DNA from: an uncultured Ruminococcus sp.
GTDB lineage: Bacteria; Bacillota; Clostridia; Oscillospirales; CAG-382
DNA: 64,000 nucleotides
NCBI GenBank assembly: GCA_964487775.1
Contig: CAZASH010000005.1
Location: forward strand, 25,352 to 89,351
Reading direction: 5' to 3'
Part shown: positions 1-64,000 of the stretch, in pieces
How the letters are laid out: each line of letters opens with the position of its first letter
Position numbering within the stretch: the first letter of the stretch is position 1
Program-made: the position numbers and the translations under genes
The notes under the pieces: model-generated
Databases searched by the model: none
Seen by the model: the letters and a program-made list of their open reading frames with translations, nothing else
What the model was told of the DNA's origin: nothing

Positions 1-558
1 GCTGCCTCCCGACAGCATTTGCAGTGTTTTTTGCGCTCTGTCCTTTGCTGCGGTGCTCGCCTTGTCTGTTTTGGCAGGCGGCTCGTCGGTGAGTGTGATC
101 AGCCGGCAGCGTGACCTGACAGTCGGCAGCATTGCCTCTTTTTTTGCCGTAGAAAGCAGTATTCTGACATACGGTGGCGGCTCTTCGAGCAGCTTGAGCA
201 GTGCGTTCTGCGCATCCCATCGCATTTTTTCACAGCATTTGAATATAAAAATGCGGCTCGTGCCCTCGCTCGGCGGTACGTGAGAAAGCGTGATGACGTT
301 TCTGACCGCCTCCATATTGGCGGGCTTGTCATCGCCGCCGCAGATAAGCACGTCGGGATGACTGTCAGCCGACAGCTTGCGGCAGTCGGGACATATGCCG
401 CACGGCTTTTTATCGCCGCTGCACATAAGCACCGAACGTGCGTATGACAAAAAGTCATCGGCAAACGCCGTCGACGCAGATTCTATTATATATGAATGAA
501 ACAGCGTTCCACTGCAAAGTGCGTCCAAAAACCGACTTTTTTCCTGTTCACATCTCAT
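1..558 (-). CDS. holB: DNA polymerase III subunit delta-prime (clamp loader HolB), N-terminal part; the ORF runs off the left edge of the window
   Basis: It is absent from the ORF track because it is open-ended. My translation of the minus strand from the ATG at 556-558 gives MRCEQEKSRFLDALCSGTLFHSYIIES...CGICPDCRKL...NALLKLLEEPP...LPTVRSRC. These are the Zn-module, the LLKxLEEPP box and the SRC sensor motif typical of delta-prime. 558 nt is exactly 186 codons. Confidence 0.8.
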   Translation of the reverse strand, partial: MRCEQEKSRFLDALCSGTLFHSYIIESASTAFADDFLSYARSVLMCSGDKKPCGICPDCRKLSADSHPDVLICGGDDKPANMEAVRNVITLSHVPPSEGTSRIFIFKCCEKMRWDAQNALLKLLEEPPPYVRILLSTAKKEAMLPTVRSRCRLITLTDEPPAKTDKASTAAKDRAQKTLQMLSGGS

Positions 559-640
559 CTGCATAACCTCACACAAATACATCATATCACAAACCTCTGT
601 TATTTGCAAAGCTTTTTTGATAAAAAACGCGAAAAAACAG

Positions 641-669
641 GTGACAAACCGCAATGTATGTGATATAAT
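641..669 (+). promoter_or_regulatory. Candidate sigma-A promoter upstream of the rlmB-like gene
   Basis: GTGACA (641-646), a 17-nt spacer, then TATAAT (664-669), preceded by TGA (TGn extended -10). Confidence 0.5.
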
Positions 670-713
670 AACATATCTTATTGTATGTTAAGATACACGC
701 AGAATAATTTTGA

Positions 714-1487
714 ATGGTAAGTATTATGCAAAATACAGATAAACTCTCGTCCGACGGCGTTTTTGTCGGACGCAATGCCGTCACCGAACTGCTCAAAAGC
801 GGCAAGGCAGACAAGATATTGATGCAGAACGGCGACGATGACGGCCCACTAAAGATAATATTGGCGCTCGCCTCGCAAAAGGGCATTCCTGTCGTCAGAT
901 GCGACAGGCGCAAGCTCGACGGGCTTGCAGACGGCGTGCCTCATCAGGGTGTGGCAGCTTATGCTGCCGAAACAGAATACAAGTCTGTCGAGGATATATT
1001 GCAGATAGCCGCCGACAGGGGCGAAAAGCCTTTTGTGGTCATCTGCGATTCGGTCGAGGATCCGCACAACCTCGGTGCGATAATCCGTACCGCAGAGTGC
1101 GCAGGCGTTCACGGTGTCATTATACCCAAGCGCCGCGGAGTTTCGGTCAACAGCACTGTCGCAAAGGCATCGGCAGGTGCGCTGTTTCATATGGCGATAG
1201 CAAAAGTGCCCAACCTCGCTTCGGCAGTCGACACATTAAAGCAGAACGGTGTCTGGGTGTTCGCTCTCGAGGCCGACGGCGAGTGCTGCTATGACACAGA
1301 CCTCGATTGCGGCTGTGCCCTGATACTGGGCGGCGAGAACAACGGCGTTTCGGCGCTTTTGCGCAAAAAAGCCGACTATGTCGTTTCGATACCGATGTTC
1401 GGCAGGATAAACTCGCTCAACGTTTCGGCGGCAGGTGCGATAATGATGTTCGAAGCGGCAAAGCAGAGGCATAACAAAAAGCATTGA
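714..1487 (+). CDS. rlmB: TrmH/SpoU-family 23S rRNA (guanosine-2'-O)-methyltransferase, RlmB/YacO-like
   Basis: SpoU motifs are present: PHNLGAIIRTAECAGVHGVIIP, LILGGENNGVS and IPMFGRINSLNVSAAGAIMMFE. There is also an N-terminal substrate-binding-like region. The start (714 vs 726) is unresolved. Confidence 0.85.
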   Translation: MVSIMQNTDKLSSDGVFVGRNAVTELLKSGKADKILMQNGDDDGPLKIILALASQKGIPVVRCDRRKLDGLADGVPHQGVAAYAAETEYKSVEDILQIAADRGEKPFVVICDSVEDPHNLGAIIRTAECAGVHGVIIPKRRGVSVNSTVAKASAGALFHMAIAKVPNLASAVDTLKQNGVWVFALEADGECCYDTDLDCGCALILGGENNGVSALLRKKADYVVSIPMFGRINSLNVSAAGAIMMFEAAKQRHNKKH

Positions 1488-1527
1488 TTTCAGATTATTA
1501 AGATTACGATAAGGGTTTGGGAGCAAA

Positions 1528-4092
1528 ATGTCGATAGAAGAAGGAAAGAAAAAAAGAAATATCAACGACATATTGAGCGCGGCGACCGCCGAGAACGACG
1601 CCTTGCGCACAGATATTGCGTCAAAGACCTATGAGCACACGATCGTTTCGCTGGCGACGTCGGGCGACCAAAAGCCGCTTGTCGACAACAGCGACACGCA
1701 GATAGCCGATCGCATTCCGAAAACTCGTGCAGAGGCAGAGGCTGACCGCATAGTCAGCGCTTATTCAGACCGAGTTCCAAAGGCGGAGCTGTCCGGCACT
1801 GCCGAATTGCAGGGACTTTTAAACACTACCGCCGAGCGCAGCCTTTTGCCCGACGAGCCTGCAATATCTTCTTCTCGCAAGCCGAGCAGGCTCGGCAATA
1901 TGATAGAGGATGCCAAGATGCGCACCGCAGGCATAGATGTCACTCCGCACACAGAGCATGCTCGGAGCGCAGCGGACAGATTTACCGACCCTGTCGGACA
2001 CGTGCATCCGAGATCTCCCGTGCAGGAGTCTATGTTTGACCTCGACGGCGAGCAGCCGCCCGAGGCGCTTACCACCGAGATAGAAACAGTCAAATTTGAC
2101 GAGGATTATGAGGCGCTTTCTTCAAAAATAGAGAGCGGCGAGATAGAATTTGCACCCGAGCAGGAGGACGACGCTCAGACAGTTATGGCTGACGAGCCCG
2201 ACGACCTCGTCGCAGTCGGCGAGGAGCATCACGGCGACGGGCACGACGAGCATTCAGAGGCGAGGTCCGCCGCATTCGGAATGATGGACGACAAGTCCGA
2301 GGGCGACGACGATTTTGATGCCGCACTCGGCAGGATGAGCGATGCAAGGCGCAAAAAACAGAAAAAGCAAAAAACAAAGCCCAAGGAGTTTGAATACACC
2401 TCGCGCGACCAGAACAACGACGTTCACGCGATGCTTTATAAGGCGGTCAGGAAGTCCGGCTTCAAGACTCTCGCCTGCCTGATATTCACGGTGATAATAC
2501 TCGTGCTCGAGCTCGCTTCGGCTGACAGCAGCACCTTGCCTGCGTTTTTAAAGCAGGGCAGGTACGGCAATCTTTATATACTCATCGACCTGCAGCTTAT
2601 GCTGTTTACCGCGCTTGTCATGTTTGACAGCTTAAAGAACGGTGCAAAGGGACTTTTGGCGATGAAGCCGAACACCGACAGCCTTATAGTCGTTTCTGTT
2701 GCGGTCACGGCGATATATTCGATAGTGCTTTTGGTGGTCGATCCGATGTCAGAGTCGCTCAGGCTCTATTCATTGCCTGCGGCAACGGCGTGCCTTTGCC
2801 GTGCTTTTACGGAATATCTCTGCTGCCGCAAGGATTATCACTGCTTTAGAGTCATCGCCAAAAAGCACCGCAAGTACGCAGCGCTCGAGCTGAAGGGGGT
2901 TTCGCCCGAGGCGGCAGAATTTGCAAGGTATCTTTCGCACGATTCCGATATTTATACAGTAAAGAACACGGATTTCTGTGACGGAATGTTCCGCCGCATA
3001 CGCACACGCACCAAGAGCGAGCAGGTGCTCGGATTTATTATCCCGGTCATACTGATCATGGCTCTCGTGCTGTTCGGCATACTTGCGTGGCTCGGCAAGC
3101 CGATGCTCGACGCTTATGCCGCCGCAACGCTCGTGGTGCTCATTTCGACACCGCTCACCGCATTTTTTATGGTGACATTGCCTGTCGTGCGCATAAACCG
3201 CATAGGCAGACGTACCTCGTCGGCCTTCGTCGGCAATTCTGTCGCAGAGGAGTATGCCGATGCAGGCGTGCTCTCGTTTGCCGATACGGAGGTATATCCC
3301 TCAAAGAACATAAGAGTGGTCAGCGTCAAGGCCTATGGCAATTTCAGGCTTGACAATATCATTCCGAGCCTCGCGTCGGCGTTCAGCCTTATAGGCGGAC
3401 CTCTCGCATCGGTGCTTGCCAACATGGTCGACGGCGATGTTTCTGCGCCTGCCGATTCAAGGCTCACCGAGTCTGCCGCCGACGGCATCTGTATGTCGAT
3501 AGCAGGCAAGTCGATGTATATCGGCAAGCACAGCTATATGCGCCGCAACGGCATTGATGCGCCGCTTGACAACGGCGATACGGCTTATGAAAAAAAGAAC
3601 GGCACTGTCATGTTCGTCGCAGTCGACGGCAGACTCGCCGCAAAGGTCTACCTTATTTATACATTGAGCGAACGCTTTAATTCGCTTTTGCAGGATATGT
3701 ACAGAGCAGGTCTTTGCCTTGGCGTAAAGACGCTCGACCCCAACATAACCGACGAGATGCTCAAGCGCGACATCAGATTCAAGCGCTGCCCGATCACCGT
3801 CATTAAATGCTCGCAATTCGGCGAGTCGACCGACTGCCTTGACAGGGTCGACAGTGGCATAGTCACAAACGGTTCGCTGCACACATTCCTCAAAATGTTT
3901 GTGCTCTGCGACAAGGCAAGGCACGCCATTCGCAGCAACGTGGTCATCACGATGGCGGATATTTTGCTGTCAACTGCGGCGGTATGTTTCTTTGCGTTGA
4001 CAGGCTCGGTGTTCGATCTGACCTCGATCTATGCGCTTTTGTTCCAGCTCGTTTGGCTGTTGCCGGTCTGGATACTGTCACTTTTGCTGTAA
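1528..4092 (+). CDS. Membrane protein homologous to P1B-type (heavy-metal) P-type ATPases but lacking the catalytic motifs, with a ~300-aa acidic low-complexity N-terminal extension
   Basis: A GGGAG RBS precedes the ATG. FDSLKNGAKGLLAMKPNTDSLIVVSVAVTAIYS matches the P1B 'pnMD.L...G..aAy.yS' TM segment. Where CPC, DKTGT and TGDN normally sit, the ORF reads LISTPLT, SFADTEVY and VKTLDPN. The actuator region is very short and has no TGES. The C-terminal LCDKARHAIRSNVVITMADILLS resembles the last TM pair. Confidence 0.65.
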   Translation: MSIEEGKKKRNINDILSAATAENDALRTDIASKTYEHTIVSLATSGDQKPLVDNSDTQIADRIPKTRAEAEADRIVSAYSDRVPKAELSGTAELQGLLNTTAERSLLPDEPAISSSRKPSRLGNMIEDAKMRTAGIDVTPHTEHARSAADRFTDPVGHVHPRSPVQESMFDLDGEQPPEALTTEIETVKFDEDYEALSSKIESGEIEFAPEQEDDAQTVMADEPDDLVAVGEEHHGDGHDEHSEARSAAFGMMDDKSEGDDDFDAALGRMSDARRKKQKKQKTKPKEFEYTSRDQNNDVHAMLYKAVRKSGFKTLACLIFTVIILVLELASADSSTLPAFLKQGRYGNLYILIDLQLMLFTALVMFDSLKNGAKGLLAMKPNTDSLIVVSVAVTAIYSIVLLVVDPMSESLRLYSLPAATACLCRAFTEYLCCRKDYHCFRVIAKKHRKYAALELKGVSPEAAEFARYLSHDSDIYTVKNTDFCDGMFRRIRTRTKSEQVLGFIIPVILIMALVLFGILAWLGKPMLDAYAAATLVVLISTPLTAFFMVTLPVVRINRIGRRTSSAFVGNSVAEEYADAGVLSFADTEVYPSKNIRVVSVKAYGNFRLDNIIPSLASAFSLIGGPLASVLANMVDGDVSAPADSRLTESAADGICMSIAGKSMYIGKHSYMRRNGIDAPLDNGDTAYEKKNGTVMFVAVDGRLAAKVYLIYTLSERFNSLLQDMYRAGLCLGVKTLDPNITDEMLKRDIRFKRCPITVIKCSQFGESTDCLDRVDSGIVTNGSLHTFLKMFVLCDKARHAIRSNVVITMADILLSTAAVCFFALTGSVFDLTSIYALLFQLVWLLPVWILSLLL

Positions 4093-4150
4093 AATTACCT
4101 AAAAAAGCCGATTTCGGACGCAAAAAATGTAAATATTGTTGAATTGGCTC

Positions 4151-4179
4151 TTGATAATTTGGAGCAAATAAACTATAAT
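4151..4179 (+). promoter_or_regulatory. Sigma-A type promoter for the EF-G paralog
   Basis: TTGATA (4151-4156), a 17-nt spacer, then TATAAT (4174-4179). It lies about 50 nt upstream of the GGAGGA RBS and GTG start. Confidence 0.65.
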
Positions 4180-4228
4180 AGTACCAAAGGCACATTTTTA
4201 TGGCATAAAATTTTGGAGGACAACTATC

Positions 4229-6304
4229 GTGGCAAAAATTACTTCGGCAAAAATCAGAAACATAGCTTTAGTCGGACACGGCGGTGATGGTAAGACCTCT
4301 CTCGCAGAGGCGATGCTTTATCTCGCAAAGGCTACCGACAGACTCGGCAAGACTGCTGACGGCAACACCGTCTGCGACTACGATACAGAAGAGAAGTCGA
4401 GAGGCATCTCTATCTCTACTGCATTGGCAAATTATATTTGGAACGATACAAAGATCAACATCATTGACGCTCCCGGCTCGTTTGACTTTGTCGGCGAAGC
4501 GCTCGAGGCTATCAGCGTAGCAGGCACTGCACTGCTCGTCGTTGACGGCAAGGGCGGCCACAAGGTCGGCACCGAGCTTTCGTGGGATAACGCAGCAGGC
4601 ATCCCCAAGGCATTCTTTGTCAACAAGATGGATGACGAGAATGCAAACTTTGACAAGACGCTTGAGGGTATGCGTGATACCTTCGGCACCAGCGTCTGCC
4701 CTGTGTTCGTTCCTTTCGGCAACGGACCCGACGCTATATATGTCAACCTTCTGACCGATGAGGCATTCAAGTTTGACAAGGCAGGCAACGCTATCAAGAC
4801 AGAATTGCCCGCACAGTATGCTGAGCACGTCGAGGAGCTTACGCTCGAGCTCGACCAGGCTCTCGCAGAGACCAGCGAAGAATTGATGGAGAAGGTACTG
4901 TTCGAAGAGCAGCCCCTTACCCAGCAGGAGCGCCATGACGCACTCAACGCAGGCCTTGTTTCCGGCGCTATCTCGCCTGTATTCGCAGGCTCTGCCGTCA
5001 CGCTCGCAGGCGTAAGAGTGCTTATGGACACTATCTCGGCTTCGTTCAGCTCGCCCATCGATCGCAAGATGCGCAAGGTCGAGCAGGATGGCAAGATAAC
5101 CGAGGTCGAGGCCTCGAACGACGGCGCACCCTCTGTTTTCGTATTCAAGACGCTCATCGACCAGTTCGGCAAGCGCACCTATTTCCAGGTCAGATCCGGC
5201 GTCCTCAAAAAGGATACCGTGCTCACCAACCTCACCAACGGCCAGGCTGAGAAATTCAGCCGCCTCACCACCTGCGTCGGCGCTAAGGACACCGATACCG
5301 ACGAGATGGTCTATGGTGATATCGGCGTTACGGTCAAGCTCGTCGCTACCAACACCTGCGACACTCTGACCGCCGACCCCGCATTCAAGACCCCGTACCA
5401 GCGCATCAAGTTCCCTGTTCCTTATTTCTGCCAGGCTATCGCGCCCAAGGCAAGAGGCGACGAGGACAAGATCTCGTCGGGCATCTCAAAGCTGCTCGAA
5501 GAGGACTATACTCTTAAATATGTCAACAACAGCGAGACAAAGCAGATGTGCCTCTATGGACTTTCCGACGCACACCTTGCAGTCATCGTTTCAAAGCTGC
5601 GCAACCGTTTTGGCGTTTCTGTCGACCTGACTGCCGCCAAGATCCCTTATCGTGAAACCATCAAAAAGACTGTTCAGGTCGAAGGCAAGCATAAGAAGCA
5701 GACCGGCGGCCACGGTCAGTACGGTCACGTTCGCATCACGTTCTCGCACGGCGAAAACGAAGCACTCGAGTTCACCGAGTCTGTCGTCGGCGGCACAGTG
5801 CCCAAGAACTTCTTCCCCGCAGTCGAAAAGGGCTTGCAGGAGGCTATCCAGAAGGGCACGCTCGCAGGCTATCCCGTTATTTATCTCAAAGCCGACCTTT
5901 ATGACGGCTCTTATCACGACGTCGACTCGTCCGAAATGTCGTTCAAGCTCGCTGCACACCTCGCCTTCAAAGAAGGTATGAAGCAGGGCGGCGCAGTATT
6001 GCTCGAGCCTATCGGCGAGCTCAAGGTCCTCATCCCCGATGATTATATGGGCGATATTATGGGCGACCTCAACAAGCACCGCGGCAGAATAATGAACACG
6101 GCACAGGCCGACCGCAAGGGCTATACCATCGTCGAGGCAGAATGCCCGATGGCAGAGATGTCGATGTACGCCATCCAGCTCCGCGCAATGACGCAGGGCA
6201 GGGGCAGCTATACATTTGAATTTGTGCGCTATGAGGAGGCTCCCTCCGATGTGGCTGCCAAGGTCATTGCCGAGGCAAAGAAGGATCAGACCGAAGACGA
6301 CTGA
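4229..6304 (+). CDS. Elongation factor G family GTPase (stand-alone EF-G paralog, not in an rpsL-rpsG-fusA-tuf context)
   Basis: GTG start after GGAGGA. G1 is VGHGGDGKTS, G3 is IIDAPGSFDF and G4 is NKMD. EF-G domain IV/V-like sequence is present (HKKQTGGHGQYGHV, GYPVIYLKADLYDGSYHDVDSSEMSFK). Confidence 0.85.
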   Translation: MAKITSAKIRNIALVGHGGDGKTSLAEAMLYLAKATDRLGKTADGNTVCDYDTEEKSRGISISTALANYIWNDTKINIIDAPGSFDFVGEALEAISVAGTALLVVDGKGGHKVGTELSWDNAAGIPKAFFVNKMDDENANFDKTLEGMRDTFGTSVCPVFVPFGNGPDAIYVNLLTDEAFKFDKAGNAIKTELPAQYAEHVEELTLELDQALAETSEELMEKVLFEEQPLTQQERHDALNAGLVSGAISPVFAGSAVTLAGVRVLMDTISASFSSPIDRKMRKVEQDGKITEVEASNDGAPSVFVFKTLIDQFGKRTYFQVRSGVLKKDTVLTNLTNGQAEKFSRLTTCVGAKDTDTDEMVYGDIGVTVKLVATNTCDTLTADPAFKTPYQRIKFPVPYFCQAIAPKARGDEDKISSGISKLLEEDYTLKYVNNSETKQMCLYGLSDAHLAVIVSKLRNRFGVSVDLTAAKIPYRETIKKTVQVEGKHKKQTGGHGQYGHVRITFSHGENEALEFTESVVGGTVPKNFFPAVEKGLQEAIQKGTLAGYPVIYLKADLYDGSYHDVDSSEMSFKLAAHLAFKEGMKQGGAVLLEPIGELKVLIPDDYMGDIMGDLNKHRGRIMNTAQADRKGYTIVEAECPMAEMSMYAIQLRAMTQGRGSYTFEFVRYEEAPSDVAAKVIAEAKKDQTEDD

Positions 6305-6349
6305 TAACGCATTAATTTTTCAACTTTTTCCTAAAAGCGAGGTAACAAC

Positions 6350-7756
6350 ATGAAATCCACCACAAAAGGCAAAGCTTTGACCGCGGCACTGCTCGCGCTC
6401 GTCACTCTTTGTGCAGTAATTCTTTCCGCCTGCGACACAGGCTCGGGCGACAGCGACTTTCTCGCATCGATTCCCGACCTTGGCGAGAGCGTCGACACAT
6501 CTGTTTCTGATGATTCGAGCGACGAGTCGACCCCCGAGGGCTATACCGCAAAGCCCAAGGTCGGCACTATCGTCAACGTTTCTCCCAGCGAAGTCGTTAT
6601 AGCAGGCACCTGCGAAGACGGCGCAGTCATCAACATCAAGGGCGGCAAAGAAGAGATCACTGTCGCATCCAAGGACGGCTATTTTATAACCACCACGGTG
6701 CTCACAGGCACTTCTCAGACGCTGCTCGAGATAACCGCAAAGGTCGAAGGCAAAGAAGAGAGCGAGATACTCTCGGCAGTCGCATATTATTCTGCGATAT
6801 CCGAGCCTCGTGCCGATGGCATGAGCGTTGCAGTCGGCAAGGACTCGCACCTCTATTTTGACAAGATGATCGAGAACTATACCGGTGCTAACCTGCTCAC
6901 ACAGACAGAGCTCAGACAGTTCAAGACATTTGTCAACAGCAAGGTCTCGGCTTGCGTGTCGAGAGCAAACGGCGGCGACTTTGACCTTATCTATGTGCTT
7001 ATCCCCGACGTTACCTCTATATACGACGAATATCTTGACGACGATATCAAGCGCGAAACTCACCAGACCCGCTATGAGCAGATCAGTGCGGCACTGGCAG
7101 AGACCGAGGCTGTTGTCATAGATATGTACGATGTCTTTATGGCAGCCAAGGAGAATGGCGAATATCCTATCTACCGCACCACTGACAGCCATCTGACAGA
7201 GTACGGCGCATACCTCGTAAATGTCGAGATATGCAAGGTCATGGCAAAGCGCTTCCCTGCTGCGGCAGCACATCCGCTCGAAGAGTATGAGATCACCACC
7301 AAGAACGTCATCGGCGGCGACCTGGTGTCTTACCTCGGCATCAGCAAGAATATAACCAACGAGGATGTTCCCGTGCTCAAGCCCAAGTATGACATAAGCA
7401 TCGGCAACGGTGAAAGCAAGGGCTTTGATACCACCAAGATTTCCGACCTCAAGATATACACCTCGTCGACCGACTATTCGATCAACGAAGGCAAGGATGC
7501 GGGCGCTGTTCTTGCGAGAACCTATTTCCGCACCGAGAACACCGAGCTTCCCTGCGCACTCGTATATCGTGACGATTCTGCGGCAACACTCACACCGTTC
7601 CTGGCAGAGCGCCTCTGCAACTCCATGTTTGCACTTTCGGGCGACTTCACCATCAACCTGACCGACGCAGGCCGTCATAACGGCGAGGGCAGATCGCTGG
7701 TCGACTATGTCATAGTCACCGTTGGCGAATCCAACCTCAACAAAATACTCGGCTGA
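6350..7756 (+). CDS. Lipoprotein with a DHHW / AlgX-AlgJ-like SGNH domain (putative extracellular polysaccharide O-acyl-transfer/esterase family)
   Basis: The signal peptide has a lipobox (LSAC). RTTDSHLTEYGAYL resembles the TD(T/S)H(W/L)T..GA motif of the AlgJ/DHHW family. The gene sits next to a CapA-like gene. The function is an inference. Confidence 0.55.
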   Translation: MKSTTKGKALTAALLALVTLCAVILSACDTGSGDSDFLASIPDLGESVDTSVSDDSSDESTPEGYTAKPKVGTIVNVSPSEVVIAGTCEDGAVINIKGGKEEITVASKDGYFITTTVLTGTSQTLLEITAKVEGKEESEILSAVAYYSAISEPRADGMSVAVGKDSHLYFDKMIENYTGANLLTQTELRQFKTFVNSKVSACVSRANGGDFDLIYVLIPDVTSIYDEYLDDDIKRETHQTRYEQISAALAETEAVVIDMYDVFMAAKENGEYPIYRTTDSHLTEYGAYLVNVEICKVMAKRFPAAAAHPLEEYEITTKNVIGGDLVSYLGISKNITNEDVPVLKPKYDISIGNGESKGFDTTKISDLKIYTSSTDYSINEGKDAGAVLARTYFRTENTELPCALVYRDDSAATLTPFLAERLCNSMFALSGDFTINLTDAGRHNGEGRSLVDYVIVTVGESNLNKILG

Positions 7757-7780
7757 TAAACGCCGTAAATAATTATTGAC

Positions 7781-9193
7781 ATGAATAACAGATTTACCGC
7801 AACGTTGACCGCAGTTCTTGCGGTCGTCATGGTCGCGGTGTTGATATTCTGTCTTGTGGAATGCGGCAGTATGCCGAATGATACAGAGAGTATGACCCCG
7901 AGTAACTCCGGGGTCGTTTCTTTGGGTCCGCAGGATAGCACCGACCCCGACCATAGCTCGAACGGCGACGGCAGCACGCCCGACACGCCTTCTGTTCCTT
8001 CGAATTCGACAGATTCAACAGAATCTTCAGAAGAGCCGAAGCCTGTCGATCAGCGTATGCATTTGCTTGCCTGCCCTGACAACATCATTCACGCTTCGGT
8101 TTATTATGATGCTGTCAACGTCGCAGCAAAAAAGAACAACACCACGCCGGTCTATAAGCCCCTCGACGAGATAGAATACGATTTCAGCGAGATATATAAA
8201 AATGTCGCCGATCATATCGCAAAAGCCGACCTTGCATATATCAATGTCGAAACCATGATGGGCGGCGACGAGCTCGGCATATCGAGCTATCCGACGTTCA
8301 ACACCCCCGAGGCGTGCGGACATACGCTCATAGACCTCGGCTTTGACGTGTTTAATATCGCGCATAACCATATGCTCGACGCAGGCATCAAGGGTCTGCA
8401 GGGCTGCAATCGCTTTTTCACCGAAAAGGGTAAGACAGTGCTCGGCTATTATGCGAATGCTGCAGCCACAAACAATATTACCGTCACCGAAACCAACGGC
8501 ATCAGGATAGCGTGGCTCACCTATACCTATGGCACTAACGGCTTGACAAAGCCTGCGAGCGCCGACGAATATATTCCGTATTTCGACGAGCAGCTCATAC
8601 GAGCGCAGGTCGCTGCCGCAAGAGAGGTGTCTGACCTCATCATCGTTTCGGCACACTGGGGCGACGAGAACGCCGATTATCTCGACAGATACCAAAAGCA
8701 ATACAGCAAGCTGTTTTTGGAGCTCGATATAGACATCGTGCTCGGAATGCACTCGCACAACATTCAGCCCATGCGCTGGGAGACCAACGCTTCGGGCGGC
8801 AGAACGCTGATGATCTATTCGCTCGGAAATTTCATCTCGGGTATGCAGGATCACACCAACATGCTCGGCGGAATGCTTGACCTCGAGATAGTCAAATCGG
8901 CAGAAACAGGCGAGATAACCTTAGAGAACATTATTTTTACGCCTGTCGTGACCTATTACACCTCGGGCAAGCGTGTCGGCAGCTATCTCGGCGACACAGG
9001 CCAGCGCAACTATTGCATCTATCCTCTTTGCGACTTCACCGAGGATCTCTTGAACAGCCACGGCATCAAGGAGCTGAAGTCGGTCTATAAGCTCGTCGGC
9101 GGCGAGTGGAGCATAGAATGCCTTTATAAGACCGTTCAGAAGTATATCGACCCCGAGTTCCTCGAGGAGAAATACAGAGCGAGCGGCGATTGA
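7781..9193 (+). CDS. CapA/PGA_cap family metallophosphatase-like protein, membrane anchored
   Basis: There is an N-terminal TM segment and a Ser/Pro/Asp-rich linker. The motifs HNHMLDAG, SAHWGDE and GMHSHNIQP are typical of CapA-family proteins. Confidence 0.75.
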   Translation: MNNRFTATLTAVLAVVMVAVLIFCLVECGSMPNDTESMTPSNSGVVSLGPQDSTDPDHSSNGDGSTPDTPSVPSNSTDSTESSEEPKPVDQRMHLLACPDNIIHASVYYDAVNVAAKKNNTTPVYKPLDEIEYDFSEIYKNVADHIAKADLAYINVETMMGGDELGISSYPTFNTPEACGHTLIDLGFDVFNIAHNHMLDAGIKGLQGCNRFFTEKGKTVLGYYANAAATNNITVTETNGIRIAWLTYTYGTNGLTKPASADEYIPYFDEQLIRAQVAAAREVSDLIIVSAHWGDENADYLDRYQKQYSKLFLELDIDIVLGMHSHNIQPMRWETNASGGRTLMIYSLGNFISGMQDHTNMLGGMLDLEIVKSAETGEITLENIIFTPVVTYYTSGKRVGSYLGDTGQRNYCIYPLCDFTEDLLNSHGIKELKSVYKLVGGEWSIECLYKTVQKYIDPEFLEEKYRASGD

Positions 9194-9281
9194 CCAAAAA
9201 AATTTCGGGGACGCACCCAAAGTGTGTTCCCGATAGTTTTGATGATTATATTATTTGATGATAATTTGATCGGAGTAGAGC

Positions 9282-9863
9282 ATGGCAAAGTTATATTTCA
9301 AATACGGCGCTATGGGTTCGAGCAAGTCGGCACAGGCGCTGATAACCAAATTTAATTATGAAGAGCGCGGAATGCGTGTCTGGCTTATCAAGCCGTCAAC
9401 AGACGACCGTGACGGCAGAGCGACCGTCCGCTCGCGCATAGGTCTTGATTGCGAGGCGTTTGTCATAACGCCCGAAACCGACATCAGGGCTTGCTTTATC
9501 AGGCAGGAATGCCGTGACGTCATCATCGCCGACGAGTGCCAGTTTTTTACACCTCGGCAGATAGATGAGCTCAGGCAGATAGTCGACGAAATGAGCGTGC
9601 CCGTGCTCTGCTTTGGACTGCGCACCGACTTTTTGACGCATCTTTTTCCCGGCTCGGCAAGGCTGTTTGAGGTCGCCGATTCGATAACCGAGATCAAGAC
9701 GATATGCGCCTGCGGTCGCAAGGCGACAGTCAACGCGCGCATAGATCAAAACGGCAACATCGTCACCGAGGGCGATCAGGTGCTCATCGGCGGCAACGAT
9801 GCGTATGTGGCTATGTGCCATTCCTGCTGGAAGCAGAAAATAAAAAGACAGTACCAAGGCTGA
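9282..9863 (+). CDS. tdk: Thymidine kinase
   Basis: MAKLYFKYGAMGSSKSAQ P-loop, DECQFF, and a C-terminal Zn-binding CxxC...CxxC (CACGRKAT...MCHSCW). Confidence 0.9.
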   Translation: MAKLYFKYGAMGSSKSAQALITKFNYEERGMRVWLIKPSTDDRDGRATVRSRIGLDCEAFVITPETDIRACFIRQECRDVIIADECQFFTPRQIDELRQIVDEMSVPVLCFGLRTDFLTHLFPGSARLFEVADSITEIKTICACGRKATVNARIDQNGNIVTEGDQVLIGGNDAYVAMCHSCWKQKIKRQYQG

Positions 9864-9899
9864 ATAATTATTATAATTAATAATGAAGTGAGTTCGAAA

Positions 9900-10176
9900 G
9901 GCTGTCTGAGATAAGAAAACACACGCCGACAAAGAGCGCATTTCGCCCAGCGCTTTGTTGCAGAACCTTGCCATCCGCGTGGGATGGCGTCAGTCCTGCG
10001 CCTCGTGCTGAACAAAATGCCGCCCTTTGTGGTGCGTGGCAGTTTTTAGCGAGAGATTTTGTGTGGCAGCAACCAAAAAGGCGAAGGCGATACTTGACCG
10101 TACCGCCGAGGCTTTTTGGGCAGTTGTCGCACGAAAGATCCGCTAAAAACCGTATGTTTTCTTATCTCAGCCAGCC
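9900..10176. repeat. 277-bp intergenic element bounded by 26-bp imperfect terminal inverted repeats (MITE-like); patchy colinear similarity to the core of the 22.1 kb / 51.6 kb repeats
   Basis: The left end is GGCTGTCTGAGATAAGAAAACACACG (9900-9925). The reverse complement of the right end (10151-10176) is GGCTGGCTGAGATAAGAAAACATACG, matching 24/26. By hand alignment, four colinear blocks resemble the repeat core (for example ccctttgtg..gtggcagtttttagcgag vs cccttgtgt..ggtggattttgcgag). Confidence 0.55.
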
Positions 10177-10219
10177 TTGGCCTTCCTCACTATAAACAAA
10201 ACCAAAGGGAGTGTTATAA

Positions 10220-10702
10220 TTGAATAACAAAACAAGATTTATCGCCGAAGCGGCAGTCATCGCCGCGCTTTATACTGTGCTGACAGTCTGCCTTGCGCCT
10301 GTTTCATCGGGCGTGATACAGGTCAGAATTTCAGAGGCAATGACCATACTGCCGTGCTTTACGCCTGCTGCGATCCCGGGATTATTTTTGGGCTGCCTTA
10401 TATCGGGCTTTTTGACAGGCCTGCCGCTCGATGCGATAGTCGGAAGCCTCGCAACGCTTGCCGCTGCGATGCTTACATATCTTTTGTCAAGGGTCATAAA
10501 AAGCAGGAGGCTGGTTTGGCTTTGTGCACTGCCGCCTGTGCTTTGCAACGCCATTGCGATACCGTTTGTGCTGAAGTATGTCTATCTGTACGAGGGTGCG
10601 CTGTGGTATTTTGTGCTGACAGTCGGTGCAGGCGAGATAATTTCGGCAGGCATACTCGGTATGCTGCTGTATAAGGCGCTGACGCCTTTCTTTAAAAAAT
10701 AA
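10220..10702 (+). CDS. queT: QueT family queuosine-precursor transporter (ECF S-component-like)
   Basis: TTG start 7 nt after AAAGGGAG. It is a 160-aa polytopic membrane protein with the QueT-like segment VRISEAMTILPCF. Confidence 0.7.
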   Translation: MNNKTRFIAEAAVIAALYTVLTVCLAPVSSGVIQVRISEAMTILPCFTPAAIPGLFLGCLISGFLTGLPLDAIVGSLATLAAAMLTYLLSRVIKSRRLVWLCALPPVLCNAIAIPFVLKYVYLYEGALWYFVLTVGAGEIISAGILGMLLYKALTPFFKK

Positions 10703-10710
10703 AAAATGTT

Positions 10711-10750
10711 GAGGATCTCGGATTATGCAAATCGGCAGATCCTCTTTTTT
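10711..10750 (+). terminator. Rho-independent terminator after queT
   Basis: GAGGATCT (10711-10718) pairs with AGATCCTC (10737-10744), followed by TTTTTT. Confidence 0.7.
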
Positions 10751-10832
10751 AAAATAATTGCTCAAGGCATCAAAGGTTTTTGTTTTTTCATTCGTTTTAT
10801 AGGTAGAAGGGTAAAGGAGGGGGGCAACAGCC

Positions 10833-11285
10833 ATGAACGATATCGAGTTTGAACGCATATACGACATGTTCGCCGACGACGTTTGGCGTGTCTGCGTCTG
10901 CTATTTTGGCAGTTGTGTTGCCGATTCGGAGGACGCTTCGCAGACCACCTTCGTTAAGCTATTGACAAATCCGCCAGGCACCGACGATATGCAGCATATC
11001 AAGGCGTGGCTAATTGTGACCGCAGGCAACGTGTGCAAGGATATGCTGCGCTCAAGACACAGGCGCAATATTCCGCTTGATTCGCTTGCCGAGATCGGTT
11101 ATACCGATGCTGCACACGACGACAGCGTTTTGAGAGCCGTGCTGAAATTGCCTGCAAAGGTCAAGACCGCCGTTTATCTGCATTATTATGAGGGAATGAG
11201 CGGCGAGGAGATCGCCGAGCTGTGCGGTGTCAAAGCAAAAATTGCAGATGGTTTCGGCGTTTTACGGCGAGTTGGCAAAGAATAA
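10833..11285 (+). CDS. ECF-type (sigma-70 family group 4) RNA polymerase sigma factor
   Basis: AAAGGAGG RBS. The region 2 pattern is DSEDASQTTFVKLL...IKAWLIVTAGNVCKDMLR. Region 4 is LPAKVKTAVYLHYYEGMSGEEIAELCGV. The last ~17 aa (KAKIADGFGVLRRVGKE) are atypical for the 4.2 recognition helix. Confidence 0.75.
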   Translation: MNDIEFERIYDMFADDVWRVCVCYFGSCVADSEDASQTTFVKLLTNPPGTDDMQHIKAWLIVTAGNVCKDMLRSRHRRNIPLDSLAEIGYTDAAHDDSVLRAVLKLPAKVKTAVYLHYYEGMSGEEIAELCGVKAKIADGFGVLRRVGKE

Positions 11286-12384
11286 CCCCGAGATACATCA
11301 GAATTTCTTTGGGCTGTATGACACATTTTCGATAGAGCTGTTTTTAAAATGTGCCGAAACAGGCGAAAAAAACGTCATGCTCTCGCCTCTGTCGGTGCTT
11401 ACCGCACTCAGCATGGTCATGAACGGCGCAGACGGCAATACAAAGGCCGCTGTTGAAAAGCAGATCGGCATGACTGCGGCAGAGCTCGGCAGGTCGATCA
11501 CCGCATATGCAAGGTCGCTTTATCAGTCAGAGGATTGCACTGTCACGAGCGTGTGCTCGATGTGGATAAGAGACGAGTATAAAGGCAATATTCGTGACTC
11601 GTTTTGCGATGCGCTCGAGGATATATATGATTCCGAAATAATGCTTGCGCCGTTTGATTCAGCGACAGTCGACTCGATCAACGCCTGGTGCAGCAAAAAC
11701 ACGGGCGGCAGGCTTAAAAAGCTCATAAGCGACATACCCGACGACACCGTTTTGCTGCTTGCGAATGCGCTCGTGTTTGAGGCAGAATGGCAGGAGCTGC
11801 AGAAAGCGCCCGTAAAACGCATATTTAATGGCCTCGGCGGCACAAAAGAGGTCGATATGCTGCTTGATAGTGTGCTTTACGACGAGGACTGCACAGGCTT
11901 TTTGAAGGACTATAAGGGCGGCAGATATGCTTTTGTCGCACTGCTTCCCAATGACGAGAACGAGAATATTTATTCCTTCGCCGCCTCGCTCGCAACAGGC
12001 AGATGGCGTTATCTGTTTGACACTGCGTTCGAAGCGAGCGCACATATATCGTTGCCGTGCTTCAGCGCAGATTACAGCGACACAGACCTGCAGGAGAAAT
12101 TAAACGAAATAGGCTATTCTGCCCTGACAGATCTGAAAGCCGATTTTATGGGCATACTCAAAAGCCCGTTTGACGGCAGCTTTCGCCTCGGCAATGTAAC
12201 GCACAGCGTTCACCTCGATGTAACACCGTTCGGCACGGTTGCCGCAGGTGCAACTGTTGCGGCGATGCCGGGTGACAGCTTTCCGCAGTATCGCATAGAC
12301 CTCACAAGACCGTTTGTTTATGCGATAGTCGATAAAACGACAGGCAGTATGCTGTTTGTCGGCGTTATCACCGATATCGGATAG
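11227..12384 (+). CDS. Serpin family protein (no signal peptide detected)
   Basis: Serpin N-terminal pattern NVMLSPLSVLTALSMVMNGADGNT. The hinge/reactive-centre loop is GTVAAGATVAAMPGDS, followed by RPFVYAIVDKTTGSMLFVGVI. The start overlaps the sigma ORF by 59 nt in another frame, and an alternative ATG lies at 11248. Confidence 0.8.
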   Translation: MSKQKLQMVSAFYGELAKNNPEIHQNFFGLYDTFSIELFLKCAETGEKNVMLSPLSVLTALSMVMNGADGNTKAAVEKQIGMTAAELGRSITAYARSLYQSEDCTVTSVCSMWIRDEYKGNIRDSFCDALEDIYDSEIMLAPFDSATVDSINAWCSKNTGGRLKKLISDIPDDTVLLLANALVFEAEWQELQKAPVKRIFNGLGGTKEVDMLLDSVLYDEDCTGFLKDYKGGRYAFVALLPNDENENIYSFAASLATGRWRYLFDTAFEASAHISLPCFSADYSDTDLQEKLNEIGYSALTDLKADFMGILKSPFDGSFRLGNVTHSVHLDVTPFGTVAAGATVAAMPGDSFPQYRIDLTRPFVYAIVDKTTGSMLFVGVITDIG

Positions 12385-12395
12385 TATTATTAAAT

Positions 12396-12427
12396 GAGAA
12401 GAGAGATCAAAGCGATCTCTCTTCTTT
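12396..12427. terminator. Bidirectional terminator hairpin between the convergent serpin and Clp-like genes
   Basis: GAGAAGAGAGATC - AAAGC - GATCTCTCTTCTT. Confidence 0.75.
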
Positions 12428-12433
12428 GCGCTA

Positions 12434-14248
12434 TCAGGCGTTTATTGCGGCGACCTGCTTTATCGGCTTTGTCGCTATGCTTATGCCGCAGGCGGCGCAC
12501 AGTCGGCAGCAGTCGTATATATCGCTGCGGCAAAAGCCCATCTGAGATACGCGCCTTTCGCCTGCGACGTATATGACCGCCTTTGTCAGTGTGGTTTGCT
12601 GCGAAAGCCTGCCCTCTGTGATAAGCGGAATAAGCGCATTCGTCAGCTCGTGATGCTCTGCGCCTGCGTTTTTAAATTCTATCACGCACGCAGGATGGCG
12701 CATAATAAACTCGGGCAGTATGCCCTTTTGTCTGTCGTCACCAAGCAGCAAAGCAAGAGAATATGCGCCCGAATATTCTGCAAGGTCGATCGAAAGCAGA
12801 TTTTTTTGTGAGCCGAACAGCACATCCGCCGTCCTTTCGGCAAGCATTTTATCACCGTCGCCGTAGACAGCCGCCGCAAAGACCGCTTTTTTGCCGTCCT
12901 TGATCGAGTCTGCCAAAGCCGCCAAAGCGTTTTCGTCAAGGCAGAGACTTTCTTTGATGGTATTTATCGCACTCTCTATAGCCTGCTCGTCGCAGAGCAG
13001 TATTTTGCGCGGAACTCCCGTCATGCTTTCTGCGGCATCTGCGACCGCATCTGCAGTGACTATGCTCTCGTGCCTTTTTGCCGTTCTCGCCGCCGCCTCG
13101 TCCATCAGATCTATTGCCTTGTCGGGCAGGCACCTGCCGCCGATGAAGGCTGCCGAGATGTCGACACACGCCGAAAGTGCGTCTTTTTCAAAGCAAACAC
13201 CGTGAAACGCCTCGTATTTATTTTTTATGCCGCAAAGTATCTCAAGACATTCGTCACTCGACGGCTCGCACACCTCGACAGGCTGAAACCTGCGCTCGAG
13301 CGCACTGTCGCGCATAATGAATTTTTTATATTCGTCGTCGGTCGTCGCACCTATAACTCTTATCTCGCCTCGTGCAAGCGGCGGCTTTAGAATATTCGAC
13401 GCATCTATCGCACCCTCTGCCGCACCCGCGCCGACTATCGTGTGCAATTCGTCAATGAAAAGTATGACGTCGGGCGAGCCCGATGCCTCAGAAAGTATCT
13501 TGCACAGCCTTTCTTCAAACTCGCCTCTGTATTTTGTCCCTGCGACGACAGACGCCATGTCGAGCTCCATTATTCGGCAGTCCTTTAAAGCATCGGGAAT
13601 ATTCCCCGAGGCGATACGCATAGCTATCGATTCTGCTATTGCGGTCTTGCCGACACCTGCCCTGCCCACCAGACACGGATTGTTTTTTGTGCGCCTGAGC
13701 AGAATGCTTATCACTCGCTCTGATTCTTTTTCACGGCCGACAACAGGGTCGATAAGCCCCATTCGGGCGTTTTTTGTAAGATCACGTGCGTATTTTTCGA
13801 GTGTCGGAGTGCTTATCGGCTGCTTTTGCAATTTCGCCTGCTCTGAAATATTGGCGTTTTTGTCTGCCTGTGCGCCATAGCCCATGCTCAGCAAAAGCTT
13901 TAACGCCACGCAGTCGGCACCAAGCACGCTTTCAAGCAGCGAAGCGCAGTCTATAAGCGAGCTCGGCTTTGCGCCTGTGGCTGAATATATGACGTTCTTG
14001 CAGGTCGGCGTCATATCGTCACCCGTGAGCTCTGTTTTTGCGCCTATACCGACGAGCTCGATTATTTTTTGCCTGACTGCTGCCGCAGTGATGCCACACG
14101 CAAAAAGCCTGTCGGCGCAGGCGGGCGACTCTGACAGCAGCCCCAGCAAAAGATGCTCTGTGCCTATATACGAATGTCCCATTTCACCTGCTGCGTGTGA
14201 TGCCGCGGCGATGGCGCGCTTTGCGTCGCCTGCAAATTTCTTTGCCAT
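12434..14248 (-). CDS. ClpA/ClpC-like AAA+ protein: Clp N-domain repeats, an intact D1, and a short degenerate D2 (no Walker A/B, no ClpP-docking loop seen)
   Basis: The start was moved to the ATG of MAKKF, because the GTG at 14257 lies inside the GAGGTGG RBS. Clp_N is IGTEHLLLGLL. D1 has GRAGVGKTAIAE and ILFIDELHTIVGAG. In the D2 position, GPTGVGKT is replaced by AAVYGDGDKM and the Walker B by CVIEFKNAGAE. No UVR/M-domain is present. Confidence 0.8.
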   Translation of the reverse strand: MAKKFAGDAKRAIAAASHAAGEMGHSYIGTEHLLLGLLSESPACADRLFACGITAAAVRQKIIELVGIGAKTELTGDDMTPTCKNVIYSATGAKPSSLIDCASLLESVLGADCVALKLLLSMGYGAQADKNANISEQAKLQKQPISTPTLEKYARDLTKNARMGLIDPVVGREKESERVISILLRRTKNNPCLVGRAGVGKTAIAESIAMRIASGNIPDALKDCRIMELDMASVVAGTKYRGEFEERLCKILSEASGSPDVILFIDELHTIVGAGAAEGAIDASNILKPPLARGEIRVIGATTDDEYKKFIMRDSALERRFQPVEVCEPSSDECLEILCGIKNKYEAFHGVCFEKDALSACVDISAAFIGGRCLPDKAIDLMDEAAARTAKRHESIVTADAVADAAESMTGVPRKILLCDEQAIESAINTIKESLCLDENALAALADSIKDGKKAVFAAAVYGDGDKMLAERTADVLFGSQKNLLSIDLAEYSGAYSLALLLGDDRQKGILPEFIMRHPACVIEFKNAGAEHHELTNALIPLITEGRLSQQTTLTKAVIYVAGERRVSQMGFCRSDIYDCCRLCAACGISIATKPIKQVAAINA

Positions 14249-14294
14249 ACAGTCCACCTCTCAAAGATATTTTTTTATAATTATAGTTAGCCTG

Positions 14295-14323
14295 TTGATT
14301 TTTGCAAAAGAATAATGTAAAAT
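14295..14323 (+). promoter_or_regulatory. Candidate sigma-A promoter for the 14372 gene
   Basis: TTGATT (14295-14300), a 17-nt spacer ending in TG, then TAAAAT (14318-14323). Confidence 0.5.
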
Positions 14324-14371
14324 ATAACTGTCACAGTGTAAGGTGCTATTTCAAAAAGGAGGTACAAGCCC

Positions 14372-14983
14372 TTGGATGAGCAGAGCAAAACAACCAAAAA
14401 GCGCAAAAAGCATAGCAGAATGGCCGAGACGTTCGTCACCGTCGCCATAACCATGCTCGTTCTGATCATAATAATAACGGCGCTTGCCGCAGGCGTTATA
14501 TATATGATATACGACAGCGCATCTGACAGCTCGGGGCTTTACAGCCTGAGGCTCGTCAAAAACGGCAAGACTGCGGTCACTGTTTCGTCCTCCTCGGCGA
14601 ACAGAGTATATGGGCTTTATGTTCCGTATAGTGCGGTAGCCTGTATCGCCGACATCAGCATAGCCGGCGACGATCAAAAGATCAACCTCGTCTGTCTGCC
14701 CTCGCAAAGCATGATAGCCTGCACGGATAATTCGACGCAGATATATGTCAACGGCTCGTCGGCAAGGCTTTCGGCACCTGTTATATTTACAGAAACAGAT
14801 ATTTTATTGCCTGTCGAGCTGTTTCAGAATTTTGTGTTCGGCATAGATGTGACCTTTGACGAAGGTACACACGTCTGCAAGCTTTCACGTGACGACGACA
14901 ACGGAGATATAAGGCTCAAGATGTCGCCTGTTTCAGAGATGCAAAAGACCTATTTCCCCGAGAGCTATAAAAAATATGAGTAA
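14372..14983 (+). CDS. Hypothetical single-pass membrane protein
   Basis: TTG start 9 nt after AGGAGG. A basic N-terminus is followed by one TM segment (FVTVAITMLVLIIIITALAAGVIYMIY) and an extracytoplasmic beta-rich domain. I recognise no family. Confidence 0.55.
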   Translation: MDEQSKTTKKRKKHSRMAETFVTVAITMLVLIIIITALAAGVIYMIYDSASDSSGLYSLRLVKNGKTAVTVSSSSANRVYGLYVPYSAVACIADISIAGDDQKINLVCLPSQSMIACTDNSTQIYVNGSSARLSAPVIFTETDILLPVELFQNFVFGIDVTFDEGTHVCKLSRDDDNGDIRLKMSPVSEMQKTYFPESYKKYE

Positions 14984-15143
14984 TGCATAATATGCTTTTT
15001 GCACTTCGGCTGTTAACAAAGCAAAACGCCACACAACGATGCTTGACGTGCAAAACAGGTTTTATGCAAAAGCATACATAATAAACGGCAATCAGGGCTA
15101 TAATATCGACAAACAACGCTTTTTTAAGGAGTTTATCACTATT

Positions 15144-16298
15144 ATGAGAAATAACAAAAACATTAGCATCGCAAAATGCATATCGATAATGCTTTTGCTT
15201 TTTATGCTGATCTCGTGCGTTCTCACGTCCTGCGACCCGAGCGACGGCGATACCAGCGGCAGCGCAGCATCAAACGGTGCTATATCGAATGACGCTTCGC
15301 AAAACGCAGGCACGTCATCTGATGCTTCGGACGCTTCTGACGTTTCGGACACATCAGACAATTCCGAAGCCCCCGAGGCTTCTGACACATCGGATGAAGC
15401 AGGCGGAAATTCTGTTTACGCCGAGCAAAAGGGAGGGTATAAATTGAAGGTAAAAAAGCTTTCGAGCAACCAATATCGCTTTACGTCACATATTTTCGAC
15501 GACCGCAAGGTCGCACTCACGCTTGATAAACGCGCGTGGGGCACTTACATATTAGGCTCGTGGACGCTTTCGACCGCAGGTGGCAACGTCAACTTCACAG
15601 GCGGCTCGACTGATATGGAGTATGTCTATCGTGCATCCGACAAGCCGTCGGGCGGCTATGTCTGGTCTGGCGGCAACCACGGCAACGAGACCCTCGTCTC
15701 GCTCGAGTTTTATGACGGTGAAACCTTGCTCGACCTTGATTCGGGCAAAGAGTTTGAGGTAGAAACCTTGACCGTCGTGCAAAAAACTCATCTGCACCTC
15801 GGCAACCCCGATGATTATTATGCCGCCGTGACACGCAATTATACGATAACGGCAGAGCAGATCAGGCTCGACTGCGAGTATGACCACGTCAAGGATGTCT
15901 ATTGGTATCTCTCGTACACCTGTATGATGCCGATAAGTAAGGCCTACGGCACGCACGCAGATTATTATGAGAACGGCAAGCTTATCTATCAGTGCGAAAC
16001 AGGCGAGACCTGCGAGAAGGAATACGCCTCAGACACGTTCTATGAGGGCTATGGCGCCGACTGCGTCGTGCTCTACGGCAACAAGAATCCGAGATACAAG
16101 ATACAGGTCAGAGTGCTCACCCCCGAGACTGCAACAGACAACTTCAGCAACACACGCAAGACAATGTTCTGGGATATGAATAAAACCCACAACAAGCTTT
16201 ATTTCAGCAAATACGAAGAAAATACGCCGACATTGGTTGCGGCAGGCACTAAATATACCACCTCGTGCTCGTGGCTTTTGATAGATGACGAGGCATAA
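15144..16298 (+). CDS. Secreted lipoprotein of unknown function; its C-terminal ~270-aa domain is paralogous to the C-terminus of the next gene
   Basis: The start was moved to the ATG at 15144 (AAGGAG upstream). The signal peptide has a lipobox (LTSC), followed by a Ser/Asp-rich linker. It shares the motifs AWGT..LG.W, EYVYRA, SGGNHG.E, FWDMN..NKLYFS with 16308..18251. Confidence 0.7.
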   Translation: MRNNKNISIAKCISIMLLLFMLISCVLTSCDPSDGDTSGSAASNGAISNDASQNAGTSSDASDASDVSDTSDNSEAPEASDTSDEAGGNSVYAEQKGGYKLKVKKLSSNQYRFTSHIFDDRKVALTLDKRAWGTYILGSWTLSTAGGNVNFTGGSTDMEYVYRASDKPSGGYVWSGGNHGNETLVSLEFYDGETLLDLDSGKEFEVETLTVVQKTHLHLGNPDDYYAAVTRNYTITAEQIRLDCEYDHVKDVYWYLSYTCMMPISKAYGTHADYYENGKLIYQCETGETCEKEYASDTFYEGYGADCVVLYGNKNPRYKIQVRVLTPETATDNFSNTRKTMFWDMNKTHNKLYFSKYEENTPTLVAAGTKYTTSCSWLLIDDEA

Positions 16299-16307
16299 GA
16301 AAGGGGA

Positions 16308-18251
16308 ATGATGATGAAAAACAAGGCGATCAAGCTTTTTTCATTGCTTTTGGCGGTCATAATGCTCGCTTCGGCGCTCGCTGTTTCGGCAGAGCAGGAG
16401 AAATTATCAAACATAGCGCTCGACTGCCCTTATACATACGATCCGCAGCCGTATCAGGATAAGGCAAATTCCAACGGCTATGTCAATGTTGACGGCAAAG
16501 AGCTCACCGACGGCGCTACAAACGACGGTGGCGACGCAGGCAGCACCATTTGGGTCGGCTGGAACTCGGGCGCACCGATAACGATAGTCCTTGACCTTTT
16601 AGAGGTCAACAGCGGCATAGTGAGAATTGCGGCGTATGTCGAGGAGATGACCTCCTGGGGCATCAGCTATCCCCAGCGTATAACCTTCTCTGCCTCAGAG
16701 GACGGCAAGAATTATACCAAATTGGGCGACGGCAAAAGAGTTGCGGTCGAGGGAAACCGCATTTCGCAGATAAGATACACCGACAAAGACGGCTTTTCGG
16801 CAAGATATATCAAGATCGAGATATACCGTGCAGGCGGCTTTGCGTTCTGCTCTGAGATCGAGGTGTGTGTCGGTACTGTTGGCGACGACGATGATGATAC
16901 AAGCGCAGAAGATACGATGGGCTTTAACGACTCTGACTATGGTGATCCGCTTGACAAAAAGGCTACCTCTACAGGCAAGAGCCCCGATTTTAATTCACTG
17001 CGCACCATGTACAACTCGGGCGAATACATAGAGACCTCGGGTGGCACTCAGTATGTCCGCGGCGTAAGACCCGACACCTCGGTCAGCGCGTTTCTTGCTA
17101 CGATGGGGCACGCCGACTGCAGGCTGACCGACAAAAACGGCAAGCAAAAGACCTCCGGCAATGTCGTCAGCGGCGATATAGTTACGCTCGGCAAGCAAAA
17201 GGCGGTCGTCATCATTGACGGCGACATCAACTGCGACGGCGGTGTCGACGTTTGCGATTATATCGCAAGCAGGAGAACAGACAAAAAGACCTATACGCCA
17301 ACAGATATAGGCAAAAAATCTGCCGCAAGCCACAGCAGCATCAAGCAGCATCTGCAGGGCGCAAAGAGCCTTTATCAAAAATATGACGATCCCGACAGAA
17401 GCGAGACCTATCCCATGACTGTCAAGCAGACCACGACCTCGAATGTCGATATAACCTGCAAGGGCACCTCGGTCGGCACGCTTTCTATCTCGCTCTACAA
17501 GACCGCATGGGGCACCTGGAACCTCGGAATGTGGAAGGTCGACGGCACTCGTGTCGCAGGCGGCTATACCGACTGGGAGTATGTTTACAGGGCAGGCACA
17601 TCGGCATCGAGCATGCCGTTCTCGGGCGGCAACCACGGCGACGAGGATCTGCAGAGCATAGAATTCTTCGATGCCTCGACAGGCGAAAAGCTGAACCTCG
17701 CCGTCGGCAAGAGCTTTGATACCAACGGCGTCAAGGTGGTCGAAAAGACCATCATCCGCATAGCAGGCACACAGACACAGTATCTTTCTGTTACCAGAAC
17801 ATATTATTTCATAGGCGAGCGTATAACGCTCGAGTGCGAATGCGAGGTCTTGAGAGACACCTATTTCGGCTTGACGTATTCCTGTATGTTCGCAGTGCCC
17901 AAGACGCAGGGCAGGTTCATCACGTTCCACAAGACCGACGGCAGCGACGTTTCGTTCACCTCGCTCAAGGTTGGCTATGCCGATTATTCGGGCGTGATGT
18001 ACGGCTGCACCAACGCTACGTCAGCCACCATCAGCGGCTATTCGGGCAAGAAGGTGGCATTTGATGTCGAGGTATTCGGCGTCGACGCACACCACAATTT
18101 CACCAGCAAGGCAAAAACTGAATTCTGGGATATGAACGCAAACGAAAACAAGCTTTATTTCTCGATATTCAACGAGTCGGGCGTCAAGGTCACCAAGGGC
18201 GCACGCTGGTCAACAAAAGCATCATGGACGATAAAAAAGCAGGTCGGCTGA
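16308..18251 (+). CDS. Secreted multidomain protein: F5/8 type C (discoidin)-like domain, a dockerin-like EF-hand module, and a C-terminal domain paralogous to 15144..16298
   Basis: The signal peptide ends in ALAVSA. The discoidin-like signature is ELTDG...ARYIKIEIYRAGGFAFCSEIEV. The dockerin-like loop is GDINCDGGVDVCDY. The C-terminal domain aligns with the previous gene. Confidence 0.75.
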   Translation: MMMKNKAIKLFSLLLAVIMLASALAVSAEQEKLSNIALDCPYTYDPQPYQDKANSNGYVNVDGKELTDGATNDGGDAGSTIWVGWNSGAPITIVLDLLEVNSGIVRIAAYVEEMTSWGISYPQRITFSASEDGKNYTKLGDGKRVAVEGNRISQIRYTDKDGFSARYIKIEIYRAGGFAFCSEIEVCVGTVGDDDDDTSAEDTMGFNDSDYGDPLDKKATSTGKSPDFNSLRTMYNSGEYIETSGGTQYVRGVRPDTSVSAFLATMGHADCRLTDKNGKQKTSGNVVSGDIVTLGKQKAVVIIDGDINCDGGVDVCDYIASRRTDKKTYTPTDIGKKSAASHSSIKQHLQGAKSLYQKYDDPDRSETYPMTVKQTTTSNVDITCKGTSVGTLSISLYKTAWGTWNLGMWKVDGTRVAGGYTDWEYVYRAGTSASSMPFSGGNHGDEDLQSIEFFDASTGEKLNLAVGKSFDTNGVKVVEKTIIRIAGTQTQYLSVTRTYYFIGERITLECECEVLRDTYFGLTYSCMFAVPKTQGRFITFHKTDGSDVSFTSLKVGYADYSGVMYGCTNATSATISGYSGKKVAFDVEVFGVDAHHNFTSKAKTEFWDMNANENKLYFSIFNESGVKVTKGARWSTKASWTIKKQVG

Positions 18252-18262
18252 CCTGCTTTTTA
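18238..18262. terminator. Bidirectional terminator between convergent genes (it overlaps the stop codon of 16308..18251)
   Basis: AGCAGGTC - GGCT - GACCTGCT followed by TTTTTATT, with an A-rich run upstream. Confidence 0.7.
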
Positions 18263-19660
18263 TTAATTGCTCTGCGGCTGTAGTTCTTTATAGGTCCTTA
18301 TTATAAACACGATTGCGATGGCGAACGTGAGCATGTCTGCCACGGGAAACGACCACAAAAGCCCGTCAAGCCCCATAAATATCGGCATAATTATCGGCAG
18401 TGCTACGCCAAAAACTATTTCTCGCGTGAGCGAAACGACAGTCGAAGCCATCGCCTTTCCGAGCGCCTGCAGGAATATGAACGTGCCCTTGTTGACTGTC
18501 GCAAGCACCATCATGCAGAGGTATATTCTAAAGCACTTCACTACAAAGTCGGAATAATACGCACTTTCACCTGCCGCACCGAAAAGTTCTGCTATCTGCA
18601 ACGGCAGGCATTCGACCACCAAAAGCGCTATTGCGCCGACGACTGCCTCTGAAACAAGCAGGTATGTAAAAAGCTGCTTTGTCCTGTCTTTTCTGCCTGC
18701 GCCGATGTTATAGCCGACTATCGGAATGCAGCCTGCGGCGATTCCTATTGCGACAGATATCGCTATCTGAAAGAATTTCATCACTATTCCGAGCGCCGCC
18801 AGAGGTATCTGCGCATATTGCTCAAGACCGAATACCGGGTCGAGCGCGCCGTATTTTGTGCAGGTGCTTTGCACTGCCGCCATAGAAATAACCAGCGAGA
18901 CCTGCGCAAGCAGGCTTGTCAGTCCGAGCGACAAAAAGCGCTTTGTTACTCTGCCGCAGGGCACAAAGCTTGAGCGTTGCAATTTCAGTGCCTTCATACG
19001 GCAGATGTATATTGCCGAAAGCGCTGCGGTTATGATCTGACCTATCACGGTGGCGATCGCCGCACCTGCCATTCCCAGATGCAGTGTATAGATGAATATC
19101 GGGTCGAGTATCACGTTTGCTATTGCGCCCGAAAGCGTTGCGATCATGGCGAATTTGGGGCTGCCGTCACTGCGTATTATCGGGTTCATCGCCTGACCGA
19201 ACATATAAAACGGTATGCCTAATGTTATCCAAAACAAATATTCTTTAGCCAGCACATATGTCTCGTTGTTGACTCTGCCGCCGAAAACAGTCAAAAGCTG
19301 CTCGTCAAACAGCAGATAAGCTGCTGTCAGCACAATGCTGCTTATCAGGCAGAGCACTATTGCGTTGCCGACGCTGCGGTGAGCGTCGTCCTTTGCGCCT
19401 TTGCCGAGAGAAATGCTGACAAACGCACAGCAGCCGTCGCCTATCATGACGGCGATGCCGAGCGCAAGCACCGTCATCGGAAACACCACGGTGTTCGCCG
19501 CGTTGCCGTATGACGCCAGATAGTCGGCATTGGCTATAAATATCTGGTCGACGATGTTATAAAGCGCACCGACCAGCAGCGAGACGACACAGGGCAACGC
19601 ATATTTTCGTACGAGCGTGCCAATCCTCTCGTTCTCTAAAAATTGGTTGGTTTTTTTCAT
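18263..19660 (-). CDS. MATE family efflux transporter
   Basis: A 465-aa protein with about 12 TM segments. The N-terminal pattern LVRKYALPCVVSLLVGALYNIVDQIFI is typical of MATE/NorM-like proteins. Confidence 0.85.
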   Translation of the reverse strand: MKKTNQFLENERIGTLVRKYALPCVVSLLVGALYNIVDQIFIANADYLASYGNAANTVVFPMTVLALGIAVMIGDGCCAFVSISLGKGAKDDAHRSVGNAIVLCLISSIVLTAAYLLFDEQLLTVFGGRVNNETYVLAKEYLFWITLGIPFYMFGQAMNPIIRSDGSPKFAMIATLSGAIANVILDPIFIYTLHLGMAGAAIATVIGQIITAALSAIYICRMKALKLQRSSFVPCGRVTKRFLSLGLTSLLAQVSLVISMAAVQSTCTKYGALDPVFGLEQYAQIPLAALGIVMKFFQIAISVAIGIAAGCIPIVGYNIGAGRKDRTKQLFTYLLVSEAVVGAIALLVVECLPLQIAELFGAAGESAYYSDFVVKCFRIYLCMMVLATVNKGTFIFLQALGKAMASTVVSLTREIVFGVALPIIMPIFMGLDGLLWSFPVADMLTFAIAIVFIIRTYKELQPQSN

Positions 19661-19673
19661 ATATTGCTCCCTT

Positions 19674-19726
19674 CAAAACAAAAAATGCGTGCAGTCTCTG
19701 CCGGAATTACGCCAGAGGCTACACGC
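19674..19726 (-). terminator. Terminator-like hairpin plus U-tract inside the 5' leader of the MATE gene (possible attenuator)
   Basis: On the minus strand: GCGUGUAGCCUCUG - 12-nt loop - CAGAGACUGCACGC, then AUUUUUUGUUUUG. It lies 14 nt upstream of the GAAGGGAG RBS region. A candidate promoter, TTGAAA-17-TACAAT (reverse complement of 19736-19764), lies immediately upstream. Confidence 0.5.
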
Positions 19727-19859
19727 TTTAAAATGATTGTACCACCTTAAAAGAATAATTTCAAAGGCATTTTTGCACAAAACTTGCATCTAAAATCCGC
19801 CAAAGTGCCTCGATGTTGCCCTGCCTGATATAAAAATAAGACTTTTTGCCAAAAAAGCC

Positions 19860-19888
19860 TTGACAATCAGAGCATTATCAATTAAAAT
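19860..19888 (+). promoter_or_regulatory. Sigma-A type promoter for efp
   Basis: TTGACA (19860-19865), a 17-nt spacer, then TAAAAT (19883-19888). Confidence 0.6.
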
Positions 19889-19949
19889 GATAGAAGAAAT
19901 ATTATGATTTACCGATATGCATATACGCACGGTAAAAAGGAGGATATAT

Positions 19950-20507
19950 ATGATTTCTGCCGGTGAATTCAGGAACGGCGTTACCTTTGAGATGGAAGGC
20001 GCTGTTATGCAGATCATCGAGTTCCAGCACGTCAAGCCCGGCAAGGGCGCGGCATTCGTCCGCACCAAGCTGCGCAACGTTATTACCGGAGCCGTGGTCG
20101 ACCAGACCTTCAACCCCACCGCAAAGTTCCCCACCGCTGTTGTCGAGCGCAAAGACATGCAGTACAGCTACAACGACGGCGAGCTCTATTATTTTATGGA
20201 CCTCGAGACTTATGACCAGGTCCCCCTCAACGCAGACGTTCTGCCTGATTCCTTTAAGTTTGTCAAAGAAGAGATGATGTGCCGCCTTGTTTCTTACAAG
20301 GGCAAGGTCTTTGCAGTTGAGCCCCCCACATTCGTTGAACTGCTCGTCACAAAGAGCGAGCCCGGCGTTCGCGGCAACACCGCAACTAACGCTACCAAGC
20401 CTGCTACCGTCGAGACCGGCGCAGAGGTCAAGGTTCCCATGTTCATCAACGAGGGCGACATCATCCGCATCGACACCCGCACGGGCGAATATCTCGAGAG
20501 AGTCTGA
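19950..20507 (+). CDS. efp: Elongation factor P
   Basis: The start was moved to the ATG at 19950 after AGGAGG, giving 185 aa. The sequence [17 protein letters not shown]...[17 protein letters not shown] is canonical EF-P. Confidence 0.95.
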
Positions 20508-20537
20508 CGCTGTTTTTTCAGCAGAAAGGTATCTATT

Positions 20538-21011
20538 ATGAATATTACCGAAAAAGCCGCTTATATCAAAGGCCTTATGGACGGCATGAAGCTCGATCAG
20601 AATGCTGACGAGACCAAGCTTTTCAAAGCTATCGCCGATATGCTTGAGGACATCGCTCTCACTGTTGCCGACATCGATGACGAGGTTGCAAACCTTGGCG
20701 AATATATCGAAGAGATCGACGAGTGCCTCGGCGACGTTGAGGACGACCTCTATGGCGAGTGCGACGAGTGCGACGGCGAATGCGACGATTGCGACGATGA
20801 AGATTGCGATTGCTGCGGCGACTGCCTCGAGCTCGAGTGCCCCGAGTGCGGCGAAACTATTTATATCGACCACGAGGATCTCGACGAGATCATCGAGGAC
20901 GAGGCTCATGTTGTCGTTTGCCCCTCCTGCAACAAGCAGTTTGAGCTTTCGATCGACTATGAGGATGACGACGATTGTGATTGCGGCTGCGGCTGCCACG
21001 ACGGCGAATAA
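20538..21011 (+). CDS. Acidic Cys-rich zinc-ribbon protein (CD1247 N-terminal-domain-like), commonly found after efp in Clostridia
   Basis: It has an N-terminal helical region, an ECDECDGECDDCDDEDCDCCGDC cluster, a CPECG...CPSCN zinc ribbon and a C-terminal DCDCGCGCH. The family name is from memory. Confidence 0.6.
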   Translation: MNITEKAAYIKGLMDGMKLDQNADETKLFKAIADMLEDIALTVADIDDEVANLGEYIEEIDECLGDVEDDLYGECDECDGECDDCDDEDCDCCGDCLELECPECGETIYIDHEDLDEIIEDEAHVVVCPSCNKQFELSIDYEDDDDCDCGCGCHDGE

Positions 21012-21031
21012 TAAGCACACGGCAAACCACA

Positions 21032-21060
21032 CGGCAGAGTCACCTCTGCCGTTGTTTTTT
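21032..21060 (+). terminator. Rho-independent terminator
   Basis: CGGCAGAG - TCAC - CTCTGCCG followed by TTGTTTTTT. Confidence 0.75.
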
Positions 21061-21072
21061 AAGAGGTGAAAA

Positions 21073-21513
21073 ATGCAAAAGCTGCTGGTCATAAACGGCC
21101 CCAACCTGAATATGCTCGGCATCAGAGAGCCCGAGATATACGGCAGGCAGGATTATAATGCGCTCTGCCGATTTATCACCGAGAGCGCAAAGGCAAGGCT
21201 CTTTGAAGCAGAGCTGTTTCAGTCGAACCACGAGGGCGACATCATAGATAAAATACAGTCGGCATACGGCACTTTTGACGGCATTGTGATAAACCCCGGC
21301 GGTTTTTCGCACACCTCGATAGCCATCGCCGATGCTATACGTGCGGTCGGAATACCGACTGTCGAGGTGCATCTGAGCGACATTTATTCGCGCGAGCCAT
21401 ACCGACGTGTCACCGTTACGGGCGATGCCTGCCAAAAAATAATTTGCGGCAGAGGCTTTGACGGCTATGCCGACGCGATGGACATCATCAAGGAGATATT
21501 ATGCAGAGAATAG
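21073..21513 (+). CDS. aroQ: Type II 3-dehydroquinate dehydratase
   Basis: LLVINGPNLNMLGIREPEIYG, QSNHEGDIIDKIQ, INPGGFSHTSIAI. Confidence 0.92.
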   Translation: MQKLLVINGPNLNMLGIREPEIYGRQDYNALCRFITESAKARLFEAELFQSNHEGDIIDKIQSAYGTFDGIVINPGGFSHTSIAIADAIRAVGIPTVEVHLSDIYSREPYRRVTVTGDACQKIICGRGFDGYADAMDIIKEILCRE

Positions 21514-21944
21514 CAAAATTTGAGCGAGTGACAGGCTATGACACCGCAAAGCTGCCTGTCAGAGCGACGTCGGGCAGCGCAGGCTATGACTTCTTTTTAA
21601 ACGAGGATATAGCGCTCGAACCGCACGAGCAGACGGTCATAGACACAGGAATAAGGGCACGCATCGACGACGGCTGGTTTTTGATGCTCTGCCCACGCTC
21701 GGGGCTCGGCTTTAAATATGCCGTCAGGCTCGCCAACACTGTCGGAATAATCGACAGCGACTATTATTTCAGCGACAACGAGGGTCACATCCGTGTCAAG
21801 CTCATCAACGGCGACAAGCCGATAGCGCTTTCAAAGGGCACGGCGTTTGCACAGGGCATATTCGTTCCGTTCGGGATAACCGTCGACGACCAAAGCACCA
21901 CGATCAGAAACGGCGGACTGGGAAGCACGGACGGGCGCAAATAA
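21501..21944 (+). CDS. dut: dUTP diphosphatase
   Basis: GSAGYDF, PRSGLG, GIIDSDY, and C-terminal RNGGLGSTD. It overlaps the end of aroQ by 13 nt. Confidence 0.9.
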   Translation: MQRIAKFERVTGYDTAKLPVRATSGSAGYDFFLNEDIALEPHEQTVIDTGIRARIDDGWFLMLCPRSGLGFKYAVRLANTVGIIDSDYYFSDNEGHIRVKLINGDKPIALSKGTAFAQGIFVPFGITVDDQSTTIRNGGLGSTDGRK

Positions 21945-21945
21945 T

Positions 21946-22343
21946 CAGTTAAGTTGTCGCTGTAGCGACAGTGAAGTTATGCCTTCGGCATAGTGAAGCA
22001 GCGCTTTCAGCGCCGTGAAAAGTGATATTCAGCTAAAGCCGAGTGGTAAGTGATATTGCGCCTCACGGCGCAGTGATATTCACTTCGTGAGATAAGGGAA
22101 GTTTTTGCAAGCAAAAACAATTTATATAACGCACTCAATGGCGAAAACTCGTGCCAACGCTCTGTAGAACACCATTCGCTGTGGTTCAGTCCTTGCCTCC
22201 CTTGTGTAAAGGGAGGTGGATTTTGCGAGCTTTTTTAAAAGCGAGTCAAAAGACGGAAGGATTGTAGGCAACTTCAGTTGCCGTAGAGCCGCAAGCGAAG
22301 CGCTTCACGCAGTTAAGTTGTCGCTGTAGCGACAACTTAACTG
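21946..22343 (+). repeat. Copy A of a ~400-bp hairpin-array intergenic repeat: terminal CAGTTAAGTTGTCGC / GCGACAACTTAACTG inverted ends, tandem short hairpin+AGTGAAG units, and a ~235-bp core
   Basis: It starts 2 nt after the dut stop. The units are TGTCGCTgtAGCGACA-GTGAAG, TGCCttcGGCA-tAGTGAAG, GCGCTttcAGCGC-cGTGAA and GCGCCtcacGGCGC-AGTGAT. The core 22134-22306 is 100% identical to the reverse complement of 51590-51762. A 16-bp-stem hairpin sits at 22310-22343. Confidence 0.85.
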
Positions 22344-22388
22344 CTAACTGCGCCGCAAGGCACAGCGTTGCTTAATTTCGTCAAAGCC

Positions 22389-22425
22389 AAAAAAGAGACC
22401 TTGCTGCGGCAAGATCTCTTTTTGA
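22389..22425 (-). terminator. Terminator downstream of ackA (A/T tracts on both sides, potentially bidirectional)
   Basis: AAAAAAGAGACCTTGC - TGCG - GCAAGATCTCTTTTT, with one mismatch in the stem. Confidence 0.7.
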
Positions 22426-22448
22426 TTATTAAATATTCGATATGCGAG

Positions 22449-23663
22449 TTATTTGACAAGCTCTGCTGTGTCGGTAGCGATAGCGAGCTCTTCGTCGGTG
22501 GGGATAACGAGCACCTTTACACGGCTATTCTTGCCGGTGATGTCGATGATTGTCTGATCCTTGTGCTGTCTGACGGTCTTATTCTTTTCGTCGTCGATCT
22601 CGACACCGAAGAACGACATATCGGCGGTGATCTCACGTCTGAGATCCTCGTCATTTTCGCCGATGCCTGCGGTAAAGACTATGCAGTCGAGGCCGTTCAT
22701 AGCGGCGGTATAAGAGCCGATATATTTTTTGACCTCATAAGCGAGCACGTCGAGTGCGTTGCGTGCGTTCTCGTCGCCGTTCTCTGCGGCAGCACGAACG
22801 TCACGCAGGTCCTTGTGACCTGTCAGACCATAGAAGCCGCATTCGTTGTTCATCCAGTCGCTGACGTTCTCGGGCTTGATGCCTGCGTATTCCATAACAA
22901 ACGGAACGACCGCAGGGTCGATAGAGCCGCATCTCGAGCCCATGATGACGCCCTCAAGCGGAGTAAGACCCATCGAGGTATCGATGCACTTGCCGCCGTC
23001 GACTGCGGTTATCGAAGAGCCGTTGCCGAGATGGCAGGTGACGATCTTTGCCTTGGGGTTGCCGAGATATTCGATCGCCTTTTGCGAAACATATCTGTGC
23101 GAAGTGCCGTGTGCACCGTAGCGGCGGATAGAATATTTCTCTGCGATGGTGCGGTCGATAGGATAGGTGTATGCCTTTTTGGGCATGGTCTGGTGGAACG
23201 AGGTGTCCATGACCAGAACCTGCGGAACATCGGGCAGTATCTTGGTGCAGCCCTCGATGCACTGGATGTGACCCTTGGTGTGGAGGGGTGCGAAATTGAC
23301 ACACTTGCGCAATGTAGCCATGACTTCGCCGTCAGCGCCGTCGATGAGACAGCTCTTGGTGAGCCACGGGCCGCCGGAGACTATGCGGTGACCGATAGCG
23401 CCGATCTCTGACATATCCTTGATAACGCCGTACTGAGGATCGGTGAGGTATTTGATAACTATAGCTGCAGCCGCTGCGTGGTCGGGCAGGTCGACGGGCA
23501 ATTGCTTGACCGATGCCTTGTCACCGATGAGCTTTGAATGTGTAAAAAGTCCGTCAGTGCCTATGCGTTCGCAAAGGCCTTTTGCGAGGACCGACTTTTG
23601 ATCCATATCAAAAAGCTGATATTTGAGCGATGAGCTGCCTGCATTTACTACGAGTATATACAT
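22449..23663 (-). CDS. ackA: Acetate kinase
   Basis: MYILVVNAGSSSLKYQLF, HRIVSGG, RYGAHGTSH, and C-terminal VIPTDEE. Confidence 0.95.
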   Translation of the reverse strand: MYILVVNAGSSSLKYQLFDMDQKSVLAKGLCERIGTDGLFTHSKLIGDKASVKQLPVDLPDHAAAAAIVIKYLTDPQYGVIKDMSEIGAIGHRIVSGGPWLTKSCLIDGADGEVMATLRKCVNFAPLHTKGHIQCIEGCTKILPDVPQVLVMDTSFHQTMPKKAYTYPIDRTIAEKYSIRRYGAHGTSHRYVSQKAIEYLGNPKAKIVTCHLGNGSSITAVDGGKCIDTSMGLTPLEGVIMGSRCGSIDPAVVPFVMEYAGIKPENVSDWMNNECGFYGLTGHKDLRDVRAAAENGDENARNALDVLAYEVKKYIGSYTAAMNGLDCIVFTAGIGENDEDLRREITADMSFFGVEIDDEKNKTVRQHKDQTIIDITGKNSRVKVLVIPTDEELAIATDTAELVK

Positions 23664-23673
23664 TTTTCTCTCC

Positions 23674-23702
23674 TTGACATTTTATTTTCATTGTATTATA
23701 CT
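23674..23702 (+). promoter_or_regulatory. Sigma-A type promoter for tmcAL
   Basis: TTGACA (23674-23679), a 17-nt spacer, then TATACT (23697-23702). Confidence 0.6.
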
Positions 23703-23732
23703 ATAAATAATCAGAAAATGCAAGGAGTTTTT

Positions 23733-24836
23733 ATGCCGTCGGTCGCTGTAATAACAGAATACAATCCGTTTCATTTCGGACACCTTTATCAGCTTACCGA
23801 GCTTAAAAAGCATTTTGACACAGTGGTGTGCATAATGTCGGGCTTTGCGGTGCAAAGAGGCGGCGTTGCCATTGCCGACAAATACACACGTGCAAAAGCA
23901 GCGGTCGATTGCGGAGCGTCGCTCGTGCTCGAATTGCCGTTTCCATACTCCTGCGCATCGGCACGCGATTTTGCTGCGGCAGGTGTCGACATCGCATCAC
24001 GCATATGCGTGGACAAGCTCGCCTTTGGCGCAGAGGACGACATACAGCCGCTGATCGAGGTCGGCAGACTGCGTGAAAAGGGCATATTGCAGCAAAAAAC
24101 AGAGCATTATCTTTCGTCGGGTGTCAGGTCATACCCTTTGGCGCTTTGCGAGGCGGTCAGAGAATGTGTCGGCGACGAGGCAGCCGAAATGCTTAAAAAG
24201 CCCAACAACATCCTCGCCTCCGAATATATCTATTACGCAGGCAGATGCGGCCTTGATATTTATCCCATCAGGCGTGATATGTCATATAAAAGCGCCACCG
24301 AGCTTCGCTCGCTTGGCAAAAATATGCTTTGCAATTTGCCTCCAAAGAGTGCGCAGGCCTTTGAATGCGGCTCGTCGCTCGATGAAAAGAGCTTTGACGT
24401 TTTTGTGCTTTCAAGGCTTTATGACAAGCTTGGCCGTGTCGGCAGGGACGATGTCTATTCTGCCACCGACGATGCGCTTTACAGGCTGAGGGCGCATATA
24501 GCAGAGCACAATTCTGTCGAATCGCTCGCACGGTGTTGCGCCGACGGCAGTCATACCGCTGCGTATTACAGGCGCTTGATATGCTCGATAGCGTTCGGCA
24601 TTACTCCGCAAATGATGAAAAGTCAGATAAACGAAACTCTTTTGCTTGCCGCCGACGATGACGGCAGACGCCATTTGAACATAATAAACAAAGCAAATAA
24701 AATATCTGCCATAACCAGGCCCTCGGCGGCAGCCGACCAAGGCTTGATAAAAGCGCTTCAGGCAGAGAGCGCCGTTTCGCGCATATGTATGCGTCCGCCC
24801 TTCGACCCATTTAAGTCGAGACCCTATATAGGATAG
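23733..24836 (+). CDS. tmcAL: tRNA(Met) cytidine acetate ligase (UPF0348/YlbM nucleotidyltransferase family)
   Basis: The start was moved to the ATG at 23733 after AAGGAG. The motif is ITEYNPFHFGHLYQL. Confidence 0.8.
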   Translation: MPSVAVITEYNPFHFGHLYQLTELKKHFDTVVCIMSGFAVQRGGVAIADKYTRAKAAVDCGASLVLELPFPYSCASARDFAAAGVDIASRICVDKLAFGAEDDIQPLIEVGRLREKGILQQKTEHYLSSGVRSYPLALCEAVRECVGDEAAEMLKKPNNILASEYIYYAGRCGLDIYPIRRDMSYKSATELRSLGKNMLCNLPPKSAQAFECGSSLDEKSFDVFVLSRLYDKLGRVGRDDVYSATDDALYRLRAHIAEHNSVESLARCCADGSHTAAYYRRLICSIAFGITPQMMKSQINETLLLAADDDGRRHLNIINKANKISAITRPSAAADQGLIKALQAESAVSRICMRPPFDPFKSRPYIG

Positions 24837-24848
24837 GAGAGTTTTACC

Positions 24849-25793
24849 ATGAATGTCAAGCACCTGTTTATCATCAACCCCGTTGCAGGCAAAAAGGATC
24901 GCACAGAGGTCATTTCTGCGGCGATCAAGCGTGTCCTGCCCGACGAAGCGAGCCGAGAGATCAGAGTTACGACCTGCCCCGGCGACGCTACCGAAATAGC
25001 CAGAGAATATATTCTCGGTGCGGCAGACGACGATTTTGTCAGAGTTTATGCATGTGGCGGCGACGGAACGCTGTCTGAGGTGGTGCTCGGCATATACCGC
25101 GCAGGGCGCTCGAATTGTGCGCTCGGCGTTATTCCCATAGGCTCGGGCAACGATTTTATCAAATATTATGACGAGATCCCTGCCGAAAAGTTCAGGTCGC
25201 TTGCCGACATGGTCGCAGGCAGGACAGAAGAAATCGACCTTTTGCGTGTCGCCGATTGCGAGGGCGGCAACGAAAGAGTCAGCATCAACATAGTTTCTGC
25301 GGGCTTTGATGCCGCAGCCGCTAAGGGAATGGTGTCATACAAGCGCCTGCCGATGGTGAACGGCTCGACGGCCTACAACCTTTCTCTCTGCAAATGCCTC
25401 GTCAACGAGCGCAAGCATGTCTATCACGTCGTTGCCGACGGTGAGGACCTCGAGGACCCCAAGCAGGGCTACCTCTTTGTCATTGCGGCGAACGGCAGAT
25501 ATTATGGCGGCGGCTTTAAGGCTGCGCCGATCAGCAATATACAGGATGGTTTCCTCGATCTCATCAGGATCTGCTCTGTTTCTATAAGCAAATTTATCGG
25601 GCTGGTCGGCAAGTTCAGACAGGGCGAGCATATCGAAAAGCTCAAGGAATACACCTCGCATTCTCTTTGCAAGCATATCAGGATCGAGGCGGAAGATCCC
25701 GTCGAGGTCAACATCGACGGCGAGATCTGCGAGATGAAAAACCCCGAGATCAGCATAGTTCCGAGGGCGGTCAAGCTTATTTTGCCTGCATAA
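24849..25793 (+). CDS. Diacylglycerol/lipid kinase family protein (YegS/DagK-like)
   Basis: LFIINPVAGKK, ACGGDGTLSEVV, IPIGSGNDF. Confidence 0.85.
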   Translation: MNVKHLFIINPVAGKKDRTEVISAAIKRVLPDEASREIRVTTCPGDATEIAREYILGAADDDFVRVYACGGDGTLSEVVLGIYRAGRSNCALGVIPIGSGNDFIKYYDEIPAEKFRSLADMVAGRTEEIDLLRVADCEGGNERVSINIVSAGFDAAAAKGMVSYKRLPMVNGSTAYNLSLCKCLVNERKHVYHVVADGEDLEDPKQGYLFVIAANGRYYGGGFKAAPISNIQDGFLDLIRICSVSISKFIGLVGKFRQGEHIEKLKEYTSHSLCKHIRIEAEDPVEVNIDGEICEMKNPEISIVPRAVKLILPA

Positions 25794-25828
25794 AACGGCA
25801 AATAAAGCGCAAAATTTAAAAATAGCTA

Positions 25829-25857
25829 TTGCAAAACGCAAACTTGTATGCTATAAT
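25829..25857 (+). promoter_or_regulatory. Sigma-A type promoter for rplS
   Basis: TTGCAA (25829-25834), a 17-nt spacer, then TATAAT (25852-25857). Confidence 0.65.
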
Positions 25858-25925
25858 GCTCTGTAAAAATATCGTGCGGTCCTCTGCGGCTCGGCATGAA
25901 CGTGCGAATAAATAAGGAGGAGCTT

Positions 25926-26276
25926 ATGAATACAAACGCGATTCTCAAAGCTTTTACAGACGAGCAAGTGAAGAAAGAGACCCCCAAGTTCAACGTCGGC
26001 GACAGCGTCAAGGTTTACCAGCGCATCGTTGAGGGCACCCGCGAAAGAACACAGATCTTCGAGGGCACCGTCATCGCCAAAAAGAACGGCGGCATCTCTG
26101 AGACCTTTACCGTGCGCCGTGTTTCGTTCGGCGTCGGCACCGAAAAGACTTTCCCGCTGCACAGCCCCAACGTTCAGAACGTTGTTGTGACTCGCCGCGG
26201 CAAGGTTCGCAGAGCAAAACTTTATTATCTGCGTTCCAGAGTCGGCAAGGCTGCCAAGGTCAAAGAACAAATATAA
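25926..26276 (+). CDS. rplS: 50S ribosomal protein L19
   Basis: The start was moved to the ATG at 25926 after [53 protein letters not shown] is canonical L19. Confidence 0.95.
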
Positions 26277-26296
26277 TTTCTTCGCTAATAGCGGCA

Positions 26297-26330
26297 AAAA
26301 GTGTCTGTATAAAACCAGACACTTTTGTTC
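26297..26330 (+). terminator. Rho-independent terminator after rplS
   Basis: AAAAGTGTCTG - TATAAAAC - CAGACACTTTT followed by GTTC. Confidence 0.7.
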
Positions 26331-26356
26331 TAATATGACTTTTTAAGAGGCGCATC

Positions 26357-27196
26357 ATGCAGGACAATCAGCAAAACATCAACGAAAATATCAATAACGA
26401 CGACGGCGGCCTCGGCGCTCTCGACGGCTTTTATATCGAGGGCACAGAGCAGGCAGAGGGCACAGCACCCGCAGATGCCGATAAAATTGCCGAAAGTGCA
26501 GATAATACCGAAGGTGCAGAAGGTGCCGAAAGCACCGAAATTATCGAAATTATCGAAAATACCGATAATACCGAAAGCACCGAAACTACCCCGAGCACCG
26601 AAAATACAGATGCTTCAGAGAGCGTCACGAGTGCAAAAAAGCCAAAAAAGCAAAAGGGCGCACTCGAGGTGTTTGAATATGTCGAGACCTTCGCCTATGC
26701 CGTGGCGGTCATGGTACTGCTGTTTATGTTCGTTTTCAGATATGTCACGGTCGACGGCACGTCGATGCGTGACACCCTGCAGCACGAGGATAAGCTCATC
26801 ATCAGCAACCTGTTTTATACCCCTGCGACAGGCGATATAGTCGTTATCAACAGGACAGAGAATGCGCAGCCGCTCATCAAGCGTGTTATCGCTACGGGTG
26901 GACAGACTGTCAGAATCGATTTTGAAAATTGGCAGGTCTGGGTCGACGGCATATTGCTCGACGAGGACTATGTCACCTTGCGCTCTGAGATGCCTATGCA
27001 CTCTTATCCTTTTGTCGAGAAATACACCAATTCCGACGGCATATGTGAGTTTGTCGTCGACGACGGCTGCATATTTGCGATGGGCGACAACCGCAACAAT
27101 TCGCTCGACAGCCGCAAATACGGATTTTTTGAATATCACGAGATAGTCGGCAGGGTGGTCATCAGGCTGGCTCCTCGGTTTGGCACGGTGGAATAA
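26357..27196 (+). CDS. lepB: Signal peptidase I with a ~95-aa acidic, repeat-containing N-terminal extension
   Basis: The catalytic Ser box is GTSMRDTL, the Lys box is KRVIATGGQTV, and GDNRNNSLDSR is present. The N-terminus carries TE(N/S)T-type low-complexity repeats. Confidence 0.9.
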   Translation: MQDNQQNINENINNDDGGLGALDGFYIEGTEQAEGTAPADADKIAESADNTEGAEGAESTEIIEIIENTDNTESTETTPSTENTDASESVTSAKKPKKQKGALEVFEYVETFAYAVAVMVLLFMFVFRYVTVDGTSMRDTLQHEDKLIISNLFYTPATGDIVVINRTENAQPLIKRVIATGGQTVRIDFENWQVWVDGILLDEDYVTLRSEMPMHSYPFVEKYTNSDGICEFVVDDGCIFAMGDNRNNSLDSRKYGFFEYHEIVGRVVIRLAPRFGTVE

Positions 27197-28023
27197 TGGA
27201 GCATATAGTTTGGTATCCGGGGCATATGGCAAAGGCAAAGCGCCTGATCGCCGAGACCTTGCCGCAGATAGATGCGGTCATAGAGCTGGCGGACGCAAGA
27301 GTGCCTGTCTCGAGCCGCAACCCCGATTTTGATAAGCTTTTTTCAGGCAAGCCAAGGCTGCTTTTGCTGACAAAGTCGTCGCTTGCCGATGCAGGCGCAA
27401 CAAAGCGCTTTGCTTCGTCGCTCGGTGCGATAGCCATAGACTGCAAGACAGGCAGCGGAATGCAGAGCATAGCGCCCGCAATAAGACAGCTTATGGCAGA
27501 ACGGCTTGAGCGCAACGCCATAAAGGGCGTTACACGTGACATCAGAGTGATGGTCGCAGGCATAACAAATGTCGGCAAGTCGACGTTTATCAACACCTTT
27601 TCGGGCACAAAAAAGGCAAAGGCAGAGGATAGACCGGGTGTCACACGCTCCAACACGTGGATACCCACCGACAAGGGCGTCGTCATGATGGACACCCCGG
27701 GTCTGCTTTGGCACAAGTTTGACGACCGTTCTGTCGCCGTCAAGCTCGCCTGCCTCGGCTCTATCAGAGATGACATCCTCGACCAGCTCGAGCTGGCGAT
27801 AGAATTGCTCGCAATGCTCAGGGTCAAATATCCCGAATTGCTCATTGAGAGATACAAGATAGGCAATATCGACGAGGACGAGGATAACTATGATCTTTTC
27901 TGCCGCATAGCCAAAAAGCGCGGCTTTATCCGCAGCAGGGCAGAGGTGGACGAAGAACGCACTGCCGCAGTCCTGCTCGACGAATTCAGAGGCGGCAGGA
28001 TAGGCAGAATAACGCTCGACTGA
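27196..28023 (+). CDS. rbgA: Ribosome biogenesis GTPase A (YlqF/RbgA)
   Basis: WYPGHMAKAKR, DARVPVSSRNP, and circularly permuted G motifs (LLTKSSL...GITNVGKSTFIN). Confidence 0.92.
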   Translation: MEHIVWYPGHMAKAKRLIAETLPQIDAVIELADARVPVSSRNPDFDKLFSGKPRLLLLTKSSLADAGATKRFASSLGAIAIDCKTGSGMQSIAPAIRQLMAERLERNAIKGVTRDIRVMVAGITNVGKSTFINTFSGTKKAKAEDRPGVTRSNTWIPTDKGVVMMDTPGLLWHKFDDRSVAVKLACLGSIRDDILDQLELAIELLAMLRVKYPELLIERYKIGNIDEDEDNYDLFCRIAKKRGFIRSRAEVDEERTAAVLLDEFRGGRIGRITLD

Positions 28024-28074
28024 GCGTGAGATAATATACAATTATAATCGAATAGAGAGGAGCTGTTTTGAGTC

Positions 28075-28707
28075 ATGATCGACTGGACGATGCAAAGGAC
28101 CTTTTATTCACAGGAGGTAAGTGTTATCTGTGGCTGCGACGAGGCGGGCAGAGGACCGCTGGCGGGGCCTGTTTTTGCTGCTGCCGTCATCCTGCCCAAG
28201 GACTGTCACATCGAGGGTCTCGGAGACTCAAAAAAGCTTTCAGAGCGCAAAAGAGACGAGCTTTTTGACATCATCAGAGAGCAGGCGATAGATTTTGCCA
28301 TCGAGAGGGCGGACGTCGCCGAGATAGAGGCTATCAACATTCTCAACGCTTCTATGCTCGCAATGCGCCGCGCGATAGAGGCCTTGCGCACAAGACCGGA
28401 TCTTGCGCTCATCGACGGCAATATCGTGCGCAATATTCCCGTGCCTGCAATAGCTGTCGTCAAGGGCGACGGCAAGATACCGTCCATCGCGGCGGCATCG
28501 ATACTTGCCAAGGTCTCGCGTGACAGATACTGCGTCGAGATGGATAAGATATATCCCGGCTATGATTTTGCAAAGCACAAGGGCTATCCCACTAAGGAGC
28601 ACAAAGAAGCTATATTAAAATACGGTCCGTGCCCTGCGCACCGTATGAGCTTTTTGAGAAAGACGCTTTATGGCACAGACAACGACACAATCAGGCAGAC
28701 GTGGTGA
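28075..28707 (+). CDS. rnhB: Ribonuclease HII
   Basis: CGCDEAGRGPLAGPV, DSKKLS, and HKGYPT near the C-terminus. Confidence 0.92.
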   Translation: MIDWTMQRTFYSQEVSVICGCDEAGRGPLAGPVFAAAVILPKDCHIEGLGDSKKLSERKRDELFDIIREQAIDFAIERADVAEIEAINILNASMLAMRRAIEALRTRPDLALIDGNIVRNIPVPAIAVVKGDGKIPSIAAASILAKVSRDRYCVEMDKIYPGYDFAKHKGYPTKEHKEAILKYGPCPAHRMSFLRKTLYGTDNDTIRQTW

Positions 28708-29092
28708 GGCGATAGCCGAGCGATATTATCTGTCTCAGGGCTTTAAGATAATAGCTCGCAACTATTCTGTCAGAGGCGGCGAAATAGATCTGGTCGCATA
28801 CAAGCACGGCGAGATAGTGTTTGTCGAGGTCAAGGCGAGATCGTCAGACCGCTTCGGCAGACCGTCGGAGGCGGTCGACGACCGCAAGATAGCGCATCTG
28901 CACAGGGCACAGCGAATGTTTTTGTATGACAATATGCATTCGGGACGCATCGAGGTCTGGTCGCCGATGCTTTCAAGAGGTGTTATGCGCAGGATAAAAA
29001 GGATCACCTGCGATATCGCCGAGGTGTATTTTGACGGCGAGGACGGCAGGGTAAATATTATTAAAAACGCATTTGAGGCGGCAGAGATATGA
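28670..29092 (+). CDS. yraN: YraN family (UPF0102) endonuclease-like protein
   Basis: GRRGEAIAERYYLSQGFKIIARNYSVRGGEIDLVA...VFVEVKAR. Confidence 0.85.
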   Translation: MAQTTTQSGRRGEAIAERYYLSQGFKIIARNYSVRGGEIDLVAYKHGEIVFVEVKARSSDRFGRPSEAVDDRKIAHLHRAQRMFLYDNMHSGRIEVWSPMLSRGVMRRIKRITCDIAEVYFDGEDGRVNIIKNAFEAAEI

Positions 29093-30567
29093 CTAACAAC
29101 GATAACATATATTATATTTCGACAAGGTCAACAGACGGCAAAAAATATACCGCGGCAGAGGTCATCAAGAACGGTCTGGCGGATGACGGCGGACTTTTTG
29201 TGCCCGAGCGCATACCCACGATAGCTTATGAGGACATCAAAAGAATGCGCCAAATGACCTATGCCGAGAGGGCAGCGCACGTGCTCGGAATGTTTTTGAC
29301 AGATTATGATAACGACGAATTGCTTTGCGCGGCGAACAACGCTTATTCGGCAGAGCATTTCGGCGAGCATCCCGCACCGCTTTGTATGCTTTGCGGCGAT
29401 GTGGGAGTTATAGAGCTGTGGCACGGCCCGACTGCGGCATTCAAGGACATGGCGCTGCAGATAATGCCCAGACTTTTGTCTTTGTCGCTTGGCAAAACAC
29501 ACGAAAAGCGTGATGCGCTCATACTCGTTGCCACGAGCGGCGATACCGGCAAGGCGGCACTCGAGGGCTTCTCGGGCGTTGACAGGACAGGGATACACGT
29601 TTTTTATCCTTCGGACGGCGTTTCGGATATGCAAAAAAGGCAGATGGCGACGACTGTCGGCGACAACGTCAAGGTCACTGCGGTGAGAGGCAATTTCGAC
29701 GACTGCCAGAGCGGCGTTAAAAAAATATTCTCCGACATCGATGCGGCACAGCGGTTGTCGCAAAAGGGCGTGTTTTTGTCCAGCGCAAACTCTATCAACT
29801 TCGGCAGGCTCGCACCCCAGATAGTCTATTATATCTCGTCGTACTGCGATCTGCTCGAGGGCGATATAATAAAATGCGGTGACAAGCTCGACATCACTGT
29901 TCCCACAGGCAATTTCGGCAATATTTTTGCGGCGTTTATAGCCAAAAAAATGGGTCTGCCTGTCGGCAGACTTGTCTGCGCATCAAACAAAAACCACATT
30001 CTCACTGATTTTATCGAGACAGGCGTCTATGACAGAAACCGTGAGTTTTATGCCACGACGTCCCCCTCGATGGATATTCTCATATCTTCAAACCTCGAGC
30101 GCCTGCTTTATTTTGTCGCAGGTGCAGAAAAAACACGCGAATATATGCATTCGCTGGCATCGACCGGCAGGTTTGAGGTCGACGAAGCCATAATGCAAAA
30201 GATACGCTCTGACTTTGTCGCCGCATACGCTGATGAAGAGCAGTGCGCAAGCGTCATAGCCGACGTTTTTAATGAGTTTAATTATCTTTGCGATACTCAT
30301 ACCGCAGTCGCTATGCACTGCGCAAGGAAATATAAAAACGGCAACACCGTCATGCTTGTCGCATCGACTGCGTCACCGTATAAATTTGCGCCCGCCGTTT
30401 TAAGCGCACTCGGCTGTGACGGCTTTGATGGCTATGAGGCGCTCGTCAAGCTTCACGAGCTGACAGGGGCAGAGATACCGTCCTGCCTTTGCGACGTGAT
30501 GTCAAAGCAGATAAGGTTCAAGGACGTTATAGACCCGTCCGAAATGCAGGCGGCGGTCATAGGCTGA
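29089..30567 (+). CDS. thrC: Threonine synthase (long form)
   Basis: GPTAAFKDMALQ (PLP lysine), ATSGDTGKAA, SANSINFGRL. Confidence 0.9.
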   Translation: MTNNDNIYYISTRSTDGKKYTAAEVIKNGLADDGGLFVPERIPTIAYEDIKRMRQMTYAERAAHVLGMFLTDYDNDELLCAANNAYSAEHFGEHPAPLCMLCGDVGVIELWHGPTAAFKDMALQIMPRLLSLSLGKTHEKRDALILVATSGDTGKAALEGFSGVDRTGIHVFYPSDGVSDMQKRQMATTVGDNVKVTAVRGNFDDCQSGVKKIFSDIDAAQRLSQKGVFLSSANSINFGRLAPQIVYYISSYCDLLEGDIIKCGDKLDITVPTGNFGNIFAAFIAKKMGLPVGRLVCASNKNHILTDFIETGVYDRNREFYATTSPSMDILISSNLERLLYFVAGAEKTREYMHSLASTGRFEVDEAIMQKIRSDFVAAYADEEQCASVIADVFNEFNYLCDTHTAVAMHCARKYKNGNTVMLVASTASPYKFAPAVLSALGCDGFDGYEALVKLHELTGAEIPSCLCDVMSKQIRFKDVIDPSEMQAAVIG

Positions 30568-30576
30568 CAAAAAGCA

Positions 30577-30771
30577 TCAGCAGATCGTGTCTTCCTCACG
30601 CTTTTTGAAGGTCGCGCAGACTGTTTCGCGGCATTCGTTGGCGTTTGATGGGCCTATCGAAACGGTTTTTGCGGTGCAGCCGCATTTGCCGTCGTGATAG
30701 CAGCAGGTGTGCACGGCGCAGTTTACGCCCTTGTTGCATTTGCATTTTTGCTCGTTTCTTTTGTCTTGCAT
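30577..30771 (-). CDS. DUF1540-like small Cys-rich protein
   Basis: Only the last 64 codons of track ORF 30577..31218 look real: MQDKRNEQKCKCNKGVNCAVHTCCYHDGKCGCTAKTVSIGPSNANECRETVCATFKKR. The ATG is at 30769-30771. Confidence 0.65.
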   Translation of the reverse strand: MQDKRNEQKCKCNKGVNCAVHTCCYHDGKCGCTAKTVSIGPSNANECRETVCATFKKREEDTIC

Positions 30772-30853
30772 GATAAAACCTCTTTCTCTTTTTTGACAAT
30801 AGTATTTCCGCACACATATCGGATTATTCATCGCAGCATTCACGGAGGGGGCT

Positions 30854-31558
30854 ATGGCAGTATATTGCATCTCTGATCTGCATCTGTCGTCGAGCGGCAA
30901 AAAGCCGATGGACGTTTTTGGCGCAAGATGGCAGGGACATATGCAAAGGCTCATTGAGGGCTTTGCAGACATCGGCGACGACGATACGGTCGTTATACCG
31001 GGCGACCTGAGCTGGGGCGACAGCGCCGAGGATGCAAAAAACGACTTTTTGTTTTTGTCAAGCCTTGGCGGCAAAAAAATAGTCGGCAAGGGCAACCACG
31101 ATTTTTGGTGGGCAACTTTGCCAAGGATGCAGTCGTTTGTCAAAGAGCTCGGCATAAGCAACATTTCGTTCTTGCGAAATAATGCATATATATGCGAAGA
31201 TATAATAGTTTGCGGCACAAAGGGCTATCTGCCTGTTTCGGGCGGAAAGACAGCCGACGACAAAAAATACGGTGACCGCGAGGCGACGAGGCTCGAGCTG
31301 TCTTTAAAAAGCGGCTTGGCGCTCGACCGTGGCGAGGGCAGAGAGCTTGTCGTGTTTTTGCATTATCCACCTGTCTACGGCACGCAGCAATGCGAGCAGT
31401 TGCTCGACGTGATATACAGATACCGCATAGGCAGAGTCTTTTATGGGCATATCCATTCGGTCGCCTCGGGCGCTCTGCACACGAGCGCAATGGGCGCATC
31501 ACTGCGGCTGATCGCAGCGGACGCTCTGGGCTTTAAGCCACTTAAAATATCCACTTAA
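30854..31558 (+). CDS. Calcineurin-like metallophosphoesterase
   Basis: ISDLHLS, PGDLSWG, GNHDFWW, HYPP, YGHIH. Confidence 0.8.
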   Translation: MAVYCISDLHLSSSGKKPMDVFGARWQGHMQRLIEGFADIGDDDTVVIPGDLSWGDSAEDAKNDFLFLSSLGGKKIVGKGNHDFWWATLPRMQSFVKELGISNISFLRNNAYICEDIIVCGTKGYLPVSGGKTADDKKYGDREATRLELSLKSGLALDRGEGRELVVFLHYPPVYGTQQCEQLLDVIYRYRIGRVFYGHIHSVASGALHTSAMGASLRLIAADALGFKPLKIST

Positions 31559-31589
31559 ACATTCACCCAAGATGAGAGGAATAAATAAA

Positions 31590-32420
31590 ATGTCTATAAT
31601 CATCGGCATAGATGTCGGCGGCAGCACGACTAAGATAGTCGGCTTTGAGGGCGACAGACTGCTTGAACCGTTTTTGGTCAAGGCAAACGATCCGCTTGCG
31701 TCGCTTTACGGCGCATTCGGCAGGTTCACGGCTATAAACAATATTCCGCTGTCAGAGATCGGCAGGATATACGTCACAGGCGCAGGCAGCAGCTTTGTCG
31801 AGCAATCGATATACGGCCTGCCCACCGAAAGAGTCGAGGAATTCGACGCGACCGGCAGGGGCGGACTTTATCTCTCGGGTCTTGACGAGGCGATAGTAGT
31901 CAGCATGGGCACAGGCACGGCGCTGGTTTATGCCAAGCGCGGAATGATATATGAGCATCTCGGCGGCACAGGCGTCGGCGGAGGCACCTTGATAGGACTT
32001 TGCAAAAGGCTTATGTCGCTATCCGATGCCGATGCTATATCGGAGCTCGCAAAGGATGGCGAGCTTGGCAACGTCGATCTTTTGATCAAGGACATTTCGT
32101 GCGGCAATATCCCGACGCTCGAGGCGAATGCGACCGCATCCAACTTCGGCGCTTTGTCAGAGCTTGCCACCAATGCCGATATTGCGCTCGGCGTGCTCAA
32201 TATGATATTCGAGACCGCAGGAGTTCTGGCGGTATTCGGCGCAAGGCTCAAAAAGCTCGACAAAATAGTGCTCACAGGCAATATTTCAGTGATACCTCAG
32301 GCGAGAGAGCGGTTTGATATACTCGAAAAAATGTTTGGCGTGCAGTTTATCATCCCCGACAATTCGGCTTACGCCACAGTCATCGGCGCAGCCCTGGCAG
32401 CGAAAGATACCGACAAATGA
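31590..32420 (+). CDS. coaW: Type II pantothenate kinase-like (ASKHA superfamily)
   Basis: IIGIDVGGSTTKIVGF, MGTGTALV, LGGTGVGGGTLIGL. The start could be 31572 or 31590; I chose 31590 for its RBS spacing. Confidence 0.6.
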   Translation: MSIIIGIDVGGSTTKIVGFEGDRLLEPFLVKANDPLASLYGAFGRFTAINNIPLSEIGRIYVTGAGSSFVEQSIYGLPTERVEEFDATGRGGLYLSGLDEAIVVSMGTGTALVYAKRGMIYEHLGGTGVGGGTLIGLCKRLMSLSDADAISELAKDGELGNVDLLIKDISCGNIPTLEANATASNFGALSELATNADIALGVLNMIFETAGVLAVFGARLKKLDKIVLTGNISVIPQARERFDILEKMFGVQFIIPDNSAYATVIGAALAAKDTDK

Positions 32421-32854
32421 ATCAGGATAATATTCAAAACAATCAAAACAATCAGAATAATCAAAACAGACCCTGGAACAAAAAAATATTTGCATTGCTT
32501 TTAGAGCGTGCTCAGGGCGAACGCAGCGTAAGGCAGTTCGCCGAGGAGTGCGAGATCAGCTATGTGCAGATGCGCAAATTGCTCATGATGGAGCAGGAGA
32601 ATCCGCCCCGTCCCAAGCTTATGCGCAAAATAGCCGACCACGCCTTTGGCGAGGTCGACCTTGCGGACCTTATGTTTGCGGCAGGCATAACGCAGCAGCC
32701 AAAGAAATCGCGCGTCGATACCGCCGATCAGATGATGCAGGTCAATGTCGGCATCAAGTTTCGCAGTCTTTCGGTCAAAGAGAGCAAAATGGTCGAGGAA
32801 TATATCGACTATCTCATCTGGCGCAAAAAGCCGAGCGAAGGCGAAGAGAAATAA
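32417..32854 (+). CDS. Helix-turn-helix domain protein with a QNN-repeat N-terminus
   Basis: The HTH-like segment is RSVRQFAEECEISYVQMRKLL. The N-terminus (NNQNNQNNQN) is encoded by a caaaacaat-type 9-bp tandem repeat. Confidence 0.6.
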   Translation: MNQDNIQNNQNNQNNQNRPWNKKIFALLLERAQGERSVRQFAEECEISYVQMRKLLMMEQENPPRPKLMRKIADHAFGEVDLADLMFAAGITQQPKKSRVDTADQMMQVNVGIKFRSLSVKESKMVEEYIDYLIWRKKPSEGEEK

Positions 32855-32873
32855 AAATAAACCAGAAATCAGA

Positions 32874-33137
32874 TCACAAAAACAGCATTGCCGCTATAAA
32901 CAGCAATATCATGTCGCTTGACATATCTGAATCAAGCAGCAGCAATATTCCGATGGCGATTATCAATAGGTCGTCGGTCTCGAGCCTTTTTAAAAACGAC
33001 AGGTCGATAAAGCTTTTGTGCGTTTGAACAGGCTCGGGCGGCGTTTTGGGCACCTCGGGCACGGGCATCGGCTCTTGCCACTGAGGGGCAAAGCCGCCGC
33101 CGTCCTGAACAGTGCCGAAATCACGGCTGTATATCAT
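32874..33137 (-). CDS. Small hypothetical protein with a C-terminal membrane segment
   Basis: The start was moved to the ATG of MIYSRDFG, 5 nt after GGAGGTGG. It has a Pro-rich middle and a hydrophobic C-terminus (LLIIAIGILLLL...ILLFIAAMLFL). Confidence 0.55.
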   Translation of the reverse strand: MIYSRDFGTVQDGGGFAPQWQEPMPVPEVPKTPPEPVQTHKSFIDLSFLKRLETDDLLIIAIGILLLLDSDMSSDMILLFIAAMLFL

Positions 33138-33399
33138 TTTTGCCACCTCCAAATCGTTTTACTGCCGAGACAGCGGTGAGCGCGTTTATCAGCATATCTA
33201 TTTTCTGCTTTTTGTCGTCGCGCATTACCGCCTTTAAGCCGATCAGCAGTGAAATGCGAGGGTCGGACTGCATGCTTTTTGCCGCATCTGGCGTGCTTTG
33301 ACGGTCAGCTCCGAGCGACGACGCTATGCTCGAAATTTTTGCCACCGCCTCGGGGTCTGCAAGCAGAGCCCCGACCTTGGCAGCGAGCTCGGCATCCAT
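33121..33399 (-). CDS. Small hypothetical protein
   Basis: A 92-aa ORF in an operon with its neighbours (2-nt gap upstream, 17-nt overlap downstream). I recognise no family. Confidence 0.5.
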   Translation of the reverse strand: MDAELAAKVGALLADPEAVAKISSIASSLGADRQSTPDAAKSMQSDPRISLLIGLKAVMRDDKKQKIDMLINALTAVSAVKRFGGGKNDIQP

Positions 33400-33400
33400 C

Positions 33401-33646
33401 TCAAATGCTCCTCAGAATGCGCGCAATATCCTCTGCCTTGTCTTTGCCTATGCTTTGCATAAGCCTTTCGGCGTCGGCGCTGCTCATGCCGGATATCGCG
33501 TTTTTAATGCCGCTTATGTTGCTTTTAAACATCGCCGCCTTGGTGCTGTCTGCCCCTGCGGCGTCGCATATCGCACCGATAAGCGCTCTGAATTCATCGT
33601 CGCTCAGCGACAAAAGCCGTTTTTTGGTGTTGTCATCAAAATTCAT
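33401..33646 (-). CDS. Small hypothetical protein
   Basis: An 81-aa helical-looking ORF, the first gene of a three-gene minus-strand cluster. I recognise no family. Confidence 0.5.
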   Translation of the reverse strand: MNFDDNTKKRLLSLSDDEFRALIGAICDAAGADSTKAAMFKSNISGIKNAISGMSSADAERLMQSIGKDKAEDIARILRSI

Positions 33647-33678
33647 ATCAAAAACCCCCGTTAAGAATTATTTTGTAG

Positions 33679-34197
33679 GTGATAAGAATGTATAAGTGTA
33701 GACCCGAATGCAATACAAAGGCAGCCTTTTTGACAGTCGCAGTCTCTATAATCGTGTGCAGTGCGTGCTTTATAGTGTCTGTCTGCGTCGAAAGCTATGG
33801 CGGTTTGATACAGCTCGGCGGAGTTGTATTGCTCACCGCTGCGATATTTGCCATATCCCGCTTTGTGCTCACCGATATGGAATACACGCTCACAAACGAC
33901 AGCTTTTCGGCAGCAAAGGTCTGGCCCAACCGCTCTCAGGGCGTTTGCAGTCTCGACCTCGATACCGCCGTTGCATTGGTCGACAAGCAGACCTTCAAGG
34001 CAGAGTATGCAAAAAAGGTCAATATAAGATATAACTGCTGCCGCAATATAGGCGCAAGGTCGTATTTTTATATCTGCGAATTCAACGGCAAGCTTGCCTC
34101 GATCGAATTTGAGCCTAACGCTCCGTTTTTAAAGATAATGTCAGACATCGTCGAGCAGAAGATCGCTATGAGAGATAGCGAGCGTACTCCTGATTGA
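33679..34197 (+). CDS. Hypothetical membrane protein (2 TM segments plus a soluble domain)
   Basis: GTG at 33679 or ATG at 33688. The TM segments are FLTVAVSIIVCSACFIVSVCV and LGGVVLLTAAIFAISRFVL. Its 3' end overlaps the convergent gene by 32 nt. Confidence 0.5.
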   Translation: MIRMYKCRPECNTKAAFLTVAVSIIVCSACFIVSVCVESYGGLIQLGGVVLLTAAIFAISRFVLTDMEYTLTNDSFSAAKVWPNRSQGVCSLDLDTAVALVDKQTFKAEYAKKVNIRYNCCRNIGARSYFYICEFNGKLASIEFEPNAPFLKIMSDIVEQKIAMRDSERTPD

Positions 34198-35929
34198 TCG
34201 CCTGCCAGGTCAGACTGCCGACTATTCCGTCGGCGTCAAGGCCGTAATACGTCTGAAACTCCTTGACCGCCGCCTCTGTCTGCGAGCCGAATATACCGTC
34301 GATGGCTATCTGCCTTATCGACGGCACGGCGTTTCTTATCGCAGACAGTGCGGTCTGAATATATACCACGCTTTCACCCGACGCCCCACGCCTGATGGGG
34401 TAGCCGGGGTATTCTTTTATTCTGTCGTCGTGAATGCTGTCGCCGCCGACCGCATAATAGGTTTCGACTATCGCATCCCACGTCGCTTTTGGAATATTGC
34501 CTGTTTCGGTGAGTCCGTAATAAGCCTGAAACGCCTTGACCGACGTCAGCATATCCTCGGTGAAAACACCTGTTATCGCAAGGTCGGGCACGACGTCCGC
34601 ACCCAGAACGAGAGAGATAGCGTGCAGGTAATATTGCATACGCAGCACCTCGCTGCCTCTGTCGCCAAGCTGCAGCGTTCTGCCGCCGAATGTGTCGCTC
34701 TGCTCTCGCTCGCCCTCGCTGCCAAGCTCGGCGAGCTTTTTTACTGCGTTATAGATATACACCAGCCTATACCATGTGTCACGGTCGACGACGCCTGTTT
34801 CGTTTATGCCGAAAACTCTTTGAAAAGCCTTGACCGAGGTCTCGGTATCGTCGCCGAAAATGCCGTCCTGATACCTGATGAATGGTATCGACGGGAAGTT
34901 TATCGCCACTCTGTTGAGCCTGTATTGCAAAAGAGTTACGCCTTCGCCGTTCGAGCCCTTGAATAATTCCCCCGGGAACGATGGCGGCATCTGCATGACC
35001 TCTGCCGAACGCTGCTCGATGTCTCTGCCGTAATAATAGCGCACTATTTCGAGCGCATCATAGCCCCTGCGTGCAAGCGGCACCGTGCCCCATTGAGAGA
35101 GCCCGTCACATATGACAGACGCACCGTCGCAGTATTCGGCATAAAACGGCTCGATAGTTCCGCTGCGTGCGAGATAGCTTGTAAACAGCCTGTCGGCGGC
35201 GGCATCTATCGTGTCGAATATCGCCCTGTCCTTGACAAACGACTGGTCGAACGCCGTCGACGAGGTTATGTCAAAGTCATAGCCCTGCGACCTGTACCAT
35301 TCGGTGTATATCCTGTTTAACGCAAGCGACGTTATGCACAGGATGTTTGCATCGAGGCTCTGCTCTGGCCACGTCGGGTATATCTCGCTCGAGGCACAGT
35401 TTTTGATGTAATACAAAAACGGCACTGTGACGTTCTCGGCGTTGCTGCCGGGCGTGCCGAGATGCACGGTTATTGTTTCGGGTATAGTCGGTCTGCGCTG
35501 AAACAGCATATTTGCGGCAGGCAGTGCCGATATGTTCTGCTCTGTTCTCGACGGAGCAAGCGTATACAGCTTGTGCGGCGGCGTGATTATCACCTTTTCA
35601 AAGCCGTCTGTGTCGTCGGTGAACGGTATCATCTCGATCTGCTGAATGCTGTTTATGCCCGAAAACACCTGTATTCCGAAAATATTTATTGTGAGATAGC
35701 CTGCCGAAATAATTCGTATGTCGACCGTGGTATACGGCTTTTCTTTGACCCTTGGTGATAATGCATAAGAATCGGGCGGCGTTTTTATGACAAATGTAAC
35801 CCTGCCGCTGCTGTCTGTCAAAAGCGCCTCTGTGCCTGCCTCGCCCGAGCGTATGACCGTAGCGCCGACCACGGGCTCAAAGCTGCCCTCTTTCAGCAGC
35901 CTTATCTCGAGTGTTCCGGTGTCTGCCAA
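34166..35929 (-). CDS. Peptidoglycan-binding protein: N-terminal carboxypeptidase-regulatory-like beta domain, a central putative cell-wall-enzyme-like domain, and three PG_binding_1 repeats
   Basis: TTG start after AAGGAG. Three repeats of the pattern Q..LN/L......DGIFG..T..AVK.FQ...GL..TG/DG......TW are present. The central domain assignment is uncertain. Confidence 0.7.
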   Translation of the reverse strand: MADTGTLEIRLLKEGSFEPVVGATVIRSGEAGTEALLTDSSGRVTFVIKTPPDSYALSPRVKEKPYTTVDIRIISAGYLTINIFGIQVFSGINSIQQIEMIPFTDDTDGFEKVIITPPHKLYTLAPSRTEQNISALPAANMLFQRRPTIPETITVHLGTPGSNAENVTVPFLYYIKNCASSEIYPTWPEQSLDANILCITSLALNRIYTEWYRSQGYDFDITSSTAFDQSFVKDRAIFDTIDAAADRLFTSYLARSGTIEPFYAEYCDGASVICDGLSQWGTVPLARRGYDALEIVRYYYGRDIEQRSAEVMQMPPSFPGELFKGSNGEGVTLLQYRLNRVAINFPSIPFIRYQDGIFGDDTETSVKAFQRVFGINETGVVDRDTWYRLVYIYNAVKKLAELGSEGEREQSDTFGGRTLQLGDRGSEVLRMQYYLHAISLVLGADVVPDLAITGVFTEDMLTSVKAFQAYYGLTETGNIPKATWDAIVETYYAVGGDSIHDDRIKEYPGYPIRRGASGESVVYIQTALSAIRNAVPSIRQIAIDGIFGSQTEAAVKEFQTYYGLDADGIVGSLTWQAINQEYARYLS

Positions 35930-35981
35930 AATAAATCAACTCCTTTTGCTCTATTTTATGCGCTTTTGGTGCGTTTGTTGC

Positions 35982-36010
35982 TTGCATTTTGGGTGATTAT
36001 TTGGTATTAT
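35982..36010 (+). promoter_or_regulatory. Candidate sigma-A promoter for the GlpA-like operon
   Basis: TTGCAT (35982-35987), a 17-nt spacer, then TATTAT (36005-36010). Confidence 0.5.
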
Positions 36011-36051
36011 TGAGATAATAAATATACCCATACAAAGGGGAGTGTAACATT

Positions 36052-37497
36052 ATGTTGGATGTACTTATCATCGGCGCAGGCATTTGCGGCTCTGCGACGG
36101 CTTATTATCTGTCACGCTATGACCTCAAGGTCTGCGTGGTCGACAGAGAGCCGGACGTCGCAATGGGCACAACCAAAGCCAACAGCGCCATCATTCATGC
36201 GGGCTACGATCCCAAGCCGGGCACTCTGCTCGCCTCTCTCAATGTCGAGGGCAACAGGCTGTGCGGCGAGCTTGCAAAAGAGCTCGGGTTCGCATTCAAC
36301 CGCATAGGCTCGTATGTTCTGGCGTTTTCTGCCGAGGACGACGAGACTGTCAAAAAACTTTATGAGCGCGGCATGGCCAATGGCGTGCCGGGGCTCGAAA
36401 TACACACAAAAGAGCAGATCAAGGCGAATGAGCCCAACGTTTCGGATGCCGTTACTTCGGGACTTTACGCACCGTCGGCAGGCATCGTTTCGCCGTGGGG
36501 CTATTGCCTCGCATTGGCAGAGAATGCGGTAGCCAACGGCGCAAGCTTTGTTTTGGGCAGCGGCGTCAGGTCTATCGAGCAAAAGGACGGCTTTTTTGCC
36601 GTTACGCTCGAGAACGGCAATACGCTTGAGGCAAAATATGTGGTCAACTGCGCAGGCATACACGCTGCGGATATATGCGCAATGCTCGGTGAAAGAGAGT
36701 TTGAGATATATCCCTCAAAGGGTCAGTATTTCCTGCTCGACAAGAGCCAGTGCTCTGTTGTCAGCCATGTCATGTTCCAGTGCCCCTCGGCAGTCGGCAA
36801 GGGCGTGCTCGTTTCGCCCACCGCAGGCGGCAACCTTATCGTCGGACCTAACGCAGAATCGGGCAGCGAGTTTGACGACCTCTCGACAGATTCGGACGGA
36901 CTCGACTTTGTCGCAGAGGCGGCGGCAAGAACGACCACCAAGATCAATTATCGTGAGAACGTTCGCTGCTTTGCAGGGCTCAGAGCAAACTCTGACAGAG
37001 ATGACTTTATCATCGAGCCGTCAAAGCAGAACGCACATTTTATAAACGTCGCAGGCATCAAATCGCCAGGACTTTCGGCAGCGCCCGCTATTGCAAAATA
37101 CGTCGTTGCGATGCTCGGCGATATGGGACTTTCGCTAAATGAAAAGGCAGAAATAAAATATGCGCCCCGCCGTGTAAGCTTTGCAAAGGCGACGCCCGAG
37201 CAGAGAGAGGCGCTGGTCGCTTCGGATCCTCTTTACGGCAGCATAATATGCCGCTGCAACACCGTCACCGAGGCAGAGGTCGTTGCGGCGTGCCGCAGTC
37301 TTATCAAGCCTGTTTCTATCGACGGCATCAAGAGGCGTGCAGGCACAGGCATGGGCAGATGCCAGGGCGGCTTTTGCTCGCCCAGAGTTCACGAGATCAT
37401 TTCACGCGAGCTCGGCATAGCCTATGAGGATGTTATTCAGGAGAAAGAGGGCTCGTACATCGTGTGCGGCAGAATAGGGGATGAATGTGATGATTGA
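36052..37497 (+). CDS. FAD-dependent oxidoreductase, anaerobic glycerol-3-phosphate dehydrogenase (GlpA)-like, with a BFD-like [2Fe-2S] C-terminal domain
   Basis: DVLIIGAGICGSATAYYLS dinucleotide fold, and C-terminal ICRCNTVTEAEV...GTGMGRCQGGFC. Confidence 0.8.
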   Translation: MLDVLIIGAGICGSATAYYLSRYDLKVCVVDREPDVAMGTTKANSAIIHAGYDPKPGTLLASLNVEGNRLCGELAKELGFAFNRIGSYVLAFSAEDDETVKKLYERGMANGVPGLEIHTKEQIKANEPNVSDAVTSGLYAPSAGIVSPWGYCLALAENAVANGASFVLGSGVRSIEQKDGFFAVTLENGNTLEAKYVVNCAGIHAADICAMLGEREFEIYPSKGQYFLLDKSQCSVVSHVMFQCPSAVGKGVLVSPTAGGNLIVGPNAESGSEFDDLSTDSDGLDFVAEAAARTTTKINYRENVRCFAGLRANSDRDDFIIEPSKQNAHFINVAGIKSPGLSAAPAIAKYVVAMLGDMGLSLNEKAEIKYAPRRVSFAKATPEQREALVASDPLYGSIICRCNTVTEAEVVAACRSLIKPVSIDGIKRRAGTGMGRCQGGFCSPRVHEIISRELGIAYEDVIQEKEGSYIVCGRIGDECDD

Positions 37498-38758
37498 TTG
37501 CGGACTTGCCATTATCGGCGGAGGCCCTGCAGGTCTTGCCGCTGCTATTGCGGCTTATGACGAGGGACTTCGTGACATAATCGTTTTTGAGCGTGACACA
37601 GAGCCGGGCGGAATACTCGGTCAGTGCATTCACAACGGCTTTGGACTCACTACCTTCGGCGAAGAGCTTACAGGCCCTGAATACGCAGGCAGATATATCG
37701 CCGAGGCAAACAAGAGAAATATAAAAATACTCACCGAAACGATGGTCATTCAGCTCGATTCGGAGAGAGTTATAACCGCCGTCAGCAAAAAGGACGGCTA
37801 TATGCAGTATAAGGCAAAGGCAATAGTGCTCGCCATGGGCTGTCGTGAAAGAGGCAGAGGCCCTATCAAGCTTACGGGCGACAGGGGCAGCGGCGTTTTC
37901 ACTGCAGGCTGCGCACAGCGCTATATGAATATCGAGGGCTATATGGTCGGCAGGCGTGCAGTCATACTCGGCAGCGGCGATATAGGACTTATCATGGCTC
38001 GCCGTATGACGCTTGCGGGCGCAAAGGTGCTCGCCGTCGCAGAAATAATGCCGCATTCGTCCGGCCTGTCACGCAACATTGCACAGTGCCTTGACGATTT
38101 TGACATTCCGCTTTACCTTTCGCACACCGTTACGGATGTCAAGGGCGACAGGCGTGTCGAGAGCGTTACTATCTCGCAGGTCGACGAGCATATGAAGCCT
38201 ATCAAGGGCACAGAAAAGACATACGAGTGCGACACTCTGCTGCTTTCTGTCGGACTTGTCCCCGAGAACGAATTGAGCCGCATGGCAGGCGTTCCCATCG
38301 ACCCCAGAACCAACGGAGCAGTGGTCTATCAGGATATGCAGACAGAATACGACGGCATCTTTGCGTGCGGCAATGTTCTGCACGTTCACGACCTCGTCGA
38401 CTTTGTTTCCGCAGAGAGCGCAAAGGCAGGCGCTAACGCCGCAAAATATATCATGAACGGCTGCAAAAGAGCAGATAAGTCCGGTGCGCTCGAGCTCAAA
38501 AACGGCGACGGAGTATCCTACACCGTCCCCCAGCGTGTCAACACGCAGGATGTTTCGGGCAAGCTCACTGTTTTCTTCAGAGTAAGGCGCAAATACGCCG
38601 CTGCGACCGTCGAGGTCGTTTCGGGTGGTGAGCGCATAGCCGCTTTCAAGCGCAAATACCTCGCACCGGGCGAGATGCAGAACATCGTGCTGCCCGAGCA
38701 ACTGCTTAAAAAAGCAAGCGGAGATATAACTATAACTGTCGTGGAGGCTGAAGAATGA
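37481..38758 (+). CDS. NAD(P)/FAD-dependent pyridine nucleotide-disulfide oxidoreductase family protein
   Basis: AIIGGGPAGLAAAIAA and a second fold VILGSGDIGLIMARR. It overlaps the upstream gene by 17 nt. Confidence 0.8.
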   Translation: MNVMIDCGLAIIGGGPAGLAAAIAAYDEGLRDIIVFERDTEPGGILGQCIHNGFGLTTFGEELTGPEYAGRYIAEANKRNIKILTETMVIQLDSERVITAVSKKDGYMQYKAKAIVLAMGCRERGRGPIKLTGDRGSGVFTAGCAQRYMNIEGYMVGRRAVILGSGDIGLIMARRMTLAGAKVLAVAEIMPHSSGLSRNIAQCLDDFDIPLYLSHTVTDVKGDRRVESVTISQVDEHMKPIKGTEKTYECDTLLLSVGLVPENELSRMAGVPIDPRTNGAVVYQDMQTEYDGIFACGNVLHVHDLVDFVSAESAKAGANAAKYIMNGCKRADKSGALELKNGDGVSYTVPQRVNTQDVSGKLTVFFRVRRKYAAATVEVVSGGERIAAFKRKYLAPGEMQNIVLPEQLLKKASGDITITVVEAEE

Positions 38759-39096
38759 AACAGCTCGTTTGCATCGGCTGCCCCAGAGGCTGCCATCTCG
38801 AGATAAACGAAGAAACACTTGAGGTCAAGGGCAACTTTTGTCCCACAGGCGCAGAATACGGCAGAAACGAGCTCGTTTCGCCTATGCGCACGGTCACTGC
38901 AACCGTCAGAATAGAGGGCGGCGTCCACGCAAGGCTCGCCGTTCGCACAGACAAGGCAGTGCCCAAAGCGAAAATGCTCGACGTCGTCGCCGAACTGAAC
39001 CGCTATACCGCACATTCACCTGTCAAAATGGGCGAGGTGCTCATAGCAAACGTCGCCGACACCGACGCCAATATCATAGCCTCGAGGGATATGTAA
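38755..39096 (+). CDS. DUF1667-like small Cys protein, the usual third member of this oxidoreductase operon
   Basis: VCIGCPRGCHLE...CPTG. It shows a 4-nt start/stop overlap with the upstream gene. Confidence 0.7.
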   Translation: MKQLVCIGCPRGCHLEINEETLEVKGNFCPTGAEYGRNELVSPMRTVTATVRIEGGVHARLAVRTDKAVPKAKMLDVVAELNRYTAHSPVKMGEVLIANVADTDANIIASRDM

Positions 39097-39115
39097 AAAC
39101 GCATATTTTTTGCTT

Positions 39116-39151
39116 ATCGGCAGCCGTTTGAATGCGGTTGCCGATATTTTT
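39116..39151 (+). terminator. Rho-independent terminator after the oxidoreductase operon
   Basis: ATCGGCAGCCG - TTTGAATG - CGGTTGCCGAT (one G-U pair) followed by ATTTTT. Confidence 0.8.
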
Positions 39152-39194
39152 GCGGGCATTTCTTTTAGTTGGCAGATTATTTTTTAAAAAAGCA

Positions 39195-39224
39195 TTGAAA
39201 TAATCACCCGATGTGTGGTATATT
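39195..39224 (+). promoter_or_regulatory. Candidate sigma-A promoter for secA
   Basis: TTGAAA (39195-39200), an 18-nt spacer, then TATATT (39219-39224). Confidence 0.5.
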
Positions 39225-39254
39225 AAAGTGATTAAATGTACGGGAGTTTATGCA

Positions 39255-42014
39255 ATGGCATTGTTTTCAAAGCTTTTTGGCACATACAGCGACAGGCAGA
39301 TCAAAAAGATCGAGCCTATCGTCAACAAGATAGATGCACTTTCAGACAAATATTCTGCGATGAGTGACGACGAGCTGTCGGCGCAGACCGCAGCTTTAAA
39401 GGCGCGGCTTGCCGATGGTGAAACGCTTGACGACATATTGCCCGATGCCTTTGCGGCGATGCGTGAGGCAGCGTTCCGCATTCTGGGCATGAAGCCCTAT
39501 CGTGTGCAGCTCATCGGCGGCATCGTTCTGCATCAGGGGCGTATCGCCGAGATGAAGACGGGCGAGGGCAAGACGCTGATGGCGACTTTGCCTGCATACC
39601 TCAATGCGCTTTCGGGCAAGGGAGTGCATATCGTTACGGTCAACGAATATCTTGCACGCCGTGACAGTGAGTGGATGGGCAAGGTGTATAAATTCATGGG
39701 GCTTTCTGTCGGACTGATCTATTCGGGACAGCCTGCGGCAGAGAAGCGCCAGGCGTATTCCGCCGATATAACCTACGGCACAGACAACGAGTTTGGCTTT
39801 GACTATCTGCGTGACAACATGGTGGCATATAAGGCAAATCTCGTTCAGCGCGGACACGTTTTTGCGATCGTCGACGAGGTCGACTCGATACTTATCGACG
39901 AAGCACGCACGCCGCTTATCATTTCGGGCAAGGGCGAGGCCTCGAGCGAGCTTTATAAAAAGGCGGATACGCTCGTTGCACGTATGTCCTGCCACCGCAT
40001 CAAAGAGCAGGATCGCAAGCACGGTGACGTCGAGCTTGACGAAAACGGCAACGAGGTCGCCATAATCGAGGACTATATCGTCGACGAAAAGGCTCGCACT
40101 GCGGTGCTCACCGAAAACGGCATCGCAAAGGCAGAGCGTTATTTCGGCATCGAGAACCTCGGCGACGGCGAAAACACCGAGATGATGCATTATATACAAA
40201 ATGCGCTTCAGGCGCGCGGCGTTATGAAAAACGACGTCGACTATGTCGTCAAGGACGGCGAGGTTCTGATCGTCGACGCCTTCACCGGACGCATCATGTA
40301 CGGCAGGCGCTACAGCAACGGTCTGCATCAGGCTATCGAGGCGAAAGAGAACGTCAAGATCGCCGATGAGAACCGCACCATGGCGACCATTACATTGCAG
40401 AACTATTTCAGAATGTATACCAAGCTGTCGGGCATGACAGGTACTGCCTTGACAGAAGAAAACGAATTCAGAGAGATATATTCGCTCGACGTTGTCGTCG
40501 TGCCCACAAACAAGCCGATGATCAGGGTCGACCACAACGACAGGGTCTTTAAGACCGAAAAGGGCAAATATACCGCCATGCTGCGCCAGATAAGAGAGTG
40601 CGTGCAAAAGGGTCAGCCTATTCTGATAGGCACTGTTTCGGTCGAAAAGAGCGAGATGCTTTCCGCTATGCTCAAGAAAGAGGGCATACGCCACAACGTG
40701 CTCAATGCAAAATATCACGAGCGCGAGGCAGAGATAGTTGCGCAGGCAGGCAGATTCGGAGCAGTCACGATAGCTACCAATATGGCAGGTCGTGGCACAG
40801 ATATAATCCTCGGCGGCAACACCGAATTTATGGCTAAGCAGAAGATGCGTGAGGAGGGCTTTGACGAAGAGGCTATTTTGCAGGCTACCAACCTCGGACA
40901 TCTCACCGATACGCGCGATATTGCGGCTCGTGAAAGGTTCAACGAGCTCGAAAAGCAGATGCGTGTCGAGCGTGACGCCGAGGCAGAACGTGTTCGCGAG
41001 GCGGGCGGACTTTATATACTCGGCACAGAGCGCCACGAGTCGAGGCGAATCGACAACCAGCTTCGCGGCAGATCAGGCAGACAGGGCGACCCGGGCGAGA
41101 GCTGCTTTTATATCTCGTTCCAGGATGATCTTTTGCGCCTGAACGGTGCAGATCGCATTCCTCTCAACCTGCCTATCGCAGATGACGAGGCGATGGACAT
41201 CAAGGCGCTTTCGAATGTTATCGAATCGGCACAGCGCCGTGTCGAGGGTCGCAACTTCGAGCGCCGCAAAACAGTGCTTGAATACGACGATGTTGTCAAC
41301 AGCCAGCGTGAGCTGATATACAAAGAGCGCCGTGAGGTGCTCGACGATGTCGACGTTACGCCCAAGATCCGCAAGATGATAGATCAGTATGTCACCCAAA
41401 AGGTCTCTGAGCTTTGCGTGGGCGACGTTCCCGATGAATGGAGCTTCCTTGCATTGCATCAGGCGTTCGACGATATGTTTGGCACCAAGGATGCGTTTGT
41501 CTATGACCAGTCTGCGCTCGGCAGGCTCACGCAGGAGGATGTCATTAAAGAGGCGCTTGAAAGAGCAGATGCGGCATACGAGAGGCAAAAGGCGCAATTT
41601 ACGCCCGAGATTTTCGCACAATCAAACCGCAACGCTCTGCTCAACTCTGTCGACCACCACTGGATGGATCACATCGATGCCATGAGCAGCCTGCAGGAGA
41701 GCATAGGACTTACCGCTTACGCAGGCAAAAAGCCTATAATCGAATATAAGATCCAGGGCGGCGAAATGTTTGAAGAAATGATAGCTCAGATACGCTTTGA
41801 TGCTATCAGGATAGTTATGACCATGAAACCCATGACAGAGGTCGAGCGCAAAGTAATCGTTTCGCTCATGGGCAACGGCATAAACAGCAACAGACGCGGT
41901 GTTGCCGCACCTGTCACAAGCGGAGTCAAAAAGGTCGGGCCTAACGACCCGTGTCCCTGCGGCAGCGGCAAGAAATATAAAAAATGCTGCGGCGGAGTGA
42001 GAGGCAAGAGCTGA
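39255..42014 (+). CDS. secA: Preprotein translocase ATPase SecA
   Basis: The start was moved to the ATG at 39255, 8 nt after GGGAG (MALFSKLFG). MKTGEGKTL Walker A, DEVDSILIDEARTPLIISG, TNMAGRGTDI, and a C-terminal Zn finger CPCGSGKKYKKCCG. Confidence 0.97.
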   Translation: MALFSKLFGTYSDRQIKKIEPIVNKIDALSDKYSAMSDDELSAQTAALKARLADGETLDDILPDAFAAMREAAFRILGMKPYRVQLIGGIVLHQGRIAEMKTGEGKTLMATLPAYLNALSGKGVHIVTVNEYLARRDSEWMGKVYKFMGLSVGLIYSGQPAAEKRQAYSADITYGTDNEFGFDYLRDNMVAYKANLVQRGHVFAIVDEVDSILIDEARTPLIISGKGEASSELYKKADTLVARMSCHRIKEQDRKHGDVELDENGNEVAIIEDYIVDEKARTAVLTENGIAKAERYFGIENLGDGENTEMMHYIQNALQARGVMKNDVDYVVKDGEVLIVDAFTGRIMYGRRYSNGLHQAIEAKENVKIADENRTMATITLQNYFRMYTKLSGMTGTALTEENEFREIYSLDVVVVPTNKPMIRVDHNDRVFKTEKGKYTAMLRQIRECVQKGQPILIGTVSVEKSEMLSAMLKKEGIRHNVLNAKYHEREAEIVAQAGRFGAVTIATNMAGRGTDIILGGNTEFMAKQKMREEGFDEEAILQATNLGHLTDTRDIAARERFNELEKQMRVERDAEAERVREAGGLYILGTERHESRRIDNQLRGRSGRQGDPGESCFYISFQDDLLRLNGADRIPLNLPIADDEAMDIKALSNVIESAQRRVEGRNFERRKTVLEYDDVVNSQRELIYKERREVLDDVDVTPKIRKMIDQYVTQKVSELCVGDVPDEWSFLALHQAFDDMFGTKDAFVYDQSALGRLTQEDVIKEALERADAAYERQKAQFTPEIFAQSNRNALLNSVDHHWMDHIDAMSSLQESIGLTAYAGKKPIIEYKIQGGEMFEEMIAQIRFDAIRIVMTMKPMTEVERKVIVSLMGNGINSNRRGVAAPVTSGVKKVGPNDPCPCGSGKKYKKCCGGVRGKS

Positions 42015-42016
42015 GT

Positions 42017-42664
42017 ATGGGATTTGGAATAGTAACTATTGGATGTCTCAGCCTGCTGCTCATCGACTGGGGCGGCAGCATTCTGGCAGGCTTGCTCTGC
42101 GCATACGGGCTTTATCTTGCCTCGAGGCTTGAAAAAAGATATTTATACGGTGCGGTATCATCGCTGTTTATGATGCCTCACGGCATCGTATTGCTGCTCG
42201 ATTTTGTGCTCGGCATCAAGCTCGGCGAGGTCGTTTCGTCGATTACCTATATAATGCTCATGCTGGGCTGGGCAGGCTATATGTTCTTTATGCTGACCGG
42301 CACGAGGTGCATAGCCGTCGAAAACAACGCAAAAAAATTCGAATCTCGCTGCAATACTCTGCTTTATTTCTGCATACTTTATTTCGCTGCCGAAACGGTG
42401 GCAAACCTTGCCGGCTTTTCGCAGATGCAGGTGATAATGACTGTGGCGAAATATATCATAATCATTTTGATGATATGGTTTGCGCACACCTGCTTTGTCT
42501 ATATTTCCACCCCACAGCAGACAGAAAAGGATATCGCCGACGTCGCCGCCATCGAAAAGAAGGAGCGCGAGAGGCGTGAGAGATCAGACAAGAAATTTGA
42601 GGATGCAAAGATACCTCAAAAAGCAAAAAACGCTTTAAAAACGACTAAAAAAGACAAAAAATGA
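42017..42664 (+). CDS. Hypothetical polytopic membrane protein with a Lys/Glu-rich C-terminal tail
   Basis: The ATG at 42017 lies 3 nt after the secA stop. It has about 6 TM segments. I recognise no family. Confidence 0.55.
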   Translation: MGFGIVTIGCLSLLLIDWGGSILAGLLCAYGLYLASRLEKRYLYGAVSSLFMMPHGIVLLLDFVLGIKLGEVVSSITYIMLMLGWAGYMFFMLTGTRCIAVENNAKKFESRCNTLLYFCILYFAAETVANLAGFSQMQVIMTVAKYIIIILMIWFAHTCFVYISTPQQTEKDIADVAAIEKKERERRERSDKKFEDAKIPQKAKNALKTTKKDKK

Positions 42665-43929
42665 AACAAAACGCTTTTCCTGCAAAAAAACGGACGCTGT
42701 TGTTTATCGGCGCGATAACGCTGTTTAATCCCTGCGTCAACATAGTTGATGTGATCCCCGATGTGATAGGCTTTGTGCTGATCTCGATCGCACTTGCCGC
42801 TTATGCCGTCGCAGATCCCGAATTTGACGAATGCCGCAGATATGCGCATTTTATGCTGTGGCTTAGTGCGGTAAAGCTGATCTTGTCGCCGATAGTCGCT
42901 GTTTCGTCGGTCGACGACGACAGGCTTTTGGCAACCTTTTGCTTTGCCGTGGCAGAGTGCATATTTATGTCCCTGCTTTCGTCGAGGCTGCTGAATGAGA
43001 TAGATTATCTCGTCGGCAGATACGCTGCCGAGGCAACAAGAGGCGTGTGCAGCGAAGCGACTGATTTTTGCAGGATATTCGTGCAGCTTAAGGTGTGGCT
43101 GCCGCTTTTGCCTGAGCTGACCTCGCTCGCCGCCGACGAATCACACGCCGACGACATCAATTCGCTTGAATGGTCGGCGATAGCCGAGATGAAGAGCTTT
43201 GTCATCGTCATCGTCGTGCTGACACTGCTGGTGCTCGGCGTGATGTATCTCATCAAGCTCACAAGGCTTTACAAAGCACTTTGCGCCGACAGCGCATACA
43301 ACGAGGCATTGCAGGCAAAATATATCGAGAACGATGCGCGCGATATTTATCGCAGCTACCGCAGCAGATTAAAGGCGGGACTCACGGTCGTCTGTGTCGG
43401 TGCGATATGCTTTTTGGATATAAGCATCTCGTCTGTTCCGATAGTCACGCCGTTTGTCGGAATGATCCTTATGGGGCTTTTCGGCATTATAGCAAATATG
43501 AAAAAAGGCTTTATGCGCACGCTTAAAAGCCTGATAATTGCACTGCCGCTCGAGCTTGCGGCGATATTGATAAGGCAAAAATTGCCTATCGATATAGTTG
43601 ATATAATTCAAATGGATATACAAACCATGCTCACAGGGCTTGCCGCTGCGATATTGTCTGCTGCGGCGTGGCTGATATTCGGCTATTGCTTTGCGAGCGA
43701 CATGAGCGTGTTTACGAGAGGGCTCGGAGAATTGCGGCACGGCTTTAAAGCGCCTGCCTGCTGCTTTGTGATATTGCTGCTGATAAGGGCTGTGGCAATG
43801 ATATTGCCTTATCTCAAGCCGTGGACTGTCACCCCTTATTTTGCGGTGTGCGTCATTACGGTCATAACTTTAATAAACACGCTGACTGCCGTATACGATG
43901 CGGCGACAAAAAACAAAAAGGCAGAATGA
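42661..43929 (+). CDS. Hypothetical polytopic membrane protein
   Basis: It shows a 4-nt overlap with the upstream gene and has about 9-10 hydrophobic segments. I recognise no family. Confidence 0.55.
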   Translation: MKQNAFPAKKRTLLFIGAITLFNPCVNIVDVIPDVIGFVLISIALAAYAVADPEFDECRRYAHFMLWLSAVKLILSPIVAVSSVDDDRLLATFCFAVAECIFMSLLSSRLLNEIDYLVGRYAAEATRGVCSEATDFCRIFVQLKVWLPLLPELTSLAADESHADDINSLEWSAIAEMKSFVIVIVVLTLLVLGVMYLIKLTRLYKALCADSAYNEALQAKYIENDARDIYRSYRSRLKAGLTVVCVGAICFLDISISSVPIVTPFVGMILMGLFGIIANMKKGFMRTLKSLIIALPLELAAILIRQKLPIDIVDIIQMDIQTMLTGLAAAILSAAAWLIFGYCFASDMSVFTRGLGELRHGFKAPACCFVILLLIRAVAMILPYLKPWTVTPYFAVCVITVITLINTLTAVYDAATKNKKAE

Positions 43930-43936
43930 TCAGGAA

Positions 43937-45799
43937 ATGTGCGGATTTGTAGGTATTTTCGGTAATATAATTCCCGCTGACAGCGGTATGATAAAAAATA
44001 TGTCGTGCCGCATCAGCCACAGAGGTCCCGACCTCGACAGGTCGAGAGAATATGCAGACTCGGTCTTTGCGTTCAGAAGGCTTGCGATAGTCGATATTTC
44101 AGAGGGCGCACAGCCGTATGATACGCCCGACGGACGCTATAGCGCCATGTTCAACGGCGAGATATACAACCATCTCGAATTGCGTGACGAGCTTATCGCT
44201 TGCGGCGTTGAATTTGAGAGCAAGGCAGAGATCGAAATAATCACAAAGCTTTATATAAAATACGGAGCGGCGTTTCTCGGCAAATTGCGTGGAATGTACG
44301 CCATCGTCATCGTCGACCACAAAGAGCACACTCTGTTTGCCGCACGTGACGGCTTTGGCATCAAGCCGCTTTATTATTCCGCCGATCGCTCAAAGCTGAT
44401 TTTCGGCAGCGAGCTTAAGGCGTTCAAGGATTGCGACCGTGTCGAGCTCGAGATAGACAGAGTCTCAATGCAGCATTATATGACGTTCCAGTATGTCCCC
44501 GACCCGAGAACCATATTTAAGTCGGTGCGCATTTTGCAAAAGGGCACGTATATGATCTGCCGCATGATAGGCGACACTCTGCAATACGAAACGAGCACCT
44601 ATTTTATACCCGTTCCCGCACCTGATGTCGTCACCGACTATCAGACCAAAAAAGCAAGGCTTTACGAGGCACTCGAAAACAGCGTGGCATATCATATGCT
44701 TTCAGATGTTCCCGTCGGCACGTTTTTGTCGAGCGGCATAGACAGCGCTGCGATCACGGCGCTTGCTTCAAAGCTTGTTCCGGGCACAAAATGCTTTACC
44801 GTCGGCTTTGACGTCGATGGCTACAGCGAGGCAGAGGATGCTCACCGCATAGCAGAGCGTGTCGGCGCAAATCATATCGTTTGCCACGCCACTATCGACG
44901 ATTTTGTCGAGGCGTTCCCAAAAACGGTATATCATCTCGATTCGCCCATGTCCGACCCGTCCTGTGTAGCGATCTATCTCGTCTGCAAAGAGGCTTCAAA
45001 GCATGTCAAAACAGTGCTTTCGGGCGAGGGCAGCGACGAAATGTTTGCAGGCTACAACCAATATAAGACCGCACTTTCGTCACGCAGGCTGGCAAGCCTG
45101 CCAAAGCCCATAAAATCGATGCTGCATTGCTTTGCCTCGGCACTGCCCGACGGCGCAAAGGGCAAGGGATATATTTTAAGAGGCACAGAGCCTGTTGAAA
45201 AGAGATACCTCACCAACGCACTCGCACTCAGCGAACGCCAAAAGCGTGCTCTGATGGTGCCCTATGACAAGAGCGTTTCGCCGTCGGATATAGTCGAGCC
45301 GATATACGCACGCACGGCAGGCTTCAGCCCGCTGATGAAGATGCAATACTGCGACATCGCGCTTTTGCTGCCGTCGGATATGCTGGTCAAGGGCGACAGG
45401 CTTTCGATGGCGCACTCGCTTGAGCTGCGCACCCCGTTCATCGACCGTGAGGTCTATGAGGCGGCAAGAGTGCTGGCGGATGAGGATAAATTGCACGGAG
45501 GAACGACAAAATACATCCTGCGTGACGCCTGCAGGGAATTGCTGGGCGAAGAAAACGCCATGCGCACCAAGCTCGGCTATCCTGTTCCCGTGCGCATCTG
45601 GCTCAGAAACGAGCTTTATGACTGGGCGAAGGATATTATTTCGTCCGATGTCTGCCCCGAATATATCAATGCTCGAGAGGCGCTCTCGATGCTCGAGGCT
45701 TACCGCAGGGGCAAGACAGACAATTATCGCGGAATCTGGAATATTCTCACGTTTATGACGTGGTACAAGCTATATATTATCGATACTAAAGGCAATTGA
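43937..45799 (+). CDS. asnB: Asparagine synthase (glutamine-hydrolysing)
   Basis: The start was moved to the ATG at 43937 so that the protein begins MCGFVGIF (Ntn Cys2). The PP-loop is FLSSGIDSAAI. Confidence 0.92.
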   Translation: MCGFVGIFGNIIPADSGMIKNMSCRISHRGPDLDRSREYADSVFAFRRLAIVDISEGAQPYDTPDGRYSAMFNGEIYNHLELRDELIACGVEFESKAEIEIITKLYIKYGAAFLGKLRGMYAIVIVDHKEHTLFAARDGFGIKPLYYSADRSKLIFGSELKAFKDCDRVELEIDRVSMQHYMTFQYVPDPRTIFKSVRILQKGTYMICRMIGDTLQYETSTYFIPVPAPDVVTDYQTKKARLYEALENSVAYHMLSDVPVGTFLSSGIDSAAITALASKLVPGTKCFTVGFDVDGYSEAEDAHRIAERVGANHIVCHATIDDFVEAFPKTVYHLDSPMSDPSCVAIYLVCKEASKHVKTVLSGEGSDEMFAGYNQYKTALSSRRLASLPKPIKSMLHCFASALPDGAKGKGYILRGTEPVEKRYLTNALALSERQKRALMVPYDKSVSPSDIVEPIYARTAGFSPLMKMQYCDIALLLPSDMLVKGDRLSMAHSLELRTPFIDREVYEAARVLADEDKLHGGTTKYILRDACRELLGEENAMRTKLGYPVPVRIWLRNELYDWAKDIISSDVCPEYINAREALSMLEAYRRGKTDNYRGIWNILTFMTWYKLYIIDTKGN

Positions 45800-45830
45800 C
45801 GGTCACAAATTTTGCAGGAGGTAACTATCA

Positions 45831-47150
<1,320 letters not shown>

Positions 47151-47176
47151 TCATCCTTTTGGAGATATAAAGCATT

Positions 47177-47593
47177 ATGGAATACATATCACATTCGGCG
47201 GCTGAAACCGAAAAAATTGCCGCCGATATAGCAAAAACGCTCGTCGGCGGCGAGTATATCGCACTCTACGGCAGTATGGGCGCAGGCAAGACGGCGTTCA
47301 CACGGGGTCTTGTTAAGTGCCTCGCACCCGAGTGCCTGCCGCTCGTGCATTCGCCGACGTTTGCGATAGTCAACGAGTATCGCGGCGAAAGGTTCATCAT
47401 ATACCACTACGATCTTTACAGGCTGACCGACGAGGACGACCTCATCTCGACAGGCTTCAGCGATTATAACGACGGCAGAGCGATAGTCATCTCCGAATGG
47501 AGCGAGCTTTTTGACGACATCCTGCCCGAGGATCGCATCAGAATAAAGATCGAGATATTATCAGAAACCGACAGGAGGATAACCGTATGCTGA
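47177..47593 (+). CDS. tsaE: tRNA t6A37 biosynthesis ATPase TsaE
   Basis: LYGSMGAGKTAFTRGL, SPTFAIVNEY, HYDLYRL. Confidence 0.9.
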   Translation: MEYISHSAAETEKIAADIAKTLVGGEYIALYGSMGAGKTAFTRGLVKCLAPECLPLVHSPTFAIVNEYRGERFIIYHYDLYRLTDEDDLISTGFSDYNDGRAIVISEWSELFDDILPEDRIRIKIEILSETDRRITVC

Positions 47594-48273
47594 TATTGGC
47601 TATCGATTCGACCGCCGTCGCGGCATCTGTCGCGGTGGCTGACATCAATGACGGCTTTGTAACAGGCCATTCGTCCTTCGTGCTCAAAAACAAGCTCACG
47701 CACAGCGAGACATTGATGCCAATGATAGATTCTGCGCTCAAGGTTTATGGTCGCACTATCTCCGACGTCGAGCTTATCGCCGTCAATGCAGGCCCGGGCT
47801 CTTTCACAGGCGTCCGGATAGGCGTTGCGACCGCCAAGGGACTTGCCGACGGTCTGGGAATAAAATGCGCCTCTGTTTCTACGCTCGACTCGCTGTCACG
47901 CAACGTTGAGGGCTTTAGTGGCATAATCTGTCCGCTGATGGATGCAAGGCGTGGACAGTTCTATAACGCACTCTTCAAGGGTGCAAAAAGGCTTTGCCCC
48001 GACAGGGCGATATCGGCAGAAGAGCTCTCGGCAGAAATCGACAGCATGAGCGGCAGGGTCATCCTCTGCGGCGATGGAGCGCACGTGTTTAAAGAGCTTT
48101 ACAGGGGCAAAAAAAGGCTCGTGCTCGCACCTGCGGTCGCTGTCGACCAAAATGCGCTTTCGACCGCAATATGCGGCTATGAAGCATATAAAAACAATAC
48201 CTGCGTCGACAGTGTCGACCTCAAGCCTGTCTATCTCAGAATGTCACAGGCAGAAAGGATGAGAAACCAATGA
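47587..48273 (+). CDS. tsaB: tRNA t6A37 biosynthesis protein TsaB
   Basis: LILAIDSTA, GPGSFTGVRIGVATAKGLA. Confidence 0.9.
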   Translation: MLILAIDSTAVAASVAVADINDGFVTGHSSFVLKNKLTHSETLMPMIDSALKVYGRTISDVELIAVNAGPGSFTGVRIGVATAKGLADGLGIKCASVSTLDSLSRNVEGFSGIICPLMDARRGQFYNALFKGAKRLCPDRAISAEELSAEIDSMSGRVILCGDGAHVFKELYRGKKRLVLAPAVAVDQNALSTAICGYEAYKNNTCVDSVDLKPVYLRMSQAERMRNQ

Positions 48274-48695
48274 AAATAGCAATAGCGTGCGATCACGGCG
48301 GACTTGACATCAAGAACGCCATTACAGAGCATTTCAGACAAAACGGCATAGACTTTGTCGATTTCGGCACAAATACCCCCGATTCGGTCGATTATCCGCC
48401 TTATGCAAAAGCAGTCAGCAAGGCAATAACCGACGGCGATTGCGAGCTCGGCATACTCTGCTGCGGCACGGGCATCGGCATGTCGATGGTCGCAAACAAG
48501 CAAAAAGGCGTTCGTGCCGCAGTCGTCACCAACGATTTCTGCGCAGAAATGACACGCCGTCATAATAACGCCAATGTTCTTTGCCTCGGCGGCAGAGTCA
48601 TCACCAGCGACGACGCAGTCAGACTCGCCGACATATTCATAAACACACCCTTCGACGGTGGCAGACACCAGAGAAGAGTTGAGATGTATGAGTGA
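48270..48695 (+). CDS. rpiB: Ribose 5-phosphate isomerase B
   Basis: MKIAIACDHGG, ILCCGTGIGMSMVANK, NNANVLCLGGRV. Confidence 0.92.
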   Translation: MKIAIACDHGGLDIKNAITEHFRQNGIDFVDFGTNTPDSVDYPPYAKAVSKAITDGDCELGILCCGTGIGMSMVANKQKGVRAAVVTNDFCAEMTRRHNNANVLCLGGRVITSDDAVRLADIFINTPFDGGRHQRRVEMYE

Positions 48696-48739
48696 CCGAA
48701 AGTGAAAGTCACAGGCAATACCAAAAAGTGAATATGCAG

Positions 48740-48782
48740 GGTGGATTTTCGCTGTATATAGCGAAAATCCACCATTTTTATT
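48740..48782 (+). terminator. Rho-independent terminator after rpiB
   Basis: GGTGGATTTTCGCT - GTATAT - AGCGAAAATCCACC followed by ATTTTTATT. Confidence 0.85.
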
Positions 48783-48822
48783 AAATAGGCAGCACACATA
48801 TTTCGGCATCCTTCGCCCAAAC

Positions 48823-48851
48823 TTGACAAAATGGGCGAAATAGTGTACAAT
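48823..48851 (+). promoter_or_regulatory. Sigma-A type promoter (extended -10) for the NlpC/P60 gene
   Basis: TTGACA (48823-48828), a 17-nt spacer ending in TG, then TACAAT (48846-48851). Confidence 0.65.
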
Positions 48852-48886
48852 AGCGTTTGGCAAATAAAATTCAAGCAGGTTTTTTG

Positions 48887-50296
48887 ATGATAAAATTGAG
48901 CAAATTGCTGTGCATATTGCTTGCGGCAACGTTCCTGTGGCTGTGCGCCCTGACGTGCTTTGCAGAGGATACAAGCAGCAGCAACACCAACAATATAATG
49001 TACAACGGTGCGTCGCAGGTCGACCTCGTGATAGCCTATGCCCGCTCTGAGCTCGGCAGCCGCAAATACAACGGCTATTGCCAGAGGTTTGTGAGGATAT
49101 GCTATGAGGCGGCAGGCCTCGAATCGTCAGAATATGTCGGCTGTGCCAAGGATGCTGCCGACATCTGGCTCGTTTCGACCTCGAGAGACAACATTCCCGT
49201 GGGCGCGGTGCTTTATTTCAACACAGGCGTTTACGGACATTCGGCGATATATTTAGGCAACAACCGCATGATACACGCTCTGACCCGAGTGGTCGAGCAG
49301 GAGATCTCTAACGGCTTTTGGGATCTGTATATCGGCTGGGGCTGGCAGTCGGGCGTCGAACCCACAGGCGCATATATCGATCAGCTCGATGTTTTGACAG
49401 GCGATGTATACCGCACCGACGAGCGCATAGTGCTTTATGATGCGCCGAACGGCAATTCTGTCTCGACGATCTCAGAGGGCAGCGCTGTTTCGGTCAGAAA
49501 CGTGCAGGTCATCGACGGCGAATCGTGGGCGAGAGTCAACTATTATTCCGAGAGCGGCTATGTCAGACTTAAATATTGTACATATCTCTATGCGGCAGGC
49601 GGCGAAACAGAAACCAAATCGATCTGGCAGGATGGCGTCGTTGCTGTCACCATCGACACCCTGCCCGATAAGTATTATTATCTCGAGGGCGAAAGGATCG
49701 ACGCTTCGGGGCTCGGCATCAGATTGCAGTATGCTGATGGCAGCAGCGAGATCGTTGACAAAGGCTATGAAATAATCACGTCGAACGCAACAGGTGTCGG
49801 CAGAGAAACTGTTCTGATCAGGTATCGTGGGGCATTGATGTGGTTTCATATAGTCGTGTGCGACAGCGGCGAGGAGCTTGCGACCTTCAAATTGCGCAGC
49901 GACAGCGCAAAGCGCAGCGACGAGCTCGGTTGCCTCGTGGTCTATGACGACATAAGGGTTTCTCGCATCAGCAAATTGCTCAAGAACGTCGGCAATATGA
50001 CTGTTTATTCGGCTGACGGCGAGCAAAAGAGCAGCGGCAACCTCGCCACAGGCGATTATATTGTTTATGACGGCTCGTCATCGCAGTCGGCGATAATGGT
50101 CATCAGATACGGCGATCTCAACGGCGACGGCACTGTTTCGCTTGCCGATACGATAGGCAAAAAGCGCTTTTTGCAGGGGCTTATGTCGCTCGATGCTCGC
50201 ATTGCCGAATTGGTCGACGACAGCCTTTTGCGTGTCGATCTGCCTTTGATATTCAAAAAGTATGCTCCGTTCGGCACGGTCATGCTGCCTTATTAA
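48887..50296 (+). CDS. Secreted NlpC/P60 family cell-wall peptidase with SH3-like/Ig-like middle domains and a C-terminal dockerin-like module
   Basis: The start was set to the ATG at 48887 (MIKLSKLLCILL signal peptide), because 48857 lies at the predicted TSS. The catalytic pattern is YNGYCQRFV...GHSAIYLGNNRMIHA. The C-terminus has GDLNGDGTVSLAD. Confidence 0.8.
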   Translation: MIKLSKLLCILLAATFLWLCALTCFAEDTSSSNTNNIMYNGASQVDLVIAYARSELGSRKYNGYCQRFVRICYEAAGLESSEYVGCAKDAADIWLVSTSRDNIPVGAVLYFNTGVYGHSAIYLGNNRMIHALTRVVEQEISNGFWDLYIGWGWQSGVEPTGAYIDQLDVLTGDVYRTDERIVLYDAPNGNSVSTISEGSAVSVRNVQVIDGESWARVNYYSESGYVRLKYCTYLYAAGGETETKSIWQDGVVAVTIDTLPDKYYYLEGERIDASGLGIRLQYADGSSEIVDKGYEIITSNATGVGRETVLIRYRGALMWFHIVVCDSGEELATFKLRSDSAKRSDELGCLVVYDDIRVSRISKLLKNVGNMTVYSADGEQKSSGNLATGDYIVYDGSSSQSAIMVIRYGDLNGDGTVSLADTIGKKRFLQGLMSLDARIAELVDDSLLRVDLPLIFKKYAPFGTVMLPY

Positions 50297-50310
50297 ACAC
50301 ATAAAACAAC

Positions 50311-50340
50311 AGGAAGATCTTGCGGATCTTCCTGTTTTTA
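50311..50340. terminator. Bidirectional terminator between convergent genes
   Basis: AGGAAGATC - TTGCG - GATCTTCCT, flanked by an A-tract and GTTTTTA. Confidence 0.85.
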
Positions 50341-50343
50341 TTA

Positions 50344-51441
50344 TTATCCGACCATATCGAGCAGGGCGGTGACAAGGTCGTCGATGCTTTCGAGCCCGGG
50401 CGAAAGCCTCAAAAGGCTTTTGGTTATGCCGAGCTGCGCTTTTTGGGCTTCCGAAAGCGAAGCGTGTGTCTGGCTGTAAGGGTGCGTCACCAGCGAAACA
50501 GTGCCGCCGAGGCTTTCGGCAAAGCGAATTATGCCGTTTGAAGCTATCTTTTGCAGGTCAATGTCCTTTTTGAGCCTGAAGGAGACCACACCGCCGCCGC
50601 TCTTGCTCTGCTTTAGGTTGGTTACGTCGGCGTCGGGGTAAAAGACCTCTGAAACATTCGGGTGGCTTCGGAGAACGTCCGCAAGCGTTTTTGCCGCAAG
50701 ACAGTGCCGTGGCATACGCAGGTGCAGGGTTTCTATTCCTCGCCTGATCAAAAAGCAATCGAAAGGGCTAAGCATATTGCCGCAGGTGCTTGAGATAAGC
50801 GATAGCGCCTCTGCCGTTTGATCGTCGCTTGTGACTAGCAGCCCGCCTGTTGCGTCGTGATGTCCGCAGAGGAATTTGGTCGCCGAATGAATAACGATGT
50901 CCGCTCCGAGCGAAAGCGGCTTTTGCAAAAACGGCGTCATGAATGTGTTGTCGACCGCCAGGATAGCGCCGTTGTAATGGCATATTTCGGCAAGCTTTTG
51001 TATGTCGCAGCACTTGAGCAGCGGATTTGACGGCGTTTCGACCAGCATGAGCCTTGCGCCCTCGACAGCCCTCGCCGCCTCAACCGTGTCGCACGGATCG
51101 ATATAGATAAATTCGATGCCCAGCCCTTGCATTATGCGTTCGGTCAGCCTTATCACGCCGCCGTAGCAGTCATGTGATATGACCGCCCTGTCGCCCGACT
51201 TAAGCAGTAAAAGCAAAGCGTTCACTGCCGCCATACCCGACGAAAAGGCAAAGGCGTGCTTTGCGCCCTCGAGCGCCGCAACAACGCTTTGCAGGCTGTC
51301 ACGTGTTGGATTTTTCAGCCTTGAATAAGAATATTTGCCTCCGCCGTCGAAGGTGGAAGTCAAAAACAGCGGCGGACACACCGCACCGTCATATTTGCCG
51401 CGGCTTTCCGAGACGACGGCAAGAGTTTCAAAATCGAGCAT
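50344..51441 (-). CDS. PLP-dependent trans-sulfuration family enzyme (cystathionine beta-lyase / gamma-synthase-like)
   Basis: YSRLKNPT, and VIHSATKFLCGHHDATGG (PLP lysine), at a length typical of the Cys/Met metabolism PLP family. Confidence 0.85.
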   Translation of the reverse strand: MLDFETLAVVSESRGKYDGAVCPPLFLTSTFDGGGKYSYSRLKNPTRDSLQSVVAALEGAKHAFAFSSGMAAVNALLLLLKSGDRAVISHDCYGGVIRLTERIMQGLGIEFIYIDPCDTVEAARAVEGARLMLVETPSNPLLKCCDIQKLAEICHYNGAILAVDNTFMTPFLQKPLSLGADIVIHSATKFLCGHHDATGGLLVTSDDQTAEALSLISSTCGNMLSPFDCFLIRRGIETLHLRMPRHCLAAKTLADVLRSHPNVSEVFYPDADVTNLKQSKSGGGVVSFRLKKDIDLQKIASNGIIRFAESLGGTVSLVTHPYSQTHASLSEAQKAQLGITKSLLRLSPGLESIDDLVTALLDMVG

Positions 51442-51508
51442 TGCATATACCTCCCACGAAAGTATATGCAGAGAAGGCCGGAAATGAGCGATTGAAAAAA
51501 GGGATAAT

Positions 51509-51890
51509 GCGCCTTTGGCGCAGTGAAGTTATGCCTTTGGCACAGCGAAGCACTGCTTCACTGTCGCTTTAGCGACAACTTAACTGCGCGAAGCGCTTCG
51601 CTTGCGGCTCTACGGCAACTGAAGTTGCCTACAATCCTTCCGTCTTTTGACTCGCTTTTAAAAAAGCTCGCAAAATCCACCTCCCTTTACACAAGGGAGG
51701 CAAGGACTGAACCACAGCGAATGGTGTTCTACAGAGCGTTGGCACGAGTTTTCGCCATTGAGAGCGCTATATAAATTGTTTTTGCTTGCAAAAACTTCCT
51801 TATCTCGGCGAAGCCGAACTTCACGGCGCGACAGCGCTGCTTCACTGTGCGAAGCACTACTTCACTGTCGCGACAGCGACAACTTAACTG
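51509..51890 (-). repeat. Copy B of the hairpin-array repeat, in inverted orientation relative to copy A
   Basis: 51590-51762 is the exact reverse complement of 22134-22306 (173 bp, hand-verified in 10-nt blocks). Flanking hairpin+GTGAAG units are homologous to those of copy A but differ in number. GCGACAACTTAACTG occurs at 51572-51586 and 51876-51890. Confidence 0.85.
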
Positions 51891-51914
51891 TTCTTTGCCT
51901 GCTATGGCGAAAAT

Positions 51915-52688
51915 TTAACGTTTTCTTTTAAATGCGACCGGTGCTATGATTGCCGCTGCTACAGCGTACAGTGCTGTTGTCAAAAGCGAGACCAAAAACT
52001 TTTGGTCGAGGATGAGTGCGGCGGTCTGTCTTGCGACTGTTACGGCAGGATAAAACGGCAGCAGGCGGCAAAATGCTTCAAACTCGCCCATCTGCTCAAG
52101 TGGCATCCATGCGCCGGAAAGCATCGAGCCGCCCGAAATGATTATCGAGCATATGCCGGGTGCTGCCTTGTCGCTGAAAAGCGAGCCGAATATCATGCCG
52201 AGTGCGATATAAAACAGCACAGTTGGCAAAAGCGTTACAAAGCAGAGCGCTATTCCGCCGATCGAGAGATAGTCTGCGCCTATGAAAAGCGCCACTAAAC
52301 ATCCGCACATAAAGCAGACTGCGGTCTGCAAAAGCGCAATAAGCATTCCTGCCGCAGCGTAGCCGATTAAATAGTCTGCCGAGCTGAGCGGCGAGACATA
52401 AAGCCGCGACAGGAGGCTGGTCGAGCGGTCCTTTGACACGAGAAGCGCCATAAAAAGCATTACAAACGTATAAGAGAAGCAGCAGATCGACGGCGTAAGC
52501 GTGGCAAGCTCGAACATCGGCGTCATTCCGCTCGAAAAGTGGTTGATGGCCGCAAACGTGAAGAGCATTATCACGGGAAACGCTATGCAGAATATTGCAG
52601 ACAGAATGTCGCGCGCTATCTCTTTGATACACCTGCCTGCAAAGTACGACGCTTTCGATTTCTTTTTTGTATTAACGGTCATTCCCAA
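51915..52688 (-). CDS. ABC-2 type transporter permease
   Basis: A 257-aa protein with 6 TM segments, overlapping the upstream ATPase gene by 10 nt. Confidence 0.8.
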   Translation of the reverse strand: MGMTVNTKKKSKASYFAGRCIKEIARDILSAIFCIAFPVIMLFTFAAINHFSSGMTPMFELATLTPSICCFSYTFVMLFMALLVSKDRSTSLLSRLYVSPLSSADYLIGYAAAGMLIALLQTAVCFMCGCLVALFIGADYLSIGGIALCFVTLLPTVLFYIALGMIFGSLFSDKAAPGICSIIISGGSMLSGAWMPLEQMGEFEAFCRLLPFYPAVTVARQTAALILDQKFLVSLLTTALYAVAAAIIAPVAFKRKR

Positions 52689-53401
52689 TCACTCTCCTTG
52701 CCGACGAGCGAAACAAACGCATCCTCGACCGAATTTGTGCCTGTCGTATTCATAAGTTCACTTGGTGTTCCGAGCGCTTTGATAACGCCATTTGACATGA
52801 TGGCGATACGATCGGCGAGCGCTTCTGCCTCTTCAAGATAATGAGTTGTCAGCACGACGGTAACGTCGCCGTGCAGATCTCTTATTATCTCCTGAAGTCC
52901 TCTGCGTGCCATAACGTCGACGCCAAGCGTGGGCTCGTCGAGAAACAGCACCCGAGGGTCTGTTATCAGCGCCATGGCGATAGACAGTCGCCTTTGCTGT
53001 CCGCCCGAAAGCTTTGACGAAAGAGTATCTCGCTTGTCGGCAAGATGCATTTTATCGATCATTTCGTCGATGCTGGCGTTCTCTATGCCGTAGATGCCCG
53101 AAATAAACTCAAGGTTTTCTCTCACGGTGAGCTTTGTTGCTACCGAGGTCTCCTGCGGTGAAACGGCGATTAGCGGCTTGATGCGGTCGTATTGCTTTGA
53201 AATGTCCATGCCGAGTATTGATATCCTGCCCTCGGTCGGCTTAGTGAGCCCTGTCAGCATTCGGATGAGCGTCGTCTTGCCTGCGCCGTTCTGCCCGAGC
53301 AAGGCAAACAGTTCGCCCTCGTTTATCTCGAGATCGACATGATCTACCGCTTTAACATCTCCATAGGCTTTGCAAAGACCTTCAGCTGTTATCGCTCTCA
53401 T
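52679..53401 (-). CDS. ABC transporter ATP-binding protein
   Basis: LLGQNGAGKTT, LSGGQQRRLSIAMAL, LFLDEPTLGVD. Confidence 0.92.
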   Translation of the reverse strand: MRAITAEGLCKAYGDVKAVDHVDLEINEGELFALLGQNGAGKTTLIRMLTGLTKPTEGRISILGMDISKQYDRIKPLIAVSPQETSVATKLTVRENLEFISGIYGIENASIDEMIDKMHLADKRDTLSSKLSGGQQRRLSIAMALITDPRVLFLDEPTLGVDVMARRGLQEIIRDLHGDVTVVLTTHYLEEAEALADRIAIMSNGVIKALGTPSELMNTTGTNSVEDAFVSLVGKESDWE

Positions 53402-53600
53402 CGGTATGCTCCTCTCTGAAAAGCCTGTCTGCGGCTTTGTCCATTATGCCGGAAGGCAAAATCGCAATCCCGCGGCGTGTGTCGGCGAGGACTATCAACG
53501 TGTCGCCTGCCGAAATGCCAAATAGATCTCTGACCTCTTTGGGAATAACTATCTGTCCTTTTTCGCCGACCTTGGCGGCACCTGCATATCTTTTTGCCAT
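53382..53600 (-). CDS. AbrB/MazE/SpoVT-type DNA-binding domain protein
   Basis: KVGEKGQIVIPKEVRDLFGISAGDTLIVLAD swapped-hairpin motif. It overlaps the ATPase gene by 20 nt. Confidence 0.75.
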   Translation of the reverse strand: MAKRYAGAAKVGEKGQIVIPKEVRDLFGISAGDTLIVLADTRRGIAILPSGIMDKAADRLFREEHTDESDNS

Positions 53601-53723
53601 TTTTAATACCTCTTTGTGTGTTTTTTGATGCGATGAGTATAATTAGTATGAAAAGTATGATTTGTATAACTGATTATATCACCTAAAATTAATGGCAACA
53701 ATAGTTATTTTAACAGATTTCTA

Positions 53724-53752
53724 TTGACAACTCGGTCTTTAGTTTGTATAAT
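53724..53752 (+). promoter_or_regulatory. Consensus sigma-A promoter for the 992-aa surface protein gene
   Basis: TTGACA (53724-53729), a 17-nt spacer, then TATAAT (53747-53752). Confidence 0.75.
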
Positions 53753-53788
53753 GTAACCATAAACAAATATAATAAAGGAGATATAGCT

Positions 53789-56722
53789 ATGATCAAAAAA
53801 ATCATCGCCGTCATAATGGCAGTTCTGATGGTTGCCGCTCTTTGCGTGACCACGGCTTTTGCCGCTTATGACAAATCAAAGCTCGACTACGGCACAGCTT
53901 CAGGAAAGTACGAAGTCATGCCCGGTGTCAAATACAGTCAGTACTCGGCAACGTCGGGCACAGGCAAGACCAGCTACAAGACGCAGGTCAGCGTTTTGGA
54001 GTTTGATCCTGCCGACTATGTCCCTGTAGTCTACAACGGCTATTCGGGCAGCCTTTCCAAGCTCAGCAACACCTATTCTATCGCCACTCAAAAGGATGGC
54101 TATGAGATCGCGGGCATCATCAACGGCTCGTTCTTCAGCATGTCCGACGGCTGGCTCGTAGAATACTTCATTTCCGACGGCAAGGTCTCGTGCGCTGACA
54201 ACGGCAATGACGCCGAGGTCATAGCGTTCATGTCCGACGGCAAGGCACACGTCGTAAATTCCAAGCTCAACTTTGGACTTTATCTTGACGGCAAGCCTGT
54301 TTCGGGTGGACTTTTCGCCATCAACAAGCATTATCCCAAGACTGCTACCTGGACAGACGGCTTCTATTATTACGATTCCGACTGCGGCAGGGTTGCAGAC
54401 ACCTATGCAGAGCGCGCAGGCTATGAGATCATCTGCGAAAAGCTCGACACCACCGACCTGACAGTCGGCGGCACACTCAAGGGCAAGGTCCTCGAGGTCA
54501 AAAAGAACAGCTCGGGCAGCCAGGTCAGCACCGATGCCAACACCGCAAGCGACAAATTCGTGCTCTTCTGCCTCGCAGACAGCAAATACAAGACCTATGC
54601 AGAGAGCCTCAAGGCAGGCAGCACAGTCGAGATCTCTATCGACGAGACAGTCGAGTCTTCTAAAGAAATAATCAGATCGGCACAGTCGGTCATCGCCAAT
54701 GTCGGCTGGCTCGTCAAGGACGGCGTCGATATGACCGAAAAGTCGACCTACATCGGCACTCACCACGTTGAGACCACCTATGCACAGTGGACCGCTCTCG
54801 GCACAAAGCCCGACGGCACTTATGTTTTCTTCACCTCTGACGCAGGCTCAAGAAACGCAGGCGAATCGCTCGTCCTCAAGGACGTCGCCAAGATCATGAT
54901 CGACCTCGGCTGCAACAACGTTTGGCGTATGGACGGTGGCGGATCGACCTCTATGTACGTCAGCAACACAGGCTCGGGCGCAGCAGGCTATAAGCTTGTT
55001 ACCGAGGACAGATCTGTTGCCGACAGCATCATGATCGTCAAGCGCTCGTCAATGCAAAAGCAAGAATACAAGGACGCTTTGCAGGCTGCCATCACCGCAG
55101 CAGAAAAGACTGTCGGCGACACCACTCCCGACACCGTAAAGCAGTCCATCAAGGACGCAAAGACTGTTCTTAACTCCAAAACCTCTATCAACAGCGACTA
55201 TCTCAAGGCGCTGATGAATCTGCAAAAGACCGCAGGTGGCACTGCAGAGCTCGACGAGCTGCTCAATACCTGCGCATCGCTCAATACCGGCGACTATTGT
55301 CTCGAAGCACTTGAGGAGATCTGGGCAGCATATGCAACAGCACTCAAGGTTCGCGGCAACGCAAACGCTACCGCAAGCGAGATCTCGAGCGCGGTACAGG
55401 CACTCAAGGCGGCTGTCGCTAACAAGGGCACTCTTGAGATCAACGTCGCAGGCGAAAAGGTCACTGACGTCAGCGCAGCAAGAGGCGGCTATAAGGCCGA
55501 CATCTTTGACGGCGTTTCGTCCGGCACGCTTTATGGCAGCGGTACTGTCTGGTACGGCTTCACCAGCGGCGGCTATGTTACCTTCGATCTCGGCGAAAAG
55601 ACAAGCAACCTCAACAGACTTTCGCTCTGCTTCATGCCCGGCAACTCGGGCGACGGCATCGTTTGCCCCAAGTATTTCGCTCTCTCGACGTCCGATGACG
55701 GCAAGACCTGGAAAGAAGTTTCCAAGCTGGACTTCTCTCAGAGCAAATACAGCAAATATCACGAGGCAAGCACCACCGCAACCTATTGGGAGACCTTCGA
55801 CCTCTCGAATGTCAGCGCAAGATACATCAAGCTTTCTATCGAGGGAAGCTGGTCATTCGTCTCTGAAATTGAACTTTATAAGGATTGCAAGCCCGTCGAA
55901 AACTATGTCTATGTCACAGGCTTCGACGCAACCATAGCAGCAGGCAACACCAACATATTCACAGAGGGCTTCAGCGGCTGCAGCAACGGCAAGATCGATG
56001 TTGAAACCGCAAACCTTAAGTGGACGCAGGTCGCTTCGCTTAAGCCTGTCGGCGGCTCGGTCTATGAGGTCGTTTATACCGTTTCTAACCCCTCGACCCT
56101 CAAGACGATCGATATGCCCAAGGGCGGACTGATCATCGCAGCTCATTATGACGATTCCAACAGCGACGCTTCTATTCAGGCAAAGACCAAGGCAAACCGC
56201 GAGCAGCTTGCAAAGCTCAAGGTCGGCGACCAGGTAACGCTCAACGGCGTCGATCCTTATGGCAACAGCCTTATGCCCGGCGGCTTCGTCAGCGTCCGCA
56301 CCAATAAGCTCGCAAGCCCCGACAAGTACGGCACAGTCAACGCAGACGGCAGCCTCGAGATCGATTCCAAGAACCTCAGCGGCGGCAAGGGACTTTCGGC
56401 AACGGCTGTCTCGGCATACTATGGCTCCGGAACAACTATCGTCGATAAAGACGGCAAGGCGCTTACAGGCTCGGCAGTCGTCGGCACAGGCGCAGTCATC
56501 ACAAGCGGCGACGTTTCGATCACCGTTATCGTCAAGGGCGACGTCAACGGCGACGGCAAGGTCGACCTCAAGGACGCAACCGCTATCAAGCGCGACATCC
56601 AAAAAACCACTGAGCTCGAGGGCATCTATAAAGAGGCAGGCCTGCTTAGCGGATATGAGAAGATCAAGATGATCGACTATACCAAGATCAGACGCTTCAT
56701 CCAGTTCGGCACTAACTATTGA
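53789..56722 (+). CDS. Large secreted protein: phosphodiester glycosidase (NAGPA/DUF2233-like) domain, helical linker, F5/8 type C-like domain, beta-rich region, and a C-terminal dockerin-like module
   Basis: The start was moved to the ATG at 53789 after AAAGGAG (MIKKIIAVIMAVLMVAAL signal peptide). LGCNNVWRMDGGGSTSMY resembles the phosphodiester glycosidase core. ARYIKLSIEGSWSFVSEIELY is discoidin-like. The C-terminus has GDVNGDGKVDLKDATAIKRDI. Confidence 0.75.
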   Translation: MIKKIIAVIMAVLMVAALCVTTAFAAYDKSKLDYGTASGKYEVMPGVKYSQYSATSGTGKTSYKTQVSVLEFDPADYVPVVYNGYSGSLSKLSNTYSIATQKDGYEIAGIINGSFFSMSDGWLVEYFISDGKVSCADNGNDAEVIAFMSDGKAHVVNSKLNFGLYLDGKPVSGGLFAINKHYPKTATWTDGFYYYDSDCGRVADTYAERAGYEIICEKLDTTDLTVGGTLKGKVLEVKKNSSGSQVSTDANTASDKFVLFCLADSKYKTYAESLKAGSTVEISIDETVESSKEIIRSAQSVIANVGWLVKDGVDMTEKSTYIGTHHVETTYAQWTALGTKPDGTYVFFTSDAGSRNAGESLVLKDVAKIMIDLGCNNVWRMDGGGSTSMYVSNTGSGAAGYKLVTEDRSVADSIMIVKRSSMQKQEYKDALQAAITAAEKTVGDTTPDTVKQSIKDAKTVLNSKTSINSDYLKALMNLQKTAGGTAELDELLNTCASLNTGDYCLEALEEIWAAYATALKVRGNANATASEISSAVQALKAAVANKGTLEINVAGEKVTDVSAARGGYKADIFDGVSSGTLYGSGTVWYGFTSGGYVTFDLGEKTSNLNRLSLCFMPGNSGDGIVCPKYFALSTSDDGKTWKEVSKLDFSQSKYSKYHEASTTATYWETFDLSNVSARYIKLSIEGSWSFVSEIELYKDCKPVENYVYVTGFDATIAAGNTNIFTEGFSGCSNGKIDVETANLKWTQVASLKPVGGSVYEVVYTVSNPSTLKTIDMPKGGLIIAAHYDDSNSDASIQAKTKANREQLAKLKVGDQVTLNGVDPYGNSLMPGGFVSVRTNKLASPDKYGTVNADGSLEIDSKNLSGGKGLSATAVSAYYGSGTTIVDKDGKALTGSAVVGTGAVITSGDVSITVIVKGDVNGDGKVDLKDATAIKRDIQKTTELEGIYKEAGLLSGYEKIKMIDYTKIRRFIQFGTNY

Positions 56723-56740
56723 TCTTTAATAAATATCAGC

Positions 56741-56768
56741 AAAAAAGAGACCGCGAGGTCTCTTTTTT
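56741..56768. terminator. Rho-independent terminator (A-tract upstream, so potentially bidirectional)
   Basis: AAAAAAGAGACC - GCGA - GGTCTCTTTTTT. Confidence 0.85.
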
Positions 56769-56774
56769 GTCGCT

Positions 56775-56843
56775 TCGCCAACCGTCGGAAAAAATTCTCG
56801 CCAACCGTCGGAAAAATATCTCGCCAATCGTCGGAAAAATATT
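56775..56843 (+). repeat. Three tandem 23-bp direct repeats upstream of sigK
   Basis: TCGCCAACCGTCGGAAAAAATTC / TCGCCAACCGTCGGAAAAATATC / TCGCCAATCGTCGGAAAAATATT, contiguous, followed by a partial TTCGGCG. Confidence 0.9.
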
Positions 56844-56875
56844 TTCGGCGTGTTCTTTCCCCCAAGAACCTCATT

Positions 56876-56906
56876 GTAATATCGTTCTGCGGGGCGGCAT
56901 AATCTA
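56876..56906 (+). promoter_or_regulatory. Possible mother-cell (sigma-E/sigma-K type) promoter of sigK
   Basis: GTAATATC, 14 nt, then CATAATCTA. The -10 fits the sigma-K-type CATAnnnTA and partly fits the sigma-E CATACAmT consensus, both recalled from B. subtilis. This is weak pattern matching only. Confidence 0.3.
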
Positions 56907-56935
56907 TACCACTTTGTATTTTGGGGGAATATGCC

Positions 56936-57619
56936 ATGCTTTCAGCACTGATAAGGTTTATAACGAGGTTTGTATCGCTGTTTCTGCGCACGTCGTCGGG
57001 GTCGTTTCCAAAGCAGCTTTCGGCGTCGGAGGAGCGCGAGTTGTTTGCTCTTGCGCGTTCGGGCGATCGCAATGCACGCAAGCGCATAATCGAGTGCAAC
57101 ATGAGGCTCGTCGCACACGTCGTCAAGAAATATTATGTCGGCGCAGACGATCAAGAAGAGCTTGTTTCTGTCGGCACTGTCGGGCTGATCAAGGCGGTCG
57201 ATTCGTTTGACAGCACCAAGGGCGCGCGGCTTGCGACATATGCGGCGAAGTGCATACAAAACGAGATACTTATGTACTTCAGAGCGCAGAAAAAGTATGC
57301 GTGCGAGGTGGGACTGTCTGAGGCGGTGGATGTCGACAAGGACGGAAATCCGCTGACCTACATCGACATTCTTGCGGCTGATGACGACGTTTTTGAAACG
57401 ATCTCAGAGCTCGATATGCGCTTTGCTCTGGTCGAGGCGATCAGAAACGCATTGACAGAGCGCGAAAAAGAGATCATCGTCCTGCGCATGGGAATGCACG
57501 GCAAGCCGTTGCCGCAGCGCGCGGTCGCAGAAAAGCTCGGTATTTCACGCTCGTATGTTTCACGCATCGAAAAGCAGGCAACCGACAAATTGCGCAGGTA
57601 TCTGATCGAGAAGAAATAA
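56936..57619 (+). CDS. sigK: Sporulation sigma factor K (pro-sigma-K), apparently intact
   Basis: The ATG at 56936 follows GGGGGAA. The hydrophobic pro-sequence is MLSALIRFITRFVSLFLRTSSGSFPKQLSASEE. NMRLVAHVVKKYY resembles SigK (RLVAHIVKKF) rather than SigE. Region 4.2 is LGISRSYVSRIEKQA. Confidence 0.88.
   Translation: MLSALIRFITRFVSLFLRTSSGSFPKQLSASEERELFALARSGDRNARKRIIECNMRLVAHVVKKYYVGADDQEELVSVGTVGLIKAVDSFDSTKGARLATYAAKCIQNEILMYFRAQKKYACEVGLSEAVDVDKDGNPLTYIDILAADDDVFETISELDMRFALVEAIRNALTEREKEIIVLRMGMHGKPLPQRAVAEKLGISRSYVSRIEKQATDKLRRYLIEKK
57518..57558 (+). repeat. Copy 1 (inside sigK) of a 41-bp exact direct repeat
   Basis: CGCGCGGTCGCAGAAAAGCTCGGTATTTCACGCTCGTATGT is identical to 58632-58672, and the flanking bases differ on both sides. 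Confidence 0.95.
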
Positions 57620-57676
57620 GGCAGTAATTTGTTGTATTTGCACAAAAAGCGGTATAATATTTGTGAAAATCGGTGA

Positions 57677-57705
57677 TTGACGATTTGCTAATGCAACCCT
57701 ATAAT
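57677..57705 (+). promoter_or_regulatory. Sigma-A type promoter for the 57751 gene
   Basis: TTGACG (57677-57682), a 17-nt spacer, then TATAAT (57700-57705). Confidence 0.6.
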
Positions 57706-57750
57706 ATATTTAGAACCAAAGAGTTCGAATATTATTAAAGGAGTGCTGTT

Positions 57751-58587
57751 ATGGAAAACATTCGCAAATCGCTTTCATTGCTTTTAGTCTTCGCGATGCT
57801 TATCATCGTGGCGGCCATGTGTGTATATTTGATTGTCGACAACAGCCTGCGTTTATCAGCGCTTGGTAATTCTGCCGATTCGCTTTCTGCCGCCCTTGAC
57901 GATAAAGGAGCCATGAATATGCCTATAGGAGGGTTGAAAGCGCTTATTGAGAAGCACGGCTGCGCCGATCTCGATGCTTTGACCCCAAGGGATAAAGTGA
58001 GCTTCAAGCTCTCTTATCAAAGCAGAACACATCATTACGACGAAGAACTGAAAAAGCTGTTTTATTACAGCAGCGGACCTTCAAGCATTTTTGACATTGC
58101 AAGGCTGAATGCGCAGCATCCGATAGAATGCATTGAGCTGCTTGGCGACGACGATGCTTATGTCGTTTACAAAATACAGAATGCCGACTCACAGCAGTAT
58201 TACACCTGCATGTTTTTAAAACGCAAAATAATATTCGACACCGAAGTGATGGGGCTGTCTGAGGTATGGGAGCCGACACCTCAGCTTTATACAGTTTCGA
58301 GGCATGTTAGCTCGAGCGATTTTGAGAACATCGTGCCTGGCAGCACGATAGACGATGTTGCAAAAACAGACCCTGCCGCAAGATATGACATTTTAGAGAG
58401 CAATGACGATACGAGCCACACCTCATATCGGCTCTTAACCGACGGCGTTATGGTTATCAAATACGACATTTCGTGCGAGGACGACTATATTGTTTCGAGC
58501 AAAGAATTCTTTGCATTCGATGACGCCGATGCTGCAAAAGAGCTTATGCCGTATGTTGATATTTCTCTTCTTAGCAGAATAGAGTAA
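57751..58587 (+). CDS. Hypothetical membrane-anchored/secreted protein (orphan) in a segment of intermediate GC content
   Basis: AAAGGAG RBS. The N-terminal TM/signal anchor is LSLLLVFAMLIIVAAMCVYLIV. I recognise no family, and the composition is visibly less GC-rich than the core genes. Confidence 0.6.
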   Translation: MENIRKSLSLLLVFAMLIIVAAMCVYLIVDNSLRLSALGNSADSLSAALDDKGAMNMPIGGLKALIEKHGCADLDALTPRDKVSFKLSYQSRTHHYDEELKKLFYYSSGPSSIFDIARLNAQHPIECIELLGDDDAYVVYKIQNADSQQYYTCMFLKRKIIFDTEVMGLSEVWEPTPQLYTVSRHVSSSDFENIVPGSTIDDVAKTDPAARYDILESNDDTSHTSYRLLTDGVMVIKYDISCEDDYIVSSKEFFAFDDADAAKELMPYVDISLLSRIE

Positions 58588-58594
58588 TTCAAAA

Positions 58595-58621
58595 GGGCTT
58601 TCGCGTTAACCGCGAAAGCCC
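58595..58621. terminator. Strong hairpin after the 57751 gene; the U-tract lies only on the minus-strand side
   Basis: GGGCTTTCGCG - TTAAC - CGCGAAAGCCC. AAAA precedes it on the plus strand, and no T-tract follows. Confidence 0.5.
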
Positions 58622-58631
58622 TGCCTGTTAT

Positions 58632-58672
58632 CGCGCGGTCGCAGAAAAGCTCGGTATTTCACGCTCGTATGT
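58632..58672 (+). repeat. Copy 2 of the 41-bp sigK-derived direct repeat, at the left border of the AT-rich element (candidate att core)
   Basis: It is identical to 57518-57558. Read in the sigK frame it continues ...SRSYV-YNIC-stop. Confidence 0.95.
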
Positions 58673-58840
58673 ATATAATATCTGTTAATATAAATGAATG
58701 GCATTCGTAAAAAACACAAGAGCGACCATTCATTTTTTATTATGCAAAAAGCGGACAGGCTACCCATAAACATAGGATAACTATGGGCTTTTCTGTGCGT
58801 TTGCATTGAAAACTTAACGGCGCTCGGAAAGGATTATAAT

Positions 58841-59707
58841 ATGGCAAGTGCTGTTCAATGGATAAAAATTACAACGGACATTTTTGATGATGAAAAAATA
58901 CTTTTGATTGACTCAATGCCCGAAGCGGACAAAATCATAATAATTTGGTTCAAACTTCTTTGCTTGGCAGGAAAGCAGAATAACAAAGGTGTTTTTATGT
59001 TCAAGGGTGTCCCCTACACAACGCAAATGTTATCAACGATTTTACACCGTGATGAAGATACAATAAAAAGAGCTCTTACTATTTTTGAAGATTACGGTAT
59101 GATTCACTATGAAAATAGTGCAATAGTAATTACAAACTGGGGGGAGCACCAAAGTCTTGATAAAATCGAGGCGAATGCTGCTTATATGCGAGAATATATG
59201 CGTGAGTATCGTAAAAAACAGCGTGATGTTGCAAACGGCAAGGACGAACATAAAGTTAACGATAAAGTTAACAGTAAAGTTAATATTAACTCGCCAGATA
59301 TAGATATAGAAAAAGATAAAGATAAAGAAAATAACAAAGAAGATAATAGTAAACAATCATCTGGCGAGGGCGATTCTAAAATCAATTATAATCAAATTAT
59401 TGCTGTCTTTAATGAAATTTGTAAATCTTTACCGAAAGTTTTGAAACTGAACGATAGTCGCAAAAAGGCTCTTAAAGATGCTCAAAGACATTTAGGTGAT
59501 ATAACATTTGAGGACTTTTTCAAAAGGGTGGAAGCCTCTGATTATCTAACAGGAAGAAAGACTGATTGGTGCGCCAGCTTTGATTGGATAATAGCGCAGT
59601 ACAATATGCTCAAAATCTTAGAGGGCAACTTTGATAATAGGAATAAGTCGGTAAAAGAAAACTATACAGATATTTCTAAATATCAGAATATGAAAATGGA
59701 GGTATGA
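58841..59707 (+). CDS. Phage-type replisome organizer / DnaD-like replication initiation protein
   Basis: The N-terminus WIKITTDIFDDEKILLIDSMPEADKIIIIWFKLLCLAGKQNNKGVF is typical of the phage replisome organizer N-terminal domain. It has a Lys/Asp-rich linker and a C-terminal domain (LTGRKTDWCASFDWII). Confidence 0.75.
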   Translation: MASAVQWIKITTDIFDDEKILLIDSMPEADKIIIIWFKLLCLAGKQNNKGVFMFKGVPYTTQMLSTILHRDEDTIKRALTIFEDYGMIHYENSAIVITNWGEHQSLDKIEANAAYMREYMREYRKKQRDVANGKDEHKVNDKVNSKVNINSPDIDIEKDKDKENNKEDNSKQSSGEGDSKINYNQIIAVFNEICKSLPKVLKLNDSRKKALKDAQRHLGDITFEDFFKRVEASDYLTGRKTDWCASFDWIIAQYNMLKILEGNFDNRNKSVKENYTDISKYQNMKMEV

Positions 59708-59710
59708 CCT

Positions 59711-60385
59711 ATGGATTATCTTGCTCAAATAAAATATTATCATAGCGTTTGTTCTGGACTTAAAAAGCGTCATATCTATTGCAATTTATATAATTTCAAG
59801 CCGAGGACAGGACAAGATGATGCCATTAGTGCCGTTAAGCAGTTTGCCTGTGATTTCCTTGATAATAAAAATCCAGTTGGACTTTTATTAGTTGGCGGTG
59901 TTGGCTCGGGTAAAACATACATTGCGGCAAGTCTTGTAAACTATCTTGCTGATGTTATGGAACTATATTCTTGCGAAGAACATTCCGATGAATATATTGA
60001 TTTGCTAAAATCAGATTTTTCGTGGCTTGATAAAAATACCAACGTTTGCTTTGTAGTGATCTCGGAATTATATGAGCATTTGAGATATTGCTATAGCAAC
60101 AATGATCCGTGGTCGCCCAAAAGAATAATGAACCATTTGCGAGAGGTCGATTTATTGGTTTTAGATGATATGGGTGCAGAGAAAACAAGTGATTGGACAA
60201 AGGAAATTTTGTTTAACATCATTGACTACAGATATAATGAGCAACTGCCTATGATTGTTACAACAAACTGTGTTCCCGAAGAACTAAAAGAGAAAATCGG
60301 AGACAGAAATTTTGACCGTTTACGTGAAATGTGTGCATTGGTTTCGGTGGTGGCTACAAGCCAAAGAGAAACTGCAAAATTATAA
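59711..60385 (+). CDS. DnaC/IstB-like AAA+ helicase-loader ATPase
   Basis: Walker A is LLLVGGVGSGKTYIA and Walker B is DLLVLDDMGAEK. The sensor-like segment is MIVTTN. Confidence 0.8.
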   Translation: MDYLAQIKYYHSVCSGLKKRHIYCNLYNFKPRTGQDDAISAVKQFACDFLDNKNPVGLLLVGGVGSGKTYIAASLVNYLADVMELYSCEEHSDEYIDLLKSDFSWLDKNTNVCFVVISELYEHLRYCYSNNDPWSPKRIMNHLREVDLLVLDDMGAEKTSDWTKEILFNIIDYRYNEQLPMIVTTNCVPEELKEKIGDRNFDRLREMCALVSVVATSQRETAKL

Positions 60386-60407
60386 ATAATACCGGAGGTA
60401 TAGTATT

Positions 60408-60869
60408 ATGAGTACAACAACTAATTATGAATTTAATATTGGATTTGACAAGGGCGAACGCTTACCACTAACCAGTACAGAATGGCTCGACCAAGCTGAA
60501 ACCTGTGTATTAGGAGTAAAAAGTCATTTCAAGAAAATGCCCAAATCCGAAAAGACATTCTTGGACTTGGCTTCAACGCTAATTTCAACTGTTCGGGACA
60601 ATTTAGAAACCGACAGAGAAATGGGGTTGACTTACGAAAACGAAGACAGTCTCGGACTTGCTAATGTTACGGTCTATCGTCATACTACGATTGAAAATCA
60701 AGCCTTCAACAGAAATATTACTCCATATGAGTTATTGGAATATTCCAAAGAAAATATCGGTGCCATTATGGATACATATAACATAGATACAGATACCTAT
60801 CGCAAGCTGAATTCAGTATATGTTCAACTAATAGAACTTCAGGAATACTTTGAGGAAGATACAGAATAA
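60408..60869 (+). CDS. Hypothetical protein (mobile element)
   Basis: GGAGG RBS. A 153-aa acidic protein. I recognise no family. Confidence 0.5.
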   Translation: MSTTTNYEFNIGFDKGERLPLTSTEWLDQAETCVLGVKSHFKKMPKSEKTFLDLASTLISTVRDNLETDREMGLTYENEDSLGLANVTVYRHTTIENQAFNRNITPYELLEYSKENIGAIMDTYNIDTDTYRKLNSVYVQLIELQEYFEEDTE

Positions 60870-60896
60870 TAACATAATGCAATATAGTTAAAACAA

Positions 60897-60934
60897 AAGC
60901 CATTGGAACTGCAACAGCGGTTTCAATGGCTTTT
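60897..60934 (+). terminator. Rho-independent terminator ending the replication module
   Basis: AAGCCATTG - 18-nt loop - CAATGGCTT followed by TT. Confidence 0.55.
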
Positions 60935-60968
60935 CCCTTTATATGAAGCGAATTATAAAAGGCTAATC

Positions 60969-61184
60969 TTAGGTGACAACATTATATGTCATATCGCCAA
61001 TGGTATAATCGCAAGTACCGTCTGCTTTCTCAATAGCGGAAATGGGCAGTCCTTGCAATTCAAGGATACTTGTTAAAAAGACAAGTATATCAGCGTTGCT
61101 GTATCTTGCCTCGTTTGACAGTTCGTTTGGTGTCTGCGTTCCTGCCCCTGTGTTTGCGGTAATTGTTCTTCGTACTCTTTTCAT
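60969..61184 (-). CDS. Small hypothetical protein (mobile element)
   Basis: A 71-aa ORF downstream of the repressor-like gene on the same strand. I recognise no family. Confidence 0.4.
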   Translation of the reverse strand: MKRVRRTITANTGAGTQTPNELSNEARYSNADILVFLTSILELQGLPISAIEKADGTCDYTIGDMTYNVVT

Positions 61185-61436
61185 AGTGATGTCCTCTTTT
61201 TGTAATCTGACACTAAAGAGTAATACATCTCGGTTAGATGTTCCGAAAGTCTCGAACTCTGCGACAGTTTCAGCCGAATTACCAACAGACAGAAAACAGT
61301 ATCTTTTGTGTCTTCAATAATATTAAAGGTTTTCGGGATTGCTCTCCCAATCACAAAGGCGATACAAGGCGAAAGGTAAATTCCCCCGATAATTTATACT
61401 GTTATAATTAAAATGGCAGACAGGCGGTTTTATGCC

Positions 61437-61766
61437 TTATTCTGCGGTGTCCTCGTCTACGCCTAAAAGAATATCCACAGCCTGTTGTAAATCTTCTTTC
61501 GTGCGGTATGCTTTGATAACTTTCTTTTCGTGTGCGTTCAGCTCGTCATCGGTCAAGTGAACATCAAGCAAATCACTCGGAGATACATTCAATGCTCGGC
61601 AGATTTTACCGATAATATCCGCATCGGGTCTGTTTATGCCTTGCTCCCAATTCGATACACGGCTCTTGGTTACACTTATTTTCTCTGCCAACTGCTCCTG
61701 TGTCAGACCGCTTTCCTTTCTGTACTTGCGTATTCTATTGCCAATCTCGTATTTCAAGAAAATCAC
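61437..61766 (-). CDS. XRE-family HTH transcriptional repressor (cI-like)
   Basis: IGNRIRKYRKESGLTQEQLAEKISVTKSRVSNWEQG. It is divergent from a second XRE gene. Confidence 0.8.
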   Translation of the reverse strand: MIFLKYEIGNRIRKYRKESGLTQEQLAEKISVTKSRVSNWEQGINRPDADIIGKICRALNVSPSDLLDVHLTDDELNAHEKKVIKAYRTKEDLQQAVDILLGVDEDTAE

Positions 61767-61823
61767 CTCACTTATAGATATTATACACGAAAATAAAGAA
61801 AAAGCAATAATTTTATCAAGATT

Positions 61824-61881
61824 TTCTGTACTTTTGCATTGACTTCACCGTTTATCTGTGATATGATATAAGAAAGTACAG
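61824..61881. promoter_or_regulatory. Switch region: rightward promoter flanked by operator-like inverted/direct repeats
   Basis: TTGACT (61839-61844), a 17-nt spacer, then TATGAT (61862-67). CTGTACTTT (61826-34) and AAAGTACAG (61873-81) form a 9-bp inverted repeat around the promoter. TTTCTGTA occurs twice. Confidence 0.55.
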
Positions 61882-61908
61882 TATTTCTGTATTCAGGGAG
61901 GTGCAGAT

Positions 61909-62115
61909 ATGGAAGTTTACAAGAAAGTGAGGGCATACATTGAGGATAACGGCTACAAGCAATTAGCCGTAGCACAGAAAGCAGGTATATCAAAAGTTAC
62001 ATTCAATGCAATGATGAACGGCAAACGGACTATGTATGCAGACGATTTAAGAGCCATTTGTTTGGCTTTGAATGTCAGCCCCGAGGTATTTATAGAAGTA
62101 CCTAAAAACTGCTAA
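61909..62115 (+). CDS. XRE-family HTH protein (Cro-like)
   Basis: GGGAGG RBS. QLAVAQKAGISKVTFNAMMNGKR. 68 aa. Confidence 0.75.
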   Translation: MEVYKKVRAYIEDNGYKQLAVAQKAGISKVTFNAMMNGKRTMYADDLRAICLALNVSPEVFIEVPKNC

Positions 62116-62126
62116 AAGCAAGAGAG

Positions 62127-62879
62127 GTGGTTTTCTTGAAACATACCGAATTTTGCAGAGCTCAAATAAGATATGCTATTGATTTTTTGTTTTACAGTTA
62201 TTTTCGATTGGACTTAAACAGTAGTACATACGATATAGTCAATTCAGCAATCGACAAGGCATATTTAGACGCAGTTCAGCAAGGAGCATACAATACACTT
62301 GTTCCCGATAATATGAAAGAAAAATCGGCTGAGATTAAAGACTTGGCTAAAACTCAAATTTTGGAATTTTTATCTTCCGTTTCTATAGATGATTATAGGA
62401 TAAAGCACGATACTTGTTGTGATAATCTTGTAAACCTGTATTCTGAAATTCGGAATAAAAACAATTCTGAGTTACAGGCTTTTACTTTTGGAAATGCTCA
62501 GAAATGGGTTAATATGACAACTAAGTATATCTACTTAATTTGCGTTGTGTTTTCCAACATAACGGAGCAACACCCATTCAAAGAAAGCGTATACAACAAA
62601 TTCATAGATTTTGAAGATATACTCGAAATACCCATAGACAGTTTCATATTAGAAAAAATATGGAATGACTTGCCACAAGTTGAGTTGCCTTTGCGGAATA
62701 TCCGTAACAGAAACGGCAAATGGTCTAATGATAAGGTCATCCCTTGGAGCCAATGGGATAGGGATATGTATGTATCTTTTAGGAACTCGTTTCTTAAAGC
62801 AGTACATAATCCTATTGCGTGGGAAAACACCGCTTGGATTGAAATAGCACAAAAACGGAAAACGGGAAAGGAAAATTAA
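62127..62879 (+). CDS. Hypothetical protein (mobile-element cargo), function unknown
   Basis: The start is GTG at 62127 or, better spaced from AGAGAGG, TTG at 62136. It is about 247-250 aa, Trp/Asn-rich, with no TM segment. I recognise no family. Confidence 0.55.
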   Translation: MVFLKHTEFCRAQIRYAIDFLFYSYFRLDLNSSTYDIVNSAIDKAYLDAVQQGAYNTLVPDNMKEKSAEIKDLAKTQILEFLSSVSIDDYRIKHDTCCDNLVNLYSEIRNKNNSELQAFTFGNAQKWVNMTTKYIYLICVVFSNITEQHPFKESVYNKFIDFEDILEIPIDSFILEKIWNDLPQVELPLRNIRNRNGKWSNDKVIPWSQWDRDMYVSFRNSFLKAVHNPIAWENTAWIEIAQKRKTGKEN

Positions 62880-62880
62880 A

Positions 62881-64000
62881 ATGGATAAACTATACCGCAA
62901 AAGTATTTGTGAATATTTGCTCACAAAAAAGCAAGAAAGTGGATATACTTTCAATGTGCTTTTGAACGAGGGAAACTTAACGCAAAAATTCAGCAAGGGC
63001 GATTGGTCGCTGTTCCCTTGTGCTATCATCAGCGGTAACTATGAATATCACACCAATGATTTGCAAAACTACTGCTTAGACTTCTCAAAAGAATTACCTG
63101 CTACGCTCTGTCCTGCCCTTACGATATTGACGGATAATATATCCGATGTGATAGAAATAGAAAAGGCTGTTACACAATGGCTAAGCAATAAAGTAACACT
63201 ACAAACAGAACAAGTATATCAAAATGGTGAGGGTCTTTCTTTTGATATATCAATAGATAGTTCAGAAAAAATAGATCGTAGCAACAAAGACTTCACATAT
63301 CAAGACGGCAAACGCACACTGTACCAAACTTTTATAAAACTGAAATCTGCAACGGATGTTATTATTTTTATGCGTGATTATCACCCTGCGGAAATAGACT
63401 TTGACAAAGGTGTTCAGCTTAAATTAGTAAAGCGTGGCAAAGCATTAGAAGAATTAAAAAGACAAGTCGATACATTTACCGCAGAACAGACACAGCAGAT
63501 ATGTTTAGGGTATGATGAAATTGTTTCTCTGCTCGGTATTATATCTTTTGACAGTTTCGGTTTTACAGAACTGTATCAAGTAATGTCTGACAATAATTGC
63601 GATATTAAAACCGCTCTGGCTGAATGTGCAAAGGCTGTTACCGAACGGACACAAAGAGCCGAAGAAGAACAGAGGAAAGAAGCGGAACGCCAACAGGCAG
63701 AAGCAAACCGTGTAAAGCATATCAATGAAATTTTCAGCAAACAAGGCGACAGCGCAATTAACAGATATACAGACGGCGTTATCGCTGACATTAACAGTAG
63801 ATTGGATTTACCTTATTCGGTATCTGTTTACGGTGGCAGCACATTCTCAGAATGGCACCGCCGTAATGAACTGAGCAAATTGGACTACCCGAATATCCTT
63901 GTTAAAGATGTTGTTAATTTCAGTTTTGACCATAAGACATACAGGACAGAAAATGCTGACGAAAACTTTATCGACAGACCTTTCAGCACAGAAATATTGC
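62881..64000 (+). CDS. Hypothetical large protein, 5' part only (more than 373 codons, runs off the right edge)
   Basis: It is absent from the ORF track because it is open-ended. My translation from the ATG at 62881 gives MDKLYRKSICEYLLTKKQESGYTF...RTQRAEEEQRKEAERQQAEANRVKHINEIF...FSTEIL, with no stop up to 63999. The ATG lies 1 nt after the upstream stop. Confidence 0.6.
   Translation, partial: MDKLYRKSICEYLLTKKQESGYTFNVLLNEGNLTQKFSKGDWSLFPCAIISGNYEYHTNDLQNYCLDFSKELPATLCPALTILTDNISDVIEIEKAVTQWLSNKVTLQTEQVYQNGEGLSFDISIDSSEKIDRSNKDFTYQDGKRTLYQTFIKLKSATDVIIFMRDYHPAEIDFDKGVQLKLVKRGKALEELKRQVDTFTAEQTQQICLGYDEIVSLLGIISFDSFGFTELYQVMSDNNCDIKTALAECAKAVTERTQRAEEEQRKEAERQQAEANRVKHINEIFSKQGDSAINRYTDGVIADINSRLDLPYSVSVYGGSTFSEWHRRNELSKLDYPNILVKDVVNFSFDHKTYRTENADENFIDRPFSTEIL

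What the first reader, a model, noticed from the sequence alone, without database searches (positions are those of the whole stretch)
21946..22343. Modular hairpin-array intergenic repeat (REP/BIME-like) not explained by any gene
Starting 2 nt after the dut stop there is a ~400-bp non-coding element with three parts. (a) The termini are CAGTTAAGTTGTCGC and its reverse complement GCGACAACTTAACTG, and the right one is part of a 16-bp-stem perfect hairpin at 22310-22343. (b) Next comes a tandem array of ~20-30-nt units, each a short GC hairpin followed by a conserved (N)AGTGAAG / AGTGATATT word. Examples are TGCCttcGGCA-tAGTGAAG, GCGCTttcAGCGC-cGTGAA and GCGCCtcacGGCGC-AGTGAT. (c) Last is a ~235-bp core with further hairpins (GTTTTTGCaaGCAAAAAC, CCTCCCTTgtgtAAGGGAGG, GGCAACTtcAGTTGCC). 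A second copy at 51509-51890 has the same plan but a different number of units. A conserved word next to each palindrome resembles REP sequences recognised by RAYT (IS200/IS605-like Y1) transposases, but the core could also be a structured sRNA or a 3'-UTR element. In both copies the element lies in sense orientation downstream of a gene.
Basis: seen in the sequence. Interest (0 to 1): 0.65.

Follow-up and report, generated by a model that had tools for sequence, protein, structure and literature searches.

The report
Gut-1-like mosaic hairpin repeat element
A ~400-bp non-coding repeat found twice in this window is built from short "conserved word + variable GC hairpin" modules. Its array is a divergent relative of the orphan Gut-1 RNA motif, and it behaves like a selfish DNA-level mosaic repeat rather than a gene or a classical REP.

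Summary
Window 21946-22343 (+) and 51509-51890 (-) share a 238-nt core at 98% identity. Both begin with CAGTTAAGTT+hairpin followed by AGTGAAG/AGTGATATT+hairpin units, and both start 1 and 24 nt after a co-oriented gene's stop codon.

The array matches Rfam Gut-1 (RF01706) full length, with E-values of 1e-6 and 2e-7, but scores 41 and 44 bits against a gathering score of 50. The core carries one unit of a second, unnamed repeat (GCCTCCCTTGTGTAAAGGGAGGTG-hairpin-CGGAGGGATTGT) that recurs in gut viral contigs.

Close relatives lack the array and core at both loci.

I fetched 132 canonical Gut-1 loci. They are ~190-nt palindromic double arrays, and most sit directly after an intrinsic terminator. 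Their loops read C-TNC-G, which gives the stable DNA mini-hairpin c-GNA-g on the other strand. About a quarter are followed by a four-helix-bundle (PF05635) gene.

Best reading: a non-autonomous mosaic repeat (BIME/REPIN/MITE-like) acting through single-stranded DNA hairpins, with the trans-acting factor unidentified. I found no RAYT, promoter, terminator or ORF. I classify it as a new variant of a known but uncharacterised kind.

The parts
21946..22343 (+). Copy 1 of the composite element (398 nt), lying between the dut stop codon (ends 21944) and the bidirectional terminator at about 22388-22424
21946..21970 (+). Terminal word CAGTTAAGTT plus hairpin 1 (GTCGC-TGTA-GCGAC) plus A. This 25-nt block recurs at 22310-22334 and, on the minus strand, at 51866-51890 and 51562-51586
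   Evidence: D5, I7, I9
21946..22090 (+). Array of six word+hairpin units (words AGTGAAG, CGTGAA, AGTGATATT). The first 81 nt match Rfam Gut-1 full length at 41.0 bits, E = 1e-6, below the gathering score of 50
   Evidence: sequence
22091..22309 (+). Non-coding core. It lies within the 238-nt block (22097-22334) that is 98% identical to copy 2 and holds hairpins of 8-2-8, 8-5-8, 6-2-6 and 7-2-7 nt
   Evidence: (I1)
22195..22265 (+). One unit of a second repeat family inside the core: GCCTCCCTTGTGTAAAGGGAGGTG, then a variable hairpin, then CGGAAGGATTGT
   Evidence: The hairpin differs between strains
22310..22343 (.). Perfect 15-4-15 terminal palindrome (terminal word + hairpin 1 + inverted terminal word). 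Its right half pairs with 21946-21960 and closes the whole element. It is orthologous to the single decayed unit in relative L233
51805..51890 (-). Copy 2 array of four units. Window 51813-51890 matches Rfam Gut-1 full length at 44.3 bits, E = 1.8e-7
51587..51804 (-). Copy 2 core. It carries the family-2 unit at 51631-51701
51562..51586 (-). Second forward terminal word + hairpin 1 of copy 2 (direct repeat of 51866-51890)
   Evidence: (D3, I3)
51509..51552 (+). Two word+hairpin units on the opposite strand (GCGCC-TTT-GGCGC AGTGAAGTTA TGCC-TTT-GGCA CAGCGAAGCA). Weak Gut-1 match of 17.7 bits

Best explanation
The element is a non-coding, non-autonomous mosaic repeat. Its building blocks are short modules, each a 7-10-nt conserved word next to a short GC hairpin whose sequence is free but whose palindromy is kept.

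An array of such modules begins with a variant terminal word (CAGTTAAGTT against the internal CAGTGAAGTT). That array forms one end. An inverted terminal word or an inverted array forms the other end. The space between them holds cargo, which here includes a unit of a second repeat family.

I infer that it acts at the DNA level. The hairpins would form in single-stranded DNA, or as cruciforms, and the words would be read by a trans-acting protein encoded elsewhere. Copies would arise and be remodelled by insertion or exchange of modules at the word-hairpin junctions. The host needs no function from it.

Shown here:
- the anatomy of both copies
- kinship with the Gut-1 motif
- kinship of part of the core with a second repeat family
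- absence of the array and core from close relatives at both loci
- the polarity of the hairpin loops

Inferred:
- the single-stranded DNA mechanism
- mobility
- the identity of the protein; a PF05635 four-helix-bundle protein is only a lead from the canonical relatives
For: 1. Two copies of a 238-nt core at 98% identity sit at unrelated loci 29 kb apart, in opposite orientation.

2. Short-read contigs of the same species break 31-48 nt into copy 1 and at the core edge of copy 2, as expected of repeats.

3. Close relatives lack the array and core.
- L233/L234 (dut 95% identical, same gene order) have only a 57-nt remnant. It holds one decayed unit where the window has its terminal palindrome.
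- L241-L248 (flanking enzyme 97% identical) lack a 2.3-kb block that ends with copy 2.

4. The array matches Rfam Gut-1 full length.

5. Hairpin stems differ between the two copies, and between strains, while the palindromy is kept.
- TGCC/GGCA against GTGC/GCAC.
- TCAC/GTGA against TCGGC/GCCGA.
- A core hairpin rebuilt in strain L110.

6. The element folds equally well on both strands. It has no promoter, terminator or conserved ORF.

7. In 108 distinct canonical relatives, the triloops read on the word strand are TNC in 204 of 242 (left half) and 64 of 120 (right half).
- The closing pair is 5'C-3'G in 94-96%.
- The right half mirrors the left: TTC/TGC on the left against GAA/GCA on the right.
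- The complementary strand therefore carries c-GNA-g, the stable DNA mini-hairpin motif (PMC13037366, PMC3201870).
- The window's triloops obey the same rule (four TTC and two TTT, all closed by C-G). So do the family-2 hairpins.

8. At one canonical locus the ~85-nt interior of the left module is replaced while both flanks stay 100% identical.

9. The closing inverted repeat of canonical modules covaries with no broken pair in 28 sequences.
Against: - Only two copies are known. The genome-wide copy number is unknown. The exact terminal pattern had no hit in GTDB representative genomes, JGI metagenomes or IMG/VR.
- Neither locus gives a clean empty site. One relative has a remnant, and the other difference is a 2.3-kb replacement. 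Loss by deletion is therefore as possible as gain by insertion.
- All sampled strains of the species carry both copies, so nothing shows current mobility.
- There is no target-site duplication and no common flanking tetranucleotide.
- No transposase or other candidate protein is in the window.
- Both window copies are sense and close behind a stop codon. Copy 1 lies upstream of the terminator, so both are probably transcribed, and an RNA role is not excluded.
- The C-TNC-G loops would also give UNC triloops in RNA, and some fit cUUCGg.
Confidence: 0.5

Rival explanations
1. Structured RNA element. The array (Gut-1-like) and core are transcribed as the 3' UTR or intercistronic part of the upstream gene's mRNA. 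They would act as a 3'-end stabiliser, a processing site or a protein sponge that binds through the repeated single-stranded GUGAAG words.
For: - Both copies are sense, 1 and 24 nt after a stop codon, and copy 1 precedes the terminator.
- Weinberg et al. scored Gut-1 as certainly RNA, on covariation.
- Several loops fit cUUCGg.
- The fold has z = -8.2.
Against: - The reverse strand folds equally well.
- Most canonical relatives sit directly after an intrinsic terminator (hairpin + T-run in 50 of 70 contexts, against 1% at random positions), so read-through would be low.
- Their right halves are mirror images whose loop preference sits on the other strand. A single transcript does not explain that.
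- No promoter or terminator lies inside the element.
- The stems leave 3-nt loops, which are poor in RNA but, as c-GNA-g, very stable in DNA.
Confidence: 0.2
2. Classical REP/BIME. The hairpin units are recognised, cut and rejoined by a single-copy RAYT (TnpA-REP, a Y1 HUH enzyme) or an IS200/IS605-type TnpA encoded elsewhere in the genome.
For: - The grammar of hairpin plus adjacent conserved word is what HUH enzymes read.
- There is no target-site duplication.
- The structure is a mosaic, with units in both orientations.
- The core holds three GTAG motifs, two of them flanking a GC hairpin (22265-22287; sequence).
Against: - The array word is not GT[AG]G (defining features from PMC6006769).
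- No IS200-like TnpA was found by tblastn in the window or in 3.7 Mb of related loci. The query was recalled from memory and is insensitive to RAYTs.
- Hairpin stems differ within a single array, unlike a REP family.
Confidence: 0.12
3. Binding array for a small four-helix-bundle (S23p/Avd-like, PF05635) protein. The pentameric protein would bind the repeated word+hairpin units. 'Solo' arrays such as the window's would be orphan sites of that system.
For: - In 745 kb around canonical arrays, all 25 PF05635 motif hits lie sense, 200-500 nt downstream of an array centre.
- 15 of 55 distinct contexts are followed by such a gene.
- Family assignment: PF05635 at 90.6 bits and TIGR02436 at 101.5 bits.
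- The family forms homopentamers, is encoded in 23S rRNA intervening sequences that have long terminal inverted repeats, and includes the Avd protein of diversity-generating retroelements (DGRs) (PMC4990558, PMC10053308).
Against: - No such gene or remnant is in the window or in loci of the same species or close relatives.
- The link is shown only for the GTGAAAT subfamily.
- The gene lies outside the palindromic array and has its own promoter.
- The family has no known sequence-specific binding or catalytic activity.
Confidence: 0.12
4. Inert product of local duplication and gene conversion. On this view the two copies are a segmental duplicate kept similar by conversion, the hairpins arise from template-switch (quasipalindrome) mutation, and nothing is mobile or functional.
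For: - Only two copies are known, and both are fixed in all sampled strains.
- In the L110 variant one arm of a direct repeat has been turned into its reverse complement, which is typical of templated mutation.
Against: - The array grammar is shared with hundreds of elements in unrelated gut bacteria and phage contigs.
- The loop and closing-pair rules are too regular.
- The flanks of the two copies are unrelated.
Confidence: 0.06

Closest known systems
Gut-1 RNA motif (Rfam RF01706; Weinberg et al. 2010, PMC2864571)
   Same: - Three or more short GC hairpins are separated by a GUGAA-type word, and the first word is a variant.
- The match to the model is full length, with E = 1e-6 and 2e-7.
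- The loop rule is the same (C-TNC-G).
- It is found in gut Clostridia-type bacteria.
- Its function is likewise unknown.
   Different: - It scores below the gathering threshold (41 and 44 bits against 50).
- The words are AGTGAAG and AGTGATATT, not GTGAAAT.
- It is not placed after a terminator T-run.
- It carries a 238-nt core.
- It lacks the regular array of four inverted words seen in canonical elements.
REP / BIME / REPIN elements with RAYT (E. coli, Pseudomonas; PMC6006769)
   Same: - It is extragenic and lies at the 3' ends of genes.
- It has GC hairpins with an adjacent conserved word.
- It has units in both orientations that form mosaics.
- It has no target-site duplication.
   Different: - It has no GT[AG]G guide at the array hairpins.
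- The stems vary within one array.
- The units are arranged as direct arrays, not as alternating doublets.
- No RAYT has been identified.
BOX elements of Streptococcus pneumoniae (boxA-boxB(n)-boxC). This comparison is from my own knowledge and was not checked here
   Same: - It is a modular non-coding repeat.
- The number of internal units varies.
- The end modules are complementary.
- It has no known transposase.
- It lies in transcribed intergenic positions.
   Different: - There is no sequence similarity.
- BOX units are 45-59 nt long and are conserved in sequence.
- The units here are about 22 nt long, and only the word is conserved.
MITEs and transposon ends with multiple subterminal binding sites (Tn7, Mu, hAT/CACTA types; from my own knowledge)
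   Same: - It has 15-bp terminal inverted repeats in copy 1.
- It has direct repeats of a word inside each end, with a distinct terminal-most site.
- It has no coding capacity.
   Different: - It has no target-site duplication.
- The spacers between words are hairpins that covary.
- No autonomous parent was found.
23S rRNA intervening sequences that encode S23p (PF05635) (PMC4990558)
   Same: This likeness holds only for the canonical relatives. They are short elements with long terminal inverted repeats, associated with a four-helix-bundle gene and placed at hairpins.
   Different: - The window element has no such gene.
- It is not in rRNA.
- No link to RNase III processing was tested.
Unnamed repeat GCCTCCCTTGTGTAAAGGGAGGTG-hairpin-CGGAGGGATTGT (found here in 27 IMG/VR contigs)
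   Same: The window core carries one unit. It has the exact 19-mer and the downstream word CGGAAGGATTGT, with a variable hairpin between them.
   Different: - In the viral contigs the units are 50-60 nt long, often form inverted doublets, and have c-GNA-g hairpins.
- The window's hairpin is longer (29-35 nt) and AT-rich.

Membership tests
Gut-1 RNA (RF01706) | Full-length match to the covariance model: three hairpins separated by GUGAAAU-type words | tested here: met
   Model positions 1-77 of 77 are aligned at 21946-22026 (+) and 51813-51890 (-), with few non-canonical pairs
Gut-1 RNA (RF01706) | Score at or above Rfam's gathering score (50 bits) | tested here: not met
   41.0 and 44.3 bits. 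The window has no hit at gathering. Canonical loci score 75-90 bits
Gut-1 RNA (RF01706) | Canonical inter-hairpin word GUGAAAU | tested here: not met
   The window's words are AGTGAAG, CGTGAA and AGTGATATT. A GTGATATT subtype does occur among Weinberg's seed sequences
Gut-1-type palindromic array element (features derived here from 132 loci) | Terminal word directly follows an intrinsic-terminator hairpin and T-run | tested here: not met
   Canonical elements: 61 of 70 contexts have a T-run and 50 of 70 have hairpin plus T-run. The window's left flanks are AAATAAT and CAAAGAA, with no hairpin
Gut-1-type palindromic array element (features derived here from 132 loci) | Terminal word plus the 5' arm of hairpin 1 is repeated in inverted form and closes the module | tested here: met
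   Copy 1: 21946-21960 pairs with 22329-22343 (15 bp). Copy 2 lacks it. The canonical closing stem covaries with no broken pair in 28 sequences
Gut-1-type palindromic array element (features derived here from 132 loci) | Hairpin triloops read T-N-C and are closed by 5'C-3'G on the word strand | tested here: met
   Window: four TTC and two TTT triloops, all closed by C-G (sequences). Family: 204 of 242 triloops are TNC and 96% have C-G closing pairs
Gut-1-type palindromic array element (features derived here from 132 loci) | A PF05635 four-helix-bundle gene lies next to a fraction of the copies | tested here: not met
   None found in the window or in loci of the same species or close relatives (tblastn; HMM best E = 1.2). 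The rest of the genome could not be searched
REP/BIME with RAYT | Conserved GT[AG]G tetranucleotide 5' of the hairpin foot (PMC6006769) | tested here: not met
   The array hairpins are preceded by ...AAGTT...AGTTA...AGCA and ...ATATT. GTAG occurs only in the core, three times
REP/BIME with RAYT | A single-copy Y1 transposase gene flanked by the repeats (a REPtron) | tested here: inconclusive
   No IS200-like hit in the window or in 3.7 Mb of loci. The query was recalled from memory, BLAST misses distant RAYTs, and the genome is not available
REP/BIME with RAYT | Tens to hundreds of copies per genome | not testable with these tools
   Two copies in about 74 kb examined. The contig breaks suggest more copies. 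No genome assembly was reachable
MITE of a DDE transposon | Terminal inverted repeats plus a target-site duplication | tested here: not met
   Copy 1 has a 15-bp terminal inverted repeat, but its flanks AATAAT / CTAACT are not duplicated. Copy 2 has no inverted terminus
IS200/IS605-derived PATE | Different subterminal hairpins at the left and right ends on one strand, with a constant target tetra- or pentanucleotide 5' of the left end | tested here: not met
   The same hairpin occurs at both ends. The left flanks differ (AATAAT, AAAGAA, TTCACG, TTCGCG)
Independent sRNA gene | Own promoter and terminator that bound a discrete transcript | tested here: not met
   No sigma-70-type promoter on the sense strand and no intrinsic terminator inside the element. 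Transcription itself was not testable

The most novel reading that the evidence does not exclude
Gut-1-type arrays, this divergent one included, may not be sRNAs. They may be the single-stranded-DNA hairpin ends of a previously unrecognised class of small mobile or exchangeable cassettes in gut Firmicutes and their phages. On this reading the cassettes home to the T-run of intrinsic terminators, often behind tRNA genes. They would be serviced by the orphan S23p/Avd-like four-helix-bundle protein family (PF05635). That would give this family its first function outside diversity-generating retroelements (DGRs), and it would explain the intervening sequences of 23S rRNA.
Probability: 0.15. Interest if true: 0.85.

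Novelty: new variant of a known kind. Interest (0 to 1): 0.55.

Why it matters
Gut-1 has been an orphan "RNA motif" since 2010, known only from gut metagenomes and without context or function.

This window shows a divergent member built into a larger mosaic. Following that lead gave concrete, testable context for the whole family:
- The elements are palindromic double arrays, not single three-hairpin RNAs.
- They sit precisely behind terminators, and about a third follow tRNA genes.
- Their loops follow the rule for hyperstable DNA mini-hairpins.
- Their left module can be swapped as a cassette.
- About a quarter are followed by a PF05635 four-helix-bundle gene, another family without a known role.

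If these links hold, a class of selfish DNA and a widespread orphan protein family become open to experiment.

For annotation, such elements should be masked as repeats. They should not be called as sRNA genes, and they explain recurrent contig breaks in metagenome-assembled genomes of gut Clostridia.

Tried and rejected
- Exact terminal pattern CAGTTAAGTTGTCGCNNNNGCGACA: no hit in GTDB representative genomes, IMG/VR or JGI metagenomes.
- blastn of the element against plasmids and phages: no hit.
- Using spurious ORFs in the core to fish for other copies: the 83-aa ORF is not on record and has no homologue. This also argues against coding capacity.
- ackA relatives from GTDB (80 loci, 1.26 Mb): no copy and no Gut-1-like array. 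The nearest relative (91% identical) has broken gene order.
- Loose word patterns (AGTGATATT x3, AGTGAAG x3) in IMG/VR: almost only coding or AT-rich tandem repeats, with one true element, L093.
- Similarity between the window core and the cores next to Weinberg's B-type seed sequences: none above shuffled controls.
- Core as a decayed PF05635 gene: rejected (HMM best E = 1.2).
- Known RNA families in the element or in core-like regions elsewhere: none except Gut-1.
- Integron attC site: the termini fit GTTRRRY / RYYYAAC, but in the reverse order to an attC site. Rejected by inspection.
- Type III toxin-antitoxin RNA array or CRISPR-like array: rejected. There is no adjacent toxin or cas gene, no spacers, and the hairpin sequences are not constant.
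- Walking 10 kb beyond the window's left end: no further copy. The right end could not be extended.

Full report
**1. What is in the window**

Copy 1 spans 21946-22343 on the plus strand. It starts one base after the dut stop codon, which ends at 21944. It ends about 45 nt before a bidirectional terminator shared with the convergent acetate kinase gene. It has three parts:
- An array of six word+hairpin units at 21946-22090.
- A non-coding core.
- A perfect 15-4-15 palindrome at 22310-22343.

The left arm of that palindrome repeats the first 25 nt of the element exactly. Its right arm is the reverse complement of the first 15 nt.

Copy 2 spans 51509-51890 and lies on the minus strand. Its terminal word starts 24 nt after the stop codon of an ABC-2 permease gene on the same strand. 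The element ends about 68 nt before the next gene. It has four units and the same core: 238 nt at 98% identity (I1). After the core comes a second forward terminal word+hairpin. Two units on the opposite strand follow it, rather than the palindrome.

Several tests show this is not chance:
- Six of eight AGTGAAG and all three AGTGATATT in the 64 kb fall inside the two elements.
- The element folds with z = -8.2 on the plus strand and z = -8.15 on the minus strand.

No ORF is shared by the two copies. The longest ORF (83 aa) is not on record and has no homologue among 5.8 billion proteins. No promoter or terminator consensus lies inside the element.

**2. The array is a relative of a described motif**

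Rfam gives no hit at gathering thresholds. With E-value thresholds, both arrays match Gut-1 RNA (RF01706) over the whole 77-position model:

| Copy | Bits | E-value |
|---|---|---|
| Copy 1 | 41.0 | 1e-6 |
| Copy 2 | 44.3 | 1.8e-7 |

The gathering score is 50 bits. The opposite-strand units of copy 2 give a weak third hit.

Gut-1 was described by Weinberg et al. in 2010. It was reported only as a covarying candidate non-coding RNA seen solely in human gut metagenomes. I found no later literature on it.

**3. What Gut-1 elements are**

The original alignment with flanks shows the motif is only half of a larger element (PMC2864571 supplement). A forward array is followed by an inverted array, or in one subtype by a ~290-nt core. 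One contig carries the whole unit as tandem 240-nt repeats.

I designed a pattern that requires two forward words and the central inverted words. All are true elements. Rfam scores them at 75-90 bits. It also scores their right halves on the other strand at 48-54 bits.

The architecture is regular:
- A terminal word (CAAC/CAGT + GAAAT).
- Four forward and four inverted words.
- A left module of about 95 nt, closed by a 12-nt inverted repeat.

The closing repeat covaries without a single broken pair in 28 diverse sequences. Compensatory changes occur in 14 of the 24 predicted pairs.

Genomic placement, counted over 70 distinct contexts:

| Feature immediately upstream of the terminal word | Contexts |
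|---|---|
| T-run | 61 of 70 |
| Hairpin plus T-run (1% at random positions) | 50 of 70 |
| Same-strand tRNA gene within 90 nt | 25 of 70 |

**4. DNA or RNA**

I read each unit on the strand where its word is GTGAAAT.
- In the left half, the triloops are T-N-C in 204 of 242 cases.
- In the right half, they are T-N-C in 64 of 120 cases.
- The closing pair is 5'C-3'G in 94-96%.

On the top strand the left half shows TTC/TGC loops and the right half shows GAA/GCA loops. The two halves are therefore mirror images at the DNA level.

The strand complementary to each word carries c-GNA-g. That is the motif of the extraordinarily stable DNA mini-hairpins, whose stability depends on exactly this closing pair (PMC13037366, PMC3201870).

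All six triloops in the window follow the same rule. The hairpins of the second repeat family (section 5) follow it too. This symmetry, together with the placement behind terminators, fits a DNA-level element better than one transcript. That conclusion is an inference. No experiment backs it.

**5. The core is itself a mosaic**

A 24-nt stretch of the core matched loci fetched for other reasons. The 19-mer GCCTCCCYTGTGTAAAGGG then hit 27 IMG/VR contigs, some with two or three copies.

The unit is GCCTCCCTTGTGTAAAGGGAGGTG, then a variable hairpin, then CGGAGGGATTGT. The hairpin mostly has GAA, GCA or GTA loops closed by C-G. The units often occur as inverted doublets.

The window core has one such unit at 22195-22265 (and at 51631-51701 on the minus strand in copy 2). 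Its variable hairpin is exactly the segment rebuilt in strain L110: GCGAGCTTTTTTAAAAGCGAG becomes GCTCGCGTCAGCGAG. One metagenome contig, L303, is collinear with the core over several blocks. Rfam has no family for this unit.

**6. Evidence on gain, loss and mobility**

All contigs that carry identical flanking proteins have both copies. Many short-read contigs stop 31-48 nt into copy 1, or at the core edge of copy 2.

At the copy 1 locus, a close relative has 95% identical dut and the same gene order. It has only 57 nt in place of the 398-nt element. Those 57 nt hold one decayed terminal word+hairpin+word, matching 28 of 33 positions. It lies in the orientation and position of the window's terminal palindrome.

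At the copy 2 locus, relatives with a 97% identical flanking enzyme lack a 2.3-kb block. The block holds a MazE/AbrB-like gene, two ABC transporter genes and the element.

So the array and core differ between close lineages at both loci. Neither case is a clean empty site, and the direction (gain or loss) is open.

Among canonical elements, L255 and L259 have identical flanks and identical right arrays. The interior of the left module, however, is entirely different. That indicates cassette replacement bounded by the words.

**7. A lead on the partner protein**

Within 745 kb around canonical arrays, 25 hits to a four-helix-bundle motif were found. All 25 lie in sense orientation 200-500 nt downstream of an array centre. 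Of 55 distinct contexts, 15 are followed by such a gene.

The protein is PF05635 / TIGR02436. This is the S23p family encoded in 23S rRNA intervening sequences, and it is related to the Avd protein of diversity-generating retroelements (DGRs). Conservation stops at its stop codon.

No such gene or remnant is in the window or in related loci. No IS200-like transposase was seen anywhere either, although that test was weak.

**8. Verdict**

The finding is a real, non-coding, composite repeat. It works like a BIME/REPIN/MITE-type mosaic. It is a sub-threshold, divergent relative of Gut-1, fused to a unit of a second unnamed repeat family.

The REP/RAYT membership test fails on the guide tetranucleotide, and the transposase part is untested. 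The sRNA-gene reading lacks a promoter and a terminator. A passive 3'-UTR RNA role remains possible for these two copies.

The mechanism, recognition of single-stranded DNA hairpins by an unidentified trans-acting factor, is inferred and not shown.

Noticed in passing
window 9899-10180: A different 282-bp element with 28-bp terminal inverted repeats (AAGGCTGTCTGAGATAAGAAAACACACG) lies between the thymidine kinase and QueT genes. Strain L410 has a clean empty site (GAGTTCGA|GGCCTTCC), and L409 has a 73-nt mini version. No target-site duplication is obvious.
   Followed up: partly
L249-L380 (canonical Gut-1 loci), e.g. L262:657-1225: About a quarter of canonical Gut-1 palindromic arrays are followed, about 100 nt downstream and after a TATAAT-type promoter, by a 115-aa PF05635/TIGR02436 four-helix-bundle gene. 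Every such gene in these loci has an array upstream.
   Followed up: partly
L249-L380: Canonical Gut-1 elements start immediately after the T-run of an intrinsic terminator (50 of 70 contexts). In 25 of 70 contexts they lie within 90 nt of a same-strand tRNA gene.
   Followed up: yes
L255:640-1010 (-) against L259:4380-4750 (+): The two share the same tRNA, terminator, right array and downstream flank at 100% identity, but the ~85-nt interior of the left Gut-1 module is replaced by another version. This points to cassette exchange bounded by the words.
   Followed up: partly
L381-L407; window 22195-22265 and 51631-51701: An unnamed repeat, GCCTCCCTTGTGTAAAGGGAGGTG-hairpin-CGGAGGGATTGT, recurs in 27 gut IMG/VR contigs, often as inverted doublets and in several variant forms. 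It is not in Rfam.
   Followed up: partly
window 51442-53700 (compare L241-L248): A 2.3-kb block (MazE/AbrB-like gene, ABC ATPase, ABC-2 permease, then element copy 2) is absent from relatives whose flanking enzyme is 97% identical. About 70 nt of unrelated sequence takes its place.
   Followed up: partly
L110:2780-2800 against window 51660-51690: Between strains, one core hairpin is rebuilt. The left copy of the direct repeat GCGAGC...GCGAG becomes its reverse complement GCTCGC, which creates a new GC hairpin with a GTCA loop. This looks like a templated (quasipalindrome) mutation.
   Followed up: no
PMC2864571 supplement 95, contig BAAZ01000130: A whole Gut-1 element, including its terminator hairpin, occurs as at least three tandem 240-nt repeats.
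   Followed up: no
window 26475-26606: A 9-nt periodic repeat (GCCGAAAGT-like, about 14 units) is present, probably inside a coding region.
   Followed up: no
window 57518-57558 and 58632-58672: An identical 41-nt stretch occurs in two neighbouring genes. It probably encodes the helix-turn-helix region of paralogous sigma factors.
   Followed up: no
L093:1375-1559: A GTGATATT-type double array lies directly after a phage structural gene in a 4.2-kb IMG/VR contig. This shows that the family also occurs in phage genomes.
   Followed up: partly

What the first reader, a model, noticed from the sequence alone, without database searches (positions are those of the whole stretch)
57518..58672. Exact 41-bp copy of an internal sigK segment marks the junction with an AT-rich mobile element (skin-like / sigK-targeting integration history)
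sigK (56936..57619) reads as intact. However, the 41 nt at 57518-57558 recur exactly at 58632-58672, and the bases flanking each copy differ on both sides. These 41 nt encode ...RAVAEKLGISRSYV in region 4.2. Immediately right of copy 2 the DNA becomes AT-rich and carries phage/ICE-type genes. Read in the sigK frame, copy 2 continues as SRSYV-YNIC-stop, which is what a sigK 5' part fused to element DNA would look like. In B. subtilis and C. difficile, sigK is interrupted by 'skin' elements that excise in the mother cell. Here the layout is core - 1.07 kb (sigK 3' end plus one orphan gene, intermediate GC) - core - AT-rich element. That fits sequential or tandem integrations at a sigK att site, one of which supplies a replacement sigK 3' end. 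It equally fits an element carrying a sigK fragment from an earlier imprecise excision.
Basis: partly seen in the sequence, partly recalled or inferred. Interest (0 to 1): 0.75.

Follow-up and report, generated by a model that had tools for sequence, protein, structure and literature searches.

The report
Skin-like element beside a restored sigK
The 41-bp repeat is the host-side half of the attachment site of an 11.4-kb mobile element that splits the sporulation sigma-factor gene sigK in sister strains, but in this genome an extra 1.1-kb segment keeps sigK whole and leaves the element parked just downstream.

Summary
In detail: 57518-57558 and 58632-58672 are identical, and none is expected by chance. 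Copy 2 is the host arm of attL of an 11,368-bp AT-rich element ("E2", 58673 to about 6 kb beyond the window). E2 ends with a 533-aa large serine recombinase, followed by GTATGT and a second exact copy of the sigK tail (68 bp). There is no third 41-mer; the true shared core is only 6 bp.

Near-identical sister contigs (99.95-99.98%) lack the 1,114 bp between the repeats and have a split sigK (212-aa product ...SRSYVYNIC*). In-silico excision rebuilds the window's sigK exactly. Thirteen element-free relatives have one 41-mer and an intact sigK. E2 relatives sit at the same sigK codon in two other host species.

So E2 is a new member of the known "skin" class. What is unusual is this genome's layout: intact sigK, then a 996-bp orphan-gene cassette, then a 41-bp sigK fragment joined to E2. 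The cassette is chromosomal and occurs at another locus in other strains. It is not a second mobile element supplying a replacement 3' end.

Whether the split form arose by deletion between the repeats, or the intact form by a later repair, is unresolved. The finding is of moderate interest as a natural split/unsplit pair.

The parts
56936..57619 (+). Intact sigK (227 aa, with a pro-sequence-like N-terminus).
   Evidence: Pfam Sigma70_r2 and r4. Best NCBIfam hits are SigK models covering the full length. The CDS is identical to the one rebuilt by in-silico excision from the split form.
57518..57558 (+). 41-mer copy 1: the left (B) arm of attB inside intact sigK. It encodes RAVAEKLGISRSYV.
57553..57558 (+). 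GTATGT, the only sequence shared by attL and attR. The inferred crossover dinucleotide is GT at 57557-57558.
   Evidence: The junctions are read. The inferred attP is an imperfect palindrome (22/30 ungapped, about 25/31 gapped) centred on this GT.
57559..57620 (+). sigK tail (SRIEKQATDKLRRYLIEKK*, plus 1 nt): the right (B') arm of attB. Together with GTATGT it forms a 68-bp exact repeat of the sequence that follows the element's far end.
   Evidence: L090 17906-17973 equals window 57553-57620 at 100%.
57627..58622 (+). Orphan cassette: sigma-A-like promoter (57677-57705), 278-aa secreted or membrane-type gene (57751-58587) and terminator hairpin (58594-58622).
   Evidence: It is 98.4-98.7% identical to a cassette between a ClpP-like gene and a 702-aa gene in L190-L195. 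No Pfam, PHROG or PADLOC family matches. Its leader and 5' end are orthologous to the sequence after sigK in L108.
58623..58631 (.). 9 nt (GCCTGTTAT) matching neither the cassette's other locus nor sigK. The only novel junction of the arrangement is 58631|58632.
   Evidence: Homology boundaries. Every other junction is found in other genomes.
58632..58672 (+). 41-mer copy 2: the B arm of attL, a non-coding sigK fragment joined to the element.
   Evidence: It is identical to the attL of the split-sigK contigs L091 and L092.
58673..64000 (+). Left 5.3 kb of element E2. The whole element is 11,368 bp at GC 0.37 and ends at window-equivalent 70040.
   Evidence: L090 6538-17905. Contig L095 (11,377 bp) spans exactly this unit.
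58692..58753 (.). Hairpin at the element's left end (58692-58735) and a 33-nt inverted copy of the recombinase's 5' leader (58721-58753).
   Evidence: Local alignment score 51 against a shuffle maximum of 26.
58841..60385 (+). Replication module: replisome organiser/DnaD-like gene (58841-59707) and DnaC-like helicase loader (59711-60385).
   Evidence: PF09681 at 6e-40, phrog_10469 at 1e-64, phrog_50 at 1.5e-51.
61437..62115 (.). Divergent XRE-type repressor (61437-61757, minus strand) and Cro-like gene (61909-62115, plus strand).
   Evidence: HTH_3 and HTH_26 hits.
62136..64000 (+). Genes of unknown function: 247 aa (62136-62879) and the start of a 745-aa gene (from 62881, running off the window).
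   Evidence: Gene calls in L090. No family hits.

Best explanation
Copy 2 of the 41-mer is the bacterial arm of attL of an 11.4-kb sigK-intervening (skin-like) element, E2.

E2 is integrated by its own large serine recombinase, whose gene lies at the far edge of the element next to attR. The crossover is within GTATGT (probably at the final GT), between the Val and Ser codons of ...SRSYV|SRIEK... in sigma-K region 4.2.

In sister strains E2 sits inside sigK. Recombinase-mediated attL x attR excision would rebuild the gene exactly, presumably in the sporulating mother cell as for other skin elements (inferred, not shown).

In this genome the 103-bp stretch of sigK that spans attB is present twice:
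- once as part of an intact sigK (41-mer copy 1 plus tail);
- once as a non-coding copy 1.07 kb downstream, after a chromosomal orphan-gene cassette. E2 occupies this downstream copy (41-mer copy 2 | E2 | tail copy 2).

Consequences: sigK is whole, sigma-K production no longer depends on excision, and E2 still has complete attL and attR arms. Its excision would leave only a 103-bp sigK scar downstream of the orphan gene.

The two forms differ by exactly the 1,114 bp between the 41-bp direct repeats. My favoured polarity (about 50%) is that the duplicated-attB form is older in this lineage and the split form arose by deletion between the repeats.
For: Far end of E2: a 533-aa protein with Resolvase, Recombinase and Zn_ribbon_recom domains (phrog_95 at 2e-102). 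It is followed by ...GCGATATT GTATGT TTCACGC..., which is the sigK tail, 68/68 identical to 57553-57620.

Split form: L091 and L092 are 99.95-99.98% identical on both sides. They lack only window 57559-58672 and encode a 212-aa truncated SigK. Joining their two halves at GT gives a CDS identical to the window's sigK.

Empty sites: 13 E2-free genomes at 91-98% identity have an intact sigK and a single 41-mer and tail. L201, L206 and L207 are colinear across the site.

Target specificity: a 93% E2 relative abuts ...ISRSYV of a 48%-identical sigK (L010). A 99.9% copy is followed by another species' tail, SRIEKSALEKLRRQF* (L093).

att sites: the inferred attP is an imperfect palindrome centred on GT.

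The orphan cassette is chromosomal, not mobile-element DNA.

A window-type population has a frameshifted recombinase, which is tolerable only if sigK is intact.

The layout matches published skin elements, with the recombinase at the element edge next to the 3' fragment (bioRxiv 10.1101/2022.02.25.481979; PMC5025042).
Against: No excised circle, attP junction or empty downstream attB copy was observed directly.

No recombination directionality factor or sporulation-specific promoter could be identified. The recombinase has a sigma-A-like promoter.

Polarity is unresolved. The split form carries three derived private SNPs, but that fits either direction.

If the attB duplication were as old as the sigK-orphan junction (shared with the 91% relative L108), the two 103-bp copies should have diverged, yet they are identical (0/103, against 7/103 between L108 and the window). 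This requires either gene conversion or a recent event.

SigK membership is just under the curated cutoffs.

The recombinase frameshift rests on one assembly.
Confidence: 0.8

Rival explanations
1. Post-integration rescue. The split form (sigK::E2 in a strain where sigK is followed by the 285-aa gene) came first. A later recombination with an allele carrying intact sigK plus the orphan cassette was anchored by homology on one side and joined illegitimately at 58631|58632. This inserted [tail-cassette-9 nt-41-mer], restored sigK, and was selected because it removed the dependence of sporulation on excision.
For: The window-type layout has only one novel junction (58631|58632); all other junctions exist elsewhere. 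Both copies of the 41-mer and the tail are identical, as expected for a recent event. The split form equals an empty-site allele plus one precise integration. A dead recombinase occurs in a window-type strain.
Against: It needs a donor with sigK followed by an intact orphan cassette and an identical tail. No such element-free genome is on record among 5.8 billion protein clusters. The clone's own ClpP locus carries a different cassette. Deletion between 41-bp direct repeats is mechanistically far easier than this insertion.
Confidence: 0.25
2. Aberrant excision and re-entry. E2 once excised imprecisely from a strain with sigK::E2 followed by the orphan cassette. It formed a replicating circle [41-mer|E2|tail-cassette]. 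That circle later integrated by homologous recombination through the 62-68-bp tail into an intact sigK, giving the present order without disrupting the gene.
For: E2 has its own replication module, so an aberrant circle could persist. Recombination in the tail gives exactly the observed order. Logan unitig L105 starts exactly at GTATGT and runs through the tail into the orphan with no branch, hinting at an E2|tail-orphan context in 3 samples.
Against: No such circle or donor arrangement was seen on any long contig. Recombination over 62-68 bp is inefficient. The L105 hint rests on the unitig behaviour of a k=31 assembler.
Confidence: 0.1
3. Tandem accretion. The 1.07-kb interval is a degenerate second integrated element (CIME-like) flanked by att cores, whose left end supplies a replacement sigK 3' end. 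The original 3' end lies beyond E2.
For: Direct repeats flank the interval, its GC is intermediate, and it contains an orphan gene.
Against: The tail after copy 1 is identical to the tail beyond E2, and it matches the tails of element-free strains at all but 1-3 of 68 positions. The interval is bounded by B' on the left and B on the right, the reverse of an integrated element. Serine-recombinase att sites here share only 6 bp, and there is no third 41-mer. The interval's 996-bp body is a chromosomal cassette at another locus in other strains and lies downstream of sigK in L108. It has no recombinase and no P-arm sequence.
Confidence: 0.03
4. Artefact: either a chance repeat or a chimeric assembly of two strains (one with sigK-orphan, one with sigK::E2).
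For: The data are metagenomic assemblies, and both forms occur in the same study.
Against: Zero chance matches in shuffles. The same O-end|41-mer|E2 junction was assembled independently in at least 6 samples at k=141, well above the 41-bp repeat length. The orphan unitig occurs in more than 20 further samples.
Confidence: 0.01

Closest known systems
skin elements of Bacillus subtilis (48 kb, SpoIVCA) and Clostridioides difficile (14.6 kb, CD1231 plus the directionality factor CD1234)
   Same: A mobile element interrupts sigK. A large serine recombinase is encoded at the element edge next to the sigK 3' fragment. Precise excision rebuilds the ORF. As in C. difficile, the recombinase has a sigma-A-type promoter (PMC5025042; bioRxiv 10.1101/2022.02.25.481979).
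   Different: The insertion point is different: region 4.2, leaving only a 20-codon 3' fragment. There is no detectable shared gene content beyond the recombinase class, whose best match to any annotated phage integrase is at most 33% identity. In this window the element does not interrupt sigK at all; it lies in a duplicated non-coding sigK fragment. Developmental excision has not been shown.
gin element in gerE of Bacillus cereus ATCC 10987 (PMC5595907)
   Same: A gene-intervening element of a sporulation gene with no phage structural genes and several serine recombinase genes. E2 has a 533-aa large serine recombinase, a 196-aa invertase and two resolvase-like fragments.
   Different: The target gene is different (gerE versus sigK). 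gin is 28.6 kb. E2 carries a phage-type replication module and repressor/Cro switches.
Clostridium perfringens phage phiS63, a functional sigK-intervening prophage (PMC3442830), and SPbeta in spsM (PMC4191935)
   Same: A serine-integrase element inserted into a mother-cell sporulation gene.
   Different: Those are complete phages. E2 has no capsid, terminase, tail or lysis genes detectable with Pfam or PHROGs and is only 11.4 kb.
Tandem accretion of ICEs with CIMEs at the 3' end of fda in streptococci (from my own knowledge)
   Same: Superficially similar: repeats of a gene's 3' end flanking a small gene-poor interval next to a larger element.
   Different: Those use tyrosine integrases with long identical cores and correctly oriented att sites. 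Here the interval has inverted att polarity, is chromosomal DNA, and the recombinase is a serine enzyme with a 6-bp shared core.

Membership tests
skin-type sigK-intervening element | The element lies inside the sigK ORF, separating a 5' part from a 3' part. | tested here: met
   This is met in sister contigs L091 and L092 (212-aa truncated product; tail 11.4 kb away). It is not met in the window itself, where sigK is intact and the element abuts a 41-bp sigK fragment.
skin-type sigK-intervening element | It encodes a SpoIVCA-like large serine recombinase at the element edge, adjacent to the sigK 3' fragment. | tested here: met
   A 533-aa protein with PF00239, PF07508 and PF13408 ends 11 nt before GTATGT plus the tail.
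skin-type sigK-intervening element | Precise excision restores an intact sigK reading frame. | tested here: met
   The in-silico join at GT gives a CDS 100% identical to the window's sigK. Element-free relatives have the uninterrupted site. No experimental excision was observed.
skin-type sigK-intervening element | Excision is sporulation- or mother-cell-specific and controlled by a directionality factor. | not testable with these tools
   Only a sigma-A-like promoter upstream of the recombinase was seen. No directionality factor is recognisable among the small ORFs.
large serine recombinase system | N-terminal catalytic domain with the active-site serine, a recombinase domain and a zinc ribbon. 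The att sites have a short shared core, and attP is an imperfect inverted repeat. | tested here: met
   Domain hits. A YLRLS motif lies near the N-terminus (sequence). The shared core is GTATGT only. attP symmetry is 22/30 about GT.
SigK (sporulation sigma factor K) | A score above the curated NCBIfam cutoffs for the SigK models. | tested here: inconclusive
   NF004471 scores 249.8 against a cutoff of 252, and TIGR02846 scores 241.4 against 298.65. Both are the best hits, full-length, and about 60 bits above the SigE models. Every one of the 80 related loci retrieved with this protein comes from a Clostridia-type or Ruminococcus MAG.
temperate phage / prophage | Structural (capsid, terminase, tail) and lysis genes are present. 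| tested here: not met
   No such hits for any E2 protein in Pfam or PHROGs. No near DNA match in 50,697 phage records.
element that regenerates the target gene's 3' end (tyrosine-integrase style) / CIME accretion | A long identical core at both ends of the element, a replacement 3' end that is element-borne, and att sites in attL...attR polarity. | tested here: not met
   No third 41-mer at up to 4 mismatches. The tail copies are identical and host-like. The interval is bounded by B' then B. Its body is a chromosomal cassette.

The most novel reading that the evidence does not exclude
The window shows a natural bypass of a developmental DNA rearrangement. A duplicated, non-coding copy of the sigK attB region acts as a decoy landing site, so the host keeps the element but no longer needs excision to make sigma-K. 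Near-isogenic gut populations carry the same element either splitting sigK or parked beside it. One parked copy already has a dead recombinase, which would mean the dependence on excision is being actively lost or gained in nature.
Probability: 0.35. Interest if true: 0.7.

Novelty: new variant of a known kind. Interest (0 to 1): 0.55.

Why it matters
Skin elements are a textbook case of a mobile element turned into a developmental switch, but whether interrupting sigK benefits the host is still debated. Here the same element, in the same strain background (over 99.9% identical), is found either inside sigK or displaced 1.07 kb downstream of an intact sigK. That gives a natural matched pair for testing the effect of interruption on sporulation timing and fitness in an uncultured gut Ruminococcus.

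It also shows a simple route by which a host can neutralise a gene-disrupting element, or conversely become dependent on it: duplication or deletion of about 100 bp spanning attB.

There is a practical point too. The long direct repeat is not the att core, and annotation pipelines would miss both the element's nature and the split gene in the sister strains.

Tried and rejected
- **Exact 41-mer (with Y at the variable site) in IMG/VR:** no hit.
- **Orphan terminator region and E2 left end in JGI metagenomes:** no hits. The E2 left end in IMG/VR found only the contig already held.
- **Third copy of the 41-mer at the far end, up to 4 mismatches:** absent.
- **Orphan 278-aa versus 285-aa protein by BLASTP:** no similarity (E = 6), so simple paralogy could not be shown. 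Only the roughly 130-nt leaders look related.
- **Orphan, 247-aa and 745-aa proteins:** no Pfam, PHROG, NCBIfam or PADLOC family.
- **Rfam and tRNA scans of the window:** nothing, so there is no tRNA-type att site.
- **SNP table to polarise split versus intact form:** the two split contigs form one sub-lineage with three derived SNPs, but this does not give direction.
- **Homologue search for the orphan:** only its own cluster and one 87% relative in an unrelated context. No element-free 'sigK-orphan' genome was found.
- **Scan of 80 sigK loci of GTDB species:** none other than L108 carries the orphan, the 285-aa gene or this recombinase near sigK.
- **Reading L095 (11,377 bp, exactly the element) as an excised circle:** rejected. 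Its ends overlap by only 3 nt, and branching of the assembly graph in multi-host samples explains it equally well.
Full report
**1. Observation**

The 41-mer is present exactly at 57518-57558 and 58632-58672. There is no further copy in the window at up to 3 mismatches, and none occurred in 100 shuffles. The flanks differ on both sides.

Copy 1 lies in region 4.2 of an intact 227-aa sigma factor (56936-57619). Its best family matches are the SigK models: full length, about 60 bits above SigE, but marginally under the curated cutoffs.

GC is 0.52 in the host, 0.44 in 57559-58631 and 0.37 to the right of copy 2. The AT-rich block begins with a replisome organiser, a DnaC-like loader and a divergent XRE/Cro pair.

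**2. Extending beyond the window**

Exact-protein look-ups found the same locus on a 302-kb ENA contig (L001/L090; window = L090 + 52135) and on other assemblies.

The AT-rich element, E2, is 11,368 bp (window 58673 to equivalent 70040). Its last gene is a 533-aa large serine recombinase with Resolvase, Recombinase and zinc-ribbon domains.

Eleven nucleotides after its stop codon the sequence reads ...GCGATATT GTATGT TTCACGCATCG.... From GTATGT onward, 68 nt are identical to window 57553-57620, the end of sigK. Host genes follow: a 285-aa lipoprotein-like gene, DUF421, Rpe and VanY.

There is no third copy of the 41-mer. attL (...CACGCTC GTATGT ATATAAT...) and attR share only GTATGT. The inferred attP is an imperfect palindrome (22/30 ungapped; about 25/31 with one gap) centred on the final GT. 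That pattern is expected for a serine integrase with a 2-bp crossover.

**3. Natural controls**

- **Split form.** L091 (ENA, 232-kb contig) and L092 (Logan) are 99.95-99.98% identical to the window on both sides. They lack exactly window 57559-58672. In them sigK runs straight into E2 and encodes a 212-aa product ending ...SRSYVYNIC*. Joining the two sigK parts at GT rebuilds a CDS identical to the window's.
- **Empty sites.** Thirteen E2-free genomes at 91-98% identity carry an intact sigK with a single 41-mer and a single tail. L201, L206 and L207 are colinear with the window lineage across the site.
- **Other hosts.** An IMG/VR relative of E2 (93% identical) abuts ...ISRSYV of a sigK only 48% identical. 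A 99.9% copy is followed by a third species' tail, SRIEKSALEKLRRQF*.

E2 is therefore a mobile, sigK-specific, skin-like element. Its layout, with the recombinase at the edge beside the 3' fragment, matches the 15 skin elements surveyed by Galperin et al. (bioRxiv 10.1101/2022.02.25.481979). Its lack of phage structural genes and its several serine recombinase genes recall the gin element (PMC5595907). It has no near match among annotated phages or plasmids, and its recombinase is at most 33% identical to phage integrases.

**4. The 1.07-kb interval**

It is not a second integrated element.

- It begins with the native sigK tail.
- After 6 unmatched nt comes a 996-bp unit (57627-58622) holding a promoter, a 278-aa gene and a terminator hairpin.
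- After 9 further unmatched nt comes 41-mer copy 2.

The 996-bp unit is 98.4-98.7% identical to a cassette lying between a ClpP-like gene and a 702-aa gene in six other samples. In the window's own strain cluster, that locus holds a different 271-aa cassette with the same leader architecture and an identical 33-bp hairpin.

Downstream of sigK, element-free strains carry either the 285-aa gene or a 163-aa gene behind a homologous leader. The 91% relative L108 carries a decayed orphan leader and 5' end fused to fragments of the 285-aa gene. So the orphan belongs to a family of chromosomal variable cassettes, and the sigK-orphan junction is old.

The window layout can be written as:

sigK5' - 41mer - tail - [orphan] - 41mer | E2 | tail - [285-aa gene].

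Only one junction in it (58631|58632) is not found in some other genome.

**5. How it works**

*Shown.* The window genome has an intact sigK. It also has an E2 copy with complete attL (39 nt of the sigK arm left of the GT) and complete attR.

*Inferred from the family.* The recombinase, with an unidentified directionality factor, excises E2. In split strains this rebuilds sigK, presumably during sporulation. In the window strain it would leave only a 103-bp sigK scar after the orphan gene. Sigma-K synthesis here is therefore independent of excision.

*Consistent with this.* The recombinase of one window-type population (L094, which overlaps the window-type contig L003 by k = 141) carries a 1-nt deletion at nt 268. 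This rests on a single assembly.

**6. Origin and polarity**

The two forms differ by exactly the 1,114 bp between the direct repeats. Deletion between the 41-bp repeats converts the window form into the split form in one step. The reverse needs an insertion with one illegitimate junction.

Points favouring 'duplicated attB first':
- The orphan downstream of sigK is ancestral (L108).
- The window lineage shares the ancestral T at position 24 of the 41-mer with L108, whereas all other strains have C.
- All other alleles can be derived from a duplicated-attB ancestor by simple deletions.

Points against:
- The two 103-bp copies are identical. L108 and the window differ at 7/103, so the duplication is either recent or homogenised by gene conversion.
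- No element-free duplicated form was found.

The split contigs form one sub-lineage with three derived SNPs, which does not decide direction. My estimates are about 50% for duplication first followed by deletion, about 25% for a later rescue, and about 10% for an aberrantly excised E2 that carried its flanks and re-entered by homologous recombination in the tail.

**7. Verdict**

E2 is a new member of the skin class. The 'parked beside a restored sigK' configuration was not found in the literature I searched and is a new variant of a known kind. Interest is moderate: the mechanism class is well known, but the natural near-isogenic split/unsplit pair makes the long-standing question of what sigK interruption is good for directly testable.

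Noticed in passing
window 56775-56843: Three tandem 23-bp repeats (TCGCCAACCGTCGGAAAAAWWTY) lie between the upstream terminator and the sigK promoter region. There are two copies in L006 and two in L108 (one of them degenerate), so copy number varies between strains. They may be a regulator-binding array.
   Followed up: partly
window ~51499-53700: A MazE-like antitoxin gene plus a two-gene ABC transporter module is present in the window and in the split-form contigs. It is absent from all ten other strains that cover the site (L006, L108, L201-L204, L209-L210). A 42-nt repeat (51545-51586 and 51849-51890, 90% identical) lies at its left edge.
   Followed up: partly
L212-L215 (Logan, 5 samples), sigK codon 109: In a lineage with roughly 93% nucleotide identity over the first ~330 nt of sigK, the gene diverges abruptly after ...AAKCIQN (product ends AILS*) and the contigs end 18-53 nt later. 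This is a second, independent interruption of sigK at a different site, by an unidentified insertion.
   Followed up: partly
window 57621-57750; L090 17974-18112; L196; L190-L195; L202-L211: A family of variable secreted or lipoprotein-type cassettes (278, 285, 271 and 163 aa) shares a conserved leader of about 130 nt (TGyACAAAA ... ATTGAC-N17-TATAnT). The cassettes occupy two chromosomal sites interchangeably: downstream of sigK and downstream of a ClpP-like gene.
   Followed up: partly
window 58692-58753 and L090 ~16243-16274: The left end of E2 carries a hairpin (AAATGAATGG...CCATTCATTT). It also carries a 33-nt inverted copy of the recombinase's 5' leader (30/33 matches, score 51 against a shuffle maximum of 26). 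This may be a shared operator, or a terminator for the recombinase gene in the circular form.
   Followed up: partly
L094 7493-9093 (window-equivalent ~68695): The recombinase gene has a 1-nt deletion at nt 268 (not in a homopolymer) in a window-type population of sample ERZ27271042, truncating it after about 90 residues.
   Followed up: partly
L091 and L094, 285-aa gene (L090 18113-18970): A nonsense mutation (C421T) splits the 285-aa gene into 140 + 144 aa. The two fragments are on record from 22-23 contigs, so the gene is often a pseudogene.
   Followed up: no
L002 (window-equivalent 60952-61254) and L097: There are variants of E2. One has a SNP-dense stretch of about 300 bp over the 71-aa gene. 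Another has a different left module (a 771-aa gene and an IS1595-type gene) joined to E2 at about 60895. This suggests modular recombination among E2 relatives within one sample.
   Followed up: no
L105 (Logan, 3 samples), window-equivalent 57553-58619: This unitig starts exactly at GTATGT and runs through the sigK tail into the orphan cassette. It lacks the break at 57591 seen in L106 (at least 20 samples). This hints at an 'E2 right end | tail | orphan' context, or at genomes lacking the tail-to-285-aa path. It is unexplained.
   Followed up: no
L201 and L208, between the NAGPA/dockerin gene and sigK: Some element-free strains have an extra 424-aa AAA_14/DUF4143 ATPase gene inserted immediately upstream of sigK.
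   Followed up: no
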